DNA of 64,000 nucleotides, taken from contig CACFVE010000002.1 in the NCBI GenBank assembly GCA_902569735.1, positions 3,730 through 67,729 of the forward strand, written 5' to 3'. Each line of letters starts with the position of its first letter. The stretch's first letter is position 1. Source of the stretch: an uncultured Pelagibacteraceae bacterium. Lineage in GTDB: Bacteria > Pseudomonadota > Alphaproteobacteria > Pelagibacterales > Pelagibacteraceae. Both the position numbers and the translations under genes were made by a program. Below, piece after piece: positions 1-64,000 of the stretch. The notes beneath the pieces were generated by a model that searched no databases, had not been told where the DNA came from, and saw only the letters and a list, made by a program, of their open reading frames with translations.

Positions 1-165
1 TTTTCAAATGTAACATTTTTTATTTTACTATCAAACTTTTCAGATATAAGAGTAAGTCTTACTGAAGTATCTTATAATACTTTCTTTACATTAATTTTTT
101 TTCCTTTTTTTTGGTTTTTATTTACTTACTACAATTCAATTATAACCCCTGATAAAAATGCTTAG
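1..165 (+). CDS. mreD: 3' end of probable rod shape-determining protein MreD (partial)
   Basis: Frame 1 is open from the window edge to TAG at 163-165 (FSNVTFFILLSNF...FFPFFWFLFTYYNSIITPDKNA). It is hydrophobic and overlaps the mrdA start, matching the canonical mreD position. Confidence 0.6.
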   Translation, partial: FSNVTFFILLSNFSDIRVSLTEVSYNTFFTLIFFPFFWFLFTYYNSIITPDKNA

Positions 166-2092
166 CGCTGGTTCTGGTAATACAGTTATAAAATCAAAAT
201 TAATAAGTAGAAGAATGTTTTTGCTATCAATTAGTAAAGCAGTTGTAGTAGTTGGAGTTTTGGGGAGATTGATCTCGCTCCAAATTAACGAAAGCACTAA
301 ATATAAAACATTGTCAGATAAAAATAGATTTAGAGAGTGGAAGTTAGCTCCAGAAAGAGGATTAATAAAGGACTATTTTAATCAAGAGATCGCTTCTAAC
401 AAACAAGTTTATCAAATACATTTAATACCAGAAAATGCTGGAAGCATTGAAGAAGTATTTTTTAGATTAAAATCAATATTAAATATAAGTGATAAAAAGA
501 TTTTTTCTTTAAAGAAAAAAATTGCAAAGCAGAAGCCTTGGGAACCTATTATTATTTCTGATAATTTGAATTGGTCTGAATTTTCAAGAATAAATTTATT
601 CCTACATGAATTGCAAGGAATAGAACCTATAGTATCTATAGCAAGAGTATATAATGATAATTCTTCGGCTCATGTTTTAGGTTATGTTTCACAAGTAAGT
701 GCCAAAGATTTAAAAAACAAAAAATATCTAAAAGATATGTCTGTTCCTGGCATGGCTGTAGGTAAAACAGGATTAGAGCGTAGATTAGATAAAGAAATAA
801 TAGGTAAAGTTGGTTTTCAAAGGTACGAAGTAAATGCTTTTGGAAAAAGAATTAAACAAATTAAAGTCAATCCAGGTAAAGCAGGAAAAAGTTTTAAAAC
901 TACTCTAGATTTAGAAGTTCAACAGTATACTGCTGAAATATTAAAAGATAAGGCAGCATCCGTGTGTGTTATGGATATTTATAATGGTGACATTATATCT
1001 TTAGTATCTTCTCCTTCATATGATCCTAATGCTTTTGTTCATGGAATTGAAAAAAATTATTGGAATAGTTTAATAAAAAACGAAAGAAAGCCCTTAATTA
1101 ACAAAGCCGTGTCAGGCCTATATCCACCTGGGTCTACTATTAAAACGATAGTAGCTTTGAGCGCTTTGGAAAATAAAATAATTCGACCTTTAGATACCGT
1201 TAGATGCAAAGGTAAAATAGAATTATTTGGGGAGAAATTTCACTGTTGGAAAAAAAAGGGTCATGGGATCATGAATATGAGAACGGGAATTAAGAGATCT
1301 TGTGATGTTTATTTTTATGAAGTTGCTAGAAGATTAGGTGTAGATCGATTATCTGAAACTGCAAAAAAATTTGGTCTTGGGAAAAAAGTACTTAACGATT
1401 TTGTTGAAGAAAGATCAGGAGTAGTGCCCAACACCACTTGGAAAAAAAAATATATTGGTCAGAATTGGTATTTGGGAGAAACATTGCACTCAGGAATTGG
1501 GCAAGGTTACTTTCAAAGCACTCCAATTCAATTATGTTTAATGACAGCTCAAATTGCTAACGGAGGTTTTGAAATTAAACCTAGGATATTATTTGATAAA
1601 TCAAAAAATAATTTAAAAGAATACTTAAAATTTAAAAATGAAAATCCTGGACAACCATTACCTACAGATCTTTTAGTATCTAATTTTGATCTTAAGCCAT
1701 TATTTAAAAATCAAGAAAACATAAAGATAATAAAAGATGCGATGTACTCATCATCGAATGAGCCAGGCGGAACATCTTATAGATCAAGATTAGAGGACAA
1801 AAGATTTACTTTTGCTGGAAAAACTGGGTCGTCTCAGATCAGAAAGTTTACAGAAGAACAGCGAGAAGCAGAAGTTAAACAAGAACAATTGAAATATGAA
1901 AATCGAGATCATGCTTTGTTTATAGCTTTTGCACCAGTAAGTGATCCAAAATATGCAATAAGTGTTGTGGTTGAACATGGAGGAACAGGAAGTAAAGCCG
2001 CAGCCCCAATAGCAAAAAAAGTTATAAAAAAAGTTTTAGAACGTCATAGCTTAAGACAATCAATAAATAACTTACCGGGAGACTCTATATAA
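158..2092 (+). CDS. mrdA: Penicillin-binding protein 2
   Basis: N-terminal TM anchor, PBP dimerisation domain, SxxK (GSTIK), SxD (SCDVYFY) and KTG (GKTGS); upstream of rodA. Confidence 0.96.
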   Translation: MLSAGSGNTVIKSKLISRRMFLLSISKAVVVVGVLGRLISLQINESTKYKTLSDKNRFREWKLAPERGLIKDYFNQEIASNKQVYQIHLIPENAGSIEEVFFRLKSILNISDKKIFSLKKKIAKQKPWEPIIISDNLNWSEFSRINLFLHELQGIEPIVSIARVYNDNSSAHVLGYVSQVSAKDLKNKKYLKDMSVPGMAVGKTGLERRLDKEIIGKVGFQRYEVNAFGKRIKQIKVNPGKAGKSFKTTLDLEVQQYTAEILKDKAASVCVMDIYNGDIISLVSSPSYDPNAFVHGIEKNYWNSLIKNERKPLINKAVSGLYPPGSTIKTIVALSALENKIIRPLDTVRCKGKIELFGEKFHCWKKKGHGIMNMRTGIKRSCDVYFYEVARRLGVDRLSETAKKFGLGKKVLNDFVEERSGVVPNTTWKKKYIGQNWYLGETLHSGIGQGYFQSTPIQLCLMTAQIANGGFEIKPRILFDKSKNNLKEYLKFKNENPGQPLPTDLLVSNFDLKPLFKNQENIKIIKDAMYSSSNEPGGTSYRSRLEDKRFTFAGKTGSSQIRKFTEEQREAEVKQEQLKYENRDHALFIAFAPVSDPKYAISVVVEHGGTGSKAAAPIAKKVIKKVLERHSLRQSINNLPGDSI

Positions 2093-3216
2093 TGTTTCAA
2101 CCAAGATCAATACAATCATCTTTAAGTTTTAGAGATAAACTTAAGTCTATTGATTATGTTTTAGTTTTTTCTATTTTAGTTTTGGGAATTACAAGCATGT
2201 TTGCAATGTATTCTACAGATGGAGGGGAGTTTAAATACCACACAGAGAGTCATATCATAAGGTTTTCTGTTTTTTTTATAATGTTTTTTATTTTATCTTT
2301 TGTACAAATAAGATTTTGGCATAGTACTAGCTATCTGATTTATTTTATTTTCCTTATTCTTCTTATAGGAGTGAAGTATTTTGGATTAACATCATCCGGA
2401 TCACAAAGGTGGTTAAACTTCTATTTTATGAATCTTCAACCTTCAGAGTTAATGAAAATAGGCTTAATTTTATTTTTAGCAAAATATTATCATCGAGTTT
2501 CCATAGAAAATGTTAATAAAGTAAAATTTTTATTTCTTCCAATTTTTGTCTTAATTTTTCCAACTCTTTTAGTTGTACTTCAACCTGATCTTGGAACTGC
2601 TATTTTGATTGCATCAGGCGGAGTTGTAGTAGCCTGGCTAGCTGGGGTAAGAGCAAAATTTTTTATTTATGCTTTATTGGTTTTTATTTCTTTATTGCCA
2701 ATTGCTATTTCTTTTTTGAAACCATACCAAAAAGCAAGGATATTAACATTTTTAAATCCAGAAAAAGATCCTCTTGGTGCTGGCTATCAAATCATACAGT
2801 CCAAAATAGCAATAGGATCTGGAGGTCTTTTCGGCAAAGGTTTTCTGAACGGATCTCAAAGTTATCTTGATTATTTACCTGAAAAACATACTGATTTTAT
2901 ATTCACTCTATTTTCCGAAGAATTTGGTTTTTTTGGCTCAATATTTATCTTATTGCTTTATGGGTTAATAGTTTCAAGAATAGTTAAAATAGGTAATTTA
3001 ACTAGAAGTAATTTTGGAAAACTTTATTGCTATAGTTTTGCAACCGCATTTTTTATTTACGTAGTGGTAAATATGGGAATGGTTTTAGGATTATTGCCAA
3101 TCGTTGGATCTCCTCTGCCTATTATGTCTTACGGAGGATCTTCAATGATGGCTATAATGCTAGGTTTAGGGGTAGCTATGTCTTGTAGGGTTTATAAAGA
3201 TATGCCGGTAAATTAA
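2092..3216 (+). CDS. rodA: Rod shape-determining SEDS glycosyltransferase RodA
   Basis: QPSELMK, QPDLGTA, LPEKHTDFIF and SYGGSS motifs. Confidence 0.96.
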   Translation: MFQPRSIQSSLSFRDKLKSIDYVLVFSILVLGITSMFAMYSTDGGEFKYHTESHIIRFSVFFIMFFILSFVQIRFWHSTSYLIYFIFLILLIGVKYFGLTSSGSQRWLNFYFMNLQPSELMKIGLILFLAKYYHRVSIENVNKVKFLFLPIFVLIFPTLLVVLQPDLGTAILIASGGVVVAWLAGVRAKFFIYALLVFISLLPIAISFLKPYQKARILTFLNPEKDPLGAGYQIIQSKIAIGSGGLFGKGFLNGSQSYLDYLPEKHTDFIFTLFSEEFGFFGSIFILLLYGLIVSRIVKIGNLTRSNFGKLYCYSFATAFFIYVVVNMGMVLGLLPIVGSPLPIMSYGGSSMMAIMLGLGVAMSCRVYKDMPVN

Positions 3217-3299
3217 AAAATGAAAACCTATTATGGCCAATTTTTTTTTAAAAAAGACTTGTTAATATAAGTGATAGGTGATTAGATTAAAAAGAATAT

Positions 3300-3758
3300 A
3301 TGTTTGGAGATAAAAAAAAAATTAAAGATAGCGAAAGATCACTCATAAGTGAAACCGTGAGCATTGATGGAACAATTAATAGTTCTGGAGCAATCGATGT
3401 AGCAGGTTTAGTTAAAGGTCCAGTTATTTCAAAAGAAATTGTTATTAGAGAAACGGGATCAATTACAGGATCAATTGAAGGAGACAGAGTCGAAATACAT
3501 GGTCATATGGATGGAAAAGTATCAGGTGATGATGTGATAGTTGGAAGCACAGGTACTGTTAAGGGTGACATAGAGTTCGGTAATAATTTAAGAACAGAAA
3601 ATGGTGCAGACATAGACGGATATATTAAAAAAACTCACGGATCAAAATCTAAACTTAAGCCTGATTTCTTATTCAGTAAATCAAAAGAAGAAAAAAAGCC
3701 TAAAGAAAATGGCGGCTCTGAAGCAAATTTAAACAAAGACTCAGAAATTTTAGCCTAA
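3300..3758 (+). CDS. Bactofilin (polymer-forming cytoskeletal protein)
   Basis: Beta-helix repeats of the IDGTI/VAGLVKGPV/ITGSIEG/IHGHMDGKV type with a charged C-terminal tail. Confidence 0.88.
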   Translation: MFGDKKKIKDSERSLISETVSIDGTINSSGAIDVAGLVKGPVISKEIVIRETGSITGSIEGDRVEIHGHMDGKVSGDDVIVGSTGTVKGDIEFGNNLRTENGADIDGYIKKTHGSKSKLKPDFLFSKSKEEKKPKENGGSEANLNKDSEILA

Positions 3759-3803
3759 TCTACCGCACTACAAAACTCTGTAAGTTTGCATTATAAATTT
3801 CTT

Positions 3804-5063
3804 ATGGAAAAGTATAAATGTAAATCAGTTGGAATTATTGGTTCGGGAATACAGGGAGTTTGTATAGGTCTTCAATTAATTAAAAAAGGAATCCCAGTAA
3901 CTATATTTGATAGGCTAGATCCACTGTCTTTAAATTTTAAATCTGCATCCTATGGTAATGCAGGTCATTTTTCTCCTTACGCTGTATTACAATTTAACAG
4001 AACTGATATTTTATCTGACGTGCCTAAGATGCTATTTAGTTCTTATGGACCTCTTGCATTAAAATGGAATTATGTATTAAAAATGATTCCTTGGTTTTCA
4101 AATTATCTAAAAAATTGTAATAAAAAATCAATGTTACATACAGCAAAATACATGCACCAAATTTTAAGTTTGTCTAACGATGCATATGAAGAAATATTTA
4201 AAGAAATAGACACAACTAATTTAATTGAAAAAAAAGGGATTATTTATGTTTGGACTAAAAGAAATTTGAAAAGTAGAGAGCTTGAAATTAAAGTGAGAGA
4301 TGATTTAGGTATAAAACAAAAACTTTTGACACAAAAAGAAATCATAGAATTAGAACCAAATTTAAATCCAGTTTTTGATGCAGGAGTAATTTATGAAGGA
4401 GCAATGCATGCAAGAGACCCACATGGAATTTTAAAAGAAATATTTAAACTTTTTTTAAAAAAAGGGGGAAAATTTATTCAAGACAATATCATTAGTCTTA
4501 AACAAAATAATGAAAATCAAACGGTTATTAAATCAGAAAAGGAAGAATACATTTTTACAAAATCTGTTATTGCCTCTGGTGCTTTTTCAAAATCTTTAAC
4601 AGATCAATTAGGAGAAAATATTCCTTTAGATACTGAAAGAGGTTATCATGTTCATTTTAAAGATATGGATCATTTAATTTCAAGACCAGTAATTTTTTTA
4701 GATAAAGGTTTTGGTATGACGCCTATGAATCAAGGATTAAGAGCTGTTGGTACCGTAGAGCTAGGTGGATTAAAAAATCCTTTATCAAAAAAAAGAATTG
4801 ATTATCTTATAAAGTCTGCCCATGAGCTTTTACCTCAACTTAAAAAACCTGAAGATGAATGGCTGGGATTTAGACCAACATTACCAGATTTTTTACCTAT
4901 CATTGGTCCTTCATTAAAAAATAAAAATATTATCTATGCTTTTGGCCACCATCATTTAGGCTGGACTTTAGGTGCAGTAACAGGCAAAATTGTTTCTGGT
5001 ATAGTTGCAGAAGAGAAAACAAATTTAGATTTATCTCCCTACAGCTCAAAAAGATTTAATTAG
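3804..5063 (+). CDS. FAD-dependent D-amino acid dehydrogenase/oxidase (DadA-like)
   Basis: GxGxxG (IIGSGIQG), ASYGNAG, WLGFRPTLPD and FGHHHLGWT. ATG 3804 is preferred to TTG 3786. Confidence 0.85.
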   Translation: MEKYKCKSVGIIGSGIQGVCIGLQLIKKGIPVTIFDRLDPLSLNFKSASYGNAGHFSPYAVLQFNRTDILSDVPKMLFSSYGPLALKWNYVLKMIPWFSNYLKNCNKKSMLHTAKYMHQILSLSNDAYEEIFKEIDTTNLIEKKGIIYVWTKRNLKSRELEIKVRDDLGIKQKLLTQKEIIELEPNLNPVFDAGVIYEGAMHARDPHGILKEIFKLFLKKGGKFIQDNIISLKQNNENQTVIKSEKEEYIFTKSVIASGAFSKSLTDQLGENIPLDTERGYHVHFKDMDHLISRPVIFLDKGFGMTPMNQGLRAVGTVELGGLKNPLSKKRIDYLIKSAHELLPQLKKPEDEWLGFRPTLPDFLPIIGPSLKNKNIIYAFGHHHLGWTLGAVTGKIVSGIVAEEKTNLDLSPYSSKRFN

Positions 5064-5070
5064 GTATTAT

Positions 5071-5964
5071 TTGTCAAAAAATTATTTAGCTTATCTATTT
5101 TTAATATTAGCCGCGTTGTTTTGGTCTGGTAATTTTATTGTTGGAAAATTTGCAACACTATTTGAAATTCCTCCACTAACTTTAAATGTTTTTAGATGGA
5201 TTTCAGTTTGGTTTATATTAATACCTTTTACATATAAAGAAATTTACAACAATTTACCTTATATAAAAAAAAATTGGCTTGTTATCAGCTTCATGGGAGT
5301 AATTACAATAAGTACTTTTAACTCTGTTGTTTATTTTGCACTAAATTATACACAAGTAATAAATGCAGTTCTAATGTTAGCTGCTATTCCTGCAGCAACA
5401 ATTGTGCTTTCGTCTTTAATGAAAATTGAAAAAACAAATATTTTTCAAATTCTTGGACTGTTTTTGTCAATTATAGGAATTGGATCAATCATTTCCAACG
5501 GTGATATTCAAAAAATTATTTCTTTAAGTTTTAACAAAGGTGACTTATGGATGCTAGTTTGTGTAGTTACGTGGTCTCTTTATACTACTTTACTTAAAAA
5601 ACATAAATTTAAATTTTCACAGTTTACTTTAATTCAGCTAATGGTTTCTGTTGGGATACTTTTTTTGATACCTCAATTTTTTTATGAAAAATCTATTGGT
5701 CTAGAACTAAATTTAAACAAAGCATTTTTTTTGATTCTTTTTTATGTGGTTGTTTTTCCAGCTATTGCTGCTTATTACTGCTGGCAAAAAGGTGTTCAGA
5801 TAATTGGCCCAAATAGATCTACCATGTTTGTTCAATTGATGCCTTTATTCAGTGCAGTCATGGCGATCATAATCTTTAAAGAAAAATTTGAACTATACCA
5901 TTTTACTGGAGCAGCTTTTATATTAACTGGTATTTATTTATCCAATAGGAAAGTTAATGATTAA
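5071..5964 (+). CDS. DMT/EamA family transporter
   Basis: About 10 TM segments, FWSGNFIVGK start, two EamA repeats. Confidence 0.88.
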   Translation: MSKNYLAYLFLILAALFWSGNFIVGKFATLFEIPPLTLNVFRWISVWFILIPFTYKEIYNNLPYIKKNWLVISFMGVITISTFNSVVYFALNYTQVINAVLMLAAIPAATIVLSSLMKIEKTNIFQILGLFLSIIGIGSIISNGDIQKIISLSFNKGDLWMLVCVVTWSLYTTLLKKHKFKFSQFTLIQLMVSVGILFLIPQFFYEKSIGLELNLNKAFFLILFYVVVFPAIAAYYCWQKGVQIIGPNRSTMFVQLMPLFSAVMAIIIFKEKFELYHFTGAAFILTGIYLSNRKVND

Positions 5965-6907
5965 TGTGGCAATTTTAGATGACTATCAAGATATATTTCA
6001 ACAAATAGTTGATACTCAAAAGTATAAAGAGAAATATAATTTTAAAGTTTTTAATGAACCATTTTCTAATGAAAATGAAGCAATAGTTGCTCTAGAAGAG
6101 TTTGAAGCTTTGTTTATAATGAGAGAGAGAACTCCAATTACAAAATCTTTAATTAATGCGCTTCCGAAGTTGAAATATATTATGACTTCAGGCATGAGAA
6201 ATAATGCTATTGACTTAGAAACAGCTAAAAAAAAGGATATTATAGTTTGTGGAACAGAAATTAATCCTAATCCTGCAGCAGAAATTACATGGGTTTTAAT
6301 ATTAGGTCTTTTGAGAAATCTTAAACAAGAGATTGATAATATGTTCCAAGGTTATTGGCAAACTACAATAGGTTTAGAATTAAAAGGTAAGCTTTTAGGA
6401 TTGATTGGACTCGGAAAGATAGGAACCCAAGTTGCAAAAGTTGCAAAAGCATTTGGAATGGAAGTGTGTGCATGGAGTGAAAATTTAAATTTAGCACATG
6501 CAAATAAAATAGGCGTCCTTCCAATGAGCAAAGAAGATTTATTGAAAAATGCTGATATAATTTCAATTCATGTTGTATTTGGAAATAGGTATAAAAATTT
6601 AATTACAAAAAAAGAATTAGAAATAATGAAAAAATCATCTTTTTTAATTAATACATCTCGAGGTCCAATTATTAATGAAGAAGATTTAATTAAGGCATTA
6701 AAAGAAGAAACAATTGCTGGGGTTGGTTTAGATGTTTATGATAAGGAACCATTGCCTCAGGATCACAAATTAAGATTTTTTCCTAATGCTTTGTTATTAC
6801 CTCATATAGGTTATGTTACAGCAGAGAACTATTCAAAATTTTATTTGCAAATGATTGAAAATCTTGAGGGATGCTCAGAAAATAAGCCTTTAAGATTAAT
6901 CTCATAA
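5957..6907 (+). CDS. D-2-hydroxyacid dehydrogenase family protein
   Basis: AILDDYQ, MRERTP, GLIGLGKIG, INTSRGPI, LDVYDKEPL and LPHIGYVT motifs. Confidence 0.9.
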   Translation: MINVAILDDYQDIFQQIVDTQKYKEKYNFKVFNEPFSNENEAIVALEEFEALFIMRERTPITKSLINALPKLKYIMTSGMRNNAIDLETAKKKDIIVCGTEINPNPAAEITWVLILGLLRNLKQEIDNMFQGYWQTTIGLELKGKLLGLIGLGKIGTQVAKVAKAFGMEVCAWSENLNLAHANKIGVLPMSKEDLLKNADIISIHVVFGNRYKNLITKKELEIMKKSSFLINTSRGPIINEEDLIKALKEETIAGVGLDVYDKEPLPQDHKLRFFPNALLLPHIGYVTAENYSKFYLQMIENLEGCSENKPLRLIS

Positions 6908-7014
6908 ACTTTTTCATTTAGTTTCTTCTATTGTGGGTTGTATTTGATAAACTCATTTTGAAGCTTTGATTCGTTTTAAAAGAAATAAATCTATGCTTAA
7001 TGATTGTGGGGAGT

Positions 7015-7356
7015 ATGAAAAAAATATCTGGTCTTTTGACTGCATTATTATTATTAAGTGGTTGCGCCGAGTCTATGGCGTTGCTTGGACCCGCTTCTAC
7101 ATCTATTGGAGGAGGAAACGTACTTCGATCTACGGTTTCATCAACTGTATCTTATGGTGTAAAAAAACAAACTGGTATGTCCCCGACACAACATGTGTTG
7201 TCTTATGCTGAAAAAGAAAATTCTAAAAAGAAAAAAGAACCATGCGTATCATTTCTTGAAAAAACTAACTCAGAAATATGTGCAATTTTGAAAAGACGAC
7301 TTATTTTAACGAAATCTAAAATAAAATTCTTAGACTCTGATATCAAACCTGAATAA
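7015..7356 (+). CDS. Hypothetical lipoprotein (paralogue of 7474-7917)
   Basis: GGGGAG RBS before ATG 7015; lipobox LLSGC; shares SYGVKKQTG.SP with the neighbouring gene. Confidence 0.75.
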   Translation: MKKISGLLTALLLLSGCAESMALLGPASTSIGGGNVLRSTVSSTVSYGVKKQTGMSPTQHVLSYAEKENSKKKKEPCVSFLEKTNSEICAILKRRLILTKSKIKFLDSDIKPE

Positions 7357-7473
7357 GAAAATTTAAATTCCATCTACCATAAGTTGTGTTAATAAAAATT
7401 TAAATAATCACAATTAGCTTTTTTTTACAAAAGAAGCAGATATATAAAATCAATCAATACATACCAGTAAATT

Positions 7474-7917
7474 ATGAAGAAAGTATTTTTTTTATTATCA
7501 AGTCTATTTTTGTTAAATGGATGTGCCGAAACGGTAGCATTACTGGGTCCAGTTGGGGGAGCATCTAATGGAAAAATGCTTCAGTCTTCTTTAAATTCAG
7601 CAATAAGTTATGGAGTTAAAAAACAAACAGGAAAGTCTCCTCTAGAACACGCTCTTGCATATGCAGAAGAAAAAAATCCTGAGAAAAAGCAAGAGACTTG
7701 TATTTCTTTTATCGAAAGAACAAGATCTGAATTTTGTACGATTTTAAATAAACAAATTTCATTAACGAATATTGCGGTAAAAGATAAAACATTGGCTATT
7801 GTGAAAAAATATCCTAAAAATATTAAAACTAGAAATATAACTGTTTTAAAAAAAATTGTTAAATCTTCAAAAATAGAAGACCTAGCTAAAAAATCAGATA
7901 TTTATAAAAGAAGGTAA
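7474..7917 (+). CDS. Hypothetical lipoprotein (paralogue of 7015-7356)
   Basis: Lipobox LLNGC; GCAE..ALLGP, SYGVKKQTG and C.SF.E.T.SE.C conserved with the upstream gene. Confidence 0.78.
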   Translation: MKKVFFLLSSLFLLNGCAETVALLGPVGGASNGKMLQSSLNSAISYGVKKQTGKSPLEHALAYAEEKNPEKKQETCISFIERTRSEFCTILNKQISLTNIAVKDKTLAIVKKYPKNIKTRNITVLKKIVKSSKIEDLAKKSDIYKRR

Positions 7918-7952
7918 TTTTAAGCCCCACCTTTTGTGATGGGGCAAAAAAT
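7918..7952. terminator. Bidirectional intrinsic terminator
   Basis: GCCCCA...TGGGGC stem between convergent genes, with an A-tract (U-tract on the minus strand) for metY. Confidence 0.7.
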
Positions 7953-9245
7953 TTAAGCTGCTAATGCTTGTTTAATATCAGAAATGATATCGTCTGGATG
8001 TTCAATACCTATTGAAAGTCTAACATAACCCGGTGTTACGCCAGCAGCCAATAATTCCTGATCATTAAGTTGACTATGAGTAGTAGTAGCAGGATGTATT
8101 GCTAAACTTCTAGCATCACCAATGTTAGCAACATGGTAAAGCATCTTTAAATTGTCAATGAATTTAGAACCAGCTTCTCTAGTGCCAACATCCATTCCAA
8201 CTAACGAACCATATCCACCTTGCATGTATTTCTTAGCTCTCTCTTTAATCTCGCCTTGATGATTAGTAGGGTAGATTATGTTTTTAACTTTCTTTTGTGT
8301 TTCTAAGAAAGAGACAACTTTCTCAGCATTACTGCAATGTTGTTTCATTCTAAGAGCAACAGTTTCCAAACCTTGAATAATTTGAAAAGCATTGAATGGA
8401 CTTAATGGAGCACCTAAGTCTCTAAGCAAAACCACTCTTGCTCTAATTGCAAAAGGAATGTTAGCTCCTGTTAGTTGAGGAACTGCATCTGCCCATATAG
8501 CACCACCATAACTTTGATCAGGTTCGTTCATTAATGGTTGTCTTTTTCTGTCTTTTGTCCAGTCAAAGTTACCACCATCAACAATGATCCCACCTATTGA
8601 AGTTCCATGACCTCCAATATATTTTGTTAAAGAGTGTATTACTATTGCAGCACCATGAGCCAAAGGTTTACATATTACAGGGGAAGCAGTGTTGTCTATA
8701 ATTAAAGGTATTCCTTTTTTTCTACCAATATCTGCAACCTCTTTAATTGGAAAAACTCGAAGATAAGGATTTGGACAAGACTCACCGTAGTAAGCTCTTG
8801 TTTTATCATCTGTCAACTTCTCAAAGTTTTTTGGGTCAGCTGGGTCTGCAAATCTAACTTCAATACCTTGTTGTCTTAAAGTATTTTTAAATAAATTTAC
8901 TGTTCCTCCATACAAATCTGTAGAAGCAACAACATTATCACCAGCTTGTGCTACGTTTTGTACAACAAAGGCTGATGCTGCTTGACCGGAGCCAACTGCT
9001 ACTGCAGCTAAACCGCCTTCTAATGCAGCAACTCTTTTCTCAAGAACATCACACGTTGGATTCATGATCCTTGTGTAAATATTTCCAAATTCTTTCAAAC
9101 CAAATAAATTTGCTGCTGTTTCAGCATTTTTAAATTGATAAGAAGAAGTTTGATAAATCGGAACTGCTACTGCAGTTGTTGCGGGGTCGCTTCTGTACTC
9201 ACCACCGTGTAACCCAATAGTTTCCGGATGTTTAAAATTAGCCAT
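7953..9245 (-). CDS. metY: O-acetylhomoserine aminocarboxypropyltransferase / sulfhydrylase
   Basis: IYTRIMNPT, HSLTKYIGGHG (PLP Lys), ANIGDARSLAIHPATTTH. ATG at 9245 follows an AAGGAG RBS; the longer ORF-track start falls inside the riboswitch. Confidence 0.95.
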   Translation of the reverse strand: MANFKHPETIGLHGGEYRSDPATTAVAVPIYQTSSYQFKNAETAANLFGLKEFGNIYTRIMNPTCDVLEKRVAALEGGLAAVAVGSGQAASAFVVQNVAQAGDNVVASTDLYGGTVNLFKNTLRQQGIEVRFADPADPKNFEKLTDDKTRAYYGESCPNPYLRVFPIKEVADIGRKKGIPLIIDNTASPVICKPLAHGAAIVIHSLTKYIGGHGTSIGGIIVDGGNFDWTKDRKRQPLMNEPDQSYGGAIWADAVPQLTGANIPFAIRARVVLLRDLGAPLSPFNAFQIIQGLETVALRMKQHCSNAEKVVSFLETQKKVKNIIYPTNHQGEIKERAKKYMQGGYGSLVGMDVGTREAGSKFIDNLKMLYHVANIGDARSLAIHPATTTHSQLNDQELLAAGVTPGYVRLSIGIEHPDDIISDIKQALAA

Positions 9246-9251
9246 ATTTTT

Positions 9252-9308
9252 CTCCTTTTTTAGTACTTCGACGAAATGTCGGGTGTACAATAAAGTTCAA
9301 ATACCCGG
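9252..9308 (-). promoter_or_regulatory. SAM-V riboswitch (translational, abuts the metY RBS)
   Basis: Minus strand reads CCGGGUAUUUGAACUUUAUUGUACACCCGACAUUUCGUCGAAGUACUAAAAAAGGAG. This has the SAM-V hallmarks AUUUGAAC, UUGUAC pairing with GUACUAA, and an immediately following SD. Confidence 0.9.
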
Positions 9309-9328
9309 TTTTAATCTGAGAAAATTTC

Positions 9329-9357
9329 AAAAAAAAACCACCGGCTAAAGCGGTGGT
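9329..9357 (-). terminator. Intrinsic terminator between the SAM-II and SAM-V aptamers
   Basis: Minus strand ACCACCG-CUUUAGC-CGGUGGU followed by a U-tract. Confidence 0.88.
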
Positions 9358-9370
9358 CATAAGACTTTGT

Positions 9371-9420
9371 CGCTTTAGCTGGATTTGTTGAGCGCTCAGC
9401 AATTTGAATTAAATCAGCGC
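9371..9420 (-). promoter_or_regulatory. SAM-II riboswitch (transcriptional)
   Basis: Minus strand GCGCUGAUUUAAUUCAAAUUGCUGAGCGCUCAACAAAUCCAGCUAAAGCG matches the SAM-II pattern GCGCUGAUUU...UUGC...GCGC...AAAU..AGCUAAA. Confidence 0.9.
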
Positions 9421-9560
9421 TATAAACACTTAACTACCTTTCTTAATTAGTGTCAAGTTGTATATAAATACATAAATTTCAAGCTTTATAGCCATAATTC
9501 CTGATACAATTTCGCCTTGGATTTCTTTTGTTATTTTCGACTTTTTTGCTAGTTTGGGCT

Positions 9561-10811
9561 GTGAAAAAAAAATATTCAATTTTTACTCTTCTAAAAAATG
9601 CCTTTTCTAATAATGAAAATTGGCAAAAAATGTGGAAAAGCCCCGAACCTAAAAAATCCTATGATGTAATTGTTGTAGGAGGCGGAGGTCATGGATTAGG
9701 TACTGCTTATTATTTAGCTAAAGAACACGGGATAAAAAATATTGCTGTTATTGAAAAAGGTTGGATTGGCAGTGGAAATACTGGACGAAACACGACTATT
9801 ATAAGATCTAATTATCTCTGGAATGAAAGCGCTTTTCTTTATGACCATTCTGTAAAGCTATGGGAAAATTTATCTCAAGAATTAAATTATAATATGATGT
9901 TCAGTCAAAGAGGTGTGATGAATTTAGCTCACAATGAGCATGACATTAAAGAAATGAAAAGAAGAATAAGCGCTAATAGACTTAATGGTCTCGACACTCA
10001 ATGGTTAGAAACAAAAGATATCAAAAGATTAGTCCCTATAATGAATACTGATAATTTAAGATATCCAGTATTAGGTGCAGCTTTTCAACGAAGAGGAGGA
10101 GTAGCAAGACATGATGCTGTAGCATGGGGTTTTGCAATGAGAGCTGATGAAATGGGAGTAGACATAATTCAAAATTGTGAAGTTCATAGTATTAAAACAA
10201 AGAATGGTAAAGTAGAAGGAGTTAAAACTTCCAAAGGTTTCATAAGCGCTAAAAAGGTAGCTGTAGTAGCATCTGGTCATACAAGTGTATTAGCAAAAAC
10301 TGCAGGGGTAAGATTGCCATTACAAAGCCGGCCGTTACAAGCTTTAGTTTCTGAACCTATTAAACCTGTAATCAATACAGTGGTAATGTCTAATGCAGTT
10401 CACGCTTATGTCAGCCAATCGGATAAAGGAGAATTAGTTATTGGAGCTGGAACTGATGGCTATAATTCATTTACTCAAAGAGGTGGATACGATGTTATAG
10501 AAGAAACTGTTAGAGCTATTGTTGAATTATATCCAATATTTGGAAAAATGAAAATGCTACGTCAGTGGGGAGGTATAGTAGATATTTGTCCTGACGCTAG
10601 CCCAATAATAAGCAAGTGCGAAGTGAAAGGATTATATTTTAATTGTGGTTGGGGAACAGGCGGTTTTAAAGCAACACCTGGTAGCGCTAATGTTTTTGCA
10701 CATACAGTTGCTAACGATGAACCGCACAAAATAAATGCTGCTTTCAATTTAGAGAGATTTTCTGATGGTAGACTTATAGATGAACATGGAGCAGCAGCAG
10801 TAGCACACTAG
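9561..10811 (+). CDS. soxB: Sarcosine oxidase subunit beta
   Basis: [41 protein letters not shown] and C-terminal [13 protein letters not shown] 9561 is the likely start. Confidence 0.95.
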
Positions 10812-10813
10812 AT

Positions 10814-11164
10814 ATGATTTTAATAAATTGTCCTTATTGCGGTGAAAGAGATCAATCAGAGTTTTCTAATGGAGGCGAAGCTCATGTAGCAAGACCAGAA
10901 AATTCTGAAAATCTTAATGATAAAGACTGGGGACAATATGTTTTTTATCGAGACAATCCTAAAGGAATTTTTTATGAACGATGGGTCCATTCTCATGGAT
11001 GTAGAAAATGGTTTAATGCTGTTAGAAATACGTCTACAGATGAAATATTAGCAATTTACAAATTAAATGAAAATCCACCTAGTAAAGAAAATTTTACAAA
11101 CACTTTAAAAACACCTTCAGGAGAACCAAAAGTTGGTTCTGGAAACTTTACGGTAAAAAAGTAG
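10814..11164 (+). CDS. soxD: Sarcosine oxidase subunit delta
   Basis: CPYCGER, WVHSHGCRKWFN zinc-binding motifs. Confidence 0.95.
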   Translation: MILINCPYCGERDQSEFSNGGEAHVARPENSENLNDKDWGQYVFYRDNPKGIFYERWVHSHGCRKWFNAVRNTSTDEILAIYKLNENPPSKENFTNTLKTPSGEPKVGSGNFTVKK

Positions 11165-11167
11165 ATT

Positions 11168-14152
11168 ATGAGTGCTGCAGATAACAAAAATTCTTCTTAT
11201 ATAACAGACAAAGAAGTTTCTTTTAAATTTGATGGAAAAAAATATATTGGTTATAAAGGAGACACGATTGCTTCAGCTTTATTGAGAAACAATGTCAGGT
11301 TAGTTGCCAGAAGCTTTAAATATCACAGACCTAGAGGTATCTACACATGTGGAATAGAAGAACCAAATGGAATAGTTCAAATTTTAAATGAACATAATGA
11401 ACCCAACACTAGAGCTACGGTAAAACAAATTTATGAAGGAATAAGAGTAAGTAGTCAAAATCGTTGGCCATCGCTTAATTTAGATATTGGTTCAATTAAT
11501 AACTTATTATCACCTATGTTTTCTGCAGGTTTTTATTACAAAACTTTCATGGGTCCAAAAGGTTTCTGGAAAAGAATTTATGAGCCAATAATTAGAAGAA
11601 CAGCTGGACTTGGTAAGCCCCCCAAGGAATTTAGATCTAAAAGCATTCATCAAAATCATAACGTTGATATTGTTATTATTGGCGGAGGTCTAAGTGGATT
11701 AATTACTGCAAGAAAATTGATCAATACTCAATATGATGTTTTGCTTTTAGAACAAGATAGTTTTCTAGGGGGTATACTAAAAAATTCAAAAAAAATAGAA
11801 AAAATTAACAACAAAGAACCAAATGAATGGATAAACGAAACAGAAAAACTTATTAAAGACTCAAAAAATATAAAAATATTAAAAAACTCACTAGTAACTT
11901 CCTACAATTTTACAAACCATTTAATTGCTTTAGAGGATAAAAGTGTAGGAAAAAAAATTGACATTAATAAATCCGAGTTAACTCTACATAAAATTAGAAC
12001 CACACACACTATTTTGGCTAATGGACATATTGAGCGATTTATTTCGTTTAGAAATAACGACTTGCCAGGAGTAATGTTAGCTGCATCTTTTGAAAAATAT
12101 ATACATCGATATGGAGTAGTACCGGAAACTAGTCCTGTCATTTTTACAAATAACTCAACAACAGCTTCGCTTTTAAGATCACTAATTGACCTTGGTCATA
12201 AACCAGCAGCTTATGTAGACTCAAGAAATAAAGACAAAATAGGAAGAAAACTTTTAAACTATTTAGAAAAAAACAACATTCCTTTTTATATTAATGCTGA
12301 AGTGGAAGGTTGCGATGGAAATAAAAAAATAAAGACCATATCAATTAAAAAATCTAATAAAATTATTAAAGTAAAATCTTCTATGCTTTGCATCTCTGGT
12401 GGAATTAATCCTGATATACATTTATTTACTCAATCAAAAGGCTTGGTTAAATGGGATGATAAACTTGTTACTTTTAAACCAGATGTTTCCTTTCAAAATA
12501 CTATAACTTTAGGATCTGTAAGCGGAAACTATAATTATGAAAAAACAGTTGAAGAAATTAATAACAAATTATCTTTTTTAAAAACGAAAAATATAAAATT
12601 GAAGATAGAACTAAACGATATCAGTAATTTTAATATAAAAGAGCTTTGGGAAACGAAGCACGAGAGAAAATCTAATTGGTCTAAATCTTTTATAGATTTA
12701 CACAATGATGTAACAACAAAAGATCTTAAACAAGCAGTTAGAGAAGGATTTGATCGCATCGAACATCTAAAACGGTTTACTACAAATAGTATGGGCACTG
12801 ATCAAGGAAAAATTAGTAGCATTAATTCTTTAGGGATAGTCTCAAAAATTTTAAAAAAGAAAATCTCAGAAGTAGGAACAACGACTTATAGACCTCCTTA
12901 TGCTCCTCTTAGCTTTTCAGCTATTGCTGGAAGAAACACTTATGAATTTTATGATCCTCAAAGAAAAACCCCTATTCATAATTGGCATATAGAAAACAAA
13001 GCAGTCTTTGAAGATGTAGGTCAGTGGAAAAGACCTTGGTATTTCAAAAAATTTGAAATGGAAAGTATGCATCTAGCTGTACAAAGAGAGTCTGAACAAA
13101 CGAGAAAAACTGCCGGTATCCTAGACGGAAGCACTCTTGGAAAAATAGAAATAAAAGGAAAAGACGCTTTGGAATTTATGAATCTTATGTACACAAATGC
13201 ATTTACTAAAATGAAACCAATGAGTTCAAGATATGCGCTTATGTTAGGCGAAGATGGAATGATAAAAGACGATGGTATTGTCTGCAAATTTAATGATAAA
13301 CATTTTATAGTAACGACTACTTCAGGGGGAGCTCCTAAAGTTTTAGCTGATATGGAAGAGTACCTTCAAACTGAGTGGCCACATCTACAAGTTTATGTGA
13401 ATTCAATTACTGAGCAATTTAGCACATTTAATATTAGTGGGCCAAAATCAAGAGACATAGTGAGCAAAGTATTTACTGATGTTGATTTTAGTAATGAGAA
13501 TTTTCCTTTTATGACTTTTAAAGTTTTTGATTACATGGATACAGAAGTTAGAGTCATGAGAGCTAGTTTTACGGGAGAACTTGGATATGAGATTTATATA
13601 ACTCCTAATAAAGCTTTGGAACTATGGAAAAAAATATTTCATTTTGGAAAAGCGTACGATCTTGTGCCTTATGGCACAGAAACAATGCATTTGTTAAGAG
13701 CCGAAAAAGGTTATGTAGTGATAGGTCAAGAGACTGATGGAACCGTAACACCTCTCGATTTAAATTTTAATTGGATGATAGGTAAAAAGAAAAAAGATTT
13801 TATTGGAAAAAGGTCTTTAACTAGAAGCGATACATCTCGAGATGATCGAAAACAATTAGTTGGAATTGTTCCAATAGATAAATCTGAATTTATCGAAGAA
13901 GGGCAACATGTTGTAGAATGTGAGAGATTGCCTAAACAAATAAGAACTCCAGTAGAATATCTTGGCCATGTTTCATCAAGCTACCATAGCCCTAATCTTA
14001 ACCACTGTATTGCGATGGCAATGATCAAAGGAGGCAACAAACTGATGGGTAGTAAATTATTTGTCTCTTCAACTTATGGAACTAAAAACATACCGGTCGA
14101 GGTTGTTAGTCCGGTTTTTATTGATCCAGAAAATAAAAGGTTAGTATCATGA
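11168..14152 (+). CDS. soxA: Sarcosine oxidase subunit alpha
   Basis: RSFKYHRPRG, EHLKRFTT.SMGTDQGK, TTYRPPY and a C-terminal GcvT-like folate domain. Confidence 0.95.
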   Translation: MSAADNKNSSYITDKEVSFKFDGKKYIGYKGDTIASALLRNNVRLVARSFKYHRPRGIYTCGIEEPNGIVQILNEHNEPNTRATVKQIYEGIRVSSQNRWPSLNLDIGSINNLLSPMFSAGFYYKTFMGPKGFWKRIYEPIIRRTAGLGKPPKEFRSKSIHQNHNVDIVIIGGGLSGLITARKLINTQYDVLLLEQDSFLGGILKNSKKIEKINNKEPNEWINETEKLIKDSKNIKILKNSLVTSYNFTNHLIALEDKSVGKKIDINKSELTLHKIRTTHTILANGHIERFISFRNNDLPGVMLAASFEKYIHRYGVVPETSPVIFTNNSTTASLLRSLIDLGHKPAAYVDSRNKDKIGRKLLNYLEKNNIPFYINAEVEGCDGNKKIKTISIKKSNKIIKVKSSMLCISGGINPDIHLFTQSKGLVKWDDKLVTFKPDVSFQNTITLGSVSGNYNYEKTVEEINNKLSFLKTKNIKLKIELNDISNFNIKELWETKHERKSNWSKSFIDLHNDVTTKDLKQAVREGFDRIEHLKRFTTNSMGTDQGKISSINSLGIVSKILKKKISEVGTTTYRPPYAPLSFSAIAGRNTYEFYDPQRKTPIHNWHIENKAVFEDVGQWKRPWYFKKFEMESMHLAVQRESEQTRKTAGILDGSTLGKIEIKGKDALEFMNLMYTNAFTKMKPMSSRYALMLGEDGMIKDDGIVCKFNDKHFIVTTTSGGAPKVLADMEEYLQTEWPHLQVYVNSITEQFSTFNISGPKSRDIVSKVFTDVDFSNENFPFMTFKVFDYMDTEVRVMRASFTGELGYEIYITPNKALELWKKIFHFGKAYDLVPYGTETMHLLRAEKGYVVIGQETDGTVTPLDLNFNWMIGKKKKDFIGKRSLTRSDTSRDDRKQLVGIVPIDKSEFIEEGQHVVECERLPKQIRTPVEYLGHVSSSYHSPNLNHCIAMAMIKGGNKLMGSKLFVSSTYGTKNIPVEVVSPVFIDPENKRLVS

Positions 14153-14670
14153 CACAACTATTATCATCCCAGGGTGTAGATATTTCTCAAAGAAATTTTC
14201 AACAGATCATTATTAGGGGGGAAGGGAAAGAACAATTTAATCAAATAATAAATCAGGAAATATCTAAATTTCCTCCATCTAATAATCTTGAAGTCACAAC
14301 AAATGATAAATTTTTATTTGCAAAAAATTCCTTTGACCAGTGGAGTTTAATTTATCTAGTAGAACAGGATTATAAAGAAATCTTGAAGTTTATTTCTAAA
14401 ATTAATTTAAATGATGAAATTCTTGCCTCAGATTATTCTTATGGCCAAGTTTACTTTGAAATTTCTGGAAAAAATAAAAATGAATTTTTAAATCAATTAA
14501 CTCATTTTGATTTGCGTTTAAAAAAATTTCCAGCTTTTACAATGGCTCAAACTTTGATAGCTAAAATAGATTGCACCATATATAATTTGAAAGACAAATA
14601 TATTGTAACCTGCAATAAGTCATACGAGGATTATTTTAAAGAAAGGTTAAAGGATTCAATTAAATTGTAA
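14149..14670 (+). CDS. soxG: Sarcosine oxidase subunit gamma (divergent)
   Basis: Position after soxA; D.SYGQ..FEISG...L.QLTHFDLR...F....AQT motif. Confidence 0.8.
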   Translation: MTQLLSSQGVDISQRNFQQIIIRGEGKEQFNQIINQEISKFPPSNNLEVTTNDKFLFAKNSFDQWSLIYLVEQDYKEILKFISKINLNDEILASDYSYGQVYFEISGKNKNEFLNQLTHFDLRLKKFPAFTMAQTLIAKIDCTIYNLKDKYIVTCNKSYEDYFKERLKDSIKL

Positions 14671-14671
14671 A

Positions 14672-15580
14672 TTATTTTTTTTTCACCCAAACATATCGTG
14701 ATGATAAAGGCTGTTTAGTATTAAAGGCATAAAAGATTATTGCAGTTGTTATAATTCCTCCACCAATTAATGTATTTGCTGTTGGAACTTCATTAATTCC
14801 AAATATTGGCAACCAAACCCAGAAAATTCCGCCCAAGACCTCTGTCAGCGAAAGAAGAGTTAAATCTGTAGCTGGTAAATCTTTTGATTTTATAGAAAAT
14901 AAGATAAGCCCGGAACAAACCAGAAATCCATGTAAAGCAGAGAGAGACGAGTTTTTAATTGAAATAAAAATATTATCGTCATTAAATATAAGAACTAAGA
15001 TTGCAACCGCTGCACAGAAAATACCCGCTATAGCTACTGTAGTAAATTTTGGAGTTTTTCTTCTCCACCTAAGTGAAACAGTAAACCCTGCAAATCCTAA
15101 AGATGACAACAAACCATTGATCAAACCAAACAAAGAACCTTCTCCCTTGCTATCTAAAGACATAAATATTATACCTCCAGCAGCTACTACTATTGCTATA
15201 AAAGTTGTCATTGAAATTTTTTCTTTCAAAAAAACGTATGCTAAAATTGCAGCTACAAATGGTTGAGTTGCTAGCATCATCATAGTCACTGCTGCAGTAG
15301 TAGTTGTTATAGAAAGAATAAAAGATATATTAGCAATACCAAGACTTACTCCACCAATTAATCCAGATAAACCAATCTTATTATAATTTTTTGTAAACTT
15401 AAGACCTTCAGCTAAAAACAAATATATATTTAAGACTAAAAAAATTATTGAACCTCTAAAAAAAAGATATTGCCAAGGAATTAATTCTGCATCATCTATA
15501 TATCTTACAACTAAAGGCCCGAAGGACCAAAATAGTCCTGCAATTAAAACAATTAGTATGGCTGAACTATTTTTTATCAT
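14672..15580 (-). CDS. DMT/EamA family transporter
   Basis: Multi-TM protein with PFVAAILAYVFLKEKI. ATG 15580 is the likely start. Confidence 0.85.
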   Translation of the reverse strand: MIKNSSAILIVLIAGLFWSFGPLVVRYIDDAELIPWQYLFFRGSIIFLVLNIYLFLAEGLKFTKNYNKIGLSGLIGGVSLGIANISFILSITTTTAAVTMMMLATQPFVAAILAYVFLKEKISMTTFIAIVVAAGGIIFMSLDSKGEGSLFGLINGLLSSLGFAGFTVSLRWRRKTPKFTTVAIAGIFCAAVAILVLIFNDDNIFISIKNSSLSALHGFLVCSGLILFSIKSKDLPATDLTLLSLTEVLGGIFWVWLPIFGINEVPTANTLIGGGIITTAIIFYAFNTKQPLSSRYVWVKKK

Positions 15581-16889
15581 TTGAAGTATTTGATAAATCC
15601 ACTCCTGTATCTGGATCAAGCTCGATACCTAGTGGAGTGATATCTTTTGGTAGAGGTGTAAATGTTGACTCTGGATTGTCTTCATATTTTCTTTTGTTCA
15701 TTCTAAAGACACCAAAGATAGTAATTACAGTGAAAAAAATAAGTAAATGAATAAAAAATCCATTTGGTCCAAAAATACTCATTAAAACTGAACACATAAT
15801 GGGTCCTGCTATAGCCCCTAAACCAAAAATAATGTTTAAACCAGCTCCAGCTGCAACAAACTTTTCTTTGGGAATATAATCGTTTACAAGAGCAAGATTT
15901 AAAGCAAATAATGGAAGTGTCATCCCAGACAAAAGAATTATAAAAATAAATAATTTTGTTTTATCCATGCTCGTATCTGTTGAAAAATAATTAAATCTGA
16001 ACATTTCTTCTACAAAAAGATTTTCAAAAGAAATTCCAGATGCCATTATAGAAAGAACAGCAAAAATAGATGATGCTATACAACATCCAATAATTATTAT
16101 TCTTCTATCATAATTATCTGATAAAGATCCTATTGGCCATTGAAAAAGTGCGCCTGCTAAAGTTACAGAAAATAACAGTATAGAAACTTCTAATACTGAT
16201 AAGTTCATCGATACAGCATAAACTGATAACATGGTGAACATAGCTGAGAAAATGAACCCTGAACAAAAAGTAGAAAAACTTCCGAAAGGAGAAATTTTAA
16301 AAAGCTCCTTAATCTTTATGGAACTAGTCTTTTTAAATGTAGGGGGCTTTCTTTTTGTAAGAAGTATTGGAATTAAAGCTATAGAAAATAATAGTGAAAT
16401 CAATATAAAAGGTTCATAGTTTTTAGGACTACTTACGTTTAACAATAGGTTTCCCAAAGCGAATGCAAAAAAAGTTACAAACATATATAATGATAAAACT
16501 TTACCTCTTGTTTTATTAGTTGCTCTATCATTTAACCAACTTTCAACAATTATAAGAATTCCAATCATACTAAAGCCTGTTAAAAATCTAGCTAAAGTCC
16601 AAACGATAGGATCTACAAACACAACATGAACTAATGAGCTAAGCGAAGCCATTGAGGCAAAAGCTGCAAATACTCTAATATGACCCACCTTGCTAACAAG
16701 ATTTGGAATAATATTTGCACCTATGAAATATCCAATAAAATAACCAGACATCATTGTACCTGTGGCGATAAAATTAAAATTTTCTAATACAGCTCTAATT
16801 CCTAAAAGGTTTCCTTGAAAACCATGAGAAATCATAATCACTGCAAAGCCAGTAAAGAGAGCCCAAGAATTTTTAATAATTTTATACAT
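15567..16889 (-). CDS. MFS transporter (YcaD-like)
   Basis: VGHIRVFAAF, IVESWLN and QWPIGSLSDNYDRR motifs. Confidence 0.9.
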   Translation of the reverse strand: MYKIIKNSWALFTGFAVIMISHGFQGNLLGIRAVLENFNFIATGTMMSGYFIGYFIGANIIPNLVSKVGHIRVFAAFASMASLSSLVHVVFVDPIVWTLARFLTGFSMIGILIIVESWLNDRATNKTRGKVLSLYMFVTFFAFALGNLLLNVSSPKNYEPFILISLLFSIALIPILLTKRKPPTFKKTSSIKIKELFKISPFGSFSTFCSGFIFSAMFTMLSVYAVSMNLSVLEVSILLFSVTLAGALFQWPIGSLSDNYDRRIIIIGCCIASSIFAVLSIMASGISFENLFVEEMFRFNYFSTDTSMDKTKLFIFIILLSGMTLPLFALNLALVNDYIPKEKFVAAGAGLNIIFGLGAIAGPIMCSVLMSIFGPNGFFIHLLIFFTVITIFGVFRMNKRKYEDNPESTFTPLPKDITPLGIELDPDTGVDLSNTSNDKK

Positions 16890-16935
16890 GGTGGAAAGCC
16901 ATTATGCTTTCTCACAGACAAAAGCAATAGTCTTT

Positions 16936-18543
16936 TTACATGTTACCGTATTTAGGTCCGCCTCCACCTTCGGGGGCAACCCAAGTGATATTTTGAGAGG
17001 GTTCTTTGATATCACAGGTCTTACAGTGGATACAATTTTGTGAATTAATAACAAACTTCTCCTGTTGAACTTCATATACACCTACTGGACAATACTTTTG
17101 AGCGGGTTCGTCGTACTCTTTTAAAGTGTAATTTATCGGTAGATTAGGATCTTTTAACCTTAAATGGACAGGTTGGTTTTCAGTATGATTAGTTCCTGTC
17201 AAATAAACAGAGCTAGTTTTGTCGAATGTTAGTTTGCCATCTGGTTTAGGATATTCAATTTTAGGCATCTGACTTGCTGGTTTTAAGGCTTCATGATCTG
17301 CATGTTTATGTTTTAAAGTGAAAGGAAGTTTTCCTCTAAATAAGATTTGATCGATCCCTGTAAAAATAATGCCTAATATTAAACCCCAACCGAAACTGGG
17401 TTTGACGTTTCTTGCAGCATGAAGCTCTTTGTAAACCCAACTTTCTTTAAATTTTTTCTCATAAATTGATAGATCTGCTTTGTTTTTAATACTCTCAACA
17501 ATAGTTTCTGCTGCAATAATTCCACTCTTCATAGCAGTGTGAGAGCCTTTAATTTTTGGCATATTTAAAGTTCCTGCATCACAACCTATTAACAATCCCC
17601 CAGGCATATACATTTTAGGCAAACTTTGAATTCCGCCTTCAATTAAAGCTCTTGCACCAAAAGAAATTCTTTTGCCACCTTCAAACATTTTTCTAATTGA
17701 TGGATGTGTTTTAAATCTTTGAAATTCATCAAAAGGTGAAAGGTGTGGATTTTGATAGTCCAAACCAATTACATATCCTAGATAAATTTGTTTTTTTTCA
17801 GCATGATATATAAAACTTCCACCATATGTTTTGTTATCAAGCGGCCATCCCGCGGTATGCATTACTAAGCCTTCTTGGTGTTGTTGTTCGCTTACTTCCC
17901 AAATTTCTTTAAGTCCAATTCCATATTGCTGAGGGTTTTTACCTTCATCTAGATTAAATTTTTTAATTAATTGTTTACCTAAATGACCTCTACATCCCTC
18001 TGAGAAAACTGTTACTTTTGCGTGTAATTCCATTCCCTCCTGGTAAGTATCTTTTTTGTTACCCTCTTTATCTAAACCCATATCTAGAGTAGCTACACCT
18101 TTAATAGATCCATCTTCATTATAAAGAACTTCACTAGCAGGAAACCCAGGAAATATTTCAACACCTAGTTTTTCAGCCTGTTCCGCCAACCAACGACAAA
18201 GATTAGCAAGACTAACGATATAATTTTTGTGATTTTTTTGTACTGCCGGCAAAAGCCATGTCGGCCAACTTAAAGAAGAGTTTCTTCCTAAAAATAAGAA
18301 TTTTTCTTTAGAAACTTTTGTTTTTACTGGTGCTCCTTCATTTTTCCAATTAGGTATTAGTTCATCAAGAGCTTTTGTTTCAAATACATTGCCACTTAAA
18401 ATATGAGCTCCAACTTCTGATCCTTTTTCAAGAATACATACATTTAAATTAGGATCGAGTTGTTTAAGTTTAATAGCAGTTGATAATCCGGCAGGACCTG
18501 CACCAACAATAACTACATCATATTCCATTGCTTCTCTAGACAT
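16936..18543 (-). CDS. Electron transfer flavoprotein-ubiquinone oxidoreductase
   Basis: MSREAMEYDVVIVGAGPAGL, EVGAHILSG, KIKGSHTAMKSG, CP.GVYE and NCIHCKTCDIK. True start is about 18543. Confidence 0.95.
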   Translation of the reverse strand: MSREAMEYDVVIVGAGPAGLSTAIKLKQLDPNLNVCILEKGSEVGAHILSGNVFETKALDELIPNWKNEGAPVKTKVSKEKFLFLGRNSSLSWPTWLLPAVQKNHKNYIVSLANLCRWLAEQAEKLGVEIFPGFPASEVLYNEDGSIKGVATLDMGLDKEGNKKDTYQEGMELHAKVTVFSEGCRGHLGKQLIKKFNLDEGKNPQQYGIGLKEIWEVSEQQHQEGLVMHTAGWPLDNKTYGGSFIYHAEKKQIYLGYVIGLDYQNPHLSPFDEFQRFKTHPSIRKMFEGGKRISFGARALIEGGIQSLPKMYMPGGLLIGCDAGTLNMPKIKGSHTAMKSGIIAAETIVESIKNKADLSIYEKKFKESWVYKELHAARNVKPSFGWGLILGIIFTGIDQILFRGKLPFTLKHKHADHEALKPASQMPKIEYPKPDGKLTFDKTSSVYLTGTNHTENQPVHLRLKDPNLPINYTLKEYDEPAQKYCPVGVYEVQQEKFVINSQNCIHCKTCDIKEPSQNITWVAPEGGGGPKYGNM

Positions 18544-18572
18544 ACCAAAACTTATATCATAAAATTTTATAT

Positions 18573-18908
18573 ATGAAAAAAATTCTAGTTTTATTTCCAA
18601 TACTTTTTTTAATGGGATGTGCTGATTATCTTGCAGAAAGGGACAGACAAAGATTAGAGCGTGAAAGAATGTCACAAGAACTTCAGATGAAAAACGATAA
18701 AAAAACTTGTGAATATTATGGTTTTAAAAAAGGTACAGCGCAATTTTCTAACTGTTTAATGCAAATAGATATCGCTAGAAAAGATAATATTAGAACTAGA
18801 AAAATGTTAGAATGTGAAGCAGTTAGAAGAGATAATGCCAATAGTGGTGTAACAGGCTTTTGGGGTGGAGTACTAATGGGAGCTAGAGAAAATTTAGCTT
18901 GTGATTAA
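18573..18908 (+). CDS. Hypothetical small lipoprotein
   Basis: Lipobox FLMGC; C-x-x-YGF-x-x-GT-x-x-F-x-x-C motif; Gly-rich hydrophobic C-terminus. Confidence 0.8.
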   Translation: MKKILVLFPILFLMGCADYLAERDRQRLERERMSQELQMKNDKKTCEYYGFKKGTAQFSNCLMQIDIARKDNIRTRKMLECEAVRRDNANSGVTGFWGGVLMGARENLACD

Positions 18909-19738
18909 TGAGAAAAATTTTAGTAATTATAGTTTTAAGCTTATGCTTGATAACCCCATCTCAGGCAGTAAATATAAAAGACTTTAGTATCGCAGGAATT
19001 ACTATAGGTGATAGTATTCTAAATCATTTTAAAAAAAGTGATATTAAAAATAATATTCACAATGAAGTTCAAACAGAAAATAATAATTTAGTTAACACTG
19101 AATTTTTTGCCTATGAATTTATATCAAAAATTAAGAATTACGACTCCATATCTATTTTATATGACAAGAGTTCATATAAAATTAAACAAATTACTGGAAA
19201 CTTATATCTTTATAAAACAAAAAAAGGTGAGAAAATTAAAGCTTGCCCCAGATATTCATCTTTACAACTTGAATTAAATAAAATGTTTGCAGAGGAAGGT
19301 ATAAAAAGTTTTAAATATAAATTTTTATTAGAAGAAGAGTTCACAGACACCGACGAAATATTTCAAAAAGAAAATATGACAAAATTTTTACCAAATTTTT
19401 TGTTAGACAAGAATGGCAAGCCTAGATTAGATAATCTAGGCAAAAAAATCCCAACTAGGTATATGCATAATAATATGAATGATTATGAATTAGTAACCAA
19501 TGGCAGTATTTATTTTCATGTTAGAGATGCCTACCGCATAAAGTCTATAGAAAAAAGAAAAAAAATGGATCAAGTATTAGCAAGTTCATTCATGCCTAAA
19601 CCCAAAGGCGTGAAATGGCTGAATGACACAATTATTTTAAATTCAAGATGGTATTCTTATTCTATAAAAAAAAAAAGATATCCTCCCCCTCATTTATGTC
19701 ATCAATCTTTAACAATAGTTGGTAATCTGTTTGAGTGA
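18908..19738 (+). CDS. Secreted hypothetical protein, conserved-leader (DDIRDF-type) family, copy 1
   Basis: Signal peptide followed by NIKDFSIAGITIGDSIL, homologous to DIRDFEIEGMSIGDSLL. Confidence 0.8.
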   Translation: MRKILVIIVLSLCLITPSQAVNIKDFSIAGITIGDSILNHFKKSDIKNNIHNEVQTENNNLVNTEFFAYEFISKIKNYDSISILYDKSSYKIKQITGNLYLYKTKKGEKIKACPRYSSLQLELNKMFAEEGIKSFKYKFLLEEEFTDTDEIFQKENMTKFLPNFLLDKNGKPRLDNLGKKIPTRYMHNNMNDYELVTNGSIYFHVRDAYRIKSIEKRKKMDQVLASSFMPKPKGVKWLNDTIILNSRWYSYSIKKKRYPPPHLCHQSLTIVGNLFE

Positions 19739-19739
19739 T

Positions 19740-19863
19740 ATGAGAAAAATTTTAGTAATTGTATTTTTAAACTTATTTATCTTTAATCCATCTAAGGGAG
19801 ATGATATCAGAGACTTTGAGATCGAAGGGATGAGCATCGGGGACAGCTTGTTAGATTACTTTA
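19740..19863 (+). repeat. 124-nt direct repeat, copy A
   Basis: Hand alignment to 20361-20484 gives 4 mismatches in 124 nt, with a 94-nt identical core. Confidence 0.93.
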
Positions 19864-20357
19864 CTAAAAATGAAATCCAAAAAGAAATGAATACTGAATT
19901 TGCATATGAATATCCAGGAAACAAATTTATTAAGGTTGGCGTTGGTTCTGGTGAGTCTTTTATTCTTATGAAAGAACTTGATCAGTATGAGGACTTACAA
20001 ATTGCCATAAAGAAAAATGATAAAACATATAAAATTTACAGTATTCAAGGAAGAATATTCTGCAAGAATGATATACAAGAATGTTTTTCTAAACAAAAAG
20101 ATATTGTTTTAGAACTAAAAGAATTTTTCGGAAATGCTGCGAAATTTAATAAGTGGGATCAATGGCATACCGCCGATAAGTCCAAAGATAGCCATGTTTA
20201 TGCAAATGAATTTATATTTAAAAATCAAAGCAAAGTTGGTGTTCATATTTATGATTGGTCAAATAGAATAAATAAAGAAAAAAAATGGCATGATCATATT
20301 AGTGTAGCTATTTTATCAAAAGAATATTCGTCTTTTTTAAAAAATTTAAAATACTAA
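19740..20357 (+). CDS. Secreted hypothetical protein, conserved-leader family, copy 2
   Basis: ATG 19740; MRKILVIVFLNLFIFNPSKGDDIRDFEIEGMSIGDSLLDYF. Confidence 0.82.
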   Translation: MRKILVIVFLNLFIFNPSKGDDIRDFEIEGMSIGDSLLDYFTKNEIQKEMNTEFAYEYPGNKFIKVGVGSGESFILMKELDQYEDLQIAIKKNDKTYKIYSIQGRIFCKNDIQECFSKQKDIVLELKEFFGNAAKFNKWDQWHTADKSKDSHVYANEFIFKNQSKVGVHIYDWSNRINKEKKWHDHISVAILSKEYSSFLKNLKY

Positions 20358-20360
20358 ATA

Positions 20361-20484
20361 ATGAAAAAATTTTTAGTAATTGTATTTTTAAACTTATTTA
20401 TCTTTAATCCATCTAAGGGAGATGATATCAGAGACTTTGAGATCGAAGGGATGAGCATCGGGGATAGCTTGTTAGATTATTTTA
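20361..20484 (+). repeat. 124-nt direct repeat, copy B
   Basis: See copy A. Confidence 0.93.
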
Positions 20485-20930
20485 GCAGGGATAAAATTTT
20501 AAAATCTTATGTTTATCCCAATAAAAAATATGCATCACATTTTGGACGTGGAGAAAATTTTAAAATATACGAAGGGTTTCAAGCTTTTTATTTATCAAAC
20601 GATGACAAATATATAATTCATTATTTGTCTGGAATATATTTATATAGAAATAACATTAATGAATGCTATGAAAAAATGTATTTTATAGCTGAAGAAATTA
20701 AAACTGGATTATCATTTGAAAAATATCATGATAGTGGAAAAATGAAACATACAAATTTACCTAAAAGTTTTGCTCATAATTTAACATTTTCTTTTAAAGA
20801 TGGAGGCAATATAGTTATAGCTTGTATGGATTTCCATAAGGATTTAAAACGTTATGTTGACAAGTTAGCTGTTAGTGTGAGATCAAAAGAATTTGTAAAT
20901 TTCCTTAGTTCAGGAGAAGCTTATAAATAA
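20361..20930 (+). CDS. Secreted hypothetical protein, conserved-leader family, copy 3
   Basis: Near-identical 41-aa N-terminus to copy 2; divergent remainder. Confidence 0.82.
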   Translation: MKKFLVIVFLNLFIFNPSKGDDIRDFEIEGMSIGDSLLDYFSRDKILKSYVYPNKKYASHFGRGENFKIYEGFQAFYLSNDDKYIIHYLSGIYLYRNNINECYEKMYFIAEEIKTGLSFEKYHDSGKMKHTNLPKSFAHNLTFSFKDGGNIVIACMDFHKDLKRYVDKLAVSVRSKEFVNFLSSGEAYK

Positions 20931-20931
20931 A

Positions 20932-21885
20932 TTAAGGCACGTAAGTATTAGCAGCTTCAACTAAATCTTTATAAGCTTGAGTATTTTTTAGAGAAGCAAG
21001 TCTATTAGCTAATTGAGGTTCTTTATTAATTTCTTCTAAGTAATTTTTATAAGCAAGAGAAATAGGATATTCCACTAAAACATAAGTTCGGTATCCTCCA
21101 TTAGCTCTTGGTGATGTTTTAGACTTTATAATTTTATAACCTGTTATTGAAACATTCTTAATTATAATTTTTTGTGCTCTTTCAATGTTTGATTTAAATT
21201 GCACATCTTCTCCTAAACCTGCTTCTTTTATCATTATTTTATTTTTTGATGTCATTCTTACTTGCATCTGTTTAGCTAAAGCAAATAACGCTGAATTGAT
21301 CGCTTTGTCTCTTGAGAATTGCATATCTTGTGATACGGCAGTTCCCACAGAATACATTACAGTTTCAGTTCCTGGAGGCATTTCATCCCACCACTCTGGT
21401 GTGGCCTCTTGAATTTTTGCATCCCTTTCTTTTTTTAATTTTTTTGATTCTTCAAATTGTTTTTTTAAAGCTGCAAGATATTTGTCTTCACTTCCAATTT
21501 CAAATTCAAGTACCGGAGTGTCTCCCATGATAATAATTTCGTTTTTATACTTTTGTATAGCCTCTTTTCTGTTTTTTTCCTCTTTTTCTTTATCTAACTT
21601 TGCTTTAGCGTCATTTTCCGTTTTTAGTTTTTTAGTTTTTTTTTCTAATTTTAAATCTTCAAGCTGTTTTCTTAAAGCTACAACATATTTATCTTTATCA
21701 ATATTGCCTTTGTATTTGACCTGATCAACTGTAAGCGGAGTTTCACCTAAATCTTCAATTTGGTTTTTAATTTCAAGTATTAGCTCATCTTTAACTTGTT
21801 TTTGAGATGTTGTAGCAGGGCAAGCAGTTAATAATGGAATTGCCAAAAGTAAAACAAGCGTATTTATTTTTTTTCTAAAGTTCAT
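20932..21885 (-). CDS. Lipoprotein with coiled-coil repeats and a C-terminal LPP20-like domain
   Basis: Lipobox LLTAC; PEWW...YSVGTA.S......A...A...LAKQ pattern typical of LPP20. Confidence 0.7.
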   Translation of the reverse strand: MNFRKKINTLVLLLAIPLLTACPATTSQKQVKDELILEIKNQIEDLGETPLTVDQVKYKGNIDKDKYVVALRKQLEDLKLEKKTKKLKTENDAKAKLDKEKEEKNRKEAIQKYKNEIIIMGDTPVLEFEIGSEDKYLAALKKQFEESKKLKKERDAKIQEATPEWWDEMPPGTETVMYSVGTAVSQDMQFSRDKAINSALFALAKQMQVRMTSKNKIMIKEAGLGEDVQFKSNIERAQKIIIKNVSITGYKIIKSKTSPRANGGYRTYVLVEYPISLAYKNYLEEINKEPQLANRLASLKNTQAYKDLVEAANTYVP

Positions 21886-22679
21886 TTATAAATAGTATAA
21901 GTTCTTTGTAATTCATCTAGAACTATATTTTTTTTACCTAACTCATTCAAGCTTTTTCGTAAATCTTCAATTCGAGAGAATTTATCAAGCCAATCTATAT
22001 TTTTCACTGTAGCAATGAATATTAAATGTTCATCAACTCTAGCTTTTTTTGTATTTTTAGGAAAGTCAACGGTATACTGAGTCCCTTCAGTGGGCAATTT
22101 AAATTTTCTAGAGCTGATTTTATTATTTTTTTCTCTAGCATTAGGAAATAATTTTTGAACCTGAAAACCTTTTTCATAAGGAAAATATACATATACAGTC
22201 AAAAACATTTCTTTATTACTTAAAATTTCCATATTTATATTTTCTTTGTCTCTAAAATTATCTAGATTTAATTTTACATCTAATTGAAACTCAGAGTTAC
22301 GTTTAATTGACTCTTCAACATTTGCCTTAATTTTGATTAGACAATAGTAACGTTTATTATCTTCGTCATATCCAGAATCTTTTTTCAAAGTGGTAACTTC
22401 AGTAATATCTCCATTTAATGACAATACTGAAATTTGATTTTGTTCACAGTTTAACTTACCGTCCACCTCACTACATTTTTCAGTTTCTTGTAATGACACT
22501 TTTAAACCTAAAGCCTTTTTTATAGCATTATCTTTTGCTCTCTGTTCAGCTAGATTGCAAGCTTCTTCTTGTGAGATTTTTCCGTCGTGATTATATTCTG
22601 CTTCAGCTTCAACTACTTTTGAATTGGCAAAGCTTGTTAAGTTTGAAAAGAATAAAATAAGTATGATTAATCTTATCAT
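21882..22679 (-). CDS. Secreted protein, FlgT-N/LPP20-like N-domain plus DUF4384-like C-domain
   Basis: Signal peptide; EAC.LAEQRAKDNAIKKALG helix; F.D.E.I..EI.SNKEMFL.VY...VQKLFPN pattern. Confidence 0.62.
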   Translation of the reverse strand: MIRLIILILFFSNLTSFANSKVVEAEAEYNHDGKISQEEACNLAEQRAKDNAIKKALGLKVSLQETEKCSEVDGKLNCEQNQISVLSLNGDITEVTTLKKDSGYDEDNKRYYCLIKIKANVEESIKRNSEFQLDVKLNLDNFRDKENINMEILSNKEMFLTVYVYFPYEKGFQVQKLFPNAREKNNKISSRKFKLPTEGTQYTVDFPKNTKKARVDEHLIFIATVKNIDWLDKFSRIEDLRKSLNELGKKNIVLDELQRTYTIYK

Positions 22680-24202
22680 TTTTTCTTTTTAACTTTAGTT
22701 TTTTCGTCAGCTTCAACCGCAACAAACACTACTTTAGAAAGCATTTCTTCATAAATTTTTGATTTATTATATTTGATATTTCTTGTTGGTATAGTTGCTT
22801 TATATTTAAAAACTTCTTTCAACATATTGCTTTTAATTCCAATACCCATCGAAGTTGGTATTTGTCCGGTTTCTTTTAAAACTTTAGTTTTATCTAAAGT
22901 GGCTACACTTACTCCAACTAAGTTTCCATTCATATCAAAAATAGGGCCTCCACTGTTACCCGAATTAATATCTGTTGTTGTTAAAAAAATTCCATATCTG
23001 TCCTCATAAACTTTACTAACAATACCTTGAGTTATAACTGGTAAATCATTTCCAAAATATCCTGACATAGGATAACCAATGCTGATTACGTCTTGTCCTG
23101 CTACAGGTATTGCAAATCTTTTTGGACTTATGTGATGTTTATAATTTCTACTTAGTTTTAAAATTGCAAGATCATAATCTTTTGAAATTGCTATAACTTC
23201 TGCCTTAGCTATTTTACCCAAACCATTTCTTACAGCAATTTTTTTAGCTCCTTCAATTACGTGGTTGTTAGTAACAACATATTTTCCTTTTCCAACAATA
23301 AATCCGCTTCCAGTAAAATTGTATGCAAAGTTAAACTTTTCATATTGAATTTCTTTTTTTCTTTCATTGTATTCTTCAACTTCCTCTTCTTGATATTTCT
23401 TCTTTTTTTTCTTTGCTATAGGTTTAGGTTTTTGTTTTTCAAAATAATTAGGATCAATAGATAAAATCCATTCTTTAGTTTCTTTTAATTTAACTCTATT
23501 TCGGTTGAATTCGTGATATTTATAAACTTTGTATTTAAGATTTAACGCTTTATCTTTGTTTCCATCGATCCAGTAAAGATCAGCCAAGTCATCCATCACA
23601 GTAATAGATGTAGGAAAACTTTTTAAGTATCTTTCTAAGATTTTCATTGCTTCTTTATGATTGTCAAAAGAGGAATGGTAACCTGCAATAGCCAAGTTAA
23701 CATCTGAATTATTTCGGTAACTTTGATATAATCCCTCTAGCATTTGTAATGCTTTATCTTTTTCGCCATTTCTAGTTATAGCCATTGCTAAAACAATTTT
23801 ACTTCTAACACTATCAGCATTTAAAGATAATGAACGTTCAGCATGTTCGATCGCTTTTGATAATTTCCCTTGAACCAGGTTAGCTTCAGATAAACCAAGT
23901 TCACCCAAGCTTTCTATCTTGTCATCAGAAGTCATCAGGGCATTTTCGTAAAACTCTATAGCTTTTTGAGTTTTGTTAATTTTAAGATAGATATCTCCAA
24001 AAAGTAGATCTACTTTTTCTTTTTGATTTTCATTTTCTATCTTGATGTTTCCAAGAATTTTTATTGCTTCTTTGACATTATCTCTATTTATTTCAGCTTT
24101 AACTTTTTTAAAGCTTTCTTCAAAGTTTTTACCATAAGCAAAAACTGAAAAGTTCAATAAAAAGGCCAAAATTGAGATAATAGAAACAATTCTTTTTTTC
24201 AT
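22676..24202 (-). CDS. Secreted TPR-repeat plus trypsin-like (S1C) serine protease, no PDZ
   Basis: Signal peptide; TPR-like helices; TGSGF, VTNNHV (His), DLAILKL (Asp) and NSGNSGGP (Ser). Confidence 0.88.
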   Translation of the reverse strand: MKKRIVSIISILAFLLNFSVFAYGKNFEESFKKVKAEINRDNVKEAIKILGNIKIENENQKEKVDLLFGDIYLKINKTQKAIEFYENALMTSDDKIESLGELGLSEANLVQGKLSKAIEHAERSLSLNADSVRSKIVLAMAITRNGEKDKALQMLEGLYQSYRNNSDVNLAIAGYHSSFDNHKEAMKILERYLKSFPTSITVMDDLADLYWIDGNKDKALNLKYKVYKYHEFNRNRVKLKETKEWILSIDPNYFEKQKPKPIAKKKKKKYQEEEVEEYNERKKEIQYEKFNFAYNFTGSGFIVGKGKYVVTNNHVIEGAKKIAVRNGLGKIAKAEVIAISKDYDLAILKLSRNYKHHISPKRFAIPVAGQDVISIGYPMSGYFGNDLPVITQGIVSKVYEDRYGIFLTTTDINSGNSGGPIFDMNGNLVGVSVATLDKTKVLKETGQIPTSMGIGIKSNMLKEVFKYKATIPTRNIKYNKSKIYEEMLSKVVFVAVEADEKTKVKKKK

Positions 24203-24225
24203 ATTTTTAATTATAATACTAATAA

Positions 24226-25512
24226 ATGAAAATGTTCAAATACTGTTTATATTTGCTTCTATTTGTGTGTTTTTTGGGAACGCATTCATTTGCTCAATCT
24301 GATCAGCTAAAAAGAGAGATAGCTACAATTGAAAAACTTCGTGAAGATGGTGTTTTATCTCCAGAAGATTTTGAAAAGGTTAAAAAGAATTTAATTGAAA
24401 AAGATGCAAAAAGACAAGCCAAATTAAAAACTACTGACACTTCTAAGAAAACAGAAACTAAACCGAGTTCATCTGAAGTATTAAATATAACAATTGAGAC
24501 CAAAGATCAGGCAGGTCAAGAATTTTATGAAAAATCCAGTTTTACCTATAAGGATTATGAAGTTTATACTTTTAGACCAGGGGGAATCAAAATTAAACGA
24601 ATATCAAGCAATAAGGTTTTAGCAATAATAACTGATAGATTAAAAGTAAAGTTTAAAAATAATGGAGAGCAATACATTAGAGCAGATATATCAGGATCGG
24701 AACGACCGACATTAGAAGATGAAGTTAAATTTCGAAAAAAAGAATTAGAGAATTTAGCAAAAGGTACAAAAGAAATTATTACGAACCCTGCTGGAGCATT
24801 AAAAAAGTTAGGAAAAAGAGTGAAGAAATTTTCAAAAAGTATGGATATTAATGATTTAAATTATAAAGGAGATATAAAAAGTTTAATTCCAAAAGATTCA
24901 ATAAAATTTGATCTGTTTATTGAAAACGAAAAAGTTTTAAAAGTTGATGGAAGATATGTAAATAAACATAGAGCTTTTTTTTATCAATTTATGACAACAA
25001 ATTATCAGCCTTTCCATTATTATGTAGTCTTACAAGGAAGAGCGCCTATATCTTTTAATATAAAAAGATTTACTAAAAGAGTAGATAAAGCAGTTAGAAA
25101 AGCGAAAGACAGATTATCAAAAGAACACAATATAACTATCGCTCAAATAGATGAAATTATTGAAAGAAAAATAAATCGGGAAGTTGATAGCGCTACCAAC
25201 GAAGCAATTGATCGAGCAGTCAATGAAAGTGTAGCTGCGGCTATAGAAGAAAGTGTAGGAGCGGCTATGGCAAGAGGATTAGTTGAAGCTATAGAAGCAG
25301 CAACTGGGGAAGCAATTGATGATGCTCTAGAGTCAGAACTTGGAAGAGCTATTGATGAAGAGATAGCAAGAGCAGTTGAAATGGGAATTGATGAAGCAGC
25401 AGTCACAGCAGGTTGGCAAGCTTACTTTGATACTTTAGCTGCTGGTGGAAGTGAAGCACAAGCAGTTGCAGCAGCTTACGATGCATGTGGAGGTCCGTGT
25501 GAAGGTTACTAA
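24226..25512 (+). CDS. Secreted SHOCT-domain protein with Ala/Glu-rich helical C-terminus
   Basis: Signal peptide; IEKLREDGVLSPEDFEKVKKNLI is SHOCT-like. Confidence 0.7.
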   Translation: MKMFKYCLYLLLFVCFLGTHSFAQSDQLKREIATIEKLREDGVLSPEDFEKVKKNLIEKDAKRQAKLKTTDTSKKTETKPSSSEVLNITIETKDQAGQEFYEKSSFTYKDYEVYTFRPGGIKIKRISSNKVLAIITDRLKVKFKNNGEQYIRADISGSERPTLEDEVKFRKKELENLAKGTKEIITNPAGALKKLGKRVKKFSKSMDINDLNYKGDIKSLIPKDSIKFDLFIENEKVLKVDGRYVNKHRAFFYQFMTTNYQPFHYYVVLQGRAPISFNIKRFTKRVDKAVRKAKDRLSKEHNITIAQIDEIIERKINREVDSATNEAIDRAVNESVAAAIEESVGAAMARGLVEAIEAATGEAIDDALESELGRAIDEEIARAVEMGIDEAAVTAGWQAYFDTLAAGGSEAQAVAAAYDACGGPCEGY

Positions 25513-27490
25513 AAATATTTTTTTATTTTTAATATTTTTATTATTTTCAACAAATCTATACGCGAACTGTTCGCAATTTTACAAATCATTAGGAAAGCCC
25601 TCAAAAGTAAGTTTATTATGGCTCGACGATAAAAATGGAAAACAAGCACAATACGCTTTAATAAATAAAATTGGGGGAGATCAGTTCACCTTGTGTAAAA
25701 GAACAAGGTTTGATTATTCGATAGAGGATTCAAATAAAGAATTCCTTAAAGATCTAGATGTATATGAAGGTTTTTCTACTCCTGAAAGTGCATTCAATCA
25801 AGTTTTTAAAATAACTTCAGAAGAGACAACAAGATATATTTTATCAAAACTATATTTACCAGATTATTCAATATCAAAATCTAATTTGGTAACTCAATTT
25901 GCTCTTTCTCAAAAAGAGGAGCAAGTTTCAAAATATATTACAAAGAAACCTTCTAAAAAAATTAAAAAAGAAAAAAAACAAAGTTCTTATATTACAAAAA
26001 AGAAAAAGAAAAAAACTAATGATCAAGATACCTATAATGGCTATTTATTCTGTAGAGCAAGTAGCGGTGCGTTTTCTCCTTATATGGCTGACCGTTGTAC
26101 ATGGGGCACTCTTTCACCAAAAGAGTACGTATTAACCAAGATGGATTATTATGTTTATGGAAGCAGCGTAAACAATCAATCCGATAAAAAAAGAAAAGAT
26201 ATTTACAGTAAAACAAAAGCGTCAATTATAAAACAATTTAGATTGGCAGGTTTAGATGAATCTTTAGTTATAAATACTTTAGCTGAAAATACTAAATTTG
26301 TTGCCTTAGAAAAACCTATTCAAAAAAAACCACAAATAGTTAAAAAACCAAAGAAAAAAATAGAAAAAATAGTTAAAAAACCTAAACCACAAAAACAAAA
26401 GGAATTAAAAGTTGTTGTGCAGGATTTAGATGAAACTCCACCAGAGCTTAAAATTAAAACTAAATATGTGTTTGATAAGCCTAATTATGTCATAAAAGGA
26501 AGTGTCAGGGATAAAGGATCTAAAAAACTTTATGTTTTCGTAGACGATCAAATGATTAAAGAAAAAAATGGTCGCTTTGAAATCAAAAGATTTAGTCCTG
26601 GTAGCGAAAAATTAGAGGTTAAGGCTGTAGATCAATGGGGGAATGAAGTAGTTAAAATTATAGATGTTGAAATCAAAGCTACAACACAACTTGTTGAAAA
26701 GCTAGAACCTCTAAATCCATCAAAAATTAGAAACGTTAATAGAGGTAATGTTGTAGCTTTAATTATAGGAATTGAAAGTTACTCTGAAGCACCTAAAGCC
26801 ATATATGCAAATAGAGATGCTGAATTTTTTGCTGAATACGCTAGATATGCTTTTGGAGCTTCAAGAAACAATATTAAGTTATTAATTGATAAAGACGCAA
26901 CATCAACAAAAATGTATGGTGCTTTAGAGAAGTGGCTCCCAGCAAAAATTCAAAGCGATCAAACAGACGTAATAGTTTTTTTTGCAGGACATGGCTTAGC
27001 ATCTGTTGATGGAAAAAACTTATATTTGTTAATGCAAGATAGTGATACCGATCTCTTATCTAGAACTGCCCTTTCTAGAACAGAACTATTTAAGCTCATT
27101 AATCAACACAATCCAAAGTCAGTAAAAATGTTTTTTGATACGTGTTACAGCGGTCAAAGTCGTGACGAAAAAACTTTACTTGCATCAGCTCGACCTATTA
27201 GAATAGGTATTAAAGAGTCAGACGGGGTCCCAGACAATTTTACAGTTTTTACCGCTTCACAGGATGATCAAATTTCTTCTGGTCTTAAAGAAGCTAAACA
27301 TGGAATTTTTAGTTATTATTTAATGAAAGGTCTTGAGGGACAAGCAGACAAAAACAAAGATAGAGAAATAACCAATGGAGAACTACTAGCTTACATGGAA
27401 AACAAAGTTAATAGCAAAGCGGTTGAAATTGGAAGAAATCAAATTCCATCTCTAGTTGGAAAAAAAGATATCACTTTAAATAGATATTAA
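25499..27490 (+). CDS. Secreted caspase-like (peptidase C14) protein with Ig-like domain
   Basis: GGAGG at 25489-25493 precedes GTG 25499, giving signal peptide MKVTKNIFLFLIFLLFSTNLYA. ALIIGIESY, FFAGHG (His), FFDTCYSG (Cys) and HGIFSYYL..GL.G.AD.N.D motifs. Confidence 0.88.
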   Translation: MKVTKNIFLFLIFLLFSTNLYANCSQFYKSLGKPSKVSLLWLDDKNGKQAQYALINKIGGDQFTLCKRTRFDYSIEDSNKEFLKDLDVYEGFSTPESAFNQVFKITSEETTRYILSKLYLPDYSISKSNLVTQFALSQKEEQVSKYITKKPSKKIKKEKKQSSYITKKKKKKTNDQDTYNGYLFCRASSGAFSPYMADRCTWGTLSPKEYVLTKMDYYVYGSSVNNQSDKKRKDIYSKTKASIIKQFRLAGLDESLVINTLAENTKFVALEKPIQKKPQIVKKPKKKIEKIVKKPKPQKQKELKVVVQDLDETPPELKIKTKYVFDKPNYVIKGSVRDKGSKKLYVFVDDQMIKEKNGRFEIKRFSPGSEKLEVKAVDQWGNEVVKIIDVEIKATTQLVEKLEPLNPSKIRNVNRGNVVALIIGIESYSEAPKAIYANRDAEFFAEYARYAFGASRNNIKLLIDKDATSTKMYGALEKWLPAKIQSDQTDVIVFFAGHGLASVDGKNLYLLMQDSDTDLLSRTALSRTELFKLINQHNPKSVKMFFDTCYSGQSRDEKTLLASARPIRIGIKESDGVPDNFTVFTASQDDQISSGLKEAKHGIFSYYLMKGLEGQADKNKDREITNGELLAYMENKVNSKAVEIGRNQIPSLVGKKDITLNRY

Positions 27491-28059
27491 TGAAAAATCT
27501 ATTAAAGATCATAATTATAAGCTTTTGCTTCATAACCCCATCCCTGGCGGATGATATTAGAGACTTTCAGATAGAGGGAATAAGTGTGGGGGACAGTTTA
27601 CTTAAAATGTATACTGAAGCACAAATTAAAGGTTGGTCTAAAAAAGATTATAAATCTAAAAAATATTCTAGATTTAATATGAAAGATAATAGACTAGAAA
27701 CTTACGATGAAATTCAATTTCATTATCTAACAAACGATAAAAATTATACTGTTCAATCAATAACTGCGGGAATATTTTTTGAAGATTTATCTGAATGTTT
27801 CAAAAAACAATTTAATGTTTTTGATGATATAAAAAAATTTTTAAGTGATACAAAAACTGACTTTATTGAAAAAATAGATGGCGGAAGAACAGATAAACAA
27901 AGTAATGTTTATAGAATGACTTTTAATTTAGAATCAGCAGCAATAATTGAGGTAGCTTGTGTTGATTGGGATGATGGAATGGAATGGGAGGATCATTTAA
28001 GAGTTGCAGTTAATGATGAAAAATTTCTTCAATGGATTCAAGAAGAAGCTTATGAATAA
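27490..28059 (+). CDS. Secreted hypothetical protein, conserved-leader family, copy 4
   Basis: Signal peptide followed by DDIRDFQIEGISVGDSLL. Confidence 0.82.
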   Translation: MKNLLKIIIISFCFITPSLADDIRDFQIEGISVGDSLLKMYTEAQIKGWSKKDYKSKKYSRFNMKDNRLETYDEIQFHYLTNDKNYTVQSITAGIFFEDLSECFKKQFNVFDDIKKFLSDTKTDFIEKIDGGRTDKQSNVYRMTFNLESAAIIEVACVDWDDGMEWEDHLRVAVNDEKFLQWIQEEAYE

Positions 28060-29013
28060 TTATTTTTGAATAGTATTGAGTTTGTTTAACTCTGCTAAAA
28101 ATTCAGGAAGAGCTTTAAATAAATCTGCTTCTAAACCATAATCTGCAATATTAAAGATTGGTGCCTCACCATCTTTATTAATTGCTACAATTATCTTACT
28201 CTCTTTCATGCCAGCTAAGTGTTGAATAGCCCCTGAGATACCCACAGCAATATACAAATCAGGCACTACAACTTTTCCAGTTTGTCCAACTTGATGATCA
28301 TTGCTTATATATCCTGCATCAACTGCAGCACGAGATGCGCCAACCGCAGCATTAAGTTTATCTGCAATATCAGTTATTAACTTAAAATTTTCTCCACTTT
28401 CTAAACCTCTACCACCTGAAACAACAATTCTTGCAGTTCCAAGCTCTGGTCTCTCTGATTTTGTTTCCTCTCGCTTAATAAATTTGGAAATATTCGGTAC
28501 ATCCACTGGTTCAATTTTTTCAACTTGTGCAGAACCACCAGTTTTTTCAGCCGGTTCAAAAGACGTCGGTCTGATAGTCACACATTTTTTTTTGTCATTA
28601 CTTTTTACTGTTGCAAAAGCATTGCCTGCATAAATAGGTCTTACAAAAGTATCAGGGCTAGATACTTTAATAATATCGCTTACTTGAGAAATATCTAATG
28701 CCGCGGCCACTCTTGGCATGAAATTTTTTCCAAAAGTATTTGCTGATGCCACGATATGATCATATTTTTCCGCAGTCTTCGTTACTAAAGGAGCTAAATT
28801 TTCGGGGAGATAATTTTGGTAGTTAGGAGACTCGCACCATAAAACTTTTTTTACCAGAGGAATACTTGCAACCTCTTTAGTTACATTTTCACAATTAGTG
28901 CCAGCAACTAAAACATGAACTTCGCCATCAATTTTAGATGCTGCAAAAATTGCATTTAATGTAAATGGTTTTAATTTTGTATTGTCGTGTTCTGCAATTA
29001 ATAATACTGACAT
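28060..29013 (-). CDS. etfA: Electron transfer flavoprotein alpha subunit
   Basis: RPIYAGNA, VSGGRG, GASRAAVDAG, QVGQTGKVV and GISGAIQH motifs. Confidence 0.97.
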   Translation of the reverse strand: MSVLLIAEHDNTKLKPFTLNAIFAASKIDGEVHVLVAGTNCENVTKEVASIPLVKKVLWCESPNYQNYLPENLAPLVTKTAEKYDHIVASANTFGKNFMPRVAAALDISQVSDIIKVSSPDTFVRPIYAGNAFATVKSNDKKKCVTIRPTSFEPAEKTGGSAQVEKIEPVDVPNISKFIKREETKSERPELGTARIVVSGGRGLESGENFKLITDIADKLNAAVGASRAAVDAGYISNDHQVGQTGKVVVPDLYIAVGISGAIQHLAGMKESKIIVAINKDGEAPIFNIADYGLEADLFKALPEFLAELNKLNTIQK

Positions 29014-29762
29014 TATAATACTTTAGCCTCATTTTTGAGTTTACTTACTAATTCAGCTACGTTTGCCACCTTAATCCCAGCTTTTCTTCTTGGTGGCTCC
29101 TCAACTTTTATTTGTTGAATTCTATTTGTGAGATCTAAACCTAAATCTTTGGCATTCAATTGTTCCATAGGTTTCTTTTTTGCTTTCATAATATTTGGAA
29201 GAGATGCAAACCTAGGTTCATTAAGTCTTAAATCACAAGAAACTACAGCTGGTAAATTAACTTCTATTGTTTCAAGTCCTTCGTCGATTTCTCTAACTAT
29301 CTCTACAGACTTATCTTTTAAATTTACTTTAGATGTAAAAGTTGCTTGAGGCCACTTAAGCATTGCAGCTAACATTTGACCTGTTTGATTACAATCATCA
29401 TCAATTGCCTGCTTACCTAAAAAAACCATGTCGGGTTTTTCTTTTTCTACAATTTTTTTTAATATTTTTGCTATACCTAAAGGCTCTATATAGCTGTCAG
29501 CTTTAACATGAATACCCTTATCAGCTCCTATAGCTAATGCTTTTCTAATACTTTCTTGAGCTTTGTCTTCTCCAATTGAAATAGCGACTACTTCTTTAAC
29601 TTTTCCAGACTCTTTAAGTTTAACCGACTCCTCTACTGCATTATCATCAGGAGGATTAGTTGACATTTTTACATTATCAGTATGAACGCCAGAGCCATCT
29701 TCTTTAACTCTGATTTGAACGTTGTAATCAATAACTCTTTTAACAGCTACTAAAATTTTCAT
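29013..29762 (-). CDS. etfB: Electron transfer flavoprotein beta subunit
   Basis: KRVIDYN, GKQAIDDDCNQTGQM and LNEPRFASLPNIMKAKKK motifs. Confidence 0.97.
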   Translation of the reverse strand: MKILVAVKRVIDYNVQIRVKEDGSGVHTDNVKMSTNPPDDNAVEESVKLKESGKVKEVVAISIGEDKAQESIRKALAIGADKGIHVKADSYIEPLGIAKILKKIVEKEKPDMVFLGKQAIDDDCNQTGQMLAAMLKWPQATFTSKVNLKDKSVEIVREIDEGLETIEVNLPAVVSCDLRLNEPRFASLPNIMKAKKKPMEQLNAKDLGLDLTNRIQQIKVEEPPRRKAGIKVANVAELVSKLKNEAKVL

Positions 29763-32195
29763 TTAAGCTCTAATTAATTTATTTTCTGAATCATATGGAG
29801 ACTCTTCTACTATAGAAGCTTCATGCATTTTACCTAGAATATCTATCTTTAATTTTTGACCAACTTTAGCTAATTCTGGTTTTACCATTCCCAAAGCAAT
29901 TGATTTATTTACTCTAAAGCCAAAGTCTCCACTAGTAGCTCTTCCAACTACTGAGCCGTTGTCATATATAGGATTATTTCCCAAGACATCTGCATCAGTT
30001 ACTCCATGTATTTCCATTGTTACTAATTTATTTGAAAAGCCTTTGGCTCTCCATTTGTCTAATGCCGCACGTCCTATAAAATCTCCTTTATTTGGGTGAA
30101 CAAATCTATCTAGTCCAGACTCGTAAGGTGAGTACTCAATTGATAATTCAGTTCCTACCAATTTATAAGATTTTTCTACTCTCAAACTATTCATAGCTCT
30201 GATCCCATATGGTTTTAAACCAAATTCTTTACCGGCTTCCATGAGTTGATCAAAAATATGATTTTGATATTCAATTGGATGATGTAATTCCCAGCCTAAT
30301 TCACCAACAAAGTTTACTCTCATTGCGCTGCATGGGGCTAAACCTATGTTGATGTTTTGTGCGCTTAACCATTTAAATCTTTCATTAGAAAAGTCTGATC
30401 TAGAAACTTTTTGCATAAGTTGTCTAGCTTTAGGGCCAGATACCACTAAAACTCCCATGCTATTTGTTAAATTTTCGTATTGAACTGTCCCATCTTTTGG
30501 CATCCATTTATGTATCCAGTCGTGATCAAGTCTTTGAAATGCTCCCGCAGAAACCAGATAAAAACTATCTTCAGCCTCTCTCATAATAGTAAATTCTGAA
30601 TGAACACCGCCTTTAGTATTTAAGGCGTGGCAAAGATTAATTCTTCCAATTTTTTTAGGAAGTTTATTAGCAACAAGCTTATCTAAAAATTCTTCAGCCC
30701 CTGAGCCTTTAATCCTACATTTTCCAAATGCAGTCATATCTAGAAGACCGACATTTTCTTTTACATTTTTACATTCACTCTCAACATTTTTAAACCATTT
30801 TGATCTTCTAAATGACCAGTCATCTTCCTGTTTCTCTCCTTCTTTTGCGAAGAAGTTTGCTCTTTCCCAGCCAAATTTTGCTCCAAAAACAGCTCCTAAT
30901 TTTTTTAAACGATCATAACAAGGCGCTTGTCTTAAAGGTCGACCTGCCTCCCTTTCTTCATCGGGATAGTGAACAGTAAACACATTTGCGTATGCTTCTT
31001 CATTTTTAGCTTTTAAATAAGACTTTGTTGCATAGGACCCATATCTTCTTGGTTCTACACCAAGCATATCTATTGTTGGCTCTCCATCAATAATCCATTC
31101 AGCTAATTGCCAACCCGCACCTCCTGCCGCAGTAATTCCAAAACTATGACCTTCATTAATCCAAAAATTTTTTAATCCCCATGCTGGGCCAACTATTGGA
31201 TTTCCATCAGGTGAGTAAGCGATAGCACCGTTATACACTTTTTTTACTCCCACCTCTCCAAATGCAGGAACTCTTTTTATAGCTCCTTCAATGTGTGGGG
31301 CTAATCGATCTAAATCTTCTTGAAATAATTCATATTCACTATCTTTTGAAGGACCATCAACATAACAACATGGTGCGCCTTTTTCATAAGGACCTAGCAA
31401 TAATCCTCCAGCTTCTTCTCTCATGTACCAAGAGTTGTCACTATCTCTAAGGACTCCCATTTCAGGCTTACCTTCTTTTCTTCTTTTTTGAATTTCTGGA
31501 TGAGGTTCAGTAACAATATATTGATGTTCAACTGGAATAACAGGAATTTCTAAACCAACCATATGTCCTGTTTGTCTAGCAAAATTTCCACTACAAGAGA
31601 CTACATGTTCACACTCTATATCTCCTTTATCAGTTTTAACTACCCAACCATCTTTTGTTTGTTTAATTGCTGTAACAGTTGTGTTTCTATAAATTTCAGC
31701 ACCATAGTTTCTTGCTCCAGTAGCTAGTGCTTGAGTTAAATCTGCTGGTTGAATATAGCCATCTTCAGGATGTTGTATTGCTCCGACTAATCCCTCAATA
31801 TTAATTAAAGGCCAAATTTCTTTTACTTGTTCAGGTTTTAAAAATTTTACATCCACTCCAATAGTTTTTGCTACCCCAGCGTATTGATGATACTCATCCA
31901 TTCTGTCTTGAGTTTGAGCTAAACGAATATTTGATACCACGCTAAATCCTACGTTTTTACCGGTTTCTTTTTCTAGAGATTTGTAAAGTTGAACTGCATA
32001 TCTATGAAGTTGTCCAACTGAGTAACTCATATTAAATAAAGGCAATAGGCCTGCAGCATGCCAAGTAGAACCAGAAGTAAGTTCTTTTCTTTCAATCAAT
32101 ACAACGTCTGACCAACCTTTTTTAGCTAAATGATATAGGACACTTACTCCAACTACTCCTCCACCAATTACAACTACTTTCGATTTAGATTTCAT
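29763..32195 (-). CDS. Dimethylglycine dehydrogenase-like GcvT-family flavoprotein
   Basis: GGGVVG, ELTSGSTWHAAG and a C-terminal folate-binding domain; co-transcribed with etfBA. The exact substrate is not determinable from sequence. Confidence 0.88.
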   Translation of the reverse strand: MKSKSKVVVIGGGVVGVSVLYHLAKKGWSDVVLIERKELTSGSTWHAAGLLPLFNMSYSVGQLHRYAVQLYKSLEKETGKNVGFSVVSNIRLAQTQDRMDEYHQYAGVAKTIGVDVKFLKPEQVKEIWPLINIEGLVGAIQHPEDGYIQPADLTQALATGARNYGAEIYRNTTVTAIKQTKDGWVVKTDKGDIECEHVVSCSGNFARQTGHMVGLEIPVIPVEHQYIVTEPHPEIQKRRKEGKPEMGVLRDSDNSWYMREEAGGLLLGPYEKGAPCCYVDGPSKDSEYELFQEDLDRLAPHIEGAIKRVPAFGEVGVKKVYNGAIAYSPDGNPIVGPAWGLKNFWINEGHSFGITAAGGAGWQLAEWIIDGEPTIDMLGVEPRRYGSYATKSYLKAKNEEAYANVFTVHYPDEEREAGRPLRQAPCYDRLKKLGAVFGAKFGWERANFFAKEGEKQEDDWSFRRSKWFKNVESECKNVKENVGLLDMTAFGKCRIKGSGAEEFLDKLVANKLPKKIGRINLCHALNTKGGVHSEFTIMREAEDSFYLVSAGAFQRLDHDWIHKWMPKDGTVQYENLTNSMGVLVVSGPKARQLMQKVSRSDFSNERFKWLSAQNINIGLAPCSAMRVNFVGELGWELHHPIEYQNHIFDQLMEAGKEFGLKPYGIRAMNSLRVEKSYKLVGTELSIEYSPYESGLDRFVHPNKGDFIGRAALDKWRAKGFSNKLVTMEIHGVTDADVLGNNPIYDNGSVVGRATSGDFGFRVNKSIALGMVKPELAKVGQKLKIDILGKMHEASIVEESPYDSENKLIRA

Positions 32196-32272
32196 AGATA
32201 AATATTATATTTAATAGAAGGTGATGATACGTCAAGATAATCTAACTTGTAAATAGTGGAAAAGCTATGTTT

Positions 32273-32665
32273 TTATTCGAATGTTTTCAATTCTAGAACA
32301 TTTCCATTTGGATCTTCAATAAAAAATGTATTTTGCTGAAATTTAGTACCTTTAAATCTCGTATAAGGTTTATCAATATATTTTATATTATTGTTTTTTA
32401 AATTCGACTTAATGTGATTAAAAACTTCTTTTTTTAGGTGTACTCCAAAATGAGGAACTGGAACATTTCCCATATCCACGTCGTGATTTTCTCTTGGAAG
32501 TTTCATTTTAGTTTGATGTAAGGTTAATTCATTTCCCCAAAAATCGATATCTACCCATTTTCCCTCTTCTCTGTTTCCAGTCTTACATTCAAGAATTTCA
32601 GTATAAAACTTTTCTGTTTTTTCTAAATTTCCTGCTGGAAGGGCTAAATGAAATGAATTGCTCAT
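32273..32665 (-). CDS. VOC/glyoxalase family protein
   Basis: FHLA, WVDIDFWG, VPVPHFG and DPNGNVLE motifs. Confidence 0.88.
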   Translation of the reverse strand: MSNSFHLALPAGNLEKTEKFYTEILECKTGNREEGKWVDIDFWGNELTLHQTKMKLPRENHDVDMGNVPVPHFGVHLKKEVFNHIKSNLKNNNIKYIDKPYTRFKGTKFQQNTFFIEDPNGNVLELKTFE

Positions 32666-32721
32666 AATTCAAATCATTTAAATTAATTTTAAAATGTTTC
32701 AAGTGGTCAATTTAGTCAAGG

Positions 32722-32736
32722 TGCGAATAATTATCA
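32722..32736. promoter_or_regulatory. Candidate Fur-family operator
   Basis: TGCGAATAATTATCA differs at two positions from the 7-1-7 Fur box TGATAATnATTATCA. The AT-rich background lowers specificity. Confidence 0.4.
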
Positions 32737-32803
32737 TTAATGCAAGTCATTTAAGCGACAAATAAATCATTGTAAATTATAGTTTATTAATTATATTCGA
32801 ATT

Positions 32804-32923
32804 ATGGCATGTAATAATCCTAAATGTTTATGCACTAACTGCGTAAGTGATAAATGTCCTTGCGATGGTTTGAAAGAGTGCCTTTGTAAGTCTGAAGACT
32901 CGACTTGTTGCTGCAACAAGTAA
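32804..32923 (+). CDS. 39-aa Cys-rich peptide (metallothionein-like or Cys leader peptide), missed by the ORF track
   Basis: [39 protein letters not shown]: 11 Cys, three CxC motifs and CCC, no aromatic residues. TTGTAA-16-TATATT ends 6 nt before the ATG. Confidence 0.8.
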
Positions 32924-32949
32924 TCAGTCATTTTAAATCAAATTTAATT

Positions 32950-33528
32950 ATGAACGAATATTTAGACTCTATCATTAAAAGAGATCCGGCTGCAAAATCC
33001 AAGATCAGCCTATTATTAACTTATCCAGGAGTTAAAGCTGTTTTTTTTCATAAGGTAGCAAATTTTTTTCACTTAGCGGGATTTCATTTGTTGGCTAGAG
33101 TTATATCTCAAATAACAAGATTTTTTACAGGTATTGAAATTCATCCCGGAGCAAAGATTGGAAAGAATCTTTTTATTGATCACGGCATGGGTGTAGTAAT
33201 AGGAGAAACATCTGAGATAGGAAACAACGTAACTATATATCATGCTGTTACACTTGGAGGGATTTCACCAAGTATTGATAGCGAAAGACAAAGACATGAA
33301 AAAAGACACCCAACAATTGGAAATGATGTAGTGATAGGTTCAGGTGCACAAATTATAGGACCTATCAAAGTAGGCAATGGTTCCCGTATTGCTGCTAACG
33401 CAGTTGTTGTAAAAGATGTTCCTGATAATGCAACTATGGTAGGAGTTCCAGCTAAAATTATTAAGTCTGGTAACGAAGGACAGTTTAGGCCTTATGGCGT
33501 AGATGAAAAAGTAAAAGATGAGCAATAA
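32950..33528 (+). CDS. cysE: Serine O-acetyltransferase
   Basis: [27 protein letters not shown] and KRHPT motifs. ATG 32950 is the start, not TTG 32905. Confidence 0.95.
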
Positions 33529-33895
33529 AGATTGGGATCCAAATTTAACTCCTGAACAAAATTATGTTTTAAAACAAGAAGGAACTGAGTCTCCAGGATC
33601 AAGTGCTTTAAATAATGAAAAGAGAAAAGGTTCTTACCACTGTGTTGGTTGTGGAACAAAACTTTTTGATTCTAGCTCAAAATATGAAAGTGGATCTGGT
33701 TGGCCATCTTTTTTTAAATCTGTGCCAGATGTATTTGAGGAAAAAACCGATATGCATATTGGCTATCCAAGAACTGAATATCATTGTAAAAAATGTGGAG
33801 GACACCACGGACATATTTTCGAAGATGGGCCAAAACCTACTGGAAAACGTTATTGCAACAATGGCGTGTGCCTTGTTTTTAAACCTAAAAGTTGA
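33518..33895 (+). CDS. msrB: Methionine-R-sulfoxide reductase (cytoplasmic)
   Basis: GTE, Cxx[17 protein letters not shown] and RYCNNG motifs. Confidence 0.93.
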
Positions 33896-34015
33896 AAAGT
33901 TATTCACTCACTCAATAAGTGTTTTGAATACAACTAGGTAAAGGATTAAAATTTATTTTGCCATGTCCACTAGACCAAGGCAACATAAATTTGTAAGACT
34001 TTCCTTTCATCCACC

Positions 34016-34576
34016 ATGATAAGAAAAAATATTCCCCGTCTACTTTTTATAACCCTTCTTTTTTTATTTTTTAACATCAGCCAACTTCAAGCAAATTGGA
34101 AACCTGCAAAAAATGGAGACAAGATTATTTTAATTAGGCACTCAAAAGCACCAGGATTTGGAGATCCCCCAGGGTTTAAACTTAAGGATTGTAAGACACA
34201 AAGAAATCTTAGCAAAGAAGGAATAAAACAATCAGAAACAATTGGGAAATTATTTAAAAAAAACCAAATTAAGATTGATCAAGTTTTAAGCAGCCAGTGG
34301 TGTAGATGTAAAGATACTGCTGAATATGCTTTTAAAAATTACAAAGAATTTCCAGCGCTCAATTCCACTTTTCAGCCGCCCCATGACAAAAATGCAAAGA
34401 AACAAATTAGAGAACTGAGAGATTATATTCAAAAATGGGAGGGGAATGGGGGTAACTTAGTACTAGTAACTCATTATGTAATAATTACAGCAATAACAGA
34501 TGTAGTACCAAGATCTGGTGAAATTGTTATCATAGATAAAAATTTTAATACTCTTTCAACTATTTTAACTAATTAG
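34016..34576 (+). CDS. Exported histidine phosphatase superfamily protein
   Basis: Signal peptide; LIRHS, QRNLS, SSQWCRCKDTA and LVTH motifs. Confidence 0.85.
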   Translation: MIRKNIPRLLFITLLFLFFNISQLQANWKPAKNGDKIILIRHSKAPGFGDPPGFKLKDCKTQRNLSKEGIKQSETIGKLFKKNQIKIDQVLSSQWCRCKDTAEYAFKNYKEFPALNSTFQPPHDKNAKKQIRELRDYIQKWEGNGGNLVLVTHYVIITAITDVVPRSGEIVIIDKNFNTLSTILTN

Positions 34577-34917
34577 AAAAAAATATAATAGGCGAAAATA
34601 GAAATAATCAAATATTCAATAGCTGTTTTAATCATTATTAAATATCTTTTATTACTAAATTTTGAATTAATATAAAGACTTAATCTTGCGAATGCCAAGT
34701 GAACCAAAATTATACTTACTACAATTCCAAGCAATGTTTGATAAAATGAGAAATTCTTTAACCCATAAAAGCAAGCAGCAATAAATGTTAACCAAGAGAT
34801 ATTTGAAACAAATAATGTAATTAACAAACCAGATCCTTTTTTAAAAATACTTTGAGATTTAATAAAAGTATAAGACCATAAAAGAGTAAATAAAAAGCCT
34901 ATGTATTTAATTATCAT
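34573..34917 (-). CDS. Hypothetical membrane protein
   Basis: 114 aa with about 4 hydrophobic segments; fills the gap between neighbouring genes. Confidence 0.65.
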   Translation of the reverse strand: MIIKYIGFLFTLLWSYTFIKSQSIFKKGSGLLITLFVSNISWLTFIAACFYGLKNFSFYQTLLGIVVSIILVHLAFARLSLYINSKFSNKRYLIMIKTAIEYLIISIFAYYIFF

Positions 34918-34967
34918 GAGCCAATATTGTAATTGCGAGAGATATCAAAGGCAAATATAAAGAGAGT

Positions 34968-35681
34968 ATGATTATTAAGCTAGTTTTTGCTTTTGGTGCT
35001 GGGTTTATAAGTTTTTTGACACCTTGTGTATTACCCATTATCCCAGGATATATTTCTTATATAACTGGTAAAAATTTAAATGAAATAGATCAGCATAAAA
35101 AAATAGTCTTATATAAAACAATTTTATTTTCTTTAGGATTTTCATTAGTGTTTATAATACTTGGTGCTACAGCATCTGCAGTTGGAAATATTTTATTATT
35201 TTTATCTAATGAATTAAGAATAGCAGCAGGAGTAATAATTATTCTTTTTGCTCTGCAAATGCTAGGTATTTTAAATTTTCAACTTTTAAACCAAGAAAAG
35301 CGAATTGATACAAAAGGATATAAGGATAATTATATATTTCCATTCATAGTAGGATCAGCTTTTGCTTTTGGTTGGACTCCATGTATTGGTCCAATTCTAG
35401 GTTCTATTTTAGCTTTATCAGCCACTGACGCATCTATAAGCAAAGGAATTCTTTTGCTTTCTTTTTATTCTTTAGGATTAGCTATTCCTTTTATTTTATC
35501 TGGTTATTATATGAATAGTTTTTTAATTTCTAAAAAGGGTTTTGGAAAATATTACAATAGAATAACCAAAACTGGTGGAGCTATATTATTAATAACTGGA
35601 ATTCTAATCGCGACTAATCAAATTCAAGTTATTAGTTATTATATTTTGACAATGTTTCCTTTCCTTACTAGTCTAGGTTAA
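34968..35681 (+). CDS. ccdA: CcdA/DsbD-type thiol-disulfide transmembrane electron transporter
   Basis: SFLTPCVLPIIPGY and FGWTPCIGPILG motifs. Confidence 0.92.
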   Translation: MIIKLVFAFGAGFISFLTPCVLPIIPGYISYITGKNLNEIDQHKKIVLYKTILFSLGFSLVFIILGATASAVGNILLFLSNELRIAAGVIIILFALQMLGILNFQLLNQEKRIDTKGYKDNYIFPFIVGSAFAFGWTPCIGPILGSILALSATDASISKGILLLSFYSLGLAIPFILSGYYMNSFLISKKGFGKYYNRITKTGGAILLITGILIATNQIQVISYYILTMFPFLTSLG

Positions 35682-36586
35682 TGAACGATATAACTGTTCT
35701 TGGGATATTTGTTGCCGATATCAGTTTTTCAGGAAATAAAATTCCAAGATCTGGGGAAACAATTTTGGGTGATAGCTATAATATTGGGCCTGGAGGAAAA
35801 GGATGCAATCAAGCTATAGCAATTTCAAGGTTGGGAGGAAAAGTAAATTTTATTTCTAAGTTAGGCAATGATGATTATGGCAGGCTTGCAATAGATAAAC
35901 TTCAAAAAGACAATATAGATACTTCAAATATAATTATTTCTAACAATCACAAGACTGGGGTTGCCGGTATTCATGTAGATAGAAATACTGGAAAAAATGC
36001 CATTACTGTTGTTAGAGGAGCTCCTTCAAGTTTAACTACTAAGGAAATTGATATAAATTTAATTAAGCAATCAAAAATATTTTTAACACAATTGGAAATC
36101 CCAATAGAGGTTACTTTGCACTGCTTGAAAGCTGCAAAAGAATTTGGCCTAATAAATATATTAAATCCTGCACCAGCATGTGAACTAAGCAGTGATTTTT
36201 TTAAGTTAGTTGATTACTTTACCCCTAATGAAACTGAAGCGGAGTTTTATACTGGAGTCAAAATCAACGATGAAAGTGATGCAAGAGTTAGCGCAAAAAA
36301 ACTAATAGATATGGGAATTAAAAAAGTCATAATTACTTTAGGTGAAAAAGGATTATTTTATTCAGACGGTAAGGAAGAAATTTACTTGAAAGCAACTGCA
36401 GATAAAGCAGTAGATACTACGGGAGCAGGAGACGCATTTAACGGAGGATTTTCGTTTGCATTACTAAAAGGAAAAAAAATAAAAGAGTGTTTAGAAATAG
36501 CTAACAAAGTAGCTGGTCTTTCTACTACAAAATTAGGCGCAGGTGACTCAATGCCAACTTTAAAAGATATTAATTTGAAGGTTTAA
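35681..36586 (+). CDS. rbsK: Ribokinase (PfkB family)
   Basis: PGGKGCNQA, LNPAPA, PNETEA and DTTGAGDAF motifs. Confidence 0.88.
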   Translation: MNDITVLGIFVADISFSGNKIPRSGETILGDSYNIGPGGKGCNQAIAISRLGGKVNFISKLGNDDYGRLAIDKLQKDNIDTSNIIISNNHKTGVAGIHVDRNTGKNAITVVRGAPSSLTTKEIDINLIKQSKIFLTQLEIPIEVTLHCLKAAKEFGLINILNPAPACELSSDFFKLVDYFTPNETEAEFYTGVKINDESDARVSAKKLIDMGIKKVIITLGEKGLFYSDGKEEIYLKATADKAVDTTGAGDAFNGGFSFALLKGKKIKECLEIANKVAGLSTTKLGAGDSMPTLKDINLKV

Positions 36587-37025
36587 AAATTAAGCAAAGA
36601 CCATTGTTGCAAAATCTTTTTCCAGTTGCACTTGGCCCATCATTAAAAACATGGCCATGGTGGACTCCGCACTTAGCACAATGATACTCAGTTCTAACCA
36701 TTCCAAATTTACGATCAACTTTTGTTTTAAAAGCTCCTGGTAAGGCTTCCGAAAAAGACGGCCATCCTGTTCCGCTATCAAACTTAGATGTGGAAGCAAA
36801 CAATTTTGCCCCACAATTTGCACAATGATAAAAACCATCTCTTTTCTCTTTATTTAATTCACTTGAAAACGGTCTTTCCGTTCCCTCATTAAACATAATA
36901 TTCTTTTGTTCGTCAGTTAAATCTTTATTAAAAAGTTTTTTTGCTGCTGCTGAGATAAAGCTGAAGGGTAATAATAAAGAGGAAATCAGTGACAAACCTA
37001 AAACTTTTAAAAAGCTTCTTCTCAT
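36570..37025 (-). CDS. msrB: MsrB with a predicted Tat signal (periplasmic)
   Basis: MRRSFLK plus a hydrophobic stretch; GTERPF, SGTGWPSF and RFCNNG motifs. Confidence 0.9.
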   Translation of the reverse strand: MRRSFLKVLGLSLISSLLLPFSFISAAAKKLFNKDLTDEQKNIMFNEGTERPFSSELNKEKRDGFYHCANCGAKLFASTSKFDSGTGWPSFSEALPGAFKTKVDRKFGMVRTEYHCAKCGVHHGHVFNDGPSATGKRFCNNGLCLIFKPSN

Positions 37026-37282
37026 TATGATTCTAAAAGTTTATCTAATTCACCGGTTCTATTAGCTTCTTGGAGTCTATCGTTTCCTCCAATATAATGA
37101 TCACCTATAAATATTTGAGGAATAGTTCTTGCGCCATTTGTTCTTTGCAACATTTCTTTTGCCTTAGCAGGATCTTTCCATATATCTAGTTCCTGAATTT
37201 CTACATTTTTGGTTTTCAATAAAGCCTTGGCTGCTTCACAAAATGAGCAAGGATCTCCAGTGTACATAGTGACTTTTTTCAT
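37025..37282 (-). CDS. grxC: Glutaredoxin 3-like protein
   Basis: CSFC, RTIPQIFIG and IGG motifs. Confidence 0.9.
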   Translation of the reverse strand: MKKVTMYTGDPCSFCEAAKALLKTKNVEIQELDIWKDPAKAKEMLQRTNGARTIPQIFIGDHYIGGNDRLQEANRTGELDKLLES

Positions 37283-37284
37283 AG

Positions 37285-37581
37285 TTAATATATATCAGTA
37301 ATTTTAATTTTTTCCCTGAGCTTTTTTCGCCCAAGTTTAAATTTTTTTCTATGCTTTATACTAGTGTTGTGAACTCTTTTTCTCCAAAGCCTAAATGAAC
37401 CTGGCTTTAAATTTTTTCTCATTAATTTAATTACATCTGATTCTGTTTTTCCTGTTTTCTCTCTTATCTCTTCAAAGGTAATACGATCTGCCCATGCCGC
37501 CCAGATAACCCAATTATCATCTTTTTCTTTTGGCTCTGGGTTTTTAACTTTTGTTTGTGGAATTAAACTTCTTTTTTTCAT
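37285..37581 (-). CDS. TIGR03643 (DUF2805) family protein
   Basis: AW.DR..FE.I....G..E..VIKLMR..LK..SFRLWRKRV pattern. Confidence 0.85.
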   Translation of the reverse strand: MKKRSLIPQTKVKNPEPKEKDDNWVIWAAWADRITFEEIREKTGKTESDVIKLMRKNLKPGSFRLWRKRVHNTSIKHRKKFKLGRKKLREKIKITDIY

Positions 37582-37606
37582 CAGTTTCTATATAATCGCT
37601 TTTAAA

Positions 37607-38221
37607 ATGTTTCCAACAGATTTTTTAATTTTCATACAAATAATTTTATTTTTGTTTATTACTCCAGGTCCGCCACGTGTAGTAATCGTTTCTCATACTT
37701 TAAATTATGGAATTAAAAAGTCTATATGGACTGCCTTTGGAGATATATCAGCGAATTTATGCCAAGGAATTTTGGTAGTTTTTTTCATTGGAACTTTTTT
37801 AAGTGACAATCCGGACATCCTTCAAACGCTAAAATGGGCTGGAATTTTATATATCATCTATTTAGCTTATGATACTTACACATCAAGGATTAAAATGGTT
37901 AACTCAAGAAGCAAGAGTCTTAAGTCTGTTTTTTCTTTTTATAGAGACGGTTTTTTGGTTGCAGGATTAAGTCCAAAATCAATAATATTTTTTGGAACAA
38001 TATTTACATCGTTTATTGATTTTACTTTAAATTATACTGCTCAATTTTTAATTTTAATAATTACTTACATAATTTTAGATTTTTTAACTTTAATGATCTA
38101 TGCGTTTGCGGCAAACAAAGTATCTATATGGTTTAAAGACAACCCAAAATTTTTAAATACAATCTCTGCGTGTGTATTAATTATTATAGCAATTTATATT
38201 GCTGTGACACAAAGTTTTTAA
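37607..38221 (+). CDS. LysE/RhtB family amino acid exporter
   Basis: ITPGP, LKWAGILYIIYL and GFLVAGLSPK motifs. Confidence 0.88.
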   Translation: MFPTDFLIFIQIILFLFITPGPPRVVIVSHTLNYGIKKSIWTAFGDISANLCQGILVVFFIGTFLSDNPDILQTLKWAGILYIIYLAYDTYTSRIKMVNSRSKSLKSVFSFYRDGFLVAGLSPKSIIFFGTIFTSFIDFTLNYTAQFLILIITYIILDFLTLMIYAFAANKVSIWFKDNPKFLNTISACVLIIIAIYIAVTQSF

Positions 38222-38300
38222 TTTATTCTTACTGTTGTTTTCATCCTCATTTCTTGCTTAAATATTTGAAATTAATTAATTAATTAACAAAGGGGAACTC

Positions 38301-39542
38301 ATGAATAAACTAGTAAAACTATTTACTATATTTATTTCAGCTATAACTTTAACATTAGCAAGTATCTCTTCATCTTTTGCAAAAGTTGAAGGTGAATACA
38401 TTGTGTTAGGTTCAGCAATATCTCTTACAGGAAAATATTCTTCTAATGGAGTACACACTCAAAACGGTTACAACATGGCCGTTGAAAGAATTAACAAAAT
38501 GGGTGGTGTAACAGTTGGAGGAAAAAGCTACAAATTTGAAATTATCTATTATGATGATGAGTCAAATCCTAAAAGAGCTGCTCAGTTAGCTGAAAGACTA
38601 ATTAAACAAGATGGCGTTCATTACATGCTTGGACCATACAGTTCAGGTTTAACGAAAGCCATTGCACCAGTAACCGAGAAATATAAAATTCCTATGGTTG
38701 AAGCAAATGGTGCATCTAGATCTTTATTTACTAAAGGATATAAATATTTGTTCGCGGTGTTATCACCAGCTAACCAATACCTTGAAGTAGCTATTGATCT
38801 AGCGGTAGAGAAAAACGGTGGTAAGCCAGTTAAAATTGCTCAAGCATTTGAACAGGATGCTTTCTCGCAAGACGTAAGACTTGGTATTTTAGATGCAGCA
38901 AAAAGAACTGGATCTGAGATCATCATCGATGACAAACTACCAAAAGAACTTAACGATATGGCAGCTACATTGGCTAAAGTAAAAGCCGTTAAGCCAGATG
39001 TACTTGTTGTATCAGGTCACACAAAAGGTGCGTTAACTGCAATCAGACAAATTTCTGAAATGAAAGTTGATGTTCCTATGTTAGCGATGACACACTGTGA
39101 TGCTGCTAAACTTTCTAAACAACATGGAAAGAAATCAGAATACGCATTGTGTGCTTCTCAGTGGCATAAAAACTTAAGCTATAAAGATAAGTTTTTTGGT
39201 TCAGGTAAAAAGTATGACAAAGACTTTAAAAAAGAGTTTGGTTATGCTCCACCTTACCAATCAGCTGAATCATCTGCTGCTTTACTAGTGTTTAAAGATG
39301 CGTTCGAAAGAGCAAATTCTTTTGACAGAGATAAAGTAAGAGATGCTCTTAAAACTACTGAAATGCAAACTTTCTATGGAAATATTAAATTTGGTCCTGG
39401 CGGTCAAAACGTTGCTAAACCAATGATCTTGTTCCAAGTAAGATGTAAAGGTGATGTGTGTGAGAATAAAGTTGTTGCTCCAACTAAATGGGCATCTGAC
39501 AAATTCTACCACCCAATCCCTAAGTGGTCAGAAAGAAGTTAA
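38301..39542 (+). CDS. Liv-type ABC transporter substrate-binding protein
   Basis: Signal peptide; SLTGKYS, YDDESNP and LGPYSSG motifs. Confidence 0.92.
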   Translation: MNKLVKLFTIFISAITLTLASISSSFAKVEGEYIVLGSAISLTGKYSSNGVHTQNGYNMAVERINKMGGVTVGGKSYKFEIIYYDDESNPKRAAQLAERLIKQDGVHYMLGPYSSGLTKAIAPVTEKYKIPMVEANGASRSLFTKGYKYLFAVLSPANQYLEVAIDLAVEKNGGKPVKIAQAFEQDAFSQDVRLGILDAAKRTGSEIIIDDKLPKELNDMAATLAKVKAVKPDVLVVSGHTKGALTAIRQISEMKVDVPMLAMTHCDAAKLSKQHGKKSEYALCASQWHKNLSYKDKFFGSGKKYDKDFKKEFGYAPPYQSAESSAALLVFKDAFERANSFDRDKVRDALKTTEMQTFYGNIKFGPGGQNVAKPMILFQVRCKGDVCENKVVAPTKWASDKFYHPIPKWSERS

Positions 39543-39560
39543 TAGCTTATAAATAATTTG

Positions 39561-39594
39561 AAAAAGCCCCTAGTTTTCTAGGGGCTTTTCTTTT
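39561..39594 (+). terminator. Intrinsic terminator or stabilising hairpin after the substrate-binding protein gene
   Basis: AAAAGCCCCTAG-TTTT-CTAGGGGCTTTT followed by CTTTT. Confidence 0.85.
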
Positions 39595-39611
39595 ATAAAT
39601 TTTGAAATTTT

Positions 39612-40505
39612 ATGGACTTTCTAATTTTTAAAGCTCCAATGTTAATGGTCCAAGCATCATTGGACGGAATTCTTCTAGGGATTTTATTTGCACTTATTGC
39701 CTACGGAATGGCTCTTCAGTGGGGGGTTATGAATATAATCAATATTGCACAAGGTGATTTAGTAATACTCGGAGGTTATATTGCATACACCATGTATCTT
39801 GCTGGAATTCATCCAGCTTGGGGAGTTATTGTTTCTCCAATTATAATGTATTTCGTTGGCTGGGCACTTTATAAATTAGTGATTAATAAAGTTGTGGATC
39901 GAGATTTATTTATTTCAATTTTAGCAACTTTCGGTATCGCTATTGTATTTCAACAGTTAATGAATTTTATTTTTGGTGCAGATGTAGTTGTTGCACAGTC
40001 TGAATATGGAACAACAATGTTATTTGATAATTCAGTTACCCTGCCAAATTCAAAAATATTCTCTGCTTTTATAAGCGTTTTATATGCAATAGCTTTGGTT
40101 GTTTATATGAAAAAATCTAGACTAGGACGAGCTATAAGAGCTACGGCACAAAATGCTAGAGCTGCAAAAATTTTAGGAGTAGACACAGAAAAAGTTTATG
40201 CTGCAACTTTTGGGATTAATGCTGCGTTATGTGGGATTGCGGGAGCTCTAATTTCAATTACTCTTACCCTTCATCCTTATGTAGGACTTCCTTATACGGT
40301 TAGATCTTTCATGATAGTTATTGTAGCAGGTCTTGGCAATTTACCAGCGGTAGCAATTTCAGGAATGGGATTGGGACTATTTGAAGAGTTTGCAGATTAT
40401 ATTTTAGGAACAGAATTTAGAATTGGTGCAGTGTTTATGCTGCTAGTTTTCATCTTGGTATACAGAAGATTTAAATTATCAAAAAAAAGAGAGTATTTAA
40501 AATGA
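39612..40505 (+). CDS. Liv-type ABC permease (LivH-like)
   Basis: GVMNIINIAQG and GRAIRATAQN...A..LGVD motifs. Confidence 0.92.
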   Translation: MDFLIFKAPMLMVQASLDGILLGILFALIAYGMALQWGVMNIINIAQGDLVILGGYIAYTMYLAGIHPAWGVIVSPIIMYFVGWALYKLVINKVVDRDLFISILATFGIAIVFQQLMNFIFGADVVVAQSEYGTTMLFDNSVTLPNSKIFSAFISVLYAIALVVYMKKSRLGRAIRATAQNARAAKILGVDTEKVYAATFGINAALCGIAGALISITLTLHPYVGLPYTVRSFMIVIVAGLGNLPAVAISGMGLGLFEEFADYILGTEFRIGAVFMLLVFILVYRRFKLSKKREYLK

Positions 40506-41509
40506 AGAAATTATTAGTTATCTTTGTTGTTTCAATTTTAAGCTTTTCAGCAAATGCAGAGTCCAGATTTGGAGATTTGACAGAAATGCGTGACGATAGA
40601 ATGCGAGGTAAAGATGGTAAGTGGGTAAGACCTCATCCTGGCCCTTTTATTTGGAATGGAATTGAAAGAGAACAAGGAGTTTTTTCTTGGGAAGAAGCAG
40701 ATAAATATGTTGTTTATGCACAAGAGCATAATCAAAAAACTTTAGCTACTATCTGGCCTCATGCTAATTGGGAGCAGAAATCATGCAAAAGAAGAAAGGC
40801 AAATAGCCCATTTGGAAGAAAGTTTACAAAATATTTGAGCAAACCTTGTTCAATGGAAAATTATAAAATTTTTCTTACTAAATTAGTGGATCGCTATGAT
40901 GGAGATGGAAAAAACGATATGCCAGGATTAACTAAGCCAATTAAACATTGGCAAATAATGAATGAGCCTGAGTACAAAATGTTTTTTAGTGGCAAAAGAG
41001 ATGATTTTGTTGAAATTTTTAATTTTTCTTCAGAATTAATAAAGTCAAAGCAAAAAGACTCTGTCATTGTAATGGCTGGTGCTGCTGGAATGTTTCCTGA
41101 AAATAAATCATGGTGGAGGTCTACTTTACCAAAAATTAAAGACCATTTTGATATAGCTGCTATACATCACATAACTCCTCCAGAGGGAAATTGTGACAGA
41201 GAATTTTGGGTAGATGAATTTTCAGATTTACTAAAAAGTTTAAATATAGATAAGCCTATTTGGGTAACTGAAGCAATGTTAGGAAAATGCAGAGTTATAA
41301 CTACTTACGTTAAGGCTTTTGCTAGCGGAGCTGAATTAATTATAGATGTAGGCCCTAATGCTCCAGGTATGAAGATGAGCAAAGGTGCAAGAAAGAAATT
41401 AAATGCTTTTATAAATGAAGTTGATGGCTTTAAATCTGTAAATTTAATTTCAAAAAAAAAAGCTGAATTTGTTATGAAAGATGGTTCTAAAAAAATAATA
41501 GAGTTTTAA
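40502..41509 (+). CDS. Secreted clan GH-A glycoside hydrolase-like protein (GH5/GH39-like)
   Basis: Signal peptide; W..IE...G.F.W...D, WQIMNEPE (acid/base) and PIWVTE (nucleophile) motifs. Confidence 0.72.
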   Translation: MKKLLVIFVVSILSFSANAESRFGDLTEMRDDRMRGKDGKWVRPHPGPFIWNGIEREQGVFSWEEADKYVVYAQEHNQKTLATIWPHANWEQKSCKRRKANSPFGRKFTKYLSKPCSMENYKIFLTKLVDRYDGDGKNDMPGLTKPIKHWQIMNEPEYKMFFSGKRDDFVEIFNFSSELIKSKQKDSVIVMAGAAGMFPENKSWWRSTLPKIKDHFDIAAIHHITPPEGNCDREFWVDEFSDLLKSLNIDKPIWVTEAMLGKCRVITTYVKAFASGAELIIDVGPNAPGMKMSKGARKKLNAFINEVDGFKSVNLISKKKAEFVMKDGSKKIIEF

Positions 41510-41510
41510 G

Positions 41511-42566
41511 ATGAAACAAAAAGATTTAATATTATATTCTGGTTTAATTATCTTAGGTTTAGCTGCACCTTTTTTATTCTCTGCTTTTAAAGTTCAGCTT
41601 ACATACCTTTGTGTCTTAATCGTTCTGGCGATGACTTGGAATTTACAAGGCGGAGAAATGGGCTACAATAGTTTTGGAAATATTCTTTTCTATGGTCTTG
41701 GAATGTACCTAACTGCATCAGTTCAAGTAGGCATGTTTTTTCCATTAGCAGAATGGACGGAAAGTGGTGGGGAAAAAACATTCGTGCATACTACGGCACA
41801 ATATTTTCAAGGAATAGGTGTTGGTTTATTAGTTGCAGCCATTATACCTACCATTGTTGCAGGCGCTATAGGTTATGCTATTTTAGGTTTAAGAGGTCAT
41901 TACTTTGCAATTTGTACTTTAGGTTTAGGAATTGCAGCAGGTGAAATCGCTGGAGGGATAGAAATTATTGGGGCAGGTCAAGGCTTCACTACACCACCTT
42001 TTCCAGCAGAAATAGTTGATCCTGAAGCAAGAGGACAATTTTTCTACTTCTTAAGTTTTTTAGTATTAGTTCTAGCATTTGTTTTTGTTAAATATATTTA
42101 CGGCTCTAGATTTAGACTAATTTTAAATGCAATAAGAGATAATGAAGATAAAGCAGAAGCTATGGGCATTCAAACAATGAAATATAAAATTGTTGGTTGG
42201 ATGTGCTCAGCATTTTTCTGTGGTCTTGCTGGTGGAATTATGGGTGGACTAATTGGATATATAGACTCCACTGATGTTGCATTTGATGGAAGAGAGATGG
42301 GAGTATTCATGGTTCTTATGGCAATACTTGGTGGAAAAGGAACTTTGTGGGGACCAATTATTGGCGCAACTTTATTCCATTTCTTTAAAGAAGGTCTTTG
42401 GACTTTTATATTGGGTTGGCAATATGTTGCGCTAGGAGTTTTAATCGTTGTGATCGTGGTTTATTTCCCGGAAGGATTAATGGGTTGGTTAAGAGAAAAA
42501 TACCCTGAAAGATTTGGTGAAGTTATTGATGAAAAAGATCGTAAAGCACAGGTGGAATTAAAATGA
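41511..42566 (+). CDS. Liv-type ABC permease (LivM-like)
   Basis: LRGHYFAICTL, AIRDNEDKAEAMG and ILGGKGTLWGP motifs. Confidence 0.92.
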   Translation: MKQKDLILYSGLIILGLAAPFLFSAFKVQLTYLCVLIVLAMTWNLQGGEMGYNSFGNILFYGLGMYLTASVQVGMFFPLAEWTESGGEKTFVHTTAQYFQGIGVGLLVAAIIPTIVAGAIGYAILGLRGHYFAICTLGLGIAAGEIAGGIEIIGAGQGFTTPPFPAEIVDPEARGQFFYFLSFLVLVLAFVFVKYIYGSRFRLILNAIRDNEDKAEAMGIQTMKYKIVGWMCSAFFCGLAGGIMGGLIGYIDSTDVAFDGREMGVFMVLMAILGGKGTLWGPIIGATLFHFFKEGLWTFILGWQYVALGVLIVVIVVYFPEGLMGWLREKYPERFGEVIDEKDRKAQVELK

Positions 42567-43297
42567 GTATTCTAGAAGTAAAAAGTGTAAGTAAATCTTT
42601 TGGAGGAGTGAAAGCCAACGTAGATATTTCTGTTTCAGTAGAACAAGGATCAATTGTAGGTTTAATTGGACCTAATGGTTCAGGCAAAACTACTTTATTT
42701 AATTCTATTGTAGGAACACATCCAATAGATAAAGGATCTATTGTTTTTGATAACACAGAGGTTTCAGAAATGCCTGTTCCTGCAGTAGCTAAACTGGGAT
42801 TATTAAGAACATTTCAGCAAACAAGAATTTATTCTAAACTTAATTGCGTAGAAAATATGTTAATTAGCCATAAGGCTAGTGACTCGGGATTTATATTTGC
42901 AAAAATACCTACAGAGCTTACTGAAAAAGCAGAAAATATTTTAAATTTTGTAGGACTTTATCAAAAGAGAAATTTAAGAGCAGGCGACCTATCATTTGGA
43001 CAACAAAAATTATTAGAATTAGCGATGGCTTTAATGAACGAGCCAAAAATGCTTTTATTAGATGAGCCAACTGCTGGAATTAATCCAACTTTAATAAACG
43101 GAATTATTGATAGATTGATTAAAGTTAATAAAGATTATGGAATAACTTTATTAGTTATTGAACATAATATGAGAGTGATTATGAGTTTAGCTCAAAAAAT
43201 TTTCTGTCTAGCACATGGAAAAATGTTAGCTGAAGGTTCACCTGATCAAATTAAAAATGATAAGCGAGTTGTAGATGCTTATCTAGGAGCACAATAA
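42563..43297 (+). CDS. Liv-type ABC ATPase (LivG-like)
   Basis: GPNGSGKTT, LSFGQQK and LLDEPTAG motifs. Confidence 0.93.
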   Translation: MSILEVKSVSKSFGGVKANVDISVSVEQGSIVGLIGPNGSGKTTLFNSIVGTHPIDKGSIVFDNTEVSEMPVPAVAKLGLLRTFQQTRIYSKLNCVENMLISHKASDSGFIFAKIPTELTEKAENILNFVGLYQKRNLRAGDLSFGQQKLLELAMALMNEPKMLLLDEPTAGINPTLINGIIDRLIKVNKDYGITLLVIEHNMRVIMSLAQKIFCLAHGKMLAEGSPDQIKNDKRVVDAYLGAQ

Positions 43298-44082
43298 TGG
43301 CCAATCAATATGATGTTTTAGGTAAAGCACCAGGTTTAGAAGAGTTAAACAAACTTTCTTCCAAAGATGTTCATTTAACTATAAGAGGTTTAAACGCAGG
43401 TTACGGAAAGATGGAGATACTCCATAACTTTGATTTGACAGTCAGTAAAGCCCAATCTCTTTGTTTAATAGGACCTAACGGTGCAGGAAAATCTACAATT
43501 CTTCATTCTATATATGGTTTTACAAATATTTTTGATGGAAAAATTGAATTAGAAGGAAATGAAATTACAAAATTAACCCCAGCACAAAAATTAAGCAAAG
43601 TAGGTATTGCTTATATCTTGCAAGATAACTCAGTGTTTCCAGATATGACAGTAGAGGAAAATCTTTTAATGGGCGGGTACATTAAAGATAAACAGGACGA
43701 AGCTTACGAAGAAGCGGAGAGAATTTTTAAAAAATATGAAAGATTAAGAAATAGAAGAAATCAACCTGCAAAAGTTTTATCAGGTGGTGAGAGAAGATTA
43801 TTAGAAATCTCAAGAGCCTTAGTTATGAAACCTTCAGTTTTATTAGTGGATGAACCTTCTATTGGTTTAGAACCTAAATATATAAGCATGGTTTTCGAAA
43901 TTTTAGAAGATCTTCAAAAAAATGAAAAGAAAACAATAATCTTAGTAGAGCAGAACGCAAAAAAAGGTTTAGAGTTTGCTGATATTGGATATGTTTTAGT
44001 TTCAGGTCAAACTGCCATTGCAGGAAAAGGTGACGATTTATTAAAGAATCCAGACGTAGGAAGATTATTCCTTGGTGGATGA
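43297..44082 (+). CDS. Liv-type ABC ATPase (LivF-like)
   Basis: GPNGAGKST, LSGGE, DEPSIGL and VEQNA motifs. Confidence 0.93.
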   Translation: MANQYDVLGKAPGLEELNKLSSKDVHLTIRGLNAGYGKMEILHNFDLTVSKAQSLCLIGPNGAGKSTILHSIYGFTNIFDGKIELEGNEITKLTPAQKLSKVGIAYILQDNSVFPDMTVEENLLMGGYIKDKQDEAYEEAERIFKKYERLRNRRNQPAKVLSGGERRLLEISRALVMKPSVLLVDEPSIGLEPKYISMVFEILEDLQKNEKKTIILVEQNAKKGLEFADIGYVLVSGQTAIAGKGDDLLKNPDVGRLFLGG

Positions 44083-44783
44083 TAAATTCAAAAGTATTTC
44101 TAAAGGGTTTAAGATCATTACAAGGTTCTAAAAGTCCAGCTATTCCTTTAGCGGCATGTTTTGTTGCATTAGGTGCTTTATTGAAAGATGCTGGTTTTAA
44201 TTTACAACAAAGTGCTGCCTCAAGTTTATTTACTTATGCATTACCTGGTCAATTGGTAATGGCGGAGTCATTACTAGTTGGTGCCTCAATAGTGAATATA
44301 TTTATAGCGGTATGGTTAGTAAATTTTAGACTTTATCCAATGACAGTTTCTTTATTTCCATTACTAGAACATAAAACTCAACCGAAATGGAAATATTATT
44401 TATCATGTCATTTCTTAGCAGTGACATCTTGGTTGATTGCTAAAGACAGTTACAAAAAAATAGATAAAAAACACAGAATAGATTTTTGGATTGGAATAGG
44501 TATTGGAACTTGGTCAACTGCAATTTTAATGACAGTACTAGGTTATCTTTCGGCTGATTATTTAAATAAAGATATGCTAATTGGTTTAGCAATTGTTAAC
44601 CCAGTTTATTTCTTTTGTATGATGATTGGTGCAATGAAAAACTTGAGCATATCTATTGCAGTTATTGGAGGAACAATTTTGGGCCCTCTAATTTATTTAG
44701 CTTCAACAGAGTGGGCTTTATTGTTTGCAGGCTTAATTGGCGGAACAGTCGCTTTTTTATTTGGAGAAAAAAATGGCAAGTAG
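44079..44783 (+). CDS. azlC: AzlC family exporter subunit
   Basis: YALPGQLV, LVNFRLYPM; multi-TM; paired with an AzlD-like gene. Confidence 0.82.
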   Translation: MINSKVFLKGLRSLQGSKSPAIPLAACFVALGALLKDAGFNLQQSAASSLFTYALPGQLVMAESLLVGASIVNIFIAVWLVNFRLYPMTVSLFPLLEHKTQPKWKYYLSCHFLAVTSWLIAKDSYKKIDKKHRIDFWIGIGIGTWSTAILMTVLGYLSADYLNKDMLIGLAIVNPVYFFCMMIGAMKNLSISIAVIGGTILGPLIYLASTEWALLFAGLIGGTVAFLFGEKNGK

Positions 44784-45099
44784 TCAAATAATAATTCTAG
44801 CAATTATAGCAACTTCGCTAGCAACGTTTATTTCTCGTTTTATGGGAGCTCTAACTTCAGAAAAAGTAAGTGTAAAATCTAATATATTTCAGTGGTTTAA
44901 TTGTGTTGCCTATTCAACTTTAGCAGCATTATTAGGTAGAATGATTATATTTCCCGCAGGAGTACTTGCCGAGTCATATCTTTTTATAAGAGTAGCGGTA
45001 TTAGTAATCTGCATCATTATCTTTATTGTAACTAAAAAAAATCTAGTAGTTCCAACAATAGTTTCTGCTATACTTTTATCTGTTTTAACAAGTGTATGA
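44773..45099 (+). CDS. azlD: AzlD family exporter subunit
   Basis: Small membrane protein after azlC with ATFISR and CVAYSTLAAL; ATG 44773. Confidence 0.78.
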   Translation: MASSQIIILAIIATSLATFISRFMGALTSEKVSVKSNIFQWFNCVAYSTLAALLGRMIIFPAGVLAESYLFIRVAVLVICIIIFIVTKKNLVVPTIVSAILLSVLTSV

Positions 45100-45992
45100 G
45101 TTTAGAAATTAAAGATCATAGTAAGTCCAAAAGAGTAAAAGTTATAGGACTAAAAGAAAGTAGCTTGGATAAGCTTATTTTTCCTTTTAAAAAACATACT
45201 ATAACTTCATTAGAATACAAACCTTTTTCAAGATTTACTCTAGCTAAAAGTTTAGATGAGGTTTTTGAAGGCAAACTTAGCAAATCTTTAGTTAAGATAG
45301 TAAATGATAGAGAATCTGGCACAGCTATAATTGAGCCTGAAATTAATAATAAAAAATTTGATAAAGATTTCTTAGTTAAACTTTCAACTGGTTTAGCTTA
45401 TCTAGTTGGCAACCCAAATTTTGATTCAATGTCTGGCAAATATTATGCTAGGTTTTATGTTAAACACCAAGACAGTAGTGATTCTTATTTAAGAAAAGCT
45501 TACAATAATTTAGATCTACATACTGATGGCACTTATGTAAAAGAAAAAACAGACTGGTTAATCATGACCAAAATGGAAGAACAGGGAGTTTCCGGAGGTG
45601 AAAGTGTTATTCTACATTTAGATGACTGGGAACATTTAAACGAATTAAGCAGCAATCCTGTAGGACAACAAAATTTTACATGGGGATCACCTAAAAGTAA
45701 AAATATAGATTATAAAGTTGAACATCCTGTATTTAAAAAAGACAAGAACAACAAACCTATAATCTCTTATATAGATCAATTCCCAGAGCCAAAAAATATG
45801 GATCAAGGCTTGTTTTTACAAAGACTTTCAGATTGTCTCGAAGAAAGCAAAAATAAAATCGAATTTCCTTTACCAGTTGGGTCAACTATATTTTCTAATA
45901 ATTATTTTTGGCTTCATGGAAGAAAGCCATTTAAAGAAAACACCAATTTGAGCAGAGAATTGCTTAGAATCAGAGGAACTTTTTTCAATTAA
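45096..45992 (+). CDS. csiD: Glutarate 2-hydroxylase CsiD/GlaH (Fe/2OG dioxygenase)
   Basis: LEYKPFSRF, NFDSMSGKYYARF, DSYLRKAY, LHTDGTYV (HxD), WLHGR and RELLRIRG motifs. Confidence 0.9.
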   Translation: MSLEIKDHSKSKRVKVIGLKESSLDKLIFPFKKHTITSLEYKPFSRFTLAKSLDEVFEGKLSKSLVKIVNDRESGTAIIEPEINNKKFDKDFLVKLSTGLAYLVGNPNFDSMSGKYYARFYVKHQDSSDSYLRKAYNNLDLHTDGTYVKEKTDWLIMTKMEEQGVSGGESVILHLDDWEHLNELSSNPVGQQNFTWGSPKSKNIDYKVEHPVFKKDKNNKPIISYIDQFPEPKNMDQGLFLQRLSDCLEESKNKIEFPLPVGSTIFSNNYFWLHGRKPFKENTNLSRELLRIRGTFFN

Positions 45993-46063
45993 GACCAGTT
46001 GACTCTGCTCTCTCATTCATTTTTAATATTTAAATTAATTAATTAACAACAGAGGAAAATAAT

Positions 46064-47044
46064 ATGTTTAATAATTTGAAAAAATTAATTAGCTTAGTTT
46101 TCGCAACTGTTCTTTTAACTTCAATCTCAACAACTAGTTTTGCAATCGATAAATTACACTTCATTATCGGTGGTGGTGCTGGTGGTGGCTGGGATGGAAC
46201 TGCTAGAGGAACTGGAGAAGCTTTAACTAAAGCTGGTTTTTTAAAAAGTGCTTCATTTGAAAATATGTCAGGTGGTGGTGGAGGAAAAGCTCTATCTTAC
46301 ATAATTAATTCGAAGCCAGAAGGAACTATATTAGTTCAATCAACACCTTTAGTATTAAGATCAATCACTAGACATAAAGGATACGTTAAAGGCTCTGGTG
46401 TATTGTCTTACAAAGATGTTAAACCAATCGCTGGTGTAATTGGTGACTACGGTGCAATCGCAGTTGCTAAAAATTCACCTTATAAAAACTTTAAAGATGT
46501 AGTGGACGCTTACAAAAAAGACCCTAAGTCAATTAAGATGGCTGGTGGTTCTGTAAGAGGAAGCATGGACCATTTAATTGGTGCACTTGCATTTCAAGAG
46601 GCTGGTGCAAACCCTAACAACGTAGTGTACGTACCTTACGATGCTGGCGGTAAAGCTTTAGCCGGACTTTTATCAGGGGAAACTCAAATTCTTTCAACTG
46701 GTTTGGGAGAAGTAATGGGTGCTAGAGACCAAGTAAGAATTATTGGTATCACAGCTCCTAATAGAGTAGGTGATGCTCCGGAAGTACCAACTTTAAAAGA
46801 ACAAGGATTCGATGTTCAGTTTGTTAACTGGAGAGGCTTCTTTGCTCCTAAGAGTATGTCAAGTGGAGACGTTAAGAAGATCGCTAAAATGTTAGGCGAT
46901 GTCCAAAAAACTCCAGAATGGGAAACAGTTAGAAAAAGAAATGCTTGGGTTAACATTTATAATCCAGGAAGTAAATTTGACAGTTTCTTAAAGAAACAAA
47001 CAAAAGAAATGACAAAGTTAATGAAAAAACTAGGCGTTATCTAG
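46064..47044 (+). CDS. tctC: Tripartite tricarboxylate transporter substrate-binding protein
   Basis: GGGAGGGWDGTAR, GGSVRGSMDHL, YDAGG and NWRGFF motifs. Confidence 0.92.
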   Translation: MFNNLKKLISLVFATVLLTSISTTSFAIDKLHFIIGGGAGGGWDGTARGTGEALTKAGFLKSASFENMSGGGGGKALSYIINSKPEGTILVQSTPLVLRSITRHKGYVKGSGVLSYKDVKPIAGVIGDYGAIAVAKNSPYKNFKDVVDAYKKDPKSIKMAGGSVRGSMDHLIGALAFQEAGANPNNVVYVPYDAGGKALAGLLSGETQILSTGLGEVMGARDQVRIIGITAPNRVGDAPEVPTLKEQGFDVQFVNWRGFFAPKSMSSGDVKKIAKMLGDVQKTPEWETVRKRNAWVNIYNPGSKFDSFLKKQTKEMTKLMKKLGVI

Positions 47045-47067
47045 TTAATTAACTTAGAGGAAGAGCA

Positions 47068-47538
47068 GTGAAAATAAATTCAGTTAAAATTATTTCGCTG
47101 CTCTTCTTTGTTTTATCAGCATTTTATTTATATACAGCTCATCAAATACAAGTTTTTGCCTTCGATGAAGGGGCTCCCTTTAATGCTAAAACTTTTCCGA
47201 TTTATCTTGGTTATGCAGGAATGTTTTTTTCTGGTTTAAAAATCGTTCTACCAGATCAAAAACCAATAGAGGTAGATCCAACATATTTAGAATTTAAAAA
47301 AACAATCTTATTAGTACTCACCATGATTGTTTATGGAGCAACTATACTTAAAGTCGGATTCTTTTTATCAACTTCACTTTTTTTAGTCCTTTCATATTAT
47401 TTTTTGGGAGAGAGACGATGGAAATATATTATAATTTTTTCTTTTCCTTTTGTTGCAATTTTTATGTATCTCCTACACGGAGTTTTAGCTGTTTATCTTA
47501 GAGATCCATTATTAAAATATATAGGAATTATGGGATGA
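47068..47538 (+). CDS. tctB: Tripartite tricarboxylate transporter small membrane subunit
   Basis: Four-TM protein between tctC and tctA; KTFP and GFFLST motifs. Confidence 0.87.
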   Translation: MKINSVKIISLLFFVLSAFYLYTAHQIQVFAFDEGAPFNAKTFPIYLGYAGMFFSGLKIVLPDQKPIEVDPTYLEFKKTILLVLTMIVYGATILKVGFFLSTSLFLVLSYYFLGERRWKYIIIFSFPFVAIFMYLLHGVLAVYLRDPLLKYIGIMG

Positions 47539-49037
47539 TCGAAGGAATACTTATTGGATTAAAAACTGCTTTATCTTTTCAAAATCTAATGATGGTAATG
47601 ATAGGATGTTTTGCTGGAACTATTATTGGAATGCTTCCTGGTTTAGGTCCAATGACGGCCATCGCTTTAATGATACCAATCACATACGGTTTTGATCCGG
47701 CAACAGGGTTGATTTTGATGGCTGGAGTATATTATGGAGCTGTATTTGGTGGATCAACTTCTTCTATTCTAATAAATGCACCTGGTGTTCCTGGAACTGT
47801 CGCAACGTCTTTTGACGGTTATCCAATGGCTCAACAAGGTAAAGCTGGTAAAGCTTTGGCTATAGCTGCTTACAGTTCTTTTGCCGGAGGAACGATCTCA
47901 GCAATATTTTTGTTATTTGCTGCGCCAAGTTTATCTAAAGTAAGTTTATCATTTAGATCACCAGATTATTTTGGTTTAATGATATTAGGTTTAACAGCTG
48001 TTGCTGCTTTTTCTTCAAAAGGAAATTTTTTAAAAGCCATGATGATGTGTGTTCTAGGTTTAATGCTGGCATCAGTCGGTCAAGATACTTTATCTGATAT
48101 TCCAAGGTTTACTTTTAATACAATGAATTTGTCAGACGGTATTAGTTTCGTATTGGTGGTAATGGCAACATTTGCTATGAGTGAAGCCTTAACTATCATT
48201 ATAAAAGGAAATGACCCTTCCAAGGCTGCAAAGCAAATTTCTCTAACTGACTTGGGATCAATTAAAGTAAATAAAGAAGAAACAAAACAGATGGCTGCAA
48301 CTATCCCACGTTCTTCTGTGTTAGGATTTATCATCGGAGTATTGCCTGGAGCTGGAGCTACGATTGCGTCTTTCTTAGCTTATGGAATGGAAAGAAATTT
48401 TGTGAAAAGTGAAGAAAAAGAAAAATTTGGTAAAGGAAGTGTGCAAGGTTTATCTGCACCAGAAACTGCAAATAATGCAGCATGTTCAGGATCTTTTGTA
48501 CCATTGCTCACATTAGGTATTCCTGGAAGCGGAACAACAGCAGTAATGCTAGGTGCTTTACTTGGTTTTGGTATTCAGCCAGGTCCTAGATTATATGAAA
48601 CTAATCCAGAAATATTTTGGTCTGTTATCATGTCTATGTATATAGGAATGGTTGTTCTTTTGATCCTCAATCTTCCTCTTATTCCTTACATAGCAAGAAT
48701 ACTTGCTGTACCAAGAACATTCTTAATACCAATGATTTTATTTTTCTCAGTTACAGGAATTTATTTAATGTCATTTAATAATTTTGATATTTTTTTAATG
48801 ATCGGTATTGCTGTTGTAGCAACTATTTTAAGATTATATGATTTTCCAATGCCACCATTAATATTAGCATTTGTTCTTGGTGGATTGATGGAAGAAAATC
48901 TTAGAAGATCTCTTTTAATAAGTGATGGATCATGGTCTTTTCTTTGGGGTAGACCTTTAACAATTTGTATAATGTTTGTAATTTTTGGAATTTTAGGATG
49001 GCAAATTTACAATAGTTTCTTCAAGAAAAAATTATAA
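47535..49037 (+). CDS. tctA: Tripartite tricarboxylate transporter large membrane subunit
   Basis: GMLPGLG, DGYPMAQQG, APETANNA and LTLGIPGS motifs. Confidence 0.95.
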   Translation: MIEGILIGLKTALSFQNLMMVMIGCFAGTIIGMLPGLGPMTAIALMIPITYGFDPATGLILMAGVYYGAVFGGSTSSILINAPGVPGTVATSFDGYPMAQQGKAGKALAIAAYSSFAGGTISAIFLLFAAPSLSKVSLSFRSPDYFGLMILGLTAVAAFSSKGNFLKAMMMCVLGLMLASVGQDTLSDIPRFTFNTMNLSDGISFVLVVMATFAMSEALTIIIKGNDPSKAAKQISLTDLGSIKVNKEETKQMAATIPRSSVLGFIIGVLPGAGATIASFLAYGMERNFVKSEEKEKFGKGSVQGLSAPETANNAACSGSFVPLLTLGIPGSGTTAVMLGALLGFGIQPGPRLYETNPEIFWSVIMSMYIGMVVLLILNLPLIPYIARILAVPRTFLIPMILFFSVTGIYLMSFNNFDIFLMIGIAVVATILRLYDFPMPPLILAFVLGGLMEENLRRSLLISDGSWSFLWGRPLTICIMFVIFGILGWQIYNSFFKKKL

Positions 49038-49418
49038 TCTAACGTATTTCTTTTTTTTATCTATCGCCCATTCTTTAGGTCCATTAACAGCTATAAATAA
49101 AAACCCTCCAGCTAAGCCAAAGTTTTTTAGTAAAGCTATTGTCTGCATTTGATTCGTAAAGTCCAAGTGAAAGAGTAGAGCTGTTGCTATACAAAAAGCT
49201 CCTAATATTAATGCCGACATTTGAGTACGATAACCTATAATTATAAAAATAGGTAAAAGGATTTCCAGAACGATTGCTGGCCACAATAAAAATCCAGGTA
49301 TTCCAAACCCTTCCATCCAAGTTAAAGTATTATCGTAATTAAAAATTTTATTGTAACCAGATAATAAAAAAACTAGGGAAATAAAAATTCTACCTATAAG
49401 GTCAAAAATATTAGCCAT
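49032..49418 (-). CDS. DoxX family membrane protein
   Basis: GRIFISLVFLLSG, FH and KNFGLAGGFL motifs. Confidence 0.88.
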   Translation of the reverse strand: MANIFDLIGRIFISLVFLLSGYNKIFNYDNTLTWMEGFGIPGFLLWPAIVLEILLPIFIIIGYRTQMSALILGAFCIATALLFHLDFTNQMQTIALLKNFGLAGGFLFIAVNGPKEWAIDKKKKYVRL

Positions 49419-49468
49419 AAGACATATAATCCCATAGACAAACTAGAGTCAAAGCAAGATAGATTAAA

Positions 49469-50545
49469 TTAGGTTTTTTTTTCAATAATTCTTAATATTA
49501 GAGGCACAATAAATAATATCATTAATAATCTAATAATATGGTGGAAAGATACAAATTCAGGATCAAGATCGAAAAAAATTGCTATTACCGCTACTTCGTA
49601 TATGCCACCTGGGCAGTAAGATAAAAGAAGAGTAAAGAAATTTTTATCAATGATTAAGCTTGCTGCAAAAGCAGCTAGTAAACCTAAGAGAACTAGTAAA
49701 AATGTTGCAACAAAACTGTGTAAAGCGTTACGACCTATCTCACTAAAAGTTTTGTTAGCAAATCGACATCCAACGGAAGCTCCAAGAATTAGCAAACAAT
49801 AATCAATTATGTTCGGTGGAAACTGATAAGAAGCAATTTCTGAAATTTGTAAAAATCCACTTGCAAGTAAAGTGCCAGACAGTAAAGCAGCAGGAATTCT
49901 AAATTTATCAAAAATGATTATTAAAATGATTGAGGATACAATGAGCAAGATTAAATGGAGAATATTTTGATCTTTAATTATTTCTTCCACGATTTTAGTA
50001 TTTTCAGCGTCATAGAAACTATTTACGAAAAATGGAAAAATAGTAATAATTATTATTAATCTTATTAAATGAGAAGTTGCTACCTGGCTTAAGTCCGATT
50101 TTTCATCTTCAGCTAAAATCATTAGAGGTCCCAAGGCGCCAGGTGCAGCAGAAAAAATTGAAGTTTTCCGGCCGTATTTTGAGAATTTTTGAAGATATTT
50201 TGAAACTATTAATACGCTTACAACAATATAAACTAGCATAATAAAAGAAGTTAAAGCCCATTGATGTATTTGAGAAAATAAACTTTTATCAATGTAATTA
50301 CCTATGTAGAGACCTAACAAAATTAATATTGAAGAAAGTACTAATTTAGGCATTTTTGTTTTTAAACCCATTAATGAAGCAAGAGATGTGATGAGCATTG
50401 GGCCCAAAAACCAAGCCAAGGGCACATTTAAGAATTCTGCAACTATTGCACTTGGAACAGAAATAATAATAACCAAAGCAAATTCTTTAGAGAATATTGC
50501 TTTAAAATTTTCTTTATTAAAGGGAATAGCTTGGTTATTCTGCAT
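49469..50545 (-). CDS. AbrB-family membrane protein
   Basis: PLAWFLGPM, SAAPGAL, HLIRL, YCPGG and HHIIRL duplicated motifs. Confidence 0.87.
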   Translation of the reverse strand: MQNNQAIPFNKENFKAIFSKEFALVIIISVPSAIVAEFLNVPLAWFLGPMLITSLASLMGLKTKMPKLVLSSILILLGLYIGNYIDKSLFSQIHQWALTSFIMLVYIVVSVLIVSKYLQKFSKYGRKTSIFSAAPGALGPLMILAEDEKSDLSQVATSHLIRLIIIITIFPFFVNSFYDAENTKIVEEIIKDQNILHLILLIVSSIILIIIFDKFRIPAALLSGTLLASGFLQISEIASYQFPPNIIDYCLLILGASVGCRFANKTFSEIGRNALHSFVATFLLVLLGLLAAFAASLIIDKNFFTLLLSYCPGGIYEVAVIAIFFDLDPEFVSFHHIIRLLMILFIVPLILRIIEKKT

Positions 50546-50550
50546 AATTC

Positions 50551-51321
50551 ATGATTTTAGGATTTATAGGAACAGGTCGTATATCATCTTCAGTAATTGA
50601 AGGTATTTTTAAATCTAGTTTAAAAATCAAAAAAATTTATATCTCCCCTCGAAATAGAACAATAGCAAATAAATTAAATAAAAGATTTAAAAAAGTAGTT
50701 ATTTCAAGAAATAATCAACAATTAATCGATAAATCCAACTGGGTGTTTTTGGCAGTAACCCCAAAGACTGGAAATAAGATTTTAAAAAAGCTTAATTTTA
50801 AAAAAAATCAAAAAATAATTAGCTTTATTTCTACAATAAATTTAGCTCAGCTAAAAAAAATGATTGGCAAAAAATTAAAAATTGTAAGAGCTATCCCACT
50901 TCCACCTATTTCAATTCGGAAAGGTCCTGTTCCTATTTGCCCTCCTGATAAACAAGTAAAAAATTTTTTTAACAAACTGGGCACTACTGTTGAGATTAAA
51001 AATGAAAGATCATCTATGAATTTCTGGGTCACATCAGGAATGATGGCGCCTTTTTATGAGTACTTAAAGGTATTATCTAACTGGCTGGTTAAGAAGGGAA
51101 TAAAAAGAAAAGAAGCTCAAAAATATATTACTTCTCTTTTTTTAGCTCTTTCCCAAGACTCTGCTGTTAATTCTGAAAAAGATTTAAAATATCTTGTAAA
51201 AGACTCTCAAACTCCAGGAGGATTGAACGAACAAGCGGTAAAACAATTGAGAAAAGCTGGATTTTATAAGAAATTAGAAAAAACTTTGAATAGTATTCAT
51301 AAGAGATTAAACAAAGTATAA
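50551..51321 (+). CDS. proC: Pyrroline-5-carboxylate reductase
   Basis: GFIGTG, FLAV.P, RAIPLP and QTPGGLNEQ motifs. Confidence 0.85.
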   Translation: MILGFIGTGRISSSVIEGIFKSSLKIKKIYISPRNRTIANKLNKRFKKVVISRNNQQLIDKSNWVFLAVTPKTGNKILKKLNFKKNQKIISFISTINLAQLKKMIGKKLKIVRAIPLPPISIRKGPVPICPPDKQVKNFFNKLGTTVEIKNERSSMNFWVTSGMMAPFYEYLKVLSNWLVKKGIKRKEAQKYITSLFLALSQDSAVNSEKDLKYLVKDSQTPGGLNEQAVKQLRKAGFYKKLEKTLNSIHKRLNKV

Positions 51322-51327
51322 TTTTTT

Positions 51328-52122
51328 ATGCAGTCAGATTCGAATATTCTGCAAGTTAAAAATCTTTCTAAATTTTTTGGAGGATTAGCCGCAGTTTCAA
51401 ATTGCTCTTTAAAAATCAAAAAAGGCTCTATCACTGGAATTATTGGGCCTAATGGATCAGGCAAAACAACATTATTCAATTTAATTGCAGGCAATCTAGT
51501 GTCATCTAAGGGTACAGTTGTATTTAACGATGAGGATATTACTAATATTCCATCTTACGAATTGTTTTCAAAAGGTGTTCTAAGGACTTTTCAAATTGCT
51601 CATGAATTTACAAATCTTACAGTATTGGAAAATTTAATGATGGTTCCAGGTAAGCAGTCTGGTGAAAATTTAGTTAATGCTTTATTTAATCCAGGTGTAG
51701 TTAAAAAAGAAGAAGCGATAGTTAAAGAAAAAGCTTTGGAGGTAATTGATTTTTTAAATCTCAAGCATCTTTCGAATGAACTTGCTGGGAATTTATCCGG
51801 AGGTCAAAAAAAATTATTAGAACTTGGTAGAACCATGATGGTTGATGCTAAATTAGTTTTGCTAGACGAAGTTGGCGCAGGAGTTAATCGAACTTTGTTG
51901 AAAGAAATAGGGAGTGCAATCTTGAGACTAAACAAAGAGAAAGGTTATACATTTTGTATGATTGAGCATGATATGGAATTTATTAGTCGATTGTGTAACC
52001 CAGTTATCGTAATGGCCGAAGGTTCTGTTTTATTTGAAGGGACTTCAGATGAAGTTAAAAATAATGAACAAGTTATTGAAAGCTATTTAGGAAGAGGATC
52101 AAAATTAAAGGATAAAAGTTAA
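51328..52122 (+). CDS. Liv-type ABC ATPase (LivG-like)
   Basis: GPNGSGKTTLFN, RTFQ and LSGGQKKLLEL motifs. Confidence 0.93.
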   Translation: MQSDSNILQVKNLSKFFGGLAAVSNCSLKIKKGSITGIIGPNGSGKTTLFNLIAGNLVSSKGTVVFNDEDITNIPSYELFSKGVLRTFQIAHEFTNLTVLENLMMVPGKQSGENLVNALFNPGVVKKEEAIVKEKALEVIDFLNLKHLSNELAGNLSGGQKKLLELGRTMMVDAKLVLLDEVGAGVNRTLLKEIGSAILRLNKEKGYTFCMIEHDMEFISRLCNPVIVMAEGSVLFEGTSDEVKNNEQVIESYLGRGSKLKDKS

Positions 52123-52829
52123 TGGCTTTTTTTGAAGGTATAAAAATGACAGGAGGTTATGGCAACGGTCCTGATATTATTTCTTCCTGTTCGGTAAATG
52201 TGAATAAAGGTGAAATAGTTTCAATACTTGGTCCAAATGGAGCAGGAAAATCTACAGCTATGAAAGCTATGTTGGGATTATTAAACCTTAAATCTGGTAA
52301 GATTATTATAAACGGCAAGGACATTTCTCATTTAAACCCACAAGATAGAGTTAAACAAGGCATAGCATTTGTTCCTCAAACTAAAAATGTATTTGCTGGT
52401 TTAAGCGTGGAGGAAAATTTAGAGATGGGTGCTTTTTTAAGAGATGAAAATCTTAAAAAAATTATTGATGAAGTTTATGAACTATTCCCTATTTTAAAAG
52501 AAAAAAAATCTCAGTTAGTCGGTGAATTGTCAGGAGGACAAAGACAGCAAGTAGCATTAGGAAGAGCGTTAATGATAAAACCATCGGTCTTAATGCTAGA
52601 TGAACCTACTGCTGGAGTTTCACCAATAGTCATGGATGAATTATTTGATCATATTATAAAAGTAAAAAAAACAAACGTAGCTATTTTAATGGTCGAACAA
52701 AATGCAAAACAAGCTCTAAGCATATCGGATAGAGGTTATGTCTTAGTCACAGGAGAAAATAGATACTCAGGAACGGGAAAAGAACTTCTAAACGATCCAA
52801 GAGTAAGAAGTTCTTTCTTAGGAGGTTGA
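52122..52829 (+). CDS. Liv-type ABC ATPase (LivF-like)
   Basis: GPNGAGKST, LSGGQRQ and VEQNA motifs. Confidence 0.93.
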   Translation: MAFFEGIKMTGGYGNGPDIISSCSVNVNKGEIVSILGPNGAGKSTAMKAMLGLLNLKSGKIIINGKDISHLNPQDRVKQGIAFVPQTKNVFAGLSVEENLEMGAFLRDENLKKIIDEVYELFPILKEKKSQLVGELSGGQRQQVALGRALMIKPSVLMLDEPTAGVSPIVMDELFDHIIKVKKTNVAILMVEQNAKQALSISDRGYVLVTGENRYSGTGKELLNDPRVRSSFLGG

Positions 52830-52830
52830 T

Positions 52831-53841
52831 ATGGATTATTTAAACGCAATAGTTTTACTTTTAAATTATTTGTTTGTACCTGCTTTATCTTATGGATCTC
52901 AGTTAGCTCTTGGAGCAATTTTTGTTTCTTTAATTTATGGGATCTTGAGATTTGCATATTTTACTGCAGGTGATCTTATGTCTTTTGGTACAATGTTTAC
53001 AATTTTATTTACTTGGTACTTTCAATATCTTGGAATTAATCTAGGTTTTCTTCCTACAGCATTACTTGCTATGCCTTTTGGAATTATTATTACTATACTT
53101 TATGTTCTTGTTAAGGATAAATTAGTTTTTAGTTATTATCGCACGCAAAAAAGCCCTCCAGTTATGTTGGCAATGGTTAGCATAGGCACAATGTTCGTTA
53201 CACAAGCAATTGTAAGAATAGTTATCGGACCATTTGATAGAAGGTTTTTTGATGGAGAAAAATTTATTTTAAAAGCTAATGAGTTTAAGGAGATGACAGG
53301 TTTAAATGAAGGATTAACGATTAAATCAACGCAAGTCATTACCTTGTTCGTTACAATTATTGTTGTTTCTATCTTATTTTGGTTTTTAAATAGGACAAAA
53401 ACTGGAAAAAGTATGCGAGCTTATTCAGATAATGAAGATTTAGCACTTTTATCTGGAATAGATCCTAAAAAAGTAGTTATGATTACTTGGGTAATAGCTG
53501 CAATTTTGGCTACTATTGGTGGAGCTCTTTATGGTCTAGATAAAAGCTTTAAACCATTTACCTATTTCAACAATATGCTTCCAATATTTGCTGCAGCTAT
53601 CGTCGGAGGTATAGGAAATCCTTTCGGAGCTTTTTTGGGAGGATATGTTATTGCATTTTCAGAAATACTTTTAACTTATGCTTACAAAAAATTCTTTGTT
53701 TATTTACTTCCAGCAAGTTTAGAGCCCGATGGCTTATTACAATTGCTATCTACTGATTATAAATTTGCAGTATCTTTCTCAATTTTAGTAATAGTTTTAT
53801 TATTTAGACCTTCAGGAATATTTAAAGGGAAAGTTTTATGA
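52831..53841 (+). CDS. Liv-type ABC permease (LivH-like)
   Basis: GKSMRAYSDNEDLALLSGID and IVGGIGNPFGA motifs. Confidence 0.92.
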   Translation: MDYLNAIVLLLNYLFVPALSYGSQLALGAIFVSLIYGILRFAYFTAGDLMSFGTMFTILFTWYFQYLGINLGFLPTALLAMPFGIIITILYVLVKDKLVFSYYRTQKSPPVMLAMVSIGTMFVTQAIVRIVIGPFDRRFFDGEKFILKANEFKEMTGLNEGLTIKSTQVITLFVTIIVVSILFWFLNRTKTGKSMRAYSDNEDLALLSGIDPKKVVMITWVIAAILATIGGALYGLDKSFKPFTYFNNMLPIFAAAIVGGIGNPFGAFLGGYVIAFSEILLTYAYKKFFVYLLPASLEPDGLLQLLSTDYKFAVSFSILVIVLLFRPSGIFKGKVL

Positions 53842-55208
53842 GAAAACATCTAGACATAATAAGCGCATATTCAATAATGTTAGGACTTATAATTTTGGTA
53901 GGATTTTTACAGTCCTGGAGCATGGCGTTGTCAATTTTGTGCCTTTGTTTGATCTCTGCAGTAATGACTATGGGAGCTAACATTCAATGGGGATACGCAG
54001 GATTAATTAACTTTGGAATTATGGGCTACACTGCTCTTGGAGGCTTAGCAGCAGTTTTGGTTTCAGTTCCTCCTGTTCGAGAAGCATGGCAGGTAGGAGG
54101 TTTAAATATGATATTATGTGCTTTTTTGATTGCTTTCATGGTTTTCAGTATTCGTTTTATTACGAAAAAATATAATCAATCAAAAAAAAGAAGCTATGGA
54201 ATTGCCGCCATTATAATAGTTGGGCTAATTCTTTTAAGATTAATATCTGCTCCAGCTATAGAGTCAATTGAGTCCGTTAGTCCAGCAACTACTGGCTTTT
54301 TAGGAGGGATGGGTCTTCCGATATTATTTTCTTGGATAGTAGGAGCCTTTTTTGCTGGCGCGTTGGCATACATTATTGGTAAAATTGCTTTAGGGCTTAG
54401 AGCAGACTATCTAGCAATAGCAACACTACTTATATCAGAAATTGTTATTTCAGTAATAAAACATGAAGATTGGTTAGCTAGGGGTGTTAAAAACGTAATT
54501 GGCTTAAAAAGACCAGTTCCATATGAAGTGGATTTGCAATCAAAGGAGTGGTTTATAAATTTAGTCGAGAAATTTAACCAAGGTGCATTAAATTTAATTA
54601 CCAATACTTTAGAAAGACAAGAGGCACTAAAACAACTAGTCATCGAATCTTCAACAGTATTTGTAAAATTATGTTTTGCAGGACTTTTTACTGTTGTAGT
54701 AATAATTCTCTTAATAATAACTCAAAAAGCGCTTTATTCTCCTTGGGGAAGAATGATGAGAGCCATCAGAGATAACGAAGAAGCAGCTAATGCAATGGGA
54801 AAGAATGTTGTTAAACAACACCTTTTAATTTTTGTTCTTGGTTCAGCTATTGTAGGTATAGCAGGCGCAATGATGGTTACATATGATGGTTTATTTACTC
54901 CGGGAAGTTATAGACCAATGAGGTACACATTTTTAATTTGGGTAATGGTTATTGTTGGTGGGAGTGGAAATAATTTCGGTGCAATTTTAGGAGGTTTTGC
55001 AGTTTGGTTTTTATGGGTCGAAGCAGCTCCTATTGCATTATTCTTGATTAATTTTTTTACTAGCGGTTTAGAAGAAACTAATGCTTTTAGAGTTCATTTA
55101 GTTAATAGCATTCCATACTTTAGGTTTTTAATGATGGGAATTGGTTTGCTGTTAATTATGCGTTATAGACCAAAAGGAATTTTACCTGAGAAAATAAAAC
55201 ACATATAA
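53838..55208 (+). CDS. Liv-type ABC permease (LivM-like)
   Basis: QWGYAGLINFG, LRADYLAIATL and SPWGRMMRAIRDNE motifs. Confidence 0.92.
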   Translation: MRKHLDIISAYSIMLGLIILVGFLQSWSMALSILCLCLISAVMTMGANIQWGYAGLINFGIMGYTALGGLAAVLVSVPPVREAWQVGGLNMILCAFLIAFMVFSIRFITKKYNQSKKRSYGIAAIIIVGLILLRLISAPAIESIESVSPATTGFLGGMGLPILFSWIVGAFFAGALAYIIGKIALGLRADYLAIATLLISEIVISVIKHEDWLARGVKNVIGLKRPVPYEVDLQSKEWFINLVEKFNQGALNLITNTLERQEALKQLVIESSTVFVKLCFAGLFTVVVIILLIITQKALYSPWGRMMRAIRDNEEAANAMGKNVVKQHLLIFVLGSAIVGIAGAMMVTYDGLFTPGSYRPMRYTFLIWVMVIVGGSGNNFGAILGGFAVWFLWVEAAPIALFLINFFTSGLEETNAFRVHLVNSIPYFRFLMMGIGLLLIMRYRPKGILPEKIKHI

Positions 55209-55240
55209 AAAACCTCAGCAGTTTTCACCGCTGAGGTTTG
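55207..55240. terminator. Bidirectional intrinsic terminator
   Basis: AAACCTCAGC-N10-GCTGAGGTTT between convergent genes. Confidence 0.82.
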
Positions 55241-55252
55241 TAAGATTAAATT

Positions 55253-56434
55253 TTATCTTTGTTTTTTATTTTTAAATTTACCGCCCTTAATTTCTTTTTC
55301 TATGAAATTACCAACGTGTTCTCCAACATCTGTAAATTTAACTGCAGTAGCTCCCTCATAATCAATTGCTTTTCCTTTAGCTAAAAGATTTAGACCTTTT
55401 TTAAGCTGACCAGGATAAATTTTAGTTCCAGGCGCATTAGCTACGGACATTACATTTTTGGCAATTGAGCCTCGGTCAGCAGAACCACCAGCTTGCATTG
55501 CAAGAACGATTAAAGCTGCGGCATCATAAGACTCCCCAGTGTATGGGCCAGAAGGATCAATTCCAGCTGCTTTAGCAACTTTTGCAAATACTCCTGCTCC
55601 TTTACCTAGAGATCCTGGTAAAGAACCAAATGATTTGTTTAAGCTTTTACCAAAAGTATCAGTAAGTGAGTCACCAATCATACCATCTGATAATATAAAA
55701 GTATCGAAGGCACCAGAGTCTAAAGAACCTTGAATAATTCCTTTACCACCTTGGTCAAGGTATCCTATTACAGCAACTGCATCTCCACCAGCTGATGCTA
55801 GCGTAGAAACTTCTGCGCTATAGTCGGCTTTACCGTCTTCGTGTGCAGTTACAGTTGTAACTTTTATACCATGAGCTTTAACTGCTGCTGAATAAACATC
55901 AGCTAAACCTTTACCATAGTCGTTATTAGTGTATGTAACAGCAACACTTTTAACTCCTCTATCTTTTGTTATGTCTGCAAGAATTTGCCCCCCTCGAGCA
56001 TCTGATGGAGCTGTACGGAAAAACAAACCTTTATCTTTTAAAGTTGTTAAACCAGGAGAAGTTGCAGAAGGCGATATAATAGTAATTCCATTAGGAACTG
56101 CTACGTTTGATGCGACTGCTCCAGTAACACCTGAACAATCTGCTCCCATAATTGCAACTATACCTTGACTAACTAAACCTTCTGCAGCAGTTGTTGCAGC
56201 TGCTGAGTCAACACAAGTTGAGTCTGCTCTTAAAGGTTTAATTTTTTCTCCGCCAAGCAATGAACCTGAGTCAGAAGCTTCTTTAAAAGCTAATTCTGCA
56301 GAAGCAGCCATAGCTGGAGTTAGAGATTCAATAGGACCTGTAAATCCTAAAATTATTCCCATTTTAATTTCTGCAAATGAACTTGTCGTTATCATTGATA
56401 AAGACATTATTACAGCAATAAATATTTTTCTCAT
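55253..56434 (-). CDS. Liv-type ABC transporter substrate-binding protein
   Basis: Signal peptide; GFTGP, ISPSATSP, FFRTAPSD and NNDYGKG motifs. Confidence 0.92.
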   Translation of the reverse strand: MRKIFIAVIMSLSMITTSSFAEIKMGIILGFTGPIESLTPAMAASAELAFKEASDSGSLLGGEKIKPLRADSTCVDSAAATTAAEGLVSQGIVAIMGADCSGVTGAVASNVAVPNGITIISPSATSPGLTTLKDKGLFFRTAPSDARGGQILADITKDRGVKSVAVTYTNNDYGKGLADVYSAAVKAHGIKVTTVTAHEDGKADYSAEVSTLASAGGDAVAVIGYLDQGGKGIIQGSLDSGAFDTFILSDGMIGDSLTDTFGKSLNKSFGSLPGSLGKGAGVFAKVAKAAGIDPSGPYTGESYDAAALIVLAMQAGGSADRGSIAKNVMSVANAPGTKIYPGQLKKGLNLLAKGKAIDYEGATAVKFTDVGEHVGNFIEKEIKGGKFKNKKQR

Positions 56435-56613
56435 TTTACCTCTCTTATTAGTATTGTTAATTTGGAATAGTATTGTCTTTTAAAACCTAATTTTCAATGG
56501 CAAAATTTCTTTTATTTACCTTAGAGATTTAAGCTTTTCATCATTATTTATTGATAAAAAAAAGAAAAATTATGTATATACGAATATAAAAAAATAAAGA
56601 TAATCAAGCTGAT

Positions 56614-56955
56614 ATGAAAAAAGAAATAACATATGAAGATTATACTAAAATCCAGATTTTAGTTGGAACAGTTCTGAAAGTATCTAAAAATGAAAAAGCA
56701 CGTAAACCTTCTTTAGTCGTAGAAGTTGACTTTGGATCTGAGATTGGCATTAGAAAATCCTCTGCACAAATTACTCATTATTATAATTCTGAAAATTTAG
56801 TAGGCAAACAAATTATAGGGGTTTGTAATTTTCCCAAAAAAAATATTGCTGGAGTAGTTTCTGAAGTATTGATATTGGGAGCCATTGAAAAAGATGGTAA
56901 AGTAGTTTTGGTGCATCCATCTAAAAAAACAGAAAACGGTCTTGAAATAGCTTAA
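56614..56955 (+). CDS. csaA: CsaA-like tRNA-binding OB-fold protein
   Basis: DFG.EIG.RKSSAQIT, NFPKKNIAG..SEVL.LG motifs. Confidence 0.88.
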   Translation: MKKEITYEDYTKIQILVGTVLKVSKNEKARKPSLVVEVDFGSEIGIRKSSAQITHYYNSENLVGKQIIGVCNFPKKNIAGVVSEVLILGAIEKDGKVVLVHPSKKTENGLEIA

Positions 56956-57545
56956 TGTATACTCAGTTCTTACCATTGATCTTATTTGGTATTGTTACAG
57001 CTTTTTCGCCTGGTCCAAATAATATTATATCTTCTTATTCTGGCTTTAATTTTGGTTTTAGAAAAACTATTCCTTTTATGCTTGGAGTTATTTTTGGGTG
57101 GACAGCTATGTTAACTTTAATGTCTTCAGGGTTAATTGTTATTTTTCAAAAATATATATTTTTACAAAATGCGATAAAGATTTCGGGAACAATTTTTTTG
57201 ATTTATTTAGCTTATAAAATTGCTTTTAGCTCTACAAATCAATCTGATAATATTAAGAAACCAGTGAACTTTTTTGATACTTTTTTATTTCAATTTATTA
57301 ATCCAAAAGGTGTATTAGTAGCAATGATCGCAGTCTCCACCTTTATTGATGTACAAAATAATTATTTAAGAGATGCACTGATAGTTGTTATAACTTATTT
57401 TTTTATGGCTGTTTTTAGTGTTAGTTCTTGGTGTCTATTAGGAAAATACCTAAGAAATTTTGCCACAAGTGAAAATTTTATCAAGAAATTTAACTATACT
57501 ATGTCTTTTTTGCTTATCGTTTGTGTTATTATGATTTATGTATAG
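56955..57545 (+). CDS. LysE family translocator
   Basis: SPGPNN, GFRKTIP and FQFINPKG motifs. Confidence 0.9.
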   Translation: MYTQFLPLILFGIVTAFSPGPNNIISSYSGFNFGFRKTIPFMLGVIFGWTAMLTLMSSGLIVIFQKYIFLQNAIKISGTIFLIYLAYKIAFSSTNQSDNIKKPVNFFDTFLFQFINPKGVLVAMIAVSTFIDVQNNYLRDALIVVITYFFMAVFSVSSWCLLGKYLRNFATSENFIKKFNYTMSFLLIVCVIMIYV

Positions 57546-57548
57546 CGC

Positions 57549-60221
57549 ATGGAATTTAATAGCAAAAATTCTTTTAAATCTTTAGATACAATTTCATCTT
57601 CAGGAAAAGAATATAAGATTTTTAATTTAGTTAAGGCAGAAAAAAATGGTTTGGAGGGTATTTCTAAACTTCCAAAGTCATTAAAAGTATTGTTAGAAAA
57701 TCTATTAAGATTTGAGGATAATGCAACAGTTGATAAGAAACAAATACTAGCAATAAAAGAATGGCTTAAGAATAAGAAATCTACTACTGAAATAGCATAT
57801 AGGCCTGCGAGAGTTTTAATGCAAGACTATACTGGCATACCTGCGGTAGCTGACTTAGCTGCGATGAGAGATGCTGTTAAAAATAAAAATAAAAACCCTG
57901 AAACTATTAATCCGTTATCTACAGTTGATTTAGTAATTGACCACTCTGTAATGGTCGATGAGTATGCATCAGGTAATTCATTTTCAAAAAATGTTGAACG
58001 AGAATTTTTAAGAAATGGAGAAAGGTATTCATTTTTAAAATGGGGACAAAAAGCTTTTAATAATTTTAGAGTAGTTCCGCCAGGAACAGGTATATGTCAT
58101 CAAGTTAATTTAGAATATTTGTCAAAAGTAGTATGGTCCACAAAAAGTGGTAAAAATTTATATGCTTATCCTGACACATTAGTTGGCACAGATAGTCATA
58201 CTACTATGGTTAATGGATTATCTGTTTTAGGTTGGGGAGTAGGCGGGATAGAAGCGGAAGCCGCAATGCTGGGTCAACCTATTTCAATGTTAGTACCAGA
58301 AGTAGTAGGAGTTGAACTTAAAGGAAAACTAAAAGAAGGCACAACAGCAACTGACTTAGTTTTAACAATAGTTGAGATGCTAAGAAAAAAAGGTGTAGTA
58401 GGAAAATTTGTAGAATTTTACGGTGAAGGGTTAAAGAACTTAACTCTAGCAGACAGAGCAACTATTGCAAACATGGCTCCAGAATATGGCGCAACCTGTG
58501 GATTTTTTCCTGTAGATAATGAAACTTTAAAATATTTAAAATTATCTGGAAGAAACGAAGAAACAATATCTTTGGTAGAAAAATATTCTAAAGCACAAGG
58601 GCTTTGGGCAAGCGATGATGTTCTTTTTACAGAAAATCTTTCTTTAGATGTGAGCACTGTTGTTACAAGTATTTCAGGTCCTAAAAGACCGCAAGATAAA
58701 GTATTATTAACGAATGCCTCATCTTCTTTTGCTAAAGTTTTTAAAGAAAATACAAAAAGAAACAAGGCAATAAAAACTCAAGTTGAAGGCAAAGATTTTA
58801 AAATACAAGATGGAGATATAGTTATTGCAGCCATTACCTCATGTACAAATACCTCTAATCCAAGCGTTTTGTTAGGAGCAGGACTTTTAGCAAAGAAAGC
58901 TTTTGAAAAAGGATTAAAAGTGAAACCATGGGTTAAAACTTCTTTAGCACCTGGATCTCAAGTGGTTACTGATTATTTAGAAAAAGCTGGTTTAAATAAA
59001 TACCTAGATGAATTAGGTTTCAATTTAGTTGGATATGGTTGCACAACTTGTATCGGAAATTCTGGACCATTAAATAAAGATATATCTAAGGCAATTAATA
59101 ATAAAGATATATACGCAGTATCAGTTTTGTCAGGAAATAGAAATTTTGAAGGTAGAATTAATCCAGATGTGAAGGCTAATTACTTAGCTTCACCTCCATT
59201 AGTTGTTGCATATGCTTTAGCTGGAAACATGAATTTTGATTTGTACAATTCGCCTTTAGGAAAAGATAAATATGAAAACGAAGTTTATCTTAAAGATATT
59301 TGGCCTAGCAATAAAGAAATCGAAGATTTAATGATGACATCTCTGAATTCGGACATGTTCAAGAAAAGATATGCAAATGTATCAGAAGGGCCAAAAGAGT
59401 GGAGAGAAATAGATACTGACGATAGTGATATTTATAATTGGGAAGAGAATTCGACTTATGTTAAAAGACCACCTTTTTTTGACAATTTACCAGATAAGCC
59501 TGAAGGCTTTAAACAAATTAAAGATGCAAGAATTTTATTATTGCTTGCTGATACTGTAACCACAGATCACATTTCTCCAGCAGGAAGCATTAAAAAAGAT
59601 AGTCCAACTGGCGATTATTTTATGAAAAATCAAATTCAAGAAAAAGATTTTAACTCTTATGGAGCTAGAAGAGGAAATCACGAAGTCATGATGAGAGGAA
59701 CATTTGGAAACATTAAGATTAGAAACGAAATGGCCCCTGGAACAGAAGGTGGTTTTACAACTCTTCAGCCAGAGGGAAAGATTTTGAGTGTATACGATGC
59801 TGCAATGGAATACAAAAAAAGAAAAATTGATTTAGTTGTAATAGCAGGAAAAGAATATGGAACTGGATCTTCTAGGGATTGGGCTGCAAAAGGCACTAAA
59901 TTACTTGGAATAAAAGCTGTATTAGCAGAAAGTTTTGAGAGAATTCATAGATCAAATCTAGTTGGAATGGGAGTTTTGCCACTTCAATTTAAAGAGGGTT
60001 TTGATCGAAAAAAACTTAATATCACAGGAGAAGAACTTATTACTGTTATAGACATTGAACAAGGAATAAAACCTAGAGCTGAAGTTACCTGTGAAATTAA
60101 ATATAAAGATGGCACAATTAAAAAGATCCAAGTGCTAAGTAGAATTGATACCAAAAATGAGATTGAGTATTATAAAAATGGAGGAATACTGCAGTACGTT
60201 TTGCGCAACATGTTGAATTAA
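57549..60221 (+). CDS. acnA: Aconitate hydratase A
   Basis: [45 protein letters not shown] and [10 protein letters not shown] motifs. Confidence 0.97.
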
Positions 60222-61726
60222 TGAGAAATATTATAGTTAAAGTTCATCCATCAAAATCTAATTTAAAAAAAAAAGACCAACTTGCTTGGAAAATTGCAGA
60301 GATAGCATCAGATAAAGCTAAAATTAATAAAGATGCAGTTGAAATGGTTATCAATAGAATAATTGATAATGCTTCGGTTGCAATTGCGTCTTTTAATAGA
60401 AAACCAGTAGTTTCCGCGAGGGAGATGGCTTTAGCGCATCCTAGGAAAAATGGAGCTAATATCTTTGGATTAAATCCAAAAATTAAAGTTAATTGTGAAT
60501 GGGCTGCCTGGGCAAACGGAACCGCAGTAAGAGAATTAGATTATCATGATACATTTTTAGCTGCTGACTATAGCCATCCAGGAGACAATATTCCTGCAAT
60601 ACTTGCTGTGGCACAGCAAAAAGGTTGTAGTGGGCTAGATTTAATTAAAGGAATTCTCACAGGATATGAAGTTCAAGTTAATTTAGTTAAAGGAATTTGC
60701 TTACATGAACATAAAATAGATCATATAGCTCATTTAGGTCCTAGCGTTGCAGCTGGGTTAGGAAGCTTGTTAAGACTTAAAACAGATATAATTTATCAAG
60801 CTGTTCAACAATCCTTACATGTTACTGTGTCAACAAGACAATCTAGAAAAGGTGAAATATCTAGCTGGAAAGCTTTTGCTCCAGCACATGCTGGTAAGCT
60901 TGCTATAGAGGCAGTAGATCGTTGTATGAGGGGTGAGGGAGCACCTAGTCCGATTTACGAGGGTGAAGATAGTGTTATTGCATATGTTTTGTCTGGACCA
61001 GGTAAAAAATATGTAGTTCCATTACCAAGAGTTAATGAAACAAAAAAAGCAATTTTAGAAACTTATACCAAAGAACACTCTGCTGAATATCAGTCTCAAG
61101 CTTTAATAGATCTTGCTAGATCTTTGAATAAAAAAATCAAAAATTTATCTGATATTAAAAAAATTATTATAGAAACAAGTCATCACACTCATTACGTGAT
61201 TGGAACGGGAGCAAATGATCCTCAAAAAATGGATCCCTATGCAAGCCGGGAAACACTAGATCATTCCATCATGTATATATTTGCTGTAGCCTTAGAGGAC
61301 GGAGCTTGGCATCATGTAAAATCTTACACTCCTCAAAGAGCCAGAAGAAAAAGCACGGTTAGACTTTGGCATAAAATAGTGACCCGAGAGAATAAAAAAT
61401 GGACTAAAAAATATCATGACTCAAATCCAAAAAATAAGTGTTTTGGTGGTAAAGTTATTATTCGTATGAAAAATGGATTAACAATAACTGAAGAGATTAA
61501 TGTTGCTGATGCGCATCCCGCCGGGAAAAGACCTTTTGGAAGATTACAATATATTAATAAATTTAAAACGTTAACGAATGGCATTATATCAAAAAATGAA
61601 TCTAAGCGTTTCTTAAAAACTGTACAAAATTTGAAAAATCTTAAACCCAAAGATCTAATTGGCTTGAATATAGAGGTGATTCCAAAAGCAAAAAGCAGAT
61701 TGATTAAGAAAAAAACCATATTTTAA
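60221..61726 (+). CDS. prpD: MmgE/PrpD family protein (2-methylcitrate dehydratase-like)
   Basis: [34 protein letters not shown] and AHPAG motifs; coupled to acnA. Confidence 0.88.
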
Positions 61727-61916
61727 AAGCTCATAAATACCTCCATTTAGACTAGGGATGTTGTAAAAAAGCAACACAAAAACGTTGATTTTATTGAAAT
61801 TTTAGACACAATCAATACTAGAAGACACGTTTTTAAGTGGACAGACTAATAAAAATTAATTACCTATATTGTCACGATCGTAAAACTATAAAGAATTAAA
61901 TTAGGAAGTATATACT

Positions 61917-62615
61917 ATGAAAAAACTTATAATTACAGTTCTGACAACTATAATGTTCATTGGAACATCAGCATATGCTGGAAGCATCCAAATAGGAACA
62001 AAAGTTTCTCACGCATTTATAGAAGCAGACGGTAAAGAGGTAACTACTGCAGGTACTGTTACAGGTGGATCAGCTAATACTAATACAGCATCAGTTGATA
62101 ACGTTGCAACAATAGCAGGTGTTTACGCAGAATACAGTTTAGATAGTTCAATGTGGGGCCAAGATGGTAATGAAATTACTTTTGGAGGTACTTACTACTT
62201 TGGTGAAGCTGACGTAAGTGACAAACTTTCTTCAAGATCAGAAACAGCGGAAGACGCTGCGGGAAGCGGATCTTCAGGATCAGTAACTTATTCAGCTAAC
62301 GCAGAAGTACAAGACTATATAAATTATTATGTTGAAATGCCACTAACAGGCCCATTATTTGCAAAATTAGGATTTTCGCAAATTGATGTAATCACTAAAG
62401 AGGACGCAGATCACGAAGGTTCTTACGGTGACGCGACGCTTGACGGAGTCAATTACGGGATTGGTATCAAAGGCATGTATGGTCCTGTGCATTTAAAACT
62501 TGCATATGAAGCAACAGACTGGGATGAACTAAGTCTTACTTCAAGTACATCTAACAAGGTTACTGCTGATTTAGACGTTGATGAAATAGCTCTATCTGTT
62601 GGATATAGATTTTAA
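61917..62615 (+). CDS. Outer membrane beta-barrel protein
   Basis: Signal peptide ending AYA; alternating beta-strand patterns; C-terminal SVGYRF (BAM signal). Confidence 0.8.
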   Translation: MKKLIITVLTTIMFIGTSAYAGSIQIGTKVSHAFIEADGKEVTTAGTVTGGSANTNTASVDNVATIAGVYAEYSLDSSMWGQDGNEITFGGTYYFGEADVSDKLSSRSETAEDAAGSGSSGSVTYSANAEVQDYINYYVEMPLTGPLFAKLGFSQIDVITKEDADHEGSYGDATLDGVNYGIGIKGMYGPVHLKLAYEATDWDELSLTSSTSNKVTADLDVDEIALSVGYRF

Positions 62616-62639
62616 ATAATTTAAATTATTTTTAAAAAT

Positions 62640-62669
62640 TAAACCCGCCTTTTTGGCGGGTTTTTTTTT
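62640..62669. terminator. Bidirectional intrinsic terminator
   Basis: AAACCCGCC-TTTTT-GGCGGGTTTTTTTTT between convergent genes. Confidence 0.9.
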
Positions 62670-62684
62670 ACCTTTAAAAAAACT

Positions 62685-64000
62685 TTATGCAGCTTCTTCT
62701 CTATATTCATCCATGGAAGGACATGAACATACAAGATTTCTATCCCCATAAACATTATCCACTCTAGCAACTGGAGCCCAGTACTTATATTCTTTAAGAT
62801 AAGTTTTTGGAAAAGCAGCTTCTTTTCTTGAGTATGAATGTTTCCATTCATCTGATGATAGTTCTAAATATGTATGGGGAGCATTAATTATTGGGTTATC
62901 TTTTTTATCATATTTGCCAGAGTCAATTTTATCTATTTCATCTTTAATACTTAATAAAGCATTACAAAATCTATTAATTTCTTCTAAATTCTCACTCTCT
63001 GTTGGTTCGATCATAATAGTTCCTGAAACCGGCCAAGACATTGTAGGCGCATGATAACCATAGTCGATCAGTCTTTTAGCAATATCTTCTTCTGAAATAC
63101 CTGATTTTTCTTTAATAGGTCTTATATCAATGATGCACTCATGTGCTACATTGCCATTTTTTCCCGTGTATAAAATTTTGTATTTTTCTGATAATTTTTT
63201 TGCTATATAATTAGCATTTAGAATTGATATTTCTGATGCAGCTTTCAAACCTTTTGATCCCATCATTTTAATATACATCCAGGAAATAACTAAAATACTA
63301 GCACTTCCCCATGGAGCAGCTGAAACAGACCCCATGCTCTTGTCAGATTTTAATTCATTTAGATGTTGGTGATTTGGTAAAAAATCTTTTAAATGTTTAG
63401 CACAAGCTATCGGTCCCATACCTGGACCACCTCCTCCGTGAGGAATACAAAAAGTTTTATGCAAATTAATATGACATACATCTGGTCCAAATTTACCAGG
63501 TTTTGCGATTCCTACTAAAGCATTTAAATTTGCCCCATCCATGTAAACTTGACCACCATTTGAATGAACGATATCACAAATTTCAGTTATTTTTTCCTCG
63601 AATACTCCATGAGTGGAAGGATAGGTAACCATAAGAGCAGCTAGATCTTTAGAATATTTTTCTGATTTTTTTTTCAGGTCTTCTAAGTCGATATTTCCAT
63701 TATCATCACAATTGACAACAATTACTTTCATTCCTGACATTTGAGCGCTAGCAGGATTAGTTCCATGAGCAGAATTAGGTATTAAACAAACATTTCTATT
63801 AGATTGGTTATTATTTTTGTGAAATTTTCTTATTGTCATTAGACCCGCATATTCGCCTTGAGCACCAGAATTAGGTTGTAAAGAAACTGCATCAAATCCA
63901 GTAATCTCTTTTAGGTCATTAATTAAATCATTAAATAAAATTTGATATCCTTTCATTTGATTTACAGGCACAAAAGGATGAGGTTGAGAAAATTCTTTCC
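62685..64000 (-). CDS. gcvP: Glycine dehydrogenase (decarboxylating) P protein, 3' part
   Basis: Frame is open to the window edge; [28 protein letters not shown] and [13 protein letters not shown] motifs. Confidence 0.97.

Follow-up and report, generated by a model that had tools for sequence, protein, structure and literature searches.

Metallothioneins have few aromatic or hydrophobic residues and little regular secondary structure; one of them, MymT, uses His and is under the control of a copper repressor. They are defined by low molecular weight and a high content of Cys in CxC, CxxC and CC motifs (PMC13578184). The characterised bacterial members are described as few and mostly of the cyanobacterial or Pseudomonas His/Cys zinc-finger types (PMC13578184, PMC7387436). 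Those of the SmtA/BmtA/PflQ2-MT family (PF02069) are given as about 60 aa with about 16% Cys (PMC13578184) and as forming Cys9His clusters (PMC7387436), and MymT is listed among the bacterial metallothioneins that do not belong to the SmtA family (PMC10612145, PMC7387436). In several animal groups, domains of 11 or 12 Cys with CxC units and a terminal CC are reported to bind four divalent ions (PMC8476144).

The window analysed here, a 64,000-nt stretch of the uncultured Pelagibacteraceae genome G000, carries a 39-aa, 11-Cys microprotein gene on the + strand (32804..32923, ATG to TAA). Direct reading of the window agreed exactly with the peptide given in the preliminary description, and its composition was as claimed there: 11 Cys in 39 residues (28%), three CxC and one CxxC, no His, Phe, Tyr or Trp, and a terminal CCC at residues 35-37, followed by NK. 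The Cys spacing is C-x4-C-x-C-x2-C-x4-C-x-C-x5-C-x-C-x6-CCC. With these values the peptide agrees with the metallothionein superfamily in size and Cys motifs; it also agrees in having few aromatics and little regular secondary structure, the latter judged from a metal-free AF2 model of moderate confidence that contained neither helix nor strand (best pLDDT 78, pTM 0.42). Among the non-Cys residues of the homologues (n = 712), aromatics made up 0.8% compared with 9.7% in the long-ORF proteome, and the hydrophobic share was 9% in the peptide family compared with 37%. Both classes were strongly avoided although the AT-rich genome would favour them.

Among the 1943 ATG ORFs of 25-80 aa in G000, the peptide ORF had the highest Cys share (28%, followed by 21% for the runner-up; 1.0% in the long-ORF proteome). 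The frame, start and stop were kept in relatives, and pN was lower than pS, so that both comparisons named in the preliminary description, ORF conservation and synonymous versus non-synonymous change, indicated a gene under purifying selection. A chance or shadow ORF was rejected on the extreme Cys share in G000 together with the open frame, start and stop conserved in relatives. We are practically certain that the 39-aa ORF is a real gene.

Twenty-seven genome loci were analysed, L030 being left out as a duplicate of L025 from the same genome. All 11 Cys positions were kept in 24 of them, and the remaining three encoded a shorter variant (36 aa; 12 Cys, five CxC units). The C-terminal run of consecutive Cys (CCC or CCCC) was present in all 27; His was absent from 25, and a single unconserved His occurred in two. 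In these loci the peptide ranged from 36 to 43 aa with 11-12 Cys, and Asn, Gly and Pro were also conserved. TGT and TGC alternated at every Cys column, CCC included. In the 24 loci, which were grouped by full Cys retention and were for that reason partly bound to show no change at Cys codons, pN was below pS in all 276 pairs (0.24 vs 0.70; uncorrected, pairs non-independent), and values of 0.35 and 0.62 (uncorrected) were obtained at non-Cys codons. Between G000 and genome G014, pN was 0.12 and pS 0.36. The exact spacing of the 11 Cys suggests, at the level of sequence, more a folded cluster than a loose thiol pool. Spacing variants that gained or lost entire CxC units were also seen (L038-L040, L056, L144 and L049); they comprise a 36-aa form with 12 Cys, a 34-aa form with 10 Cys and a 39-aa form in which a twelfth Cys is present.

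Intact homologues were found in 19 of 401 Pelagibacteraceae genomes, in 4 of 19 genera. A profile built from 22 natural homologues matched 18 of the 401, G000 included; 15 matches were strong and three weak, the weak ones being the 36-aa, 12-Cys variant at the same site. The 19th carrier came from a search for pdo, a gene that often accompanies the peptide (see below); the pdo loci inspected were the best 30 of about 159, and divergent peptide forms may be missed. Nine further loci were called SAR11 because they are Pelagibacteraceae records placed beside family members in the cysE tree. A match in G250 (E 0.004) was rejected as spurious, since it contained an internal stop and lay opposite another gene. 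In metagenomes, 63 of 65 loci held a closed ORF with 10-12 Cys and the other two were cut by contig ends, in a search that favours intact matches. The range outside Pelagibacteraceae was judged by HMM searches, which returned no homologue in 300 genomes drawn from the class or in 60 genomes of the sister family. The peptide gene is accessory, being present in about 5% of the genomes searched, and is not a lineage trait.

Database searches likewise led back to the same family. All 19 matches at E<=0.001 among 1.84 billion representatives belonged to it by sequence, and 20 peptide clusters were present in a 5.8-billion set, a collection from which the window's own sequence was absent. None of 71 family members read bore a functional name. 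When proteins of any length were searched among the 1.84 billion representatives, two longer proteins were returned. Three long records, P0030 (123 aa), P0033 (78 aa) and P0021 (56 aa), matched only over the first 32-33 positions, had no CCC and ran on into unrelated sequence, which in P0030 we take to be acetyltransferase-like; they may be frameshifts, chimeras or fusions. No relatives were found in phage or plasmid sequences by four viral-contig scans or by two phage and one plasmid tblastn searches, which used short exact words or a low-complexity filter and no positive control. The family was not found described in a literature search that covered few subscription journals and was directed at SAR11 metallothionein or persulfide dioxygenase and at novel bacterial metallothioneins.

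No family in Pfam, NCBIfam or PHROGs matched the peptide, and 0 of 39 members matched a metallothionein model in Pfam or NCBIfam at E<=10. The SmtA/BmtA/PflQ2-MT proteins resemble the peptide in being small and Cys-rich with CxC and CxxC motifs, and the Pseudomonas members also stand without an adjacent metal regulator, as reported in PMC7387436. However, the PF02069 profile matched 0 of 39 members at E<=10 and 0 of 5 carrier genomes (Synechococcus elongatus control positive), the peptide is shorter and richer in Cys than those proteins (39 aa, 28%) and offers no His ligand, and their zinc-finger secondary structure is absent from its AF2 model. Foldseek and VIA-align, queried with this short, metal-free model (pTM 0.42), gave no match to a GATA-type zinc-finger fold, and no metallothionein in the PDB was matched by sequence or fold. 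No SmtB-type repressor was present near the peptide among 50 assigned neighbour clusters. The peptide is not an SmtA/BmtA member. It can be set beside MymT by description only, and differs in that no copper regulator occurs among its assigned neighbours.

A likeness was also seen to the insect MTn (PF02067), ascidian 12C and vertebrate alpha domains, which are described as having about 40 residues, 11-12 Cys, CxC units, a CC run and Cys-only ligands (PMC8476144). The peptide spacing nevertheless matched none of the animal motifs tabulated there, and no PF02067 HMM match was obtained; the resemblance is likely convergent. For the homologue P0070, a language-model neighbour search placed the PF02067 metallothionein cluster at rank 4 with a score of 0.85, which is below 0.9 and counts as a lead only.

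In the window the peptide gene is followed by cysE, encoding a 192-aa serine O-acetyltransferase (32950..33528, +; TIGR01172, 216 bits, cut-off 210.65), which starts 26 bp past the peptide stop, and by msrB, encoding methionine-(R)-sulfoxide reductase (33518..33895, +; TIGR00357, 137 bits, cut-off 113), which overlaps the end of cysE by 11 nt. The statement that the cysE start in the ORF list had been falsely extended proved correct: the 207-aa ORF that begins with TTG (32905-33528) shares 19 nt with the end of the peptide gene, and CysE homologues begin at the ATG equivalent to 32950. Upstream lie a divergent glyoxalase/VOC-family gene (32273..32665, -; PF00903) and a gene for an 810-aa FAD-dependent GcvT-domain oxidoreductase (29763..32195, -), a chromosomal site marker that identifies the same site in 6 of 6 same-genus peptide loci and in the pdo-type locus L044. 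The glyoxalase gene adjoins the peptide in only 2 of 93 peptide loci. The glyoxalase-cysE gap (32666..32949) is 284 bp in the window and in G014, and 55-67 bp, without the peptide, in 15 of 17 same-genus loci that have both genes. A pdo 3' remnant as the source of the extra DNA was not supported, since only 2 of 7 alignments scored above shuffles and these were explained by a shared promoter region.

Across 93 peptide loci, some of which may be redundant, the neighbours within 3 kb were predominantly cysE (76), pdo (71), cysK (60) and a 1-Cys peroxiredoxin gene, prx (51), with sqr (14), msrB (10) and glutaredoxin (6) less frequent. The commonest order was prx divergent from (sqr)-pdo-peptide-cysE-cysK. 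The names pdo and sqr were assigned from structure matches to ETHE1 (E 1e-50) and to mitochondrial SQR (E 6e-100), respectively; NCBIfam gave no over-cut-off name for either gene. Many pdo matches lay in open frames of 334-352 aa (e.g., L044:3980-5948 and L059), a hint from frame length of a fused extra domain. The 70 neighbour clusters within 3 kb comprised 50 with a Pfam family and 20 without assignment, and no metal transporter or metalloregulator was found among the 50. In the metagenome loci, cysE followed the peptide in 53 of 65, a convergent gene in 8 and a contig edge in 4. Outside the cluster the peptide adjoins msrB, glutaredoxin or groEL. In L115 (1341-3120) the peptide gene lies 7 nt after groEL with hisG converging on it, and in L147 (1-239) a likely groEL end precedes it; by gene order, this placement is likely a move into the chaperonin operon. 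The usual home of the peptide family is the sulfide/thiol cluster of prx, sqr, pdo, cysE and cysK. The cysE-msrB setting of the preliminary description was accurate for the window, where the peptide stands directly ahead of both genes, but msrB is a minority context, and the window represents a reduced peptide-cysE-msrB module.

The cluster also occurs without the peptide. A pdo gene was present in 158 of the 401 family genomes (a tally that includes the unpublished G267); the gene, which is ETHE1-like, was found in genus g11 in 126 of 136 genomes, and was rare in the window's genus, g1 (4 of 137). SQR and PDO have been called rare in SAR11 (PMC5702731), which contrasts with the figure for g11. 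Among the best 30 of about 159 pdo loci, a ranking biased towards carriers, 16 joined pdo to cysE without the peptide, 9 had the peptide and 5 had no cysE there; because of these 16, the peptide is dispensable. In the window's genus cysK sits elsewhere (27 of 38 genomes), and cysK was not found in G000. No close pdo, sqr or prx match was obtained in G000, which is 74% complete, and cysE was not found in four peptide-bearing genomes, three of them 70-80% complete (G351 served as positive control). In a cysE tree of 48 rows, drawn with midpoint rooting and including 6 of the 16 peptide-less pdo-cysE loci, G000, G014 and G351 formed a fully supported carrier clade among peptide-less rows of the same genus, and at least 3-4 gains or losses of the peptide were required. 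On the simplest reading of the tree, the peptide may have been gained by recombination in the G000/G014/G351 branch.

A promoter was predicted at 32770..32797 (+), with -35 TTGTAA, a 16-nt spacer and -10 TATATT, ending 6 nt before the ATG. The same placement (~6 nt before the ATG) was found in 26 of the 27 genome loci, on which the test was devised, and in 53 of 63 metagenome loci, to which it was then applied; these loci are kin, so the counts express conservation and not independent draws. In G000, taken as background, this placement was seen at 9 of 692 long ORFs and at 0.35% of the 24,828 remaining ATGs. Because the -35/-10 pair ends so close to the ATG, the peptide mRNA is likely leaderless. 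A short GC-containing element (32755..32761, +; about 45-49 nt before the ATG) was common to many peptide loci and was not seen in the gaps of peptide-less pdo-cysE loci. As for the proposed co-transcription with cysE-msrB, no terminator-like site lies between the genes, and RNA contigs that bridge to cysE lend it weak support. Contigs from 3 of 8 RNA runs (X2, X8 and X10, from three studies) spanned most of the gene into cysE at a depth of 2.6-4.6, began at 32799-32820 and carried no strand information; X2 and X4 also contained intergenic pieces from upstream, which makes carry-over of DNA possible. The peptide gene was without cover in runs X1, X3, X4, X5 and X6, except for its first 14 nt in X4.

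The preliminary description had proposed a Cys-only bacterial metallothionein. What holds of this claim is the conserved, His-free, Cys-rich, metallothionein-like composition and the lack of any matching library family; from composition alone, a metal-binding peptide cannot be told apart from a persulfide or redox buffer. The Cys constraint, the purifying selection, the avoidance of aromatics and the absence of secondary structure in the model speak for a metallothionein, and the sulfur and redox character of the neighbours, with no metal gene among the assigned clusters, speaks against a plain metal role. On balance, the peptide is probably a metallothionein-like protein of a single domain, free of His, that acts as a buffer for soft metals and thiol stress. 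Its 11 Cys at fixed spacing would likely fold around a metal-thiolate cluster with Cys thiolates alone as ligands, and by analogy with the animal 11/12-Cys domains the load might be about four Zn/Cd or several Cu(I). Such a protein could buffer soft metals and thiol-reactive stress in the cytoplasm. From its own promoter, a leaderless message would run into cysE, and in most relatives also cysK, which would tie the supply of cysteine to a product that takes up 11 Cys in every chain; the role of the peptide would lie in a sulfide/thiol stress cluster and not in a metal-efflux operon. The ratio of Lys to Asn was set aside as a predictor of Cu versus Cd, since both residues are inflated by AT bias and the rule is regarded as uncertain outside gastropods (PMC8476144).

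Exporters of metal were also searched for. Heavy-metal P1B-ATPases were absent from 5 of 5 carriers and 5 of 5 non-carriers (G000, G014, G261, G320, G318, G064, G068, G082, G083 and G092; controls positive), and cation-diffusion exporters from all 5 genomes searched (controls positive). Since the P1B-ATPase is absent from carriers and non-carriers alike, its absence does not explain the distribution of the peptide. A Pseudomonas metallothionein is reported as dispensable for metal resistance (PMC7387436), and metal binding by the peptide would therefore not prove a detoxification role. A more elaborate form of the metallothionein reading, which we consider rather doubtful, is a SAR11 Cys-only single-domain protein convergent on the animal 11/12-Cys domains, wired into a sulfide-oxidation and cysteine-synthesis cluster, holding metal-persulfide clusters and possibly acting, through its leaderless frame with the terminal CCC, as a cysteine sensor for cysE-cysK too.

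A rather unlikely alternative is that the peptide serves mainly as a persulfide (sulfane sulfur) or redox buffer of the sulfide-handling cluster, with metal binding secondary; its thiols would take sulfane sulfur from SQR, or oxidants, and be recycled by thiol reductases. The neighbours in the 93 loci (pdo, cysK, 1-Cys peroxiredoxin, sqr, msrB and glutaredoxin) fit this role, displaced copies still lie beside msrB, glutaredoxin or groEL, and mouse MT-3 is reported to hold sulfane sulfur in Zn-persulfide clusters (PMC12618007). Against this role, pdo was present in 126 of 136 g11 genomes and the peptide in about 11, pdo and cysE were adjacent without the peptide in 16 of the best 30 pdo loci, and G000 (74% complete) had no close pdo, sqr or prx match. 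The rigid 11-Cys spacing would also suggest a folded cluster.

A Cys-sensing leader peptide, a rival that the preliminary description did not consider, would act differently, by ribosomes stalling at Cys codons, above all at CCC, when Cys-tRNA is short, so that cysE-cysK is switched on. Mycobacterial leaderless ORFs with >=3 consecutive Cys codons were all cysteine-responsive, according to bioRxiv 10.1101/834739, some of them keeping conserved non-Cys residues, and base-pairing is shown there for one locus only, Ms5788A. The peptide shares with this type the predicted leaderless start, the three consecutive Cys codons near the stop and the position ahead of cysteine genes: cysE follows in 53 of 65 metagenome loci, and in genome loci starts 31-50 nt past CCC. 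It differs from the Ms5788A type in having no stable leader duplex, eight earlier Cys at exact spacing, and persistence without a downstream gene. The structure from CCC to the next start had a mean z of -0.11 (0 of 27 below -2) and the whole leader a mean z of -0.58 (2 of 27 below -2). TGT and TGC were swapped freely, CCC included; 8 of 65 metagenome loci had a convergent gene and no co-oriented one downstream, msrB stood 3 nt behind the stop in three loci, and no cysE was found in four carrier genomes (three 70-80% complete). Peptide-less relatives, moreover, have an AT-rich -10-like element directly before cysE. Given the convergent-gene loci, the genomes without detectable cysE, the lack of RNA structure and the free codon exchange in CCC, attenuation cannot be the peptide's only role, and as the main explanation it is improbable; a secondary part in sensing is conceivable.

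A store of cysteine or reduced sulfur, built up under ample cysteine and broken down under sulfur shortage, was the other suggestion of the preliminary description, and it fares poorly. The peptide is 28% Cys and cysE-linked in 76 of 93 loci, and SAR11 are described as having no assimilatory sulfate reduction and relying on reduced sulfur (PMC5069961). Exact spacing of 11 Cys is not needed for storage, nor are conserved Asn, Gly and Pro; 28 other residues are spent per 11 Cys, about 95% of the family genomes searched are without the peptide, and sulfur stress reportedly did not upregulate cysE and cysK in a cultured strain that may not be a carrier (PMC5069961). We consider storage very improbable. 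A precursor of a secreted or modified disulfide or thioether peptide (RiPP or defensin-like), to which the small size, the Cys content and the only PDB sequence matches (disulfide-rich LDL-receptor modules, weak and not significant, best E 0.054 and 0.14) might point, is barely conceivable: there is no hydrophobic signal segment, the Cys number is odd with a CCC run, and the 50 assigned neighbour clusters include neither a modifying enzyme nor a protease or dedicated exporter.

If the metallothionein reading is correct, the known metallothionein architectures would be joined by a new one, built on 11 Cys without His and borne by a very abundant marine lineage, in genomes without detected heavy-metal P1B-ATPases (0 of 10) or cation-diffusion exporters (0 of 5). 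That a streamlined, reduced-sulfur-dependent cell spends 11 cysteines per chain suggests real selection. The convergent sulfide-cluster metallothionein, if true, would be the first bacterial one tied to sulfide metabolism rather than metal efflux. Importance is limited by the accessory status of the gene (about 5% of genomes searched) and by a function read from sequence. The peptide is short enough for synthesis, which makes the choice between metal and persulfide directly testable.

Further elements were observed around the locus. On the - strand 3 kb downstream (36570-37282), another msrB, extended at its N-terminus by a signal-like segment, and a glutaredoxin gene reinforce the thiol-repair character of the region. 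In peptide-less loci (L003-L020 and L059-L074), the AT-rich -10-like element ends 5-10 nt before the cysE ATG, and cysE may itself be leaderless there, to judge from this position. A 7-1-7 imperfect palindrome (32722-32736), which we take to resemble Fur-family boxes, is located 57 nt before the glyoxalase start and was present in 2 of 6 same-genus peptide loci (G000 and G014 only). G000 contained three other near-matches. One falls within a Fur-family gene (G000:C10:19303) and precedes, by 156 nt, a 718-aa ORF that is presumably catalase-peroxidase-like.
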